The translations under genes and the position numbers were made by a program. Source: Oculina patagonica (taxonomy: Eukaryota). Taken from it: a stretch of DNA of 64,000 nucleotides. How positions within the stretch are numbered: the first letter of the stretch is position 1; the number at the start of each line of letters is the position of its first letter. Of the stretch, positions 1-64,000 are shown one piece after another. The notes under the pieces were generated by a model, which worked only from the letters and a program-made list of their open reading frames with translations, was not told the origin of the DNA and made no database searches. The stretch is from contig NC_135760.1 in the NCBI RefSeq assembly GCF_052425735.1, positions 18,228,001 through 18,292,000 of the forward strand. The letters are read 5' to 3'.

Positions 1-21743: not shown

Positions 21744-24700
21744 TCAATAATCCTGCAATTAACAAAAATATGTACAGAACAAGTTTTAGTCAGTGTGTTA
21801 ATTTACCTCAAACGAGCATTCGTTAAAAAGTTTGCACTTAAACGGTGTAGTTACACAAATGGCTGAAAAGGCATCTAAAAATTGCCGTTTTACAACCTTC
21901 ATGGTAAACATGACTTTAAGTCGTCAAAAATTGGCCCTTTCCGAATCTCTTTTTAGGGTACGTACGTTTCAGGGGTAACGAAAAAAAACACAACTAGAAA
22001 ATGAGTTTTCCAACCAATCATTCCTCTCTCGTATATCGTTTTAAGGCAGATCCAGTGAAGCCTACGAATGCATACAGATAACTGAAGAATAACCGTTTGC
22101 GTTCGCAGGCTATGCTGAGAAATAAACTCCTTACTGGCGGATTTTAGCTAGCTCTGACTTCATTTCAATGAACCTTTTAGGAAAGACAAATGTGTATTTT
22201 CTCAAAAAAAAAAAAAACGTTTTTGCCTCAGACTTTTCTTCCGGTAATTTTAAGGGTCCGTTTTCAATATGCATGTGTTGCGCGCCTAGACCCCTTCCTA
22301 TATTAACCTCAAGAGAGACCCTGGGAACGTGGTTGTTTCTATATTAGAAAATTAAAGGAGCTATATGTCACGGGGATTTCACAGATTTTTGGCCGGTCTA
22401 AATTGTTCTGAAATTAGTGGTAGGCAATGTAACCCATGATAAACCTTTAACTTTGAACATCTAAAGAAAGATATAACCTTAACTTGCGGATAGAAAATCA
22501 AACTACGGCTATAAATATCGATTTTTTTTAAGACGCGCCGAAACAACTGGAAAAGGTAAGCTTCATGTTTTCAAATTGCCATCCATTTCCATCCGAGCCA
22601 TCCGCAACCAAAGACACTTGTTAATAGTTTTAGTGCTCTAATATAGCAATTTTTAATAAAAATGATCCATTCTTTTAGGTTTCCCACGATACTAATATAA
22701 ATTTTGGCTGTTCAAAAATCTGTTAAAATTCCGCGACAAAGCCCCTTTAAGATCGTGACACAAACGCTGGCTTCAATATTCAAGTTACTCAAGTTACTGA
22801 ATTAATTTATCACGAGGCGCGAAGACACATATACATTAGGGTCAGGTTAAAACAAGAAGCAAAGGACGGCAAAGCATGTAGGGTGAAGGAAATCCTTTAG
22901 GAACTACAATGGCCAGCGAGTGAACTAGATGAAACTAGTACCTCAGTCAGACTGCAAAGCAAAAACAAACAAAAAGAAATGCCCTAACTTAAGGTGGCTC
23001 AACTGGATTTTCTAGGGGTAACAACGCTCAAGTTTGAGAATTCACTCCGTCACCATTAACAATGCTATCGAAAAACAATCACCACAGTTGTATTAGATAA
23101 AGATGAATTTTTTTTATCATCAGTGTTATATTGACATCGGAGTTGCCATAGCGACGAAATGACGTCATTGCGTTTTTTACTTTCGCTCGTATTCCTCGGC
23201 ACAGGGAGATTTTTTCGGAAATCGCTCTAAGGAGCTTGAACCACACATAGCTGCCTCAATGTTGGCAAAGTTTGAACAAATTCTATGAGAGCGTTTTCGA
23301 AATATTTGAGGATGAAGTTTTGGGGGCTATTAATACAGTCAAAAACATACTAACGAGAAAATGGGGTAATATCTAAAGAAAACCACGCACCTGTGGATTG
23401 CAGTTTCAACTTATAGTAGTTTGATTCCATTGAATATCGTGTATAAAACAGTGGTGGAGATTGCTTTGGTCGATTGCGAGAAAAAATAATTTGATGAGCG
23501 TGCGTTCCGATGCTCTTGTTGCAGTTTTTGTTTATAATATGGTCTATGCTTACAAACGTGATAATAAATTAAAAACTGCTCGATGAATTTTTTTAAAAAT
23601 TCGACAAACTCGAGATTTGTCATCAATTGATATAACTTGCAAGTTTCAAGCTCATTGAAAACATTTAAGGCAATAAAATTGGGCCTCCAATGTACTGATT
23701 TTTTCTCACAAATTTCGTGTTTACAAGCGAGTGTCCTCAATATTCACGGTATTGTTTTCAAGTTTCATATCCACGTGCACAACTTAAGCGGAAAAAATTT
23801 ATTTGCATTAAATAGGGCGCTCGACTGCTTTCCGAACAATTTTCCGAAACATGCATGCTTATATTGCTAAAAAAATTGCAACAACATTTGTCGGGCTATT
23901 TAGCTGTAATACAGTCGTGTAAAGGGCTTCTTTGTTCATTCTGAAGATGTTGTCATTAATTGCTATTCTCATCTCAAGGCAGATTAGCATGCTTCGGAAA
24001 AATTTTCGTAAAGCAATCGAGCGTCCTGTTTAATGCAAATGAATGTTTTGCTGCATTCGTGCACGCAGATATGAAAATTGAAAACAATAGCCGTGAATAA
24101 TGAGGACATTCGCTTGTAAACACGAAATCTGCGAGAAAAAATCAGTATATTGGAGGCCCAATTTTATTGCCTTAAATGTTTTCAATGAGCTTGAAACTTG
24201 CAAGCTATAACAATTGATGACAAACCTCGGGTTTGTAAAATTTTAAAAAAAATTCATCGAGCGGTTTTTAATTTATTATCACTTTTGTAGGCATAGACCA
24301 AATTATAAACAAAAATGGCAACAAGAGCACCAGAACGCACGCTCATCAAATTCGTTTTTCTCGCAATCGACCAAAGCAATCTCCACCACTGTTTACACAC
24401 GATTTTAAATGGAATAAAATTACTATACGATGAAACTGCAATCCACAGGCGCGTTGTTTACTTTAGATATTTTCCCATTTTCTCGTTAGTATGTTTTTGA
24501 CTGTATTTATAGCCCCCAAAACTTCATCCTCAAATATTTCGAAAACGCTCTCACAGAATTTGTTCAAACGTTGCCAACATCGAGGCAGCTATGTGTGGTT
24601 TAAGCTCCTTTGAGCGATTTCCGAAAAAATCTCCCTGTGCCGAGGAATACGAGCGAAAGTAAAAAACGCAATGACGTCATTTCGTCGCTATGGCAACTCC

Positions 24701-27700
24701 GATGTCAATATAACACTGATCATAAAAAAATTTCATCTTTATATAATTCAACTGTGGTGATTGTTTTTCGATAGCATTCTTAGTGGGGACGGAGTTAATT
24801 CTCAAACTTGAGCGGTGTTACCCCTAGAAAATCCAGTTGAGCCACCTTAAAACACTTTAATTTAGGCAATGCAATGAAATATGTAATATTTGAACGTTTT
24901 TTTCCTCACTTGTAATGCTCGTCCTAAGGTCTCGATTGGTAGAAGAAGCACAGTGACTATGCCCAGAACAGAAAATCCGCTGTACAAACTAAGTGATAGC
25001 AGGATGGAATGAGGCATCAGAACCTGGAAAAAGAATAAGGAGCAAATAAGCACAGCTACTAAACTATCCAAAATTTCTAAATTTCACTGTAGATTTTGCC
25101 CCGAAAACAATCATCTACATTTTTCAACCTTTAGAATTTCCCTTTTTATATTCTTTTCTTTTGCCTCATGAACAACATGTAAACTTATACAACCGTCCAG
25201 AATACTAACGGACAAACTCAGACATTCCTTCCAGCGTATAAGGTTGGTAAAGCAATAGTCGTCTGCGTTCCAGCCTAGTGGCCCAACAGGCCAGAGCTTA
25301 TCCCGATTTCAGAAGCACGAAGCGATTAGGAGTATTTCTCTCCCCCCCCCCCCCACCCCCGCTGGATGGGATGCTAGTCCATCGCACGGTTACCCCGAGC
25401 ATTAAATTCGTCGGTACCCGTTTATACACCTGGGTGGAGAAGGAGTGTCTTGCCCAAGAAAACAACGCAGTGATCCCGGCCAGGGCTTAGCTGATAAAAG
25501 GCAGTATTTATGGAACTGAGAGGTGGCAAGCACTCAAGCAAGCCCTCCCCCTAATTTAGACTCTGCAAAGAAGGAACGCTATCCAACATTGAGTTTTTTC
25601 ACTACAACTTATTGACCACTTGAGACTACTAACATGTATGAGAAAATCCCGTGTATAAACCCTTTTTCTCAAGCAGACACAGATCATCGAGACTGTATTG
25701 CTGATTGAATTACGTTTTGTCTACTCACCATGGCAACGAAAGGAGTTATCATACATCCGATCCTCGCTGCGCCGGAGCATGCTCCTAAGCCGATACCGCG
25801 CATGCTCGTGGGATACACCTCCGGGGTGTACACGTAGCCGCACATATCAGCAATACTTATGAACAGACGAGAGCCGTACAAAAACAGCGTGGTCGATATA
25901 CGACTAGTGAAGGAAACGTAGAAGAAACAAAGTTTGTTAGCGAAAGGTTGCATTGTATTAAAATAGTTTTTTATTCTGGCTAAAGTGAATCAAGTATATG
26001 GCGTATAAAGTATAGTTGGGAATTTGAACGTTCGTGTATGGTGCATTAAGTTTTTCGTTAAAAGAAGAAAATCGATGGAAATTTGAAAAATGAAGTTTAG
26101 CCTTATTACTTAGTCAAAATCTATGTTCTGGTATATGTAAGCAAGTTCAACGCGTTTTCAGAATCAATTTCAGAGTACGCACAGAAAGCTAAAATCTAAA
26201 GTAAGGCAGTCATCGGACAAGCATTCTGTACTAAAGTAACATTTTCGAGGATAGCAGCTTATCAATACAGTCAAAGCTCTCTTAACGGACACTCTCGTAA
26301 GCGGACAGCTCTACTTACGGCCGCCTTGTTTGAAACCCTGTTTTACGCTCCCATACAAACTCTGTATTTTTACATTCTCGTAAGCGGACATTCCCGTAAG
26401 CGGCCGCGGACACTTTCGGAGATTACGACTTAGACTTTTTCTTTGTTTTTAAGCTCCCGTAAGCGGACACCCCAAAGGAAATCCTTTTAACACCCTTTGT
26501 ACCTTGTTTTTATCAATCAACTTCACATCGCCGTTGGTCACAATGATTTTACAGTAATTACAGTACCATGCATATTTCAGTTTTTGTTTTGTCGTCATCC
26601 ACGTCCGTCCGGTTATTGTTAGCTGGACAAGCTCCCGTAAGCGGCCATCTATCTCCTACACCTCTAGTGGCCGCTTACGAGAACCATTCTCGTAAGCGGC
26701 CAGCTCCAGTTACGGACACTTTTTTTGCGTCTCGAGGGTGTCCGCTTACGATAGCTTCGACTGTATTCAGTTCAGTATTTGCAACTTCTCCGAATAAGAC
26801 ACTAGTCCAGTAATAATTTGAGATTTAGGATGAAAGGGTTGAACGAGAGTGGCTGGCAGTGCTCACCTTTTTGTGCAAATAAACAACGCTGCTAGAAAAA
26901 TAGCACTCCCCAAGAAAGCCACAAATTGAACCATTTTTCTACCTATTCTGTCCACCATCAAAAATATAAATACTAATCCTGCAAGATAAAAATGAGAAAT
27001 AAACATCGATTAGATTAAATTCTAAGAAATATATGATCTTCATTAATTGTCAGATTAATTGATTAATTATCATCTTACATGAGTTGAAATTAAAACACTT
27101 ACCTAAAAGATCTCCAGACATAACAATAAAGTAATTAGCGTAGTCTTCATAATCTAGCTGTTTACAAGAGCCGGCCTCAGGCGAGATATCATCCTTGGTA
27201 TTAGCCCGCTCAGCATTGATACCTGCAAATATGCAACAACACTGAAGTCAGCTTTCGACGGAATTTTCCCGCCAGTGGCATTGGAAAATTGATTTTATAT
27301 GACTTCCGCGCTTGCTGCACACGTCAGCGAGTTGTGACCAATCAGAGTGAAGGCATTGCGGACCATTGCGTCATGCCGAGTTTGGGCTAGCGTGCTTTTC
27401 CCGCGTTTTCCACTGGTTATCGACGCTCCTATTCGACCGAGTTTTGATTGGTTAACTGACTCCACGCGTGGTAGAAACTGGCACTGTGAGTCGTTTTTTT
27501 TTTTTGTTACGCCTTATAGTAAACACGAGGAATCCTCTCTACAAGCACAATGCTCTCAAAACTACCTGTTCTGATTACAACAAAATAAAAACTGACAGTG
27601 CAAGACACTAGCATCGTTATGATATAAAGGCATGCGTTCAATACTCAGCCGAGACACAACTCGGTGATGCGGTTGATGTCATCTCTTGAAGGAATAATAA

Positions 27701-30700
27701 TTATCTAGAATGGCTCAGTTCAGAAGCGAGGTGAAATCTCAGTAGTGCTGAGGTCTTAGGCTAGGATCTGTCATGCTCAAAGCTATTAATAAATGAAGCT
27801 AGTTGCTTCCCCGAGTAAAGGACTATTTGATTTATGGAGAACTGTTGTGTGATGTTAACTCACACAGAACTTTAGCTCAGTTACCTCTACAAGGGTCCAC
27901 TCTAGAGAACATTTCTGTAGTTATAAGCGCTATTCCGTAGATTACAAAATGGCTACTGAACCTGTAAACAACAGATAAATAACCAAAAATTACTACATGA
28001 AGACTTCCCTGCATAAGTTAATTAAATTAATTGGTAAATTAATTTGTAAATTTGTTTAATTTGTAAATTTGTTTAATTAATTTGGTAAATTAATTTGTAA
28101 ATTAAATCGGTGAACTTTAACTCTGATGTTGATAGGCGGATGAGGTGCATGGGGTCCTATGAAAACATCGAATGAAAGTGAACCCGTCATTTGAGAACAA
28201 CCATTAAGTTTTGTGAGTGTGTTTTCGAGGAGAAGATACCAAAAGGCACCAAAACAAAGACATTAGCTGAGATATATATATATGATGCTGATAACAGATA
28301 GCTTACCAAATGATCCATAATAAAATTGTAGATCTTCGGAATTCAAGAGAAAAAAGATCTGTTATCCTTCCTCGTGGAACCTGCAAGGAAAAGTATCATA
28401 TTTTGAAATCACTTTCGAACTCAATTTTTTTTAGCTCTAAAACTAACCAATTAAAGATCGACATGGTCATTTCAATTTTTTTAGCTCTAAAACTAACCAA
28501 TCAAAGATCGACATGGTCATTTCAATTTTTTTAGCTCTAAAACTAACCAATCAAAGATCGACATGGTCATTTCAATTTTTTTAGCTCTAAAACTAACCAA
28601 TCAAAGATCGACATGGTCATTTCATTAACAGCAGAGGCGGCGGAGCGTTTTGAAAAGTCAAGTGGGGGGCTAAACTTTTCCGTTCTAGCAACTTTTTGTT
28701 TTCTGAGCAGTTCCAAGACCGAAGACTGCCGAAGATTCTTCGACTGTTGTTTGAAAGCCATACGAAAATTTCCTATAATCTTTTCAACTTTTCCGAAGAT
28801 AAACGAAGTTTCCCGAAGACCTTCAAAGAAGTTAACGTTTCGAAGATGTTTAAACTTACTCATGAGACCGGATATCTTGATAAACCAATTTTACGCAGCG
28901 CTCTTGGTATTTTCGGAACCAAAACGTGAGGGGGGGGGGGGTGCTGAGCCCCCAAATTTTCTTTTGGGGTGGGGGGGGGGGGCAGGGGGGCTAAAAGGGT
29001 AATGTACCTCGTGTTTTTCAGTAGCTACTAGTTCTCCTGGCGGAAGTTCTTTATTATTTTCTTTAGCGATCCTCTGCAGAATACACAAAGCTTTCTCTGG
29101 CTTGCCAGCTGCCATGTAAAAACGAGGTGACTCTGGTACGAGCTAAAACAAATAACAGTACAGCGCAATGTGAGTAATAAAATCCAAAATCATTTAAACG
29201 CAGATTTAAATAGCCCAATAAGCGACTTCTTTTTGCTCCGTGTACCATCGATTATATTTCTTTCATTCTGTTTGTTTGTTTGTTTTACTGCGTTATATAT
29301 TTGAGGCCATAGCTTATAGTGATTGAATAGATCAATGTATTAGAAAATAAGTGTGATAAGTCACATCTTCAGTGAAATACAAATGTTCGTGGCTAGGCTT
29401 TTAGCCAGGATTTAAAAAGTGGGAGTCCAAAATTTTTATAAGGCCAGACTTTGTCACCATAGGAGGGCCTGAGGAGGCTGCAAGTTGTTTTTCTGCAGTT
29501 ATGAATGCAAAGGTATCTAAAGATTTCCAAATTTTCTAAAAAAAACTCTGTTTACAGTTACTCATATTAATTTTCTCTGAAAAGTGGCCGTCCATAGGAC
29601 TCCTGGACTCCCACTTGGCTAAAAGCCTGGTCTGACGCAGCGTTTCGTCCCTGCCAAGGGACTCTTCAGAGACCTTTCTGCTTTCAGTTGGCAAACTCGT
29701 TGAGCATTGCGCTCAAAGTCCCGTTCGCGAGCATTTAACTTGTGACGGCAGCAATCTCGTTGAGCATCGCGCTCAGGGTCCCGACTGCACAAAATCACGA
29801 GTGAAAATTGACAACAGAAGAGTCAAAAGTCACATCTTAGCTTTGATACTGCTCGGAAAGAAAGAGAAAATTTAACCAATTTTCTCAGGTAGGCGGGATG
29901 TTCTCGAGTATAAATGTAGTGGAGCGGGTATTAAATTTAGGATTTCGGTATCTTTTAGGCTCATAAAATTTCTGCCAGTAATTTTGTTTTGGGGTGAATT
30001 GTTTCTCTTTTGATGTGAAATCAAGACTTCACAGGCACCGTCGCGTCATTGTACACACATTGGCTACGATTGGCCAAATTAAAGGTGTTCTTTTCGGCAG
30101 AGTCGTCTTTTTTTGTGCAGGCGAAATTTCAGTCTTTATAGAGAGAAAATCTACATGCTCGAATTAGTCTATGGCCCTCTCCACATTAATCCCTATAAAT
30201 TTGAAAACGAAGAAATTTGAAAACGCCGTATGAAAATGTTTTCCGTTCACATTTATCCAGATAAATTTGAATACGATACGCTTCATTGCACGCATCGTTG
30301 CAACGCATGCGCAGAGCTATTGTTAAGCTTATTAAACCTTTTGTTTTGACAGAGATCACTTGGCTATTTGACGTCAGTGTTTTCAAAAAGCTCCGTTTTC
30401 GCCGTACACTCCAGTGCATTTTCAAATTTCTCCACTTTGGAGAGCGTTTTTGTAAAGCTCCGTTTTCAGTGACCGAAAACGCCGTTTCAGTGTGGACGGT
30501 CGACCTATCCGGAGAAAGAAAAGGTGCCTTTTCAAATTTACCTGGGTTAGTGTGGACAAGGTTTTTAGATAACATGTCTCTTTAAAACGTGTGTTTGTCT
30601 TACCTTACTACAACAAATAAAAAGAAGCAAAGGAAGCGCTGATATGAAGAACAGCCATCTCCAGCCCAGCGTGGGCATCACCACAAGTGCGACGAGAATC

Positions 30701-33700
30701 TCCAAGCAAGACCCTAGAGACCATGATAACTGGAAAGAGAAGAAGAACATGAGTAATCAACAAAATTGTGTGGACTGGTTGCCGAAGTACACAAAGTGCT
30801 ATTTTAACAAATCCTCGCTGAAGTTCCTGCGCTTTTTATTATCCATCTTCAATCAGTAGAGTACAAATAATGCGCGAAACGAGTACAAATATGCCGCGGT
30901 ATTTTTGTACTGTTTTTGTTAGCTATTTTGTAACTTGCTACCGCGAAAAGCGACGGACATTCGCGCAGTCAGTGATCAGTATGATAATAAATTATTCTTT
31001 TGTTAGACTATAAATAAGTATAGCGTAGTAACGCTGCGTTGGCTGTGTTTTGGTTGTTGCGATTGTTGTGGTTAGTGTGAGTGACCCATCCAAGAGAAAC
31101 ATAAATTGGCTTTAAAAAACGGGGAATTCGAGAAGTCAAAGGGTAAAATTAAGGTGTGCGACCGACGGAGAGTAACTACGTTTGGTTCGAGATCAGCTTA
31201 CCGAAAGAGCATTAAGCGAGACTCCTCTTCGTTTACTTGGAAGGAATTCAGCCCAAAGATTCATGCTACGATAACAAAAACAAACCAACAAACAACAAAG
31301 CAAACAATTGCAAACAATGCAAAAAGCAAACAAGTTATAACTGAGTTCTTTCAGAGAAGATTTACACAAGAAGGTTTATGTAAAATTCCCCATGTACCAT
31401 TTGATAACTATTTGAATTTCTGTTAATTATCAGCAACGTTGTTTAATCCTCAACCAGAAAAGCCACCAGGTCTCTCAGGGACTCTCGACGAAGGTTTTTC
31501 GTAAGATAGGTGTTCCTCAGGGAGTTCTGTACCGCCTGGAAAATGAGATTTTAGACACTTCTCCAGAGCGTGCGAAACAGATATAAATTTTCCAGCAACT
31601 ATACTTAAACTGTCTTTAAATGCCTTTTTGGGTGATTACTTTGTGTCCATTATTGTTCCTGATGCCTGATGATTTCTGAAAAATTGATTCGTTTGGGTGA
31701 CCCTGCCGTTTCTCAGTCGCTTTTACGCAAGGTGGAAGAAAGTCGGCACTTTTTTTTGACGGCATAATGGTGCCGGGAAACGGTGCAAGTCTGTGTCAAT
31801 CAAGCCGTTGCTAAGGAAGCCCAACCATTCGATAGCTACTGCGCACCATTGGTTGCCCGGCACCGCTATGCCGCATTTTTGAATCGCGGAACAAAGGTCA
31901 CCACAAAGGAAGTTTCTTCTCCCCCCGCTTTTACGTTAATATTGGTTTTTGGTCATTTGTTTTCCTATCATGTCGTCTGCTCTGCTCATGGTTTTAAACG
32001 CTTTCTTAAATACCTAAATCTTACAAGTAAAATAGTTTCGACCCGTCATAAAGTGGTTAGCGCATGCGTCTTACCATTGAGCCACGCCTCCCATTCCCAG
32101 TCCAACCACGGTACTGAACGCCATGATCCAGAAGTAGTTTGGTGCAAACGTACTCAGCAAGCCGCCAACAAAAATAACTACAGTGCAAGCCAAGACTTCC
32201 TGTATGGAACATAAAACACAAGCAGGGTGTAAAGAAAACGTCTTTTCCATCCCTAGGGAAGGAAGAAGTCTGATCACCCAGCGCTGGCAGGAAATAGCAT
32301 CCTAATGAAGAGCACCTTGTAGGAGAAAAGTGTCTTGGCCAACAACACAACACAATGAACCCGGCCACGGTTCGAACCCGGACCCGCTCGTTCCGGAGTC
32401 CAGCGCGCTAACCATTGAGCCGCTGCGCATCACAAAAGCATTGAGCCTGGACGATAAAATGAAAAAGGGAAAAGGCTAGTTACCTTTTTTCTTCCAAAGT
32501 TATCTGAAACGTATCCCCAGATACACGTGCTTACTGTCATTCCAGAAAACACCGCCTGCAGAGAAAAATAGATTCACAAAGCATAGACTATCATCATGCT
32601 CAGTAATTAGGAGCAGATCACTACAAAAAAGCTTCGTACGTTAAGGGGGGGGGGGGGGGAGGTGCCTTCGTCTTACTAGGCCGAATTAGAACTGTAATGC
32701 GTTAGGCATACAAAAACTTTACCAGTTCTAATTCCGTAACATGATCGGTAAAGACAGGTTGTTCACAGGTTCATTAACACTGAGATTAGTGAAGGACTAA
32801 ACCTGAATTTAAAGTTGAAATTAGTCCCAGGGTAACTTTTGCGTAAGACTTACTGTGGTGATCGTTGCTTCTTGCCATGTGGCTAAATTCCATTCACATC
32901 GGATTGCAGGACACACAATTGCCAGAATTGTTACTTCCATCGAGTCCGCCATCTAAAACGCAAAAATATATCGGCTTTTAAATATACAAAAGCAGTTGTC
33001 ATTCCTACTTTTAACTGAGATTCTAGGAATTCTCTTTTTAAGGGGGCTTTTTGTTGTACCCAAGATTGTCTTTTCCTTTTTTGCGAGGGTAAAAACCGAC
33101 CACGTTCTTTTAAATTAACAGCGTCCCGCAATTCTCTGTAGACATCCCTGCGTGGATATCTTGGTCGCGTACAGGCTAGTACCAAAACCAAAAACGTTGG
33201 GACACACGGAAAACCATGCCTCAGCCCGGAAGGTCGCCGGACCAAGCTAAAAAATCAAACAAACAAACAAACAAACCCGCTAACCACTAAACACTATCCA
33301 CAAACTGCCAACCCCTAACCTAATTCTAAAGTAACCCTGTTTTGGGGTGTTCATCCGGCATTCTGAGTTTTAGTATAAGCCCAAGTAAACATGGCTTACA
33401 CGTGGTTGAGCCGAATGGATTACGTATCCTCTTAACGCCGTGAAGACCACCAACTTTCAAAAGTAGTTTTTGATCAACTCAAAAGTTGAAAGATAAACAT
33501 GGGCCATTTGAATACCAACTGTAAGTAGATTTGCCAAAATACTAGTTAAAAAGTTAGTAAAGTAAATAAAACAACTAATTAAAAAACAAGTTGAGCGTTA
33601 ACAAAACATTGGCGGTTCTAGCTATGTATTCCTAGAAAAACTCGGAGAAGACATTTTCAGAGACTTACCCAAGCCAAGCCGATTACAAACATCAGCTTTA

Positions 33701-34222
33701 CTTGAAAAGGTCCATAACCGATTTTGTCGATCGCCTCTTCCACAGTGTAGGTAGCTTTACTTCCTAAACCTCAGGATAATTTGAAAAATAGAGGATAATC
33801 ATGATTGAAATTACCAAACGAAAAAAGAGTATGAAACACTTATTCGAATCCCCTTTTTCCAGATCGAGATGATCTGGGTTCTAGCGCTGGTTGGGAATTT
33901 AGTTTGCGCAGAACTTAGTATCCACCTAGGAGTTGAATAAACATTGTTCATCAAAATTCCTCTTTAATTCCCTTCAGATAACTAACTTTTGGTTATTGTA
34001 TCTGAATTCACGTGCCCCTTAAAAAATCTCGTGGAGACTCGCGAGGAACGCGTTCCACCTAAGTGGGCTCCACGAATAACGAGTAGCATTGTTTACGTAA
34101 TTTAACGGTCATACAGTGCCATTCATTCACTCACCCTGTTCCGATTTCTGTGACAAAGCGACGCCTGGATCGTCTTCTCCAGCTGTAGAACCCAACTGCA
34201 ATTTCTCATCTTGATTTTCCAT
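21744..34222 (-). CDS. SVOP: Synaptic vesicle 2-related (SVOP-like) MFS transporter, ~15 exons
   Basis: Exons ~34135-34222 (MENQDEK...), ~33669-33770 (YTVEEAIDKIGYGPFQ), ~32854-32951 (MADSMEVTILAIVCPAIRCEW), ~32484-32555 (WGYVSDNFGRKK), ~32075-32199, 31202-31266 (WAEFLPSKRRG), ~30604-30729 (MPTLGWRWL), ~29008-29142 (PESPRFY), ~28307-28380, ~27885-27961, ~27102-27222, ~26867-26979 (DRIGRK), ~25729-25903 (YVYTPEVYPTSMRGIGLGACSGAARIG) and 24910-25023 (LLPIETLGRALQ). The terminal exon 21744-21752 (DY*) is inferred; read-through would stop at 24862. The gene may be a lineage-specific paralog. Confidence 0.85.
22356..22746. mobile_element. TTAA-flanked MITE, Kolobok-like; a truncated relative lies at ~47276-47510
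   Basis: TTAA|AGGAGCTATATGTCACGGGGATTT...AATTCCGCGACAAAGCCCCT|TTAA. Purine-purine termini with TTAA TSD. Confidence 0.7.
22993..24846. mobile_element. 1.85-kb foldback non-autonomous transposon with ~870-bp inverted arms, Kolobok-like
   Basis: TTAA|GGTGGCTCAACTGGATTTTCTAGGGGTAAC...GTTACCCCTAGAAAATCCAGTTGAGCCACC|TTAA. Arms ~22993-23865 and ~23985-24846 are reverse complements with scattered substitutions, around a ~120-bp spacer. Confidence 0.92.
25240..25490 (-). mobile_element. tRNA-derived SINE (7043 family), 5'-truncated
   Basis: Reverse-complement match, including ggtacccgtttatacacctgggtggaga and gtgtcttgcccaagaa. Confidence 0.75.
26268..26763. mobile_element. Tc1/mariner (pogo/Tigger-type) MITE
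   Basis: TA|CAGTCAAAGCTCTCTTAACGGACAC...GTGTCCGCTTACGATAGCTTCGACTG|TA, with a repeated internal CGTAAGCGG(A/C)C motif. Confidence 0.8.
28421..28624 (+). repeat. Minisatellite, four copies of a 50-bp unit
   Basis: Unit TTCAATTTTTTTAGCTCTAAAACTAACCAATCAAAGATCGACATGGTCAT; copies 2-4 appear identical. Confidence 0.95.
30173..30561. mobile_element. Degenerate PIF/Harbinger-type MITE
   Basis: GGCCCTCTCCACATTAATCC...GGGTTAGTGTGGACAAGG imperfect TIRs, with internal GAAAACG/CGTTTTC repeats. Confidence 0.55.
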
Positions 34223-34971
34223 AACAAAAAAGATTAATCCCTTCAAAGCGATTCAACGCTTTGCAGTTATCTCAACGCCGCCAGAACAAACATCATGAGA
34301 GCACGAAACGATTAGCCATCGTTTTTAACCGAATCGATATTTTCAAAACATGTATACAGTTAGATTTTCTGGTTTGTAGTTTTCTTGTGACATAAGCCAG
34401 TCACATCGCCAAGTTTTTCGGTTGAAAGGATGATCTCTTCCGGTAAAATGGAGTTGACTTTCGCGAAGCAGGTACCAGCCTGTTTGGAATCGCCCAAGCA
34501 AAGTTATGCATAATTGACGCCGATTTCTTTCTTTTTCGCAACAAGCGAAAAATTATTTTCCCTGGAAGATCAAAACATTCGCCAGCCGTTTCTTCGTCAG
34601 TATATGGAGCCTAGCGATTGCCTTAGACAATTAACTATCGCAGTGCCACTCTCTACCCATGCCCAGATGCCTAAACGTTCCTGGGGTACCTGTGGCATAT
34701 TTGTCAGGATAACCTTTAGAGCGCTCAAATGCCAAAATTCAAAGCCATTTCCAGTTTTCGTGGCCTCGAAGTTTGTAAGAGTTTGAAGAAAAACTCTGCG
34801 CGAATTTTATAAGAAAACGTTATAAAAACGTTACCAAATAACGAAGCGATAAACTAGGTAGCCTGTTCCAGGCGTTCGGTTAGTCACTGGTTAGTGGGGA
34901 GCAGCGCGAAAAACGGCGATCGACCGGAAACCGCGCAGGGAAAGCCTCTGGCATCCAGGATAGAGGAAAAG

Positions 34972-35262
34972 GGAAGCCACGAGTCATGCGGCCCACACTG
35001 CCGGAGCTTATCCCGGTTTCCGTAGCATTAAGCGGCTAGGAATATTTCTACTCCCCCCCTGAATGGGATGCTAGTCCATCGCTGGGTTCCCCCCAGCATT
35101 ATGTCGCCGGTACCCATTTATACACCTGGGTGGAGAGAGGCACTATGATAGTTAAGTCTCTTGCCCAAGAACACAACACAAGTGACCCCGGCCAGGGCTC
35201 GAACTCGGACCGCTCCATCCGGAGTCCGGCGCACTAACTCATTAGGCCACCGCGCCTCCCAC
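34972..35262 (-). mobile_element. tRNA-derived SINE (7043 family), near full length
   Basis: Reverse complement of the 7043 element; head GGGAGGCGCGGTGGCCTAATGAGTTAGTGCGCCGGACTCCGG. Confidence 0.85.
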
Positions 35263-36072
35263 ACCCAGGATAGGAACATGCTATAAACCTGGTGGATAAC
35301 AGTTACGCATATGCAGCGTACGGACCCTAACTTTTTAATGACTGTTTTTTGGGTTGAAAGTAGAGGATTTGGAAAATTTGAGCGCGCAATGTGTTTGATC
35401 GCTGTGTGAGGATAATCTGTTTGATTGATATTCCAGGTCTGAGCCATTACATAAAAAGATGATCGAAAGGGACCCAGAAGCATTTCTCCAGATTTTCGGT
35501 GCGTCACTATCGATGTAGTTGGAAAGTGTACAGTGGAGATTTGAATTTCTGTAGATTTGTTTGTAAAGTTTATTGCGGATTTGCCTTGGCTCTTTTCTCT
35601 CTCCCATCATCCTCAGCGTCTTATGATTTTCTCATAAGAAAAGACTGCAATCTACTGGGGCGACTCAGGGCCGACTAGCCGAACTTGAGACGCCAATGGT
35701 AACAACTGAGCAATCATAACAGTTCAATTCTCTGTCCACTAGTACAACGAAATCGCCGTTCAATAAATTATCTTGTAGGACAGGAATATAAATATATATT
35801 TCTTTAATTTTGTTTTCGTATAATACAGTCTAAAAATGAAACAGGACGTTTCAGCATTTGTGCTAAAAAACTATTTGTCCGACTATACTACTATGCGCCA
35901 TTTCTAATTTCCACGTGGCTCCTTTAGCCAATCGATCATAATTTTTCATAAAGAATTCTAATCTACCTAACCTTGTTCATTTCAAAACAAGATTGCTTTA
36001 AGGAGCGAAGGCACAGTGAGTTATGTTTTCGGAGACAAAGAAGACATTGTATTTTTGCAAAATCTCTAGTGC

Positions 36073-39000
36073 CTAGTCTCTTCCAACGTTATGTGTTGTT
36101 TGTGGTCGGTCTACTCGGTAAACCTTCTCTGCGAGGCTAAAGAACCCAGTGTACTGCACGTCATCAGGCGTGACGTCATAGTGATAGTGTCCTCCTTCTC
36201 CGTGATCACTGAAACAATGAAAGTGTTCAATGCGCAAGTCCAGGCCCTGAAGAAAAGAAAAGAAATAAAAATTATTACAATGGTGATTTAGTTGACAGTT
36301 CTTATTTCTTGGTCGGTAAACTATTGCTATGTGGCACGACACATCGCTCTTGGGACGGACAAGCTGTTTGTGTTCTTAGCCAAGACACTTATACTCGGTA
36401 TAAATGAATGTTCCTGAATATTGCGAAAGCCTGGCTCAAAAGGAAATAACTGAGACATAAAGTACTTACGGGGTCGTGGCTTTCAAAGACTCCAACACAC
36501 ACTAATGGCGCGCTCATTTCGTAAAATTTCAGCCAGTTGTTCACATCGGTGTCCGTCTTGAGTGGAGTTTCGGAAAAGTCGGGCTGTTAATGCAAAGAAA
36601 CATTTTGATGTATAATAGAAGAAACCCATAAACCACTTATGCGTTTTAATAATGGCCTATAGAAAATAGAAAAAAAAATCTGATTTGATTTAAATCCACT
36701 AAGATTTTATTTAAGGCCTGTTCAAACGGAGACGCAAGCTTTCAAATTGCGTCTACTTGCGGTGCCGTTTGGCTAGGGCTTGCGGGCACTTGCGTTGACT
36801 TACGTTCACTTTGGTGGAGACCAAATTTGTGCGCAAGTCAACGCAAGTTTTTCACCGTTTGGCCACCCAACGCAAGTCAATGCAAGTATTGCTGTTTACT
36901 TAAAGAAATGAACTGCAGCGCGCGCAATAGCATTGAAATGGCTTTTCTGACAACTTGCGTGCACTTGCGATTAAATTTGCGAGTCCGATGGCCACCCAAC
37001 GCAGGTCTGTATGCAAGTTGAACTTGCGAGTATTTGCCAGGGTCGTAACCAGGTATATTTTTTCATTGTTGATCCCAAATTTTAGCTCTAAATTTTGATT
37101 CCTGATCCCCAAAATGTGGCAACATTTGATCCCTGATTCCATTCTGATCCCATCTGATTGGCCGATCCGGATCCCATGACTTGTGACCCGGGATCCCGGG
37201 TCCATGATCCCGATCCCGAGGCTGTGATCCCTGATCCCATATACCTGGTAACGACCCTGATTTGCGACTACTTGCGCCTTCGTTAGGCCTGAGCTAAACA
37301 CGTTAGCGAATGACTTACACACAACAAAAAGTTTAATTTATATCCAGTATTTACCATGACGTGAATCTTGGCCTTGCCTTTTTTTATCACAAATACTCCA
37401 CCCATTCCGACTGGCTGGTCTCCATAACGACTGGCTAGCGTGAGCCGCATGCACTTAATAAAATTCTCTTTCCCAGTCCTCTTGCTGGCGCATACTTTCA
37501 GAACCTGGGGAATAACGCAGAAAAATTAGCAAAATTTAACTCTGCCTTAAAGAACATCGTAGTATCTACAACATCATTACCTATATCATCAAAGCTTGAT
37601 AGAGCGGTTTTCACTCGAGTGTCGAAAGTAAATTGCGTTTGCTTTGGTTTTGCATTACTACGCTTAGTGATCGGCTTAAAAATCTCGCGCCACTTTCTCA
37701 GCCAATCAGAAATAAAACCAAAACCAATCGTGTCTCGCTCGCGCACGTTTTCCCGTGCTTCGTGTCAGCTACATGTATTTGCTTCGAGTTTTGATTGGTT
37801 CACTGGATTGTCTGTGTCCTTTGTGATTGGCCAGAGTAATTACTTTGGTTTTGGTTTTACGACACTCAATTGAAACTGCTCTAAAAAGATATAACTGTTA
37901 CAATGTTTCATACCTTTCCTGGATTTCCATCACTAACAAGGAAATTTCCCAGCAAACCAAATTCTTCACAGTTGTAATGTTCTAAGACACAGGATCCATT
38001 CTGAAATAGAAATAAGTTTACAAACGTCAGCCTCTGGAGTTATTTCCTGGAGACTGCAAAGTAGAACGAGGGGTCGAGTGAAACGATGATAAATTAAAAA
38101 AGACAACTTTGTCCAACTGCACATGTTAATGGTGGATAAACTTACCTCTTTGTTAACTTTGGCAGTCTTTGTTGCAATCACTCCCTTCTGTTCAGAGTTT
38201 GTCACCAAGTTTGCCATCATCTGAAACATATACCAGTATGTTGGTTTTCAGATTAAATCCGTTTTCAACCTAGGTTATTCTGTTTCAACCTGAAGACGAC
38301 ACTCATTTATTCACTTAAAACAATTTAACTCATTTAAAGTAATCCTAATAAATGAATACAATTTGTTTTAAGAGTGTGGTTTTCAGGTTGAGACAGACAA
38401 ACCCTGTTGAAGATTGAAAACGGTTTTAACCTGAAAATGGATTTGACCTACAACATATACATGTACAGCATCCTATCAATGTAACAAAATTAGAAGTTAA
38501 ATATATTTTGAATTTGAATTTAAACAAGAACCCATAACAGTACTACATGTAAATTATTGCTCTTGAAAAGTTACAGATAATGTTGAAGAAATAAACCTAG
38601 ACCTGCAATGCGTGCAGAGAGCTATTTAATCTTCTGATCGAACGAATTAGAACCCCGGGGGGTGGGGGGTACTCCCTATAATGGCCTATACGGGAGGCTC
38701 CCCCCGAAAGGGGTACCTTTTTCAGTCTTCAGGTATATAAAAGGGTAGGGATTTCACAAGTTTAGGTATACGAAAGGGTAGGGAAATCTGTCCTTTAGGT
38801 TTTTTAAAGGGCATTTAATTAAAATATTTCGAACGGATGCAATTTATGGCTGTATTATTTTAATTTATTAAGCGCTACATGAAAATGACAAGAAAACGTC
38901 ATGTTCGAAGTCTATGTCATGTCTTTTGTTTATATGAAAGGGGTACCTTTTTCAGTAAAAAGTATACGAAAAGGGGTACAATTTCTGTCAAAATGGCATA

Positions 39001-41290
39001 TAAAAGAGTAAGGGGTTAGAGCTCGAGGCGGAGTCTCCACATATAAAACATTTTTGAGTCCCCCCCCCCCCCCGGATTAGAACTCAATTACATGCCTGAC
39101 AATGGTACTGTTTGCCTTTTCATTGTTCTGAATATCAGTAGTTTTACCTCACAATTCACTCCAACAAATTTACTGCTACCAGCTCCTGCTCCAATGACAA
39201 ATCCTCCTGGAAGATCTATATTGTTTGCCACATCGTCAAAACTGTACAACTACAAAGATGTTAGAAATATATCATTATCACCTCAGCATGAAGTCTACAT
39301 AATATTTTCTATTTTCGTCTTTGTATGTTACCTATATATAAGGTTCTCTGCATTCATCTCAGTAAACTGAAGATCGCATAAGTCATGCTGAAACAAGCAT
39401 GTTTCAGCAACGTTGTAAGACTTGGAAAGTCTATTGTGTGGTCCCAGAAAATGTCCATACTCCCCCCGCAGAAAGGTTTGGAAATTCTTGGAGTGGGAAG
39501 GGTCTCAAATACCAAAAACGTAAAGGCAATGTATGAAGTTTAATTGGAATTTCGAGAGGAGTGGAGGGGGGGGGGGGTCCTTAGGAAAAATCCCTTCCGT
39601 GGGGGAGGTCTGGATAATTTATGTAACCAAACATTTTAATTATAATGAAATTCAGTTAAATGGATGGATTGAACAATCTTTTATTTACTAACATTATTAT
39701 CACTGTGTGAGTAACCAGTGACTGAACAGTGTGTACCTTAGAAAGATTAGGAAGAGGTATGAGATATGGTGGACCACCAACATCAGCAATTCTGGTTCTC
39801 CCACAAATACCTTTAAATAGACAAATAACAAAAAAAAAAATAATAATAAAAAATTATGATCATGAAAATAGTAAAATAAATGGTAAAATAAATGATGTTT
39901 AATGCTATATTGACATTCATCCAAATGCTATATTGACATTCATCTTTCTAAATTTAATAATGATTTGGGTAGCAAGGATAATTTAATTACCTTGAGCAGC
40001 AAGTGTCCATGGCTTCTCTCTCAAATCAGGACAATCAACCACTTGAACATCAACATTTAAAAAATTCTTGGACAAGCCATCTTGGAGCACTAGATTAATG
40101 CAAACAATTGACAGTAAATCCACAGTATTGACCATGAACAAAGGGGAGTAAGAGGGGAAGGTCTTGATCACTCCCCACATTTTGCACTGTATTCAGTACT
40201 ATTTATACACTTTTTATATATTTTTCTACACTTAGTGCCCAGTAAAGAAATTACCTGCGTACTAAGAACCTGCTGCAATTTTTAGGAGTTTGGCAAAACA
40301 GGTTCTTATATTTTGGGGTACTTACTGGCATTTTTTAGCTTCCCTGTGCAATTTTGATAAAATACAGTTATTGTATTATAAATAAAATAGTTTAACCCCA
40401 CATATAAGAACCTTTTGGGGTATTAAGGAAGCAAATTTCTGCTCATCGGAGGTTCTTGAATTTCTAGGTTCTTATACGCGGGTTTTTACTGTATGTTTTC
40501 TACACTTAGTGGCGCCATCATTAATGACATTAAAAATGACTTCAAAGTGTCATCTGCATCTTCCAAATTGAATCAAATGCTCGAGTATGACTAGGTGGGA
40601 TGTCCTTGCATGGACTACAACATAGAAACATAAATATTGATTAAGAAATTTTTATTTTTCCACACGACCCCATAAACTATAAGCTTAAATATTCATCGTG
40701 TTTAAATAAAGGTTATCTACCGGTATCTACATCATTTTTACAAGAAATGTTTCTTGGCCTGGGTATAAATATTATTATCGTGCATAATTTCACAGTATAT
40801 TGACTGATACTTAGTTAGTCTACTAGGCGTAGGCTGCTTTGGTCTATGACAGATAGGTAATATTGTGTAAGATTGATCATGAGCACCTGAAATTTGTTTA
40901 GTAGAAATTAATATTACCGGTAGTTAATTAGGTTTAATGGATTGTATATTTTTAGATCATATTTTGAAATAAATAAATCAAAATAGTCTCAATGATTGAT
41001 TCTTTATCTTTCTAAGCTCAGTAACCGATCAATAAACGCAAGAATTCTTCATCTTTTAAATAAATGAAGTTCTTATGTTTAATATAAGCTAACATGATCG
41101 CAGCGAATCGACCAACATGCAGTCTATTTCACAAAATATCGATCGTATCACTGATCTAGATCTTTTAAATCTGAAGGGAAACTACATTTTAAGGCTTTTT
41201 TTAAGGCTGTTTGGTATTCACTATACCTTGAACCAACTCTTCCAGTGGCGGTACCAGAAGGTCTCTGCTTTCTACTGGTACATTTTCCAT
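36073..41290 (-). CDS. C11orf54: Ester hydrolase C11orf54 homolog (DUF1907), 9 exons
   Basis: Exons ~41227-41290 (MENVPVES...PPLEELVQ), ~39991-40089 (VQVVDCPDLREKPWTLAA), ~39738-39811 (ICGRTRIADVGGPPYLIP), ~39149-39242 (FVIGAGAG), ~38146-38221, ~37913-37998 (FGLLGNFLVSDG), ~37354-37503 (PVGMGGVFVIKKGKAKIHVM), ~36470-36584 (PDFSETPL..VNNWLKFYEMSAPL) and 36073-36247 (LDLRIEHFHCFSDHGEGGHYHYD...GRD*). The HxH...H zinc ligands are present. Confidence 0.93.
36714..37295. mobile_element. Harbinger-like MITE with a nested CAGGG-ended MITE (37038-37259)
   Basis: Outer element: TAA|GGCCTGTTCAAACGG with ACTTGCG/CGCAAGT repeats. Inner element: TIR CAGGGTCGTAACCAGGTATAT / ATATACCTGGTAACGACCCTG, with a 6-bp duplication ATTTGC and GATCCC repeats. 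Confidence 0.7.
37600..37883. mobile_element. TAGAGC-ended interspersed repeat/MITE; related partial copy at ~62660-62900
   Basis: TAGAGCGGTTTTCA...TGAAACTGCTCTA termini, with internal CCAATCA/TGATTGG motifs shared with 62670-62900 in the opposite orientation. Confidence 0.7.
38654..39075 (+). mobile_element. CCCGG/G-run MITE family, copy 1
   Basis: CCCGGGGG...GTACTCCCTATAATGGCCTATACGGG...CCCCCCGG with perfect 8-bp TSD ATTAGAAC. Closely similar to 55683-56097 and 53556-53962. Confidence 0.85.
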
Positions 41291-41531
41291 CTTTGGTAAA
41301 GTATTTTCTGTCCTTGAGTTTGCTATTTTATTCAGCTGGCATTTGTATTTGAACCGAAGTATTTGACCTGCCAGAGAAAAAGCGAAAACCGTCAGGCGTT
41401 ACTGTCTGTTTGTTTGGACTAGTACCCAGTCTTTCTTGGGTTTGCCGGCCATAAATAAAATTTTCAGATTACTTCTCGATTGAATCTGTTTGACGAAATT
41501 TACCTTCGATTCTGCCCGATTTTGCCCAATA
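41291..41531. promoter_or_regulatory. Putative bidirectional promoter and 5' UTRs between C11orf54 and PGAM5
   Basis: The divergent start codons at 41290 (-) and 41532 (+) are separated by only 241 bp, with no repeats in between. Confidence 0.65.
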
Positions 41532-44500
41532 ATGGCAGCTATACGCAGATTGTCAAGATTCGCGGCAGTTGCTTCTGCAGCAGTGACATTTTCGGGAGCA
41601 TATATCATCTACAACAGTACAAGAAATCCCGCACGTGCGAGCGCCGGTACAACACCCGGCTTCCATAGCTATCCAGAGGAATTTGAAGACCGGCTTCTTT
41701 ATAAACCTTCTGGTCTACGGTGGGATCCAAACTGGGATATGTGCGACAAAGGTACGAAGAAGCCTAAAGAGAAGGTTGACGGTAGGATTGAGGAAGAATC
41801 GAAAGAAATAAAGCCTACAGCTGTACGGCATCTTGTGTTTATCAGACACGGGCAATATTACGAAGACGCCAAAAATGATGATGATAAACGGTTAACTGAG
41901 CTAGGAAGGTATGGAGAAAAGGCTTTTGTATGGAAAAGGGGTTTTATATAGTATATTCTGAAAAATATTCAGCCTTGGCTTTTCAAATGATCCGAAGATG
42001 GAACGGTATCAACTGAACTTCTAGAAACATAGGCACGCTAAGCGTGCAGGAGTTATTTTTTCAATTTATGGGGTGGCTTGGGGTGAAACTGGGTGATTGT
42101 CCTGTTGGGATGGTTTATGCCATGGGTTGAGCTATTTGTGTATGGCGGCCCACGAAGTCACTTTTTGCACAAAATTTGCTTGCAAACAAAATAACTTTTA
42201 CGTGCATTTTGATACATCGGAACTGTTTTATTCAATATGTAAATTTTCATCATTTAATTGAAAAACAAAAACTAATTCAATTATCAAAATGTCACAAAAT
42301 GGCACGTTCTTATTCTGTTTAAGCGGTTATTTTGTTGCTAGCTTTGTTGCAACCGTTACGTGTTACTTTTGTTTGTTACGGAATACTTTTGGCTTTTTGC
42401 CAAACACTGAAACATGATATTGTTGTTTTTCTCACTTTTGTAACATGAGACCTCTGTTTTTTAAAAACCAATGTAACACGATACCCTTGTTTTTCTCGAA
42501 AAAGCCACGATTCCATATAAACTATAGACATTGAACGAAAAGTACTATAATAAACGAAGTAATAAACGCATCAAATCAAAAACCACTTTCTTCGGGAAAG
42601 TTCTTTAAAGCGCAGTACACCTGGAGTATTTGTTTTCTGTCAGAACTGTTCGACAAAGATTTTCGTTCATTCACAACCTAAATTCTATTCAACAAACAAG
42701 AACTAATTGAGTTATCGAATTGTCACGGAATGGCACGCTCGTATTCTGTTTTTGCTCTCGATCGTAGTTGCTTTTAACAGCAAAGTTAATACTTGTACCG
42801 GTTCATTAAATGTTTGAACGAGATGTTTTACAGTTGATTTCAGTTTACTTTGGCCGCCCGCTTTGCGAAGTTTGTTGGGAAATTGGAAACTTTGTTATGA
42901 AGTTGCCAATTACGTTGCTAGTTTGCGAATCAAATTGCGAACTTCGATAAGTTCCCAACTTCGGCCCGACTGAACTTTCGAAGTTTTGGTTGTTGAGGAG
43001 AAACAAGACATGTTGCTCGAAAGTCATGGCGATTTCTGAACTCGAAGATTTTAGAGCTTGTCAAGGAGAGTTGAAGTAGCTTGAAGTGCAAGACAACGTT
43101 TCGCATCAGCGATCACGCAAGTGATTTGGCGATAAATAAATCTTATGCAGGTAGAAATTTGGTCAAATTTTAACTTTTTTGTACGAAAACACATATTTAA
43201 CGATTTCTGTGAGGCATAATCTTCACTGTCTTCAATTTCAAGTCTTCTGCGTTTGTAAACCGGATGAAACTGGATGGTTTATTGATTTTAATCGAAGCCG
43301 ACGCGACGCGACAGACTAATTTGTTCGAGACAACGTGTTTACGGCTCGCTGAACATAAAAGTTTTTTATTTTTATGACATTTGTTTCCAACAGTTTAGCG
43401 TAGAAAGCCCTTTTTGATAACATAATTATAGAAGGTTTTATTAATTTCGGGCCGACGTTGGGAACTTTGTATCGAAGCTCACAATTTGATTCAAAAACTC
43501 GCAACCTATTTGGCAACTTCATAACACTTTCCAATTTCCCAACGAACTTCACAAAGCGGACGGCAAAAGTATTAAATGACCACATTATTCTTCAAATCTG
43601 CTTTGTGCAAATGGAAAGCTAGCCTCTCCAAACGTACGCTCGAATAAGACGAATAACAAGTTAGTGTTGGGCCTTTTGCTCACGGCGTGTGCGTTGTAAG
43701 CAGGCGGGCGTTACGAAAAACGTTTTTAATCCATCGTTAAATCACAACTCACCGATTCCGCCTCCTTCTAATCTAAAAACTTAGAACGAAATTGCTGACT
43801 ACGTCAGATTGCTTCCCCTTTATAAACTGCAATTTTATTGGTTCTGATAGTACCTGAAATCTGATTGGTGTGACAAACACACATACTTCACTGACCCACC
43901 GACTGATTACAAGGACACGACGACTAAAGAGCTATTTTTGAAAAAATAACTCAAAAATTAAACTTGATTGTAAGCCGACCCTCCACAGGGAGCCCAGGCT
44001 CACGCTTTGACAACTCGGTCAGAATGGAGGCGTCAAGATTATAAGGATTTGTATGAAACCACTCTCTGGACCCTCTCCTCCTCAGGAAGCGCTGTTCTTC
44101 TGCAGAGCGAGGCCCATTCTCTTCCCCAGACCCGCCTGTCCCTCTTAGCCGGCGGGGCTTTTGCACAAGGAACACATTTTAAATTTCCTTTCCAGCTAAG
44201 AGGGACTGGTAGCTCTGGGGATGAGAAATGAGCGGAACCCTACTTACCCTACCTCGTCACCAGTTGCCTGTGCTATAGAAAGGAAAATTAAATATTAACT
44301 CACTCACACTCTGTACTTGTTCCTATGTTTACATTCTTCTTTCCACTCCTCCCGGGGAGGGGGAGTGCTCTGCTGGGGTCTAAAAAAAGATATAATTTGA
44401 CATATTTTTCCCAATTTAGCAACCCCATCTCAGCCTAAAAGGCCATAATTAGAACCCCATCACAGACCTGGAAGGTCAAACATTGGACTGGACCTCATCC

Positions 44501-46024
44501 AGCGGCACATACCCATATAGCATAATTATATAAGGTACATGTAGTTCACCCATCCCTAGAAACACCGGTAGACAAGCAGTTGGAATCCCAGTATTAATCC
44601 CACTGGCCACCAAAATTGGGTGGAATTAAGGATATAGCTAGGTCCGCAATGCAATTTACACAGTTCACTCAACACAGTTTTTGAAGAAAAAGTACTGTAG
44701 ACTGAGACTGTTTACAGTCTAAATCAAACATGTTTTTATTTGGATTCAGGCTACAAGCAAACACAACTGGTCAAAGACTCAAAGATTTAAACCTCAAGTA
44801 CACCAAACTAGTCTGCTCAACCTTAATACGAGCTGCTGAAACGGCAGATATCATAGCAAAGTATCTGCCAGATGTGCCAAGGGAGACATGTTGCATGTTA
44901 AGGGAAGGAGCACCTGTTGCTCCTGATCCCCCTTCCTCTTCAACCTGGAAACCAGTTAAAAAGGTCAGTGTAACATGTTCATAATTAATAAAAACCCTGC
45001 CATATTATAAAATGTATACTGTAAACCCCACTCTCTCTCTCTCTGATGGCCCCCCCCCCCCCCCATCTATTCTATAACAAGACAGCTCCACAGAAAGATA
45101 AAATCGTCTTTTTTCTGACTGAAAAGGTTTAGGTTGTGATAAAACAGTAGTCATGATAAATAGTTTATTTATGTTTTTGTCCCTGGCATTCTTCAGAACG
45201 TTTTCCGAGATGGCCCTCGCATTGAAGCTGCCTTCAGAAAATATATCCACAGAGCTGATGCTGATCAAGTAGGGGACAGTGTTGAAATTTATGTGTGCCA
45301 TGCAAATGTCATTAGATATTTTGTCTGCAGGTAAGGATTTGTATAATGTGTAGATAGTGCAATGTACATACCGGTATGTAAACCTTGCTCCAAAGGCAAG
45401 TACAAGATACATAGATTATTTGTGTGGTGCTATTTATGATAAAACAAATTAAGAAAATAAATTACCTTTATTCAGACACAGTAGTATTTAAAGCTAGAAG
45501 CTTTTGGGGCCATTAAGTTCCTGATTGAATTGATTTTTTTGTGAGGAGGAAAACTTGAGAACCCAGAAAAACCCTCCGCGCAAGGACGAGAGCCAAAAAC
45601 AAACTCAACCCACATATGAGGTCAGGTCCAGGATTTGAACCCAGACCACACTGATGGGAGGCGAGTGCTCTCACCACTGCACCATCCCTACTCCCTCCCT
45701 TCCCCTGCTCAATCTCAAGTAGAATAATTCAGCCTCGGCTCTAACCTGGACTGCTTGATCCAGAGTCCATGCAGTCAATCCAGTGTCCAGTCCTAACCAT
45801 TAGCCAACCATGCCTCCCATAAAGTAATTCAAAGTGTAAAAAATATTATTATTCCTGTTTGGTTTGCTGTTTATAGGGTTCTTCAGTTTCCACCAGAAGG
45901 CTGGCTTCGTATGAGCATAGGCCACTGTGGAATCACATGGGTAACAATCAGGCCAAGTGGGAGAGTGAGCCTAAGAAGAATGGGTGACACAGGCCATTTG
46001 CCCCCAGACCAGATGTCAGTATAG
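41532..46024 (+). CDS. PGAM5: Mitochondrial Ser/Thr phosphatase PGAM5, 4 exons
   Basis: Exons 41532-41908 (N-terminal hydrophobic anchor, [23 protein letters not shown]), 44750-44963 ([20 protein letters not shown]), 45197-45330 ([29 protein letters not shown]) and 45877-46024 ([11 protein letters not shown]...[15 protein letters not shown]). All phases are consistent. Confidence 0.96.
42846..43571. mobile_element. MITE with ~125-bp imperfect TIRs in PGAM5 intron 1
   Basis: 42846-42970 (TACTTTGGCCGCCCGCTTTGCGAAGTTTGTTGGGAAATTGGAAA...) is the reverse complement of ~43447-43571. Confidence 0.75.
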
Positions 46025-46480
46025 GTTATTCAGCAACAGGGTAGCAAGGGGGGGGGGGGGGGGGGTCGTGATCCCATTTCACACACAAATTTTGACCAAA
46101 TTCATATGTCAGGTATACTTGAAACAGCAGATTAAGTCAAAAATTCATGATTCACATCTCTTTTCTAGCTATTTTCACGCATCACGGTCTAATGTTTGCC
46201 CTTATCATGCGTCACACATACCCCTTTGCTACCCTCCAGCAAGTACACATCAGCTGACATGCTGCAAATTCTGTCACAAAATTGTAGCGAGACTGCATCA
46301 AAGTAATTAATAATGATAACATTTAAACATCAGATTTATTATGCACATGTATTAGTAGTCCAGGATTTCATTACCATGTACAGAAACATATTTATTTATA
46401 ATTTATGCACATGCAGTGGATCTGCATTAATTAGACTGCCATTGGATCACCAAAATCTGGATGGATTTCATTTAGGAGAG

Positions 46481-46735
46481 CAATCTCGTTCCCAGAGCCT
46501 GTGTTCCTCTTGACCAGCAGACAGGAAACTCAACGGCTCTGGATGAATCCAAACTGGAACCAGGATTTCCTAGTTCCGGTTTGATTGTGCGCGTGCGCCG
46601 AAGATTGTGGTGAAACGAACAAGTTTTTTGACAGCCAATCAGATTCAGACGCCTTTGTGGTGGCTTTTCAGAATAGCCCAGAGGTCTCGATCCCTGGCGC
46701 AGACCAGAAGGATCACAGCCTCTGGGACGAGATTG
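46481..46735. mobile_element. MITE with 9-bp TSD
   Basis: TIR CAATCTCGTTCCCAGAG / CTCTGGGACGAGATTG; TSD TTAGGAGAG/TTAGGAGGG. Confidence 0.75.
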
Positions 46736-47868
46736 TTAGGAGGGGTATATTAAGCTCAGCTTAGTTCCTTGCCCTCAGGTGGGGGATAGGACCAGTGAAT
46801 GGAGTGTGTTGTATGATGCGAAGTATGGGGATATATTAAAGGGGATGTTAAATAAGAAAATGGGCGAGTCAGCCTTTCTTTGGGCAAAAAAGTAGTAAAT
46901 AAGCGTTACTGAGGTAGTCTAATATTAATAAGTTGACAATGTGTAGTTTTACGGTGAAATAGTTGGTTTGCATAAATTACACATCTTTAAAATTTCCTTA
47001 CATATTTATTTGGTACAATGCAGACTATTTTTCATAATATTTTGTATGTTTCTATATTATTTTAATTTATCACATATTTCATTTTTTGTGGCGACATTTT
47101 CACTGTTGTTAAAATACATATTTATATTTTCGACACGGCCAAGTGCACAAAATAAACTTTTCCTTTTCAAAATTTCCAGTTTTACATGTACATGTAGTGT
47201 TTTTGTGTGATTATTAAACAACGTTTTTTTAGTTAACGAGGTTAAGAAACGATTAACGGTAGTATTTCGGGTTAAAGGGACTATGTCACGGAGATTTCGC
47301 AGAATTTTGGTCTAAACTGTTCTGAAATTAGTGGAAGGCAACCTAACCCATAAAAATTTAAAACAACATCTTTAAACATCTAAACGAAGATATAACCTTA
47401 ATTTGTGGATAGAAATCAGGCTACGGCTATGAATATCGATTTTTTGGAAGACGCTCGAAAACAATTTGAAAACGTTATCAAATTGCAATCCGTTTTAGCC
47501 ATCCGCGCCAAAAGGATGAAGCTTACAAGCGAACGTGGGCGTACTATGCAATAATAATGGTATTTGATGTTAAGCAACATTTTTTGTATTCGGGTTAAAA
47601 GCCGAAGTATTTTAAAAGGTAAATTTTCGGAGAATAAGCGACGATTTACCATTTAACATACAAAAGCACATCGGCTTGATCTAATAAGGTCAGAGAAGCC
47701 CAGTATAAAATTTAATCCATCATTTCTTCATTTATATTGATACACTAATCCCACCCCCTTCCTTTATTTTACAACTATGCTTGTTCAAAAAAGTCACAAT
47801 TCCTTAATAGAATGTCGGTCGTTTCGCCTATAAGTTGTTTCGCCAACAAGTCGATTCGCCTACATGAT

Positions 47869-48015
47869 TAGTCCAGTCCCTGAACTCTCTTCCGCGCGCC
47901 TTTTATAGGGGCTGAACCCAGGCGCGCGAAGAGACAGTCTCTCTCTCCCTCTTCGCGCGCCTGGGTTCAACCCCTATAAAAGGCGCGCGGAAGAGAGAGT
48001 TCAGGGACTGGACTA
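47869..48015. mobile_element. Near-perfect hairpin MITE with 9-bp TSD, nested in a TCGCCTA-repeat element (~47811-48492)
   Basis: ~65-bp arms TAGTCCAGTCCCTGAACTCTCTTCCGCGCGCCTTTTATAGGGG... and their reverse complement; TSD CTACATGAT/CTACACGAT. Confidence 0.85.
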
Positions 48016-48699
48016 CTACACGATCTGAGATGTTTCGCTAACACTGAAGTCGATTCGCCTACACAATTTATTTTCGAATTTGAAGACTTTATTTAAAGCA
48101 GAGCGTATTGCTTAAGGTCGCGAACAGTGACACTACTTACCAGTCACACGTCATGTTTGAGTAGGGAAGGAAGACAAGGCCTGGGACCGAGAAGTTCTCG
48201 CATCACGCACAGCGGTCTACGAAAAGAAATATTTTTTAAGCAAGACATGAGGCAAATGTGTTACTCTGATTGCTTTTCAAGTCGCAAGAACATCTTTTCA
48301 AGGAAAAGTATGGGACGGGTGAGCTGGTTTTACAATAAAGCTTACTACGTCTTCACACTTAAATAACTGTTATTTTGGTTCTAGATGGTTCTTTACCTAG
48401 TCTTTATATAGTTATTGACAACAGTTCTTTTCTGACTCTTTGTAGGCGAAACATCTTAGCTCGTACGCGTGTAGGCGAATCGACCGGATTCCAATTCTAT
48501 GCAGCTTTGATGGGACTTTGCACTACAATCGAAATGAAGGCTTAACTGGATTACACGAAATATTGAATGAATTATGAAGAAAATCTGCCTGAACGCACAA
48601 ACAAAAACATTTACCTGTAACGCCTCCTAAACGGTTTGGCATTCTGGGATAAGCAGGGTTCATTCCATGGACTAAAAAAATTACTTCAGGCACCCATTA

Positions 48700-48855
48700 C
48701 AGACTCGTACCCAGTCGCTTCTCTTGCTTTTTGAGCGGCGCGCAAGGCATCAAGGGAAGGACGAACTTATTTTGTTACTTTTTCTATGTTCTTCCCATCA
48801 ACCTCTTCGAACGTAGCGAAAACGAAAAAACGGGTAACGACTGGGTACGAGTCTG
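48700..48855. mobile_element. MITE with 9-bp TSD
   Basis: TIR CAGACTCGTACCCAGTCG / CGACTGGGTACGAGTCTG; TSD CACCCATTA/CGCCCATTA. Confidence 0.8.
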
Positions 48856-49769
48856 CGCCCATTACGCTATGAAAGTAGCTCTTAAATATGCTGAGCTGAT
48901 ATCTGGTCTATTTGCCTCCAAATCATCAAAAGTTTGTATGTGATACAGTTGAATCCCGATAACTCGAACCCCCCGCTAACCTTTTTCGATTCCCCTCCAG
49001 ATCATTTTCTTATTAATATTACCTTCGATAACTCGAACCCCCGATAATTCGAGTAATTACTGTTTGAACAGCTTAGACAAGGAAAAGATACAGATATTGG
49101 CAATTAGTATATAATTAATGTTCATGCACCGTGATTGGCTGCTTGAAATCGTAATTTCTTGCTCTCAGTATCCGCACCTGTCAACAGCTTGAGCTATAAA
49201 CATTTATGAACTCTCGGTCTGATGACTTGAATGAACAGAATGTGTACCATGATTTTCAGTACTAATACTACGTCTACTGACAGACCGAGTGACTCACGGA
49301 GCAAAAAGGTAACGCGGTATACGTATCCTGAAGCGACAAGGTTGGAGCATTGCTAAATGGGAAGTTACCTTATTATAGGAAATTATACTCCCTGAAAGGG
49401 CGCGCGAAAGAGAGATTTCAGGGACTGGACTAAGGAAATTAACACTCGTGTCAATGAAGGTATCTGAAATTAACGCGAATTGGAAGTAAGATTACTCCTG
49501 AATAACGGAAATTAACGCGAAAAAGGAGGTAAATTTTTAAAATGAAGGAAATTAACACGGCACAAGGAAGCGCAGTTTGTGGCGACAGCAAGAATAAATT
49601 TTATTTCATCATTGAATCTTTGGCCGAAATCATAAGAAGTTGACGTGTTAGTTGTTGAACTGCCCTTCTGAAAATAGGCATAAACTGGAAATATCGTAAA
49701 CAATATACCCATAGGATTTTACATCGCAAAGATTGAAATACACTTTTCCAATTTGGAGAAAAGAGAAAG

Positions 49770-50220
49770 TCAACTATGCCAGGACAGGATCCGGAATTTT
49801 CGGTGATATTAATGGAAATTAAGGTCGCGGAAATTAACGTTTTAGTAAATTAATGTCGCGGAACCTAAATTAACGCGATTATTTTAAATTCGCGTTAATT
49901 TCACGGAGCGTTAATTTCCTATTAATTTTAAGGTACATTCCTTGCAAAAGATTTCGAACGCTTTATTTCGGACGTTTAATTCTCGGACACCTTTAATCTC
50001 ATTTCGGACAAATTTCGGACACTGTTGAAACATGGCTAAAGTAAATTTACGCCTACAAAACACGAATTAGACTAAAAAAACATCTTTGAAAATAATAGTT
50101 TAACAATTAATAATAATCAACTATGCCAGGACAGGATCCGGAATTTTCGGTGATATTAATGCAATTAAGGTCGCGGAAATTAACGTTTTAGTTAATTAAT
50201 GTCGCGGAACCTAAATTAGT
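49770..50220 (+). repeat. ~100-bp direct repeat (49770-49872 and 50117-50218) within decayed AATTAACG-repeat transposon remnants
   Basis: TCAACTATGCCAGGACAGGATCCGGAATTTTCGGTGATATTAATG...GTCGCGGAACCTAAATTA occurs twice, nearly identical. Confidence 0.85.
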
Positions 50221-52445
50221 TTAACAATTCACCCTCAAAGATTCACTGAAACACTGACGCGAAAATAACACAACTACTATCAAGCCTTTGTGTGTCTCAA
50301 ACCATGTCTCAACTAGAGTTCGCGGCATAAACTAAAAGGAAACTTAAAGCTTTGGAGCTTAAAATGGCTTAATGATCTGCGACAAGATCTTCATAAGGAT
50401 CATTTGGTTCTAGTTCCTTAGTTACAGCTTCCACTATTTCTGCCATCTCAAAACCTTTCCTTGTCACATCGGGTTTGTTTGTGTACTTAAAACAGTTATA
50501 CTGTACTGTAAATTTGACTACTCAATTTGTAAACTGGCAACCCGGCATTTTTAACCTAGTGGTTATTTCGGGTTGTCAGATCTCCTAATCTTTAGCAATA
50601 AATTTATATAATAATACTGTATTTCAATTTAATGATAAGGAAATAAAGAGGATGTTGTTGTAAATATTTTGGACGCTTAAAAATTTCAGACGGTTTTATT
50701 TTCGGACACTTTTTTTGTCCGAAATTAAAATCGTCCGAAAAAATAGTAAAATAGTGCCCTGCCGATGCAAGAACATAACACACGACTCCGGCCGGGGTTC
50801 GAACCCGGTACTATTTTGGAAAAAATCATGCATTGCTTGGGATATCTCAAAATTTTATCTGACGTTAATATAGCATTGGAGTTCGCAGTGGCTGTTCAGA
50901 ATGGCAATAATTCAGGTGGTCACGAATGGGATTCAGTAAACTTTATAGTACCTTATCGCCAGTTTTTTTAAGATTAATTATTGTTGCCTTAGTTTTGGGT
51001 TGTAAGTGCGACTTCCTAGAATTATCAACCAGACAGCCGTACAAATGGAATGCACGTTTTCGCTCATATTTTGTCCATAGATAGGTCCTGGTGAGAAACT
51101 AAACGGACCGTAGTTAGTTTTACCTAATACATTTTCCTTTCGTAGAAATATGTCAAAAAAGATTTCGCCCCAATTTGGCTCAAAATCGACTTCCGGTTTG
51201 ACTGATTGTTTTGAAAATTTGATCGCCTCGCGCATTTTACTGCCGCTGTTTATGGATCTTTCAATAGTATTTATATTCTCTTTAGGTCTTGATTGTATAA
51301 CTGAGCGAAAAATAAAACAGTTCGAGATTAATTTTGAGCCTAGAATGGGGATAAAATGATAGGCAAAATTTGCAATTGGGTCGCGAGCGAAATTATGCAG
51401 TAAAACTTTGCCATTTTTTTCTATGTGCGATAACTTAAAATAACGTGAATATACATTTTATGGGTTAAAGAGACACCCATCTGATAGCATATCGTAAGAA
51501 ATCTCTGGGGAAAAGGTTTTAAGTGGCCCGCTTTGGCCTGTACTTATTACTAATTTCGCCGAAAATCTGCCGTTTTAGCGTGACAGGAATTACGTGACAA
51601 GGCTAGTAAAGCGCGAGGGAAATTATCTTTTTGAAACAAATACTTTCAAACAACCCAAGTATAAAAACGGTTATGTGCTGAACTCTTTGAAAAGGTAAAA
51701 GCAATAAGAGATTTTCCCTTTACCCGTTTTGAAATAATTGCGTGATCTTAACACGCTCTTTATCACAACATGCTAAACGGCTCGTCGGTAAGGTTTAACC
51801 TAGCGAAATTCTGTGTTAGTAGTTTTAAGCTGTTAACCCCTCGATCATTTTCAAAAGCCGGTCGTATAAATAGAAAGCATTCTCAGTTCAATTATAAAAC
51901 GTAACAACGAGTCAATATTGTTTGGTTTATTTCTTTACGTGATCTGAAGGGAACTAGCAAATAATTAAATTATAAGTATTTGCCGCCGGAGTGCAATGAT
52001 GTTGATTTTGTTCGTTGATGCGTTGTTGTTTCTTTTTGTATCAGATTGCCGATATTTTCCCAATTATTATCCTATAAGCGAAGCAAAAATATAAAGCAAA
52101 AAAATGTTGGCTAGAATTATTTACTAACAGGTATCAACACTGAAGGTATTACTGAGGACTATAAACACCTTTATGGTATAAGATCGAACAGAAAACATAC
52201 AATTGCCTTATAGCTTTTTAAGTTATATTCAGAGTTCTACGTTTTTTGCCCGAATAGTACATTTCAATGAACTGAAACTTCGGAAATGATTAGCGCCAGA
52301 ATTCAACGCAATATTTGGATCAGTCCTAAATAGATTTTACTTGCGATAAGCAAATTGTTAAATTAAATTAATTGTTAAATTAAGTTTGAAAACACGTCCT
52401 TATCCGACAATTCCTCACTTCAGTAAACACGACTCTTCGAACAAG

Positions 52446-55400
52446 ATGAATGCTTGTTGTTCTTTTAAGTCATTAGTTGGTGGTCAGTGCTCCTTTGATC
52501 GCAGAGACAGAAAGCAGTCAACGGAGATCGTCCCACTTTTATCGTGCACTAAAAATGTAGCACAACACAAGTCACTCTTTCAATTCCATGATGTGGAAAG
52601 TGAAATTGAGTTAATACTTGCTCGTGCGGCGATGTTTAACACTCCACAAAATGTCGACGTAATGACTGTTTGCCCATCACATCGCTCATCCCTTGGTCTC
52701 GGCTGGACAAGAGGAACCGAAAGATGTAGGGTCCCTCAAGATATATCTCTACATAAAATGGTGAGAGGAAAATATCCAAAAGCCGAAAGAGGGGTAAACA
52801 AGACCTTCTCGAAGAACGGGAAGAAGAACGGGACATTTGGTTCCCGTTGGATCAGGTATATATCGACTTCTCACTCGTGTTATCGCTTCTTGTCTTATAC
52901 AATACGTCTGATAGTTTCCTTCTGTTTGCATAAGGTATGTGCAGATCATGCAGGGAAATTTTGAGTTCAGCGTCCGAAGAAGAGAAGTTGTCAAAATTAG
53001 CAGCAAAGAACTCGCCTCCACTTGTCGACATAGATAACAAGGAAGAAGAAGTTGTTAGTCAAATGACAGAGTTGACATTCAGGGTAAGAAAACTGTGACA
53101 ATGATAAGCCTTTACTTAAAAGAAATCCATGGCGTTTTAAGCAAGTGTAAAATTTATTTATTCCGGACAGCAATGAGAAAATATATATAACAGGCATGCA
53201 CAGCACCTCTTGGGGGTGGGGGAAAGGGATACTTGGGCTTTCGAGTGACGGGGATGATCGAATGGGGGACACAATCAAACCTAGGGCTTACTTATCCTTA
53301 AAAGTTTCAGAATTAAAGGAGTAATAGTGTAACACAAAGAAAAAATGAAACAATTCACGATTAAGCATCAGAGCATGTTAAGAGCCTGTTTACATGAAAG
53401 ATTTGTTTTTAATTCAGCCCTCTTGTTATGATCTACAGTCAACTCTCACCTTACGGACACCCCGCTATAGCGGACACTCGATATTACGGACAAAATTCAG
53501 ATCCCCGCCGAAAGAGGTTTGACTGTAAATGACTCCCGCTATTACAGACTCTCGCCCGACCGCCCCCCCCCCCCCTGAGGGGGGTTACTCCCTCTTATGG
53601 CATAAAGGAGGAGGCTTCGCCCGAAAGGGGTACCTTTTTCATGCTTCAGGTATATATAAAAGGGTAGGGATTTCACAAGTTTTGGTACATGAAAGGGTAA
53701 AGACATCGGTCATTTAGGTTTTTAAAAGGGTCTTCAATTTAAATAATTATATTGAACAAACGCACCTTATAGCTTTATTTCTAAAATTTATTAAAAGCCA
53801 TGTAAAACTGACATCTAGAATTCCTGTTTTAGGCATATGTCATGCATGTGTTTTTTTGGTATATGAAAGGGATACCTTTTTTCAGTAAAAGGTATACAAA
53901 AGGGGTGCCTTTCTTGTCAATATGGTATATAAAAGGGTACTTTTTTGAGTAGCCCCCTTGGGATTCTCGCTATACCGAGCACTGAACGACGCCCCGAGCG
54001 TGTCCAGTAAAACGAGAGTTAACTCTACGTGGCAATAACATTTTGTAAAATGTAAATGTTGTTTTATAGTGGTCATGCACTTAGCTTCGAGATTGTCACT
54101 TTGTAAGTCTAAAAAATTTCAAACCCGAAAGTGTTCTCGCTGGGCTCAGCACAGAAATCCTTTGACAAATTTTCTAACAATGCCCCAGCAACACTTGATG
54201 TGCAGTGTTATTGTCAGCCTTCGGTATGGGTACAGCGATATACACTTACTTGAAAAAAATGAAAAATGAAAAGATAAGTTTGACCTACTGACTGATCGTT
54301 TGCTTGCTTGATTGATTGATTGACTGATGGATAATCTGACTGATTGACATGATGGCTCCAGTGTAACCACGTGACCAATATATCGCAAAACATAAATCGA
54401 AAATTTCGTTTCACAAAAATGTTTCAGCCGCCTCATTTTGATCGATTACTAAAGAAGGTTCAATCCCCCGCCATTCCGGTTGATCATAGGTTTATGACTA
54501 TTGGTCTTCATGTAGTTGTACGCGGCATTGCGCTTAGGGGCGTAAAATAGTAAAGTGGATTTATTTAAATTATCTCCCATTGCGTTTTTTAGGAAATCAG
54601 TACAGTAACAGACCAAAGTCATTTCACGAGTACCCCATTTACAGAGGCGAGGTCAAGCATGTTTTCACAAGCCGATACCCCTTTTGGAAGTCTGTATTTG
54701 CCTTCAGATACCGAAAGTCTTGATGACACCTGCCAAGACAGAACTCCTGTCGACAGGTCAAGATCTGCACTGAATGATTTTCTTGCGTCAAGAGACATAA
54801 GTCCTATTCGATCTTCTTTAAGGACAACCTGGGATGACGTCGGCGAAAGAACCAAACGTTACTATGTAAAGAAGGCGAGTGAGGCTGTAGCCGCCTCATT
54901 GGAAGTTATAGCTGGCGAAGATTCTGATAAATTGTGGGACAAACTGGTCTCTTCAAAGGCAATGAATCAGCATTTTCTCTCAACATCCTTAGAAACAGAA
55001 AAAGTCGATTCTGTTTTACTGGAATCTTTAGCAGAATGCTACAACAGTGCTACCCAGTGGGATACGCGTCGTCAGATATTGTCTATCATGGTTGACAAGA
55101 TCAGCTTTAAGTCTCTTCAAAGGTGGATTCCAAACCTCACACAGTATCGATTCAAGATTGCCAGACAGCATCTGCTGATCCATGGTAGAGGCTCTCCTGT
55201 TCCTAAACCTATCCAGAAGAGAATGTACGTTTCCCCGGAAATGGTTGACCACTTTATTTGTTTCATAACCAGTCAGCACATCATTCAAGATTTACCATTT
55301 GGACAGAAAAACCTTACTTTGAGTTCCGGTGAAGTGATCGCAGTACCCAATGTTATCAGGATGATGATTCCAGAACGTATAGCACAGCAATATCAAGAGT

Positions 55401-58128
55401 ACTGCAAGGAGTCAGGCATAACCTGCTTGAGCCGAAGCTCTTTGCTTCGAATTCTTGACGTCTGTTCTGCCTCCGTGAGGAAATCCTTACAAGGTCTGGA
55501 CTACATCACTGCTTCTGGCGCGAAAGCGTTTGAGGAACTTGAAATTGTGGCTGAGCGACTGGGTGAGCTTGGAATGGGTATGTCCTGGGCGAAACAAAGA
55601 AAGGAGCAACTGAAATTGGCCAAGCGTTACCTGAAAAGTGTCTTCACGGTAACGACAACAAATAACCCTTAAAACATTGCAACCCGGGGGGGGGGGGGGG
55701 TACTCCCTATAATGGCCTATACGGGGAGGCTCCGCCCTTTTTCAGGCTTCAGGTATATAAAAGGGTAGGGATTTCACAAGTTTAGGTATATGAAAGGGTG
55801 AGAAAATCTGTCATTTAGGTGTTTAAAAGGGCCTTTAATTAAAATATTTCGAACAGACGCAACTTATGGCTGTATCATTTAATTTTTTTTAGCGCTGCAT
55901 GAAATGACAATAAAACTTCCTGTTTTAAGTCTATGTGATGTCATGTAGGTATATGAAAGGGGTACCTTTTTTCAATAAAAGGTATATGAAAGGGGTGCCT
56001 TTTCTGTCAAAATGGTATATAAAAGGTTAAGGGGTCGGATCTCAGGGCGGAGCATCCCCGTATAAAACTTTTTGGAGTACCACCCCCCCCCCCCGGGCAT
56101 TGCAACAGCTTTGAGACTAACACGTGCTTGTTTTTATAGCGTAATTTCTCATACGATCCTCTTTGATTTTTTAAGGTACATGTTTCTGAGTCGTCGACTG
56201 TCCCAGACCATTGTAGATGTTTTGCGCTCAGTGATGCCAAATGTTCCGATTACCAGGGAGAGTGTAGTCATATCCATGATGGGGTGTGTGATCGTTGCAG
56301 CCTGGTGGAGGTGAGCATTGGAGAAATAGAAGACGCCCTTAAGCTAATTGCAACAGAAAGCGAAGAAATGGACGAGTTGACCTTTAACACTGAACAAGCA
56401 AGGCGTAGCATCAGTGCCGTGAAAGCTCACCTTCTTCGTGCAGTTAACCAAGATGAGGCCAGAGTCGATGTAATGGAAATGTTAGAGGAAAATTCTGTTT
56501 TCTTGGTCCAAGATTGGGCCATGAAGTTTCTTCCCAGAAAGTATAGAGAAAGTCAAAGCGACTGGTTTGCTAAGCGAGGGATACCTTGGCACATCACAGT
56601 GGCACTACAGCAGCGACCAAACCGACAAATCGAGACGATGGCATTCGTGCACATTTTTCAAGCTTGCGACCAGGACAGTCACTCAGTGCTTGGCATAATG
56701 GCGGATGTTCTCACAAAATTAAAGATTGGTATGCCAAACCTTGAATCAGTATTCTACAGACAGGACAACGCGGGGTGCTATCACTGTGCTTCGACCATTG
56801 TTGGTGCTAAAGTGGTAGCAGATAAAGCCGGTGTTACCTTAAAGAGAATGGATTTTTCAGATCCACAAGGTGGCAAGGGAGCATGTGACCGAAAAGCGGC
56901 GACCATTAAATCCCACATGCAAATCTACCTCAATGAAGGCAATGACATTGAAAATGCTGCTCAAATGAAGGCTGCCATCGAGTCTTTTGGTGGAGTTCCT
57001 GGTGTAGTTGTCACCTTGGCAGAAACGCCTCAGTTGCAAACGCAGAAAGCCGTCACATGGGAAGGTGTTAGTTTTGTTAACAACATCCAGTATGAAAGCG
57101 ATTGTTTGAGGGTGTGGAGGGCATACGGAATTGGCCAGGGAAAATTAATTCCTTGGAGCAAATTCCAGGTGACTGATAGCGATGGCGAACGTCACTTGCT
57201 TGTCGATATCGGAACTGATAATGAAAGGAGCACTCATTTGCTATTTGTCGATTTGAAACCTCGGAAGGTTAAATGCCCTGCAGAAGTTACCTCGTCTGAC
57301 GGCGATGATGACGGAAGTGCCAGCGACGAGGGAAACGCCAATTCTGGATTGTTTTCTTGTCCTGAAGAAGGTTGCATCATGACATATCAAAGATACTCCA
57401 GTCTTGAGCAACACCTTCAATGTGGAAAGCACAAACGTGCTTTGGAACAGGAGACACTTCTGGACAGAGTAATGCTAAGATATGCCTATGAGCTTGAAAA
57501 GGGTGTATCCAAAGTCGAGGAACTAGGCGATGTGGCGTGCCTTGGAAAAGATAGCAGTTGTGATGCTCAAAATCCTCCTATGTCCATGGGCTGGGCGCTC
57601 AAGAGTTCCTTTGTTGGGAAAAGGTTCAATTCCAATCAAAAAGATTACCTCATTAAGAAATTTGAGATAGGGCAAACAACTGGAAGAAAGCTTGACCCGG
57701 CTACTGTGTCCAAAGAAATGAGGACTGCCAAAGATTCCAATGGCAATCGTCTGTTCACATTCAGCGAATTCCTGACAACGCAGCAAATCCGGGGCTTTTT
57801 TTCCAGACTGGCTGCCAAACGAAGTGTTGATGTTGTGACCGAGGAAGACGAGGAAGAAGAGATCTGTGCGCGCCATGAAGAAGCGTTAAGTGAGATGCGC
57901 AGAGATGTGTCCAATTTCGTAGCTCTTCAGCATCCCATTATGCATGACACTTATAACATCTGCGAGCTTGCCTCCAGTGGCAAACTTGCAGCTACTTTTC
58001 GTGTTACCGTTTTGCGCGACATCTGCATCTTTCTAGGCATTGATGTTTCAAATGTCACGATAACCCGCAAGAAGCCTTACATCGATAAGCTTCAAGAGGT
58101 GGTGAAGTCTTGTACCTGCTACAAGTGA
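52446..58128 (+). CDS. Sola3-type DDD transposase with C2H2 zinc finger (~1188 aa if one frameshift is repaired); exons 52446-52855, 52935-53083, 54593-55648, 56176-58128
   Basis: Canonical GT-AG junctions. Motifs QDLPFG, ASVRKSLQGLDY, YLKS..|VHVS..DHCR.FALSD, VQDWAMKFLP.KYRESQSDWFAKRGIPWH, RQDNAGCYH and GKGACDR (three putative catalytic Asp), and CPEEGC-x12-H-x4-H finger. One extra base near 52836-52838 breaks the frame before LVPVGS|GMCRSCR. Confidence 0.85.
53436..54025. mobile_element. Tigger/pogo-type MITE in transposase intron 2, containing a nested CCCGG-family MITE (53556-53962)
   Basis: TA|CAGTCAACTCTCACCTTACGGACAC...GTGTCCAGTAAAACGAGAGTTAACTC|TA. The nested element is flanked by ACTCTCGC/ATTCTCGC. 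Confidence 0.75.
55683..56097 (+). mobile_element. CCCGG/G-run MITE family copy in transposase intron 3
   Basis: CCCGGG...GTACTCC / GGAGTACCACCC...CCCGGG termini with perfect 8-bp TSD CATTGCAA (55675-55682, 56098-56105). Confidence 0.9.
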
Positions 58129-58609
58129 AAGCCTACAAAGAAGCCGCATTTTCTCCGTCCAATGTTAAAGTATTGACAAATACGTTATCTCATCATTTAA
58201 AGAAGACCATTTTGTAACAGTATTAAGTATTAAGTAGAAGCTTTCTCGTTGTCTTTAAAATAGTTAAAAATATTAGCACCCTGCTCCACACTCCTTTCAG
58301 ATATTTTATCTTCCACAATCTGGTTGCCTTGACCCCACCCGGCTCCAGCCTTGTTTAAAAAGTACAAACTTTCAAGCTAAGCCCTGCTTAAAACAGGCTT
58401 AGAGCGTTAGAGGGGGGGGGGGGGGGAGGGCTTTCACAATGAAATATCACCCAAATGCGTCAGGAAACGCTATGTGTAGACAGCAAAAGGGGAACAAAGG
58501 GGACGCCAAAGAAGCGGTGAAGAAGGTGGGCCTTTCCCTTCCTATAAGAGGGATGGGATGTGGAGTCTAGTAGGTACTGCTAAAAAAGCTATTTTTCTCC
58601 GCTTTATCA

Positions 58610-58793
58610 ACAGCGAGGTAACATGGCTACAAATATAATGTGTTTTTAATATGAAAGACTTATTGGCAATATCTAGCGATATTGGTGCTTCCCATGTTAT
58701 GATCATGATAACTTGACCCAAAAGAAACCTTACATCGATAAGCTTCAAGGGGTAATGAAGTCTGGTACCTGCTTCAAGTGAAAACCGGCAAAG
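58610..58793 (+). pseudogene. Degenerate duplicate of the transposase 3' end
   Basis: AAGAAACCTTACATCGATAAGCTTCAAGGGGTAATGAAGTCTGGTACCTGCTTCAAGTGAAAACC (~58722-58786) matches AAGAAGCCTTACATCGATAAGCTTCAAGAGGTGGTGAAGTCTTGTACCTGCTACAAGTGAAAGCC (~58069-58133). Confidence 0.8.
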
Positions 58794-61663
58794 TTCGTGC
58801 TTTACATACACGTAGGTTTTCGCAATATTTTAAAACTCCGCTCTGTAAGCCCTTTAAACCCCCCCCCCCCCGTCCTTCCCGGCCACTGATATGCCACAGG
58901 CTCGTTACAATAATCCCACCTACGAATTTGTAGAAAAGTTTTGCATTTAAAACAATGTTGATTTCCTTATGGAACTGAAACCGCTTTATGTGGACAGCAG
59001 GATGGGAGGTGGGCATTTGAGTCTAGTTGGCACTGATTTTAGGTGAAAGTAGAGTTGAAAATACTTGGCAATTTTCAGTGATCTATACTAGAACAGAAAT
59101 ATTACTAGATCTAAAAATATCCCTACAATGATCATGCATGAACAAAAGGAGTGAAAGAAGGGACATCTATAAAAGTATGCCTAGAAAGGCATACTTTGTT
59201 TCCAATATTCCCGGAACATTGTGTGCTAATCCATGTTACCTTTTATAGTTGATTCCGTGCCAAAGCTAAACGCTGTGAATTCTCTATCTAGCCAAAAGAT
59301 TTGAACTGCTAGCAGATCCTTTTATAATACTTTCATATTGTTGTAAGTGACAGTTAATTTCACCATAAAAGTTGTAACAAATTGAAGTGTGAGAAATCAT
59401 TGTAAGTTGTTTAGTTACGCTATTAAATCTGCCAAGTATAAAAGGAGCGACAAAAATTATCATTTCCCTTGTAGCAGAACGCCCTGGTCACAAACTCTGT
59501 CATAAGTGGTGCAATAGGAAAGAAAAAAATCCTAACTAAGCCCTTTTGAATTCTTCTGAATTACTTTAATGAAAAGTAGACAAAGCACGTACATTTGCCT
59601 GGTTCTGAATTTCAGCTGAAGAACACTTAACAGCACAGCCACTCGCGATATTGGTATAAAACAAGTAAAAGTTTCCTTTCCATTTACATTTGGCATGTGA
59701 CATCTATCTTTTTCGTGTATTTTAAAATGATTAGATTGTTTAAAATACAGGAAATCGTGAAACTGTCAGCGGGTATTGTGACAAGCAGTGTCACGCAATG
59801 ATTTACATTTTTTCTGATTTACGGCAAAACTAGTGATAAACAAAGGCCAAAGCGGGCCACTAAAAACCTTTCCCCCAGAGATTTTTTTAAATATACTATT
59901 AGATTAATGTCTAGTTAACCCATAAAAATTGTTTTTACGATATTTTAGGTTATCGCACATAGAAAAAAATGGCAGAGTTTTACTGCATAATTTCGCTCGC
60001 TACTCATTTGCAAATTTTGCCTTTGGATTTATCCCCGTTTCAGGCTAAAAATAAATCTCGATTTGTTTTATTTTTCACTCAGTCATACACTAAATACCTA
60101 AAGACATTATAAATGTTATTGAAATATCAATAAACAGCTGCAGTATAACGCACGAGGCGATCAAACTTTCAATAAAATCAGTCAAACCGGAAGTTGTTTT
60201 TGGGCCCAATTTGAGGCAAAATCTTTTTTTGCATATTTCTACGAAAGAAAGCTATATTAGGAAAAACTAACTGCAGTCCGTTTAGTTTCTCACTAGGGCC
60301 TATCTATGGGCAAAATATGAGCGAAATCGATTTTTCCAATTTGTGCCAGGGAAAGGCGATATTAGTCGATTTTTGGAGAAAGCCGCACGTAAAAGTCCAA
60401 CCAGCTCTTAAGGACGGACCATTATTTTTTTAGAGGAGGGGGTATGAAAAATATTGAAAAAATTGTTAGCAGGGCCTAGAAAGACAAAAAAAATTGTTTG
60501 CAAACACGATATGTATAACAAAAATAGTGTGCATTTCCAAAAAAAGAATGTTTGCAGAGGTGCATTAACTAAAAAGAAAAGTTTGAAGAGGAAAATTTTT
60601 CATCCCCCCCCCCCCCTTCGAGAAAATAATCTGACCGAACGTGCCGTGTTTATTCTTTGATTGACGGAAAAATGTGGATAAACTGAAGAAGTTGTGAAAA
60701 CGTCTAGCTGTTAGCTATGACAGCCACGATATTATTTTTATTGTACAAAAAATACAACTCCGGAAAGAATTTACTGTTGTTGCAGTATACGTACCTTTTT
60801 ACTTACTTTATATATGTCTTGATGAAAGACAGAAGAACAAAAATGCTAAGAAGTGTTATGATTCTAAGTGTGAAAATTTAATAACATCTTTTCCCAAAGA
60901 TTCTTCAAAACAACAAGAAACTCTTGGCAACTGCATTTCGCTGAAAAAAATTCAGTTCAGCATTTTCATGCAAATTTAATTTCCGATAAGAATTTTTTTT
61001 TAAATACTTTATTTATAGAGGGTAACTCCAGGCAGTGAATTTGTATCGACAAAGTTTTTAGTCAGTCAATAGACTTTTATGCCGTGAAATTCAGGGAATA
61101 ATATTACTAATTCATGATTATTCGTAGAACATTACTGCTATGGCTCTATCACTCTCTTTTTCTATCTTTATTATTGTTATTGTTTTTTTATAATTTTATG
61201 TTTTTAATTTTCATCATTCTATTTTAGTGTGTAGTTGCGAAACTGGTTATAAAGCTGTACAATGTCATTTTGTCAAAACCTGTATTTCGCCTGGCCACTC
61301 GCTAGAGTATACAGCGTTTATTCCAAGTGTTTCATAAATAAGTCGGTTTTTTAAGATTTTTGTCTTTTCGTGCACTCGATGATGCGAAAACCCCTTATTA
61401 ATAAGTGGCGTTAAAAAGCTGACACGGAAAAACTTTATGCAAATTTTGTTTAATCATCACAGGCTTTCAATCCTGCTGAATCTATTCCCTGTATTTGTTT
61501 GTTCAACGTGTCGGTGTATGTGCATATTTGAGTGAGAAGCTTTTAAACGATAAATTGATGAATATGTTTCGTTTTGATTTGTCGTTTCAAAGACGAAAAC
61601 TGCCATTTGAGGCAGTTAACAGTTGAAGTATAAGCATGTAAATTTCAAATTACGAACGCAAAA

Positions 61664-63790
61664 ATGGACGAACCTCGACAGGAAATGAGCAGTGCAGTTT
61701 CAGAGGGCTCTGAGGCGCAATTAATGGTCGATTACGGTAGGTAAATTGCTAATAATCTCCCTTCTGTTGATGCCGTTTTGCAATACGGGACGACAAAACG
61801 TGGTAAAGCGACACAGCTTTCTATATGCTGTCATAAATTGAGTTTTATTGAGCCCGCTCCTCTCTCCGATTGATAATCATCTAGTCAGAAATTATTACAT
61901 TATTGTAAATCAGTGTTTGGTCTGGAAAATTAAATCGAATTTTATAAAGTTCGTACTGAGTTAAAAACGAGTTTACTCACGAAATCTTCCCGTATAGAAC
62001 CGTATAAATGCAATACTGTATTTCCGATAGCGCGTTATTAGATATTCTTGGTCTTTTCTGTAAAATAAAATGAACTTGTCAATAAAGAATCGAAGCACTC
62101 GGAGGTAAGAATTGAAACTGATATAAAATCTTTTAAGTATCTTTCAGAATTAAATTGTTTAGGACGGGATTTTCGCTTGTTTAATTTTACACTTCAATGG
62201 CGGGTGAATTGATAACACATTCGAAGACGAGTGTTGATAACTCGACTAAAAAATATAGGCTTCGGACAGCATTTTCCCGATCATAATATTTGTCGAATCG
62301 GTTTGTAAACTCAACTGCCTGCTTTGTCCTGAATGTCAATAGAGTTGCTTGCCAGACAGCTATCCACTGTTTTTTTTTTTACTTGATGTTAAAAAGGCCA
62401 ATTTCGTCGGAAACAATTAAAATCGCATCAAACTGGAGAAAAGGAAACCAGTTCCTCGTTTAAGAGAACAATTTGTTCAAGAACCGTGCGATTGATACAA
62501 ATAAACAAACAAATTATAGGGCTATAAGAAAGCTTAGCTTTTGTTTAGTGGGGGAACAAGTGAACAACGGGTGCCGTATTGAAAAAATACATTGTAGCTG
62601 GTTAGATATTAAACATTTTGACTGTTGCAAGGACATACCACGTGACTCTAACATTCGAGACTAATAATGCATGGGATCAAAACCAATAACCAAAGTAATT
62701 ACCCTGGCCAATCACAAAGTACACAGACAATCCAGTCAGCCAATCAGAACTCGAAGCCACAAGTTGCCGGCAAGAAGCGCGGGAAAACGTGTGTGAGCGA
62801 ATCACGGTTGGTTTTGGTTGTTTCTTTACTTCTGATTGGTTGAGGAAGTGGCGCAATTTTTTTTTAAATCAATCACTAAGCGTAGTAATGCAAAACCAAT
62901 TATTAAAAACCCTACAAGCTCCAAGAAAGTCATTATTTCTTATCTGAAAGGTCCGTTTATATGACTTTTCTTTTCTTTATATATTTACCCGTGTTCAGTT
63001 ACAATGAAATGCTTCAGTTAGAATTGTTAAAAAGCTGAGGGATTATTACACTAGTATCGTGATTTAAGCTAACGAAGGTTGATCGACCGCTAAGACTACG
63101 TTTTTATGGATGGGCCGTCATGATCAGCGGTCGTTTAAATGCCTGAGGGGACGGTGAATGATATATTTTAGTAACATTATCCGGGTCAACGGGTTCCACG
63201 ACAACATAGTATTTTAAACTGACAGTGAAATTAGTAGGTGTCGCTCTTTCTAGCTTGTTATTAAAAATGTGTCAGTGATGTTTGAAAATATATTGGAAAG
63301 AGGACAATTTAGAACTGAGAAAACATCTCGGGCGGGAAACACCTTCGCTGAATGTTAAATACATTTTTGTATAATTCTTCTTATGTTCTGAGCAACAAAA
63401 TCGTTGCTTAGGAATCTTTCAACTTTTAGCAACATATGCTTTTAAAATGTTATTATACATGTTTAAATTAGTCAGTGTTAAATTTTGTTTCAAATGCATT
63501 TCTAGTAACCAACGGAAAACTTGTTTTGCTTTACCAGATGAAGCGGATCCCAATTCTAAGAGATCCAACATTTTGAAAAATCTCCCTAGTCGTCAGCTGT
63601 CACTTTGGAAGCGAAAAACTAGAAAGAAAATGCAAGACGGAGACCGATCGAGAGCAGACGACTACGAAGCTGTAAATAGCGAGGATTCTGACGAAGATGT
63701 TTTAGACGAGACTAAAAGCACAACAAGAAAGAAGAAATTCGAGCAAACGGAGCCTTTGTCTGAACGACTTGTAAAGCTGAGAAAGAGAAG
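61664..63790 (+). CDS. 5' exons of an unidentified gene (61664-61736, 63538-63790); likely continues beyond the window end
   Basis: AAAATGG start with a phase-1 donor G|GTAGGT joins TTACCAG|AT in frame: MDEPRQEMSSAVSEGSEAQLMVDY-DEADPNSKRSNIL...YEAVNSEDSDEDVLDE...ERLVKLRKRR, then donor AG|GTAAAA. No recognisable domain. Confidence 0.6.
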
Positions 63791-64000
63791 GTAAAAGAAC
63801 AGCTTACAATAGACAATATTTACTGTAAACATAAGATGTATTTTAAATAAATAATGATGTTTTTGTTATTGCGATGATGGAAGCCATTTTAAGTTCGCGT
63901 GCGGAATCCATTTAAATGTGCAAGCCATTAAAAAACATAAATAAAACACTTTAGAAGCCTTTTAAATGCTTATATTTCGCATTGGTCTGGAGTTGGTTAA

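Follow-up and report, generated by a model that had tools for sequence, protein, structure and literature searches.

We found that the window, by which we mean the whole stretch of 64,000 nucleotides of Oculina patagonica analysed here (contig NC_135760.1, positions 18,228,001 to 18,292,000), contains one inserted and slightly damaged copy of an autonomous cut-and-paste DNA transposon of the Sola3 type, a reading to which we assign a probability of about 0.9. The element belongs to a young multi-copy family of Oculina patagonica. It is an ordinary mobile element and not a host-captured gene, and it represents a new family within the known Sola3 group. The copies and their target-site duplications (TSDs) point to transposition as the origin of the insertion.

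Boundaries and target site of the element

We set the ends of the element by comparison with its paralogues, 10 further copies in the same genome that are 97-99% identical and lie on 8 chromosomes with unrelated flanks. In the paralogue alignment, matching to the window ceases at 51003 and 60392 in all other copies, which delimits the element as given in Table 1. A preliminary description had placed the ends at 50990 and 60407, outside the element and about 16-19 bp too wide. The clean CTC|TTAA that it saw at the right end belongs to the flank, 15 bp past the true end. Nor is the left terminus degenerate, as had been thought: it reads GTGCGACTTCC, and its counterpart in the right arm reads GTGCGGCTTTCTCC. 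The terminal asymmetry and the GAG..CTC ends were thus a product of mis-set boundaries; the actual termini are GTG...CAC and are symmetrical (5'-GTGCG...CGCAC-3').

We found matching or near-matching 4-bp TSDs at nine insertions: TTAA on both sides in 6 copies, TTAA/TAAA in 1, ATAA/ATAA in 1 and GTAA/GTAA in the window copy. On insertion, the window element thus duplicated a 4-bp GTAA site; the usual target of the family is TTAA. A search with the left flank for an empty site or a haplotig found no empty or polymorphic site for the window insertion; its matches were this locus alone and unrelated repeats in 50300-50740.

Table 1. Coordinates of the element and its parts in the window.
Feature	Position	Strand	Remarks
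Whole element	51006..60388	+	9383 bp, 5'-GTGCGAC...GCCGCAC-3'; ends are where 10 paralogous copies stop matching
Left TSD, GTAA	51002..51005		same 4 bp at 60389-60392
Right TSD, GTAA	60389..60392		matches left 4 bp
Left TIR	51006..51567	+	~562 bp; 79-81% identical to right arm in every copy; ~97.6% between copies
Right TIR	59816..60388	-	~573 bp; ~97.9% identical between copies
Exon 1, N-terminal Cys/His-rich domain	52446..52855	+	410 nt here, 412 nt in 9 other copies
Intron 1	52856..52934	+	79 nt, GT..AG, phase 1; removal gives open 1189-codon frame in 2 copies
Exon 2, contains CxxC motif	52935..53083	+	aligns with long-ORF start of intronless relatives
Intron 2, packed with high-copy repeats	53084..54592	+	run X6 contig joins 53083 to 54593, GT..AG ends
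Exon 3, helical domain (352 aa) with no significant structural match	54593..55648	+	
Intron 3, phase 0, nested MITE inside	55649..56175	+	spliced joint in runs X1, X2, X6
Exon 4, 650 aa + stop	56176..58128	+	Zn motif, long helix, catalytic core, C2H2 finger, helical C-terminus
RNase H-like catalytic core (predicted)	56494..56934	+	Asp codons 56512-14 (D113), 56764-66 (D197), 56887-89 (D238)
C2H2 zinc finger, C-x4-C-x12-H-x5-H	57358..57432	+	conserved Cys/His in exon-4 protein alignment

A family with imperfect terminal inverted repeats

The long inverted repeats noticed at the outset are indeed present. Without gaps, 51043-51567 matches 59816-60341 at 83% identity, and gapped alignment carries the terminal inverted repeats (TIRs) all the way to the ends of the element at 51006 and 60388. 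Left and right arms are 79-81% identical in nine of nine copies measured, but the same arm compared from copy to copy is 97.6-97.9% identical. Imperfect TIRs are therefore a trait of the family and not the result of local decay. The left-right difference of about 20% goes back to the ancestor of the family.

Two accounts of these arms had been offered earlier, and the one in which imperfect TIRs are an inherent property of the family is borne out, with the same left-right differences recurring in every copy. The other saw a transposase gene that had been immobilised or domesticated and that host purifying selection maintained while its TIRs decayed in place. The long ORF, TIRs that are just ~80% alike and a pooled pN/pS between copies of 0.34 could be read in its favour. 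A ratio below 1 is equally expected of active transposable element lineages, and a value of 0.34 is what selection of lineages for a working transposase from one jump to the next would produce. Moreover, the left-right TIR differences are common to all copies and the window copy is privately frameshifted, with a stop at codon 171. In a genome search, 20 or more left ends were ≥95% identical and a further 20 or more were 86-88% identical; the near-identical copies, no fewer than 20, occupy different loci and have TSDs of their own. Such copies with the same imperfect TIRs had been named beforehand as evidence against domestication, which therefore fails and which we regard as extremely improbable.

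Gene structure and the frameshift in the window copy

The mobile element carries a four-exon gene, as first described. With GT..AG splicing, the frame of 1189 codons is open in 2 copies, both on C12, and all remaining copies, that of the window included, have stops, frameshifts or deletions. The three proposed junctions fared differently in contigs from runs that are only presumed to be RNA. Introns 2 and 3, with GT..AG ends, are absent from contigs of 3 of these RNA-like runs, whereas intron 1 is kept in 3 contigs and no contig with intron 1 spliced was seen. The position of intron 1 is conserved in distant families. Contigs from other samples that encode close homologues are genomic fragments starting within the intron and are uninformative on splicing.

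The introns themselves contain repeated DNA. Word depth within intron 2 reaches thousands, and the MITE in intron 3, at about 55684-56097, is flanked on both sides by CATTGCAA(C); its empty site is present in a copy on C6.

The preliminary description credited this locus with ~1188 codons and no in-frame stop, which is false for the window copy. Compared with the other copies, its exon 1 has a private 2-bp deletion together with 6 clustered substitutions at 52815-52823. The spliced coding sequence is consequently 3568 nt long, not a multiple of 3, and the first stop after the frameshift falls at codon 171. The exon 1 donor at 52856 was correctly placed in the first reading, yet the frame stays broken, and the window copy has no alternative in-phase exon 1 donor with a good consensus. 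Given this frameshift, mobilisation of the window copy probably depends on transposase made by intact copies.

It could be argued that a functional product still arises from the window copy, for example an N-truncated protein starting at the exon 2 Met (52937) and acting as a transposase or a regulator. Exons 2-4 are open in the window copy, and the retention of intron 1 in 3 contigs would favour downstream initiation. Against this, distant families retain the exon 1 domain at identities as low as 29%, a sign that it is probably required. In addition, the contigs show the TT of the family and not the window deletion, and no read can be assigned specifically to the window copy. We judge such a product to be unlikely.

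Domains of the transposase

The Asp residues of QDWAMK, QDNAGCYH and GKGACDR, singled out earlier as putative catalytic motifs, are D113, D197 and D238 in exon-4 numbering (D652, D736 and D777 in the full 1189-aa protein). All three are invariant in 27 homologues, which agrees with their predicted catalytic role. A structure model of the core has RNase H topology, with the first Asp on beta-1, the second where beta-4 ends and the third on the helix that follows beta-5. The top Foldseek matches of the core are retroviral integrase cores (E ~1e-5 to 1e-4).

The C2H2 finger is likewise upheld by conservation: C395 and H413 are invariant, and C400 and H419 are conserved at ≥90% (exon-4 numbering). 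The helical C-terminal block is seen in the structure model. The exon 1 protein is 29-56% identical in other families of the same genome. A fold search with the exon 3 domain gave no match at E 0.001 or better, and a feature search of a protein atlas gave only cnidarian clusters without names.

In intact copies, the gene encodes a 1189-aa transposase. Its N-terminal part is Cys/His-rich and is followed by a helical domain, the RNase H-like DDD core, the C2H2 finger and a C-terminus that is again helical. This protein would bind the ~565-bp imperfect TIRs, cut the element out at its conserved GTGCG ends and reinsert it at NTAA sites.

Possible current activity and use of the family

The family may still transpose in Oculina patagonica. 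Two open-ORF copies that have intact ends and TSDs, and contigs without introns 2 and 3 in several runs, are consistent with this, and we hold it as a tentative proposal with somewhat less than an even chance. If the family is active, it would be, to our knowledge, the first case of a Sola3 element shown directly to be active at present. It would also provide a TTAA-targeting transposon that is mechanistically distinct from piggyBac, and the retention of intron 1 might work as a splicing-based switch.

Sola3 is among the least studied of the cut-and-paste superfamilies and is without a Pfam model. The locus reveals neither a new kind of system nor a host gene. Together with its paralogues, it does define a fully delimited autonomous family, for which the exact termini, the preferred target, the structure of the gene, its conserved domains and the candidate catalytic residues are given. 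Such a family is of use for the annotation of transposable elements in coral genomes, where gene predictors now break the transposase up into individual 'hypothetical proteins', and its natural intact copies are on hand for studies of Sola3 transposition.

Comparison with known superfamilies

We compared the core with the Sola rows in the supplement of Majorek 2014 (E.13 for Sola3, E.10 for Sola1 and E.12 for Sola2). It matches Sola3-1_HM and C. remanei CRE_08425 block by block (for example FL..DW..K..P...E.QSD, R.DNAGCYH and FS..QGGK), with ~36-56% of residues identical in the 3 core blocks, as counted by eye over ~125 residues. The Sola1 and Sola2 rows bear other motifs. The earlier Sola3 call is thus supported by the core motifs, the modelled RNase H-like DDD fold, the 4-bp TSD and the lack of a Pfam piggyBac domain.

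Sola transposases are of the DDD type, and the elements carry 4-bp TSDs and TIRs of 11-1124 bp and measure 2-9 kb or more (PMC10741241). The TIRs (~562/573 bp) and the 9383-bp length found here both fall within this range. Their termini are described as variable (PMC10741241). The reference for the Sola3 group is Bao, Jurka and Kapitonov 2009, as cited in PMC10741241 and PMC4455052. In the papers covered, a literature search found no statement of a GAG...CTC rule or of a TTAA target for Sola3. The family described here prefers TTAA, and its termini are GTG...CAC as against the GAG...CTC given for Sola3 in the preliminary description.

As an alternative to Sola3, we also considered piggyBac and Kolobok, two other superfamilies that target TTAA. 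Both produce TTAA TSDs (PMC9587614), like the 4-bp, TTAA-preferring duplications of this family. The likeness to piggyBac further includes occasional NTAA sites and a DDD triad, but piggyBac termini are CCC...GGG (here GTGCG...CGCAC). Pfam searches with all exons and the full-length intronless relatives, at E up to 10, returned nothing meaningful, neither DDE_Tnp_1_7 nor any other transposase family. The second and third Asp have only 40 residues between them, too few for this compact core to hold a large insertion domain there. Kolobok shares the TTAA TSD and an occurrence in cnidarians, but has RR...YY termini (PMC9587614), unlike the GT...AC found here. With the motifs fitting the Sola3 rows, we consider either superfamily very improbable.

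Within Sola3, the family differs from known elements in its GTGCG...CGCAC termini and in TIRs that are only ~80% alike. In the Sola3 motif GKDxCDR, the first Asp is replaced by Gly. Deeper Sola3 lineages of the same genome are without introns 2 and 3, whereas the window family has 3 introns; for the intronless relatives L050-L052, no TIR ends were found within 8 kb. In other respects the element resembles Sola3-1_HM of Hydra and CRE_08425: the core motifs, the DDD triad on an RNase H fold, the 4-bp TSD, the long TIRs, the large size of the element and a transposase of ~1000-1200 aa are all shared, and Sola3-1_HM, as here, has a cnidarian host.

Element boundaries and terminal repeats

Aligned whole to the window, every complete copy of the element found elsewhere in the genome begins to match at 51003 and stops at 60392. 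Lined up at their left ends, the copies read flank + TTAA + GTGCGACTTCC..., and at their right ends ...GGAGAAAGCCGCAC + TTAA + flank, with flanks unrelated among copies on either side. Seven copies carry TTAA on the left; six of these repeat it on the right and the seventh has TAAA. One C7 copy has ATAA at both ends, and the window copy GTAA. The first base of NTAA thus co-varies between the two sides; the target-site duplication (TSD) is 4 bp long, and the element proper lies between its two copies (Table). The two ends of the element are symmetrical: the left one reads GTGCGAC and the right one, once reverse-complemented, GTGCGGC. The asymmetry of the preliminary description was a boundary error: its degenerate left terminus began 16 bp too early, and its CTC/TTAA right terminus near 60407 is flanking DNA beyond the end set by the other copies.

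The long inverted repeats reported there were recovered by a repeat finder as two paired blocks. In nine copies, the left arm is 79-81% identical to the reverse-complemented right arm, while the same arm compared copy to copy is 97.6% (left) or 97.9% (right) identical. The differences between arms are therefore older than the amplification of the family. Of the two explanations offered earlier, purifying selection on an immobilised or domesticated transposase and a family with intrinsically asymmetric terminal inverted repeats (TIRs), the second is borne out: imperfect TIRs are intrinsic to the family, and the ends of the window locus are not eroding.

On the left, only about 260 bp beside the insertion are unique; positions 50300-50740 hold two other dispersed repeats (dozens of copies, 82-95% identity). 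The open frame at 44730-44984 (+) resembles one exon from a histidine phosphatase gene of the PGAM5 type, which agrees with the earlier placing of the element downstream of PGAM5.

Features of the element and related loci (window positions unless stated; X1, X2 and X6 are sequencing runs guessed to be RNA)
Feature	Location	Strand	Description
Whole element	51006-60388		9383 bp; ends of paralogous-copy matches and co-varying TSD
TSD, GTAA	51002-51005; 60389-60392
Inverted repeat, outer	51043-51185; 60199-60341		83% identity
Inverted repeat, inner	51155-51567; 59816-60228		83% identity
Exon 1	from ATG 52446	+	donor at 52856
Intron 1	52856-52934	+	79 nt
Exon 2	52935-53083	+
Intron 2	53084-54592	+	GT..AG; joint seen in X6 contig
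Exon 3	54593-55648	+	C-terminal residues ...RYLKSVFT
Intron 3	55649-56175	+	GT..AG, phase 0; joint seen in X1, X2, X6
MITE in intron 3	55684-56097		~414 bp; G/C-run termini
MITE inverted ends	55677-55738; 56044-56105		62 nt
Exon 4	56176-58128	+	N-terminal residues VHVSE...
C2H2 finger	57358-57432		C-x4-C-x12-H-x5-H; conserved
D113	exon-4 protein		beta-1 of model
D197	exon-4 protein		end of beta-4 of model
D238	exon-4 protein		helix following beta-5 of model
Deeper Sola3 lineage ORF	L050 2743-5892	-
Deeper Sola3 lineage ORF	L051 1464-4838	+
Deeper Sola3 lineage ORF	L052 2963-6139	-

Gene model and splicing

Three long open frames lie between the inverted repeats on the + strand. The exon register is fixed by deeper Sola3 lineages of this genome (33-37% identical), in each of which introns 2 and 3 are absent and one ORF runs for 1049-1124 aa; the exon 3/exon 4 junction matches the relatives' RYLK..F..HV. 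In the runs guessed to be RNA, intron 3 is absent from contigs of X1, X2 and X6, and intron 2 from X6, with exact model joints and GT..AG ends. For intron 1 the run contigs gave no sign of splicing: all three that cross it read through, one of them seemingly cut at the exon-2 donor. Such retention may reflect inefficient or regulated splicing, or merely DNA in the runs. Of the three junctions singled out for an RNA check, those of introns 2 and 3 are thus supported and that of intron 1 is not.

In nine other copies exon 1 is 412 nt long; it ends in phase 1, and its junction with exon 2 reads ...HLVPVGS-G-MCRSCRE.... The full model yields an entirely open 1189-codon frame in two C12 copies (near 19.598 Mb and 19.121 Mb, with different flanks). 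Exon 1 is genuine coding sequence: its 137 residues share 44-56% identity with open frames lying upstream of further families in this genome, and 29% (E = 2.7e-12) with a segment that precedes the long L052 ORF. Both this segment and exon 1 end in ...PVGS, and the position of intron 1 is thus old.

The window copy had been described as almost intact, with no in-frame stop. At 52815-52823, however, it has a 2-bp deletion and six clustered substitutions relative to all nine other copies and the contigs of three runs; the altered bases look as if they had been copied in as a patch from the adjoining AAGAACGGG. Its spliced coding sequence is frameshifted (3568 nt), with the first stop at codon 171.

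Exon 1 is kept upstream in at least L052 among the deeper lineages. Intron 3 (327-961 nt) is common to families 43-49% identical and, like intron 2, missing from the deeper lineages, so intron content has changed within the Sola3 clade, by gain or by loss. Intron 2 consists almost entirely of high-copy repeats (53200-54400, word depths in thousands), and at 53633-53936 it shares about 80% identity with positions 55736-56026 of the intron-3 MITE. A duplicated CATTGCAA(C) bounds this MITE on both sides. It is missing from two more divergent C6 copies, and one C6 copy, L025, has the empty site (a single CATTGCAAC, intron of 104 nt); the MITE thus inserted into this intron in a master copy, which kept transposing. 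In many cnidarian assemblies, exon 3 (~340 aa) and exon 4 (~640 aa) are predicted as separate "hypothetical proteins" (database hits P0001-P0240), and some are fused to host genes, for example P0098, which has a Wnt domain, and P0117, which bears the name SURP/G-patch.

Copies in the genome

A six-frame search of the 529-Mb assembly, queried with the largest ORF, recovered ten more copies, spread over eight chromosomes and 97-99% identical in amino acids, together with dozens of relatives at 33-49%. The left 599 bp, used as query, matched at least 20 ends at ≥95% identity; a second group, also of at least 20 ends, stands at 86-88%. Both counts are lower bounds with 40 candidates scored. The second group represents an older subfamily (for example C10:14519079-14519674 and C7:23641277-23641872), whose exon-1 remnants are full of stops.

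A preserved ORF had been read as possible domestication. That reading is refuted: at least 20 near-identical copies sit at different loci with TSDs of their own, the copies measured show the same imperfect TIRs, and the window copy is frameshifted. Apart from the two open C12 copies, the others carry nonsense mutations, frameshifts or large deletions, a mixture usual for a young transposon family. Pooled pN/pS between copies is 0.34 for exons 3-4 (range 0.12-1.0), which is consistent with selection that maintains transposase function in lineages from one jump to the next and with inserted copies then decaying neutrally.

Protein fold and proposed mechanism

The exon-4 protein, modelled with AlphaFold2 (26 homologues, mean pLDDT 75.8), shows the RNase H order beta1-beta2-beta3-alpha-beta4-alpha-beta5-alpha. 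The three putative catalytic Asp proposed earlier, D113, D197 and D238, fall on this fold and are invariant across the homologue alignment. The best PDB matches (Foldseek) are retroviral integrase catalytic cores, with E from 3e-5 to 1e-3. The C2H2 finger and the helical C-terminal block also hold up, the latter as the last 170 residues of the model. Exon 4 starts with a Cys/His cluster (DHCR...C.H.H...CDRC) followed by a long helix. From the conserved Cys and His of exons 1-2 (CSF..C, CPxHR, C, CxxC), we infer a domain that binds DNA in a zinc-dependent manner. In exon 3 the domain is helical apart from one beta-hairpin, and the fold search gave no significant structural match.

The family has inserted repeatedly, with 4-bp NTAA duplications, and its termini are conserved. 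Its RNase H-like core holds three invariant Asp, and contigs of the presumed RNA runs include transcripts without introns 2 and 3. The transposase would bind the long imperfect TIRs, cut at the GTGCG ends and integrate at TTAA-like sites through staggered 4-bp cleavage; the window copy would rely on transposase from intact copies.

Comparison with known superfamilies

Pfam returned no match for any exon or for full-length relatives, and so no piggyBac domain either. Majorek et al. 2014 (PMC3985635) give, in their supplement, rows that cover the RNase H core of Sola1, Sola2 and Sola3. Compared by eye and unscored, the window protein agrees with the Sola3 rows block by block.

RNase H-core blocks of the window protein and two Sola3 rows
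Block	Window	Sola3-1_HM	C. remanei CRE_08425
1	FLVQDWAMKFLPRKYRESQSDWFAKRGIPWHITV	FWLKDYCQKVLPSKFREGQKEYFGKKGMSLHVDI	FLTMDWSQKVIPMQSLEPQSDFYGKSGISVHVTN
2	VFYRQDNAGCYH	YAKSDNASSYH	HLRSDNAGCYH
3	TLKRMDFSDPQGGKG	QLKRYDYNEPCRGKD	LSFTFSEAQGGK

By eye, the Sola1 and Sola2 rows differ, with the motifs FDLEK / SDNCGGQ and GDFAENYT / TDGCAGQ. Sola elements are DDD transposons that duplicate 4 bp of target, vary in their termini, have TIRs of 11-1124 bp and measure 2-9 kb or more (PMC10741241). Kolobok also makes TTAA duplications, but its termini are RR...YY (PMC9587614), whereas those here are GT...AC. The hAT, P, Kolobok and piggyBac transposases have a large insertion domain, which the window core lacks, since 40 residues part the second and third Asp. 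The Sola3 assignment of the preliminary description therefore stands on the by-eye match of the core rows, the three-Asp RNase H core, the 4-bp TSD and the lack of a Pfam piggyBac match, and the element represents a new family of the known Sola3 kind.
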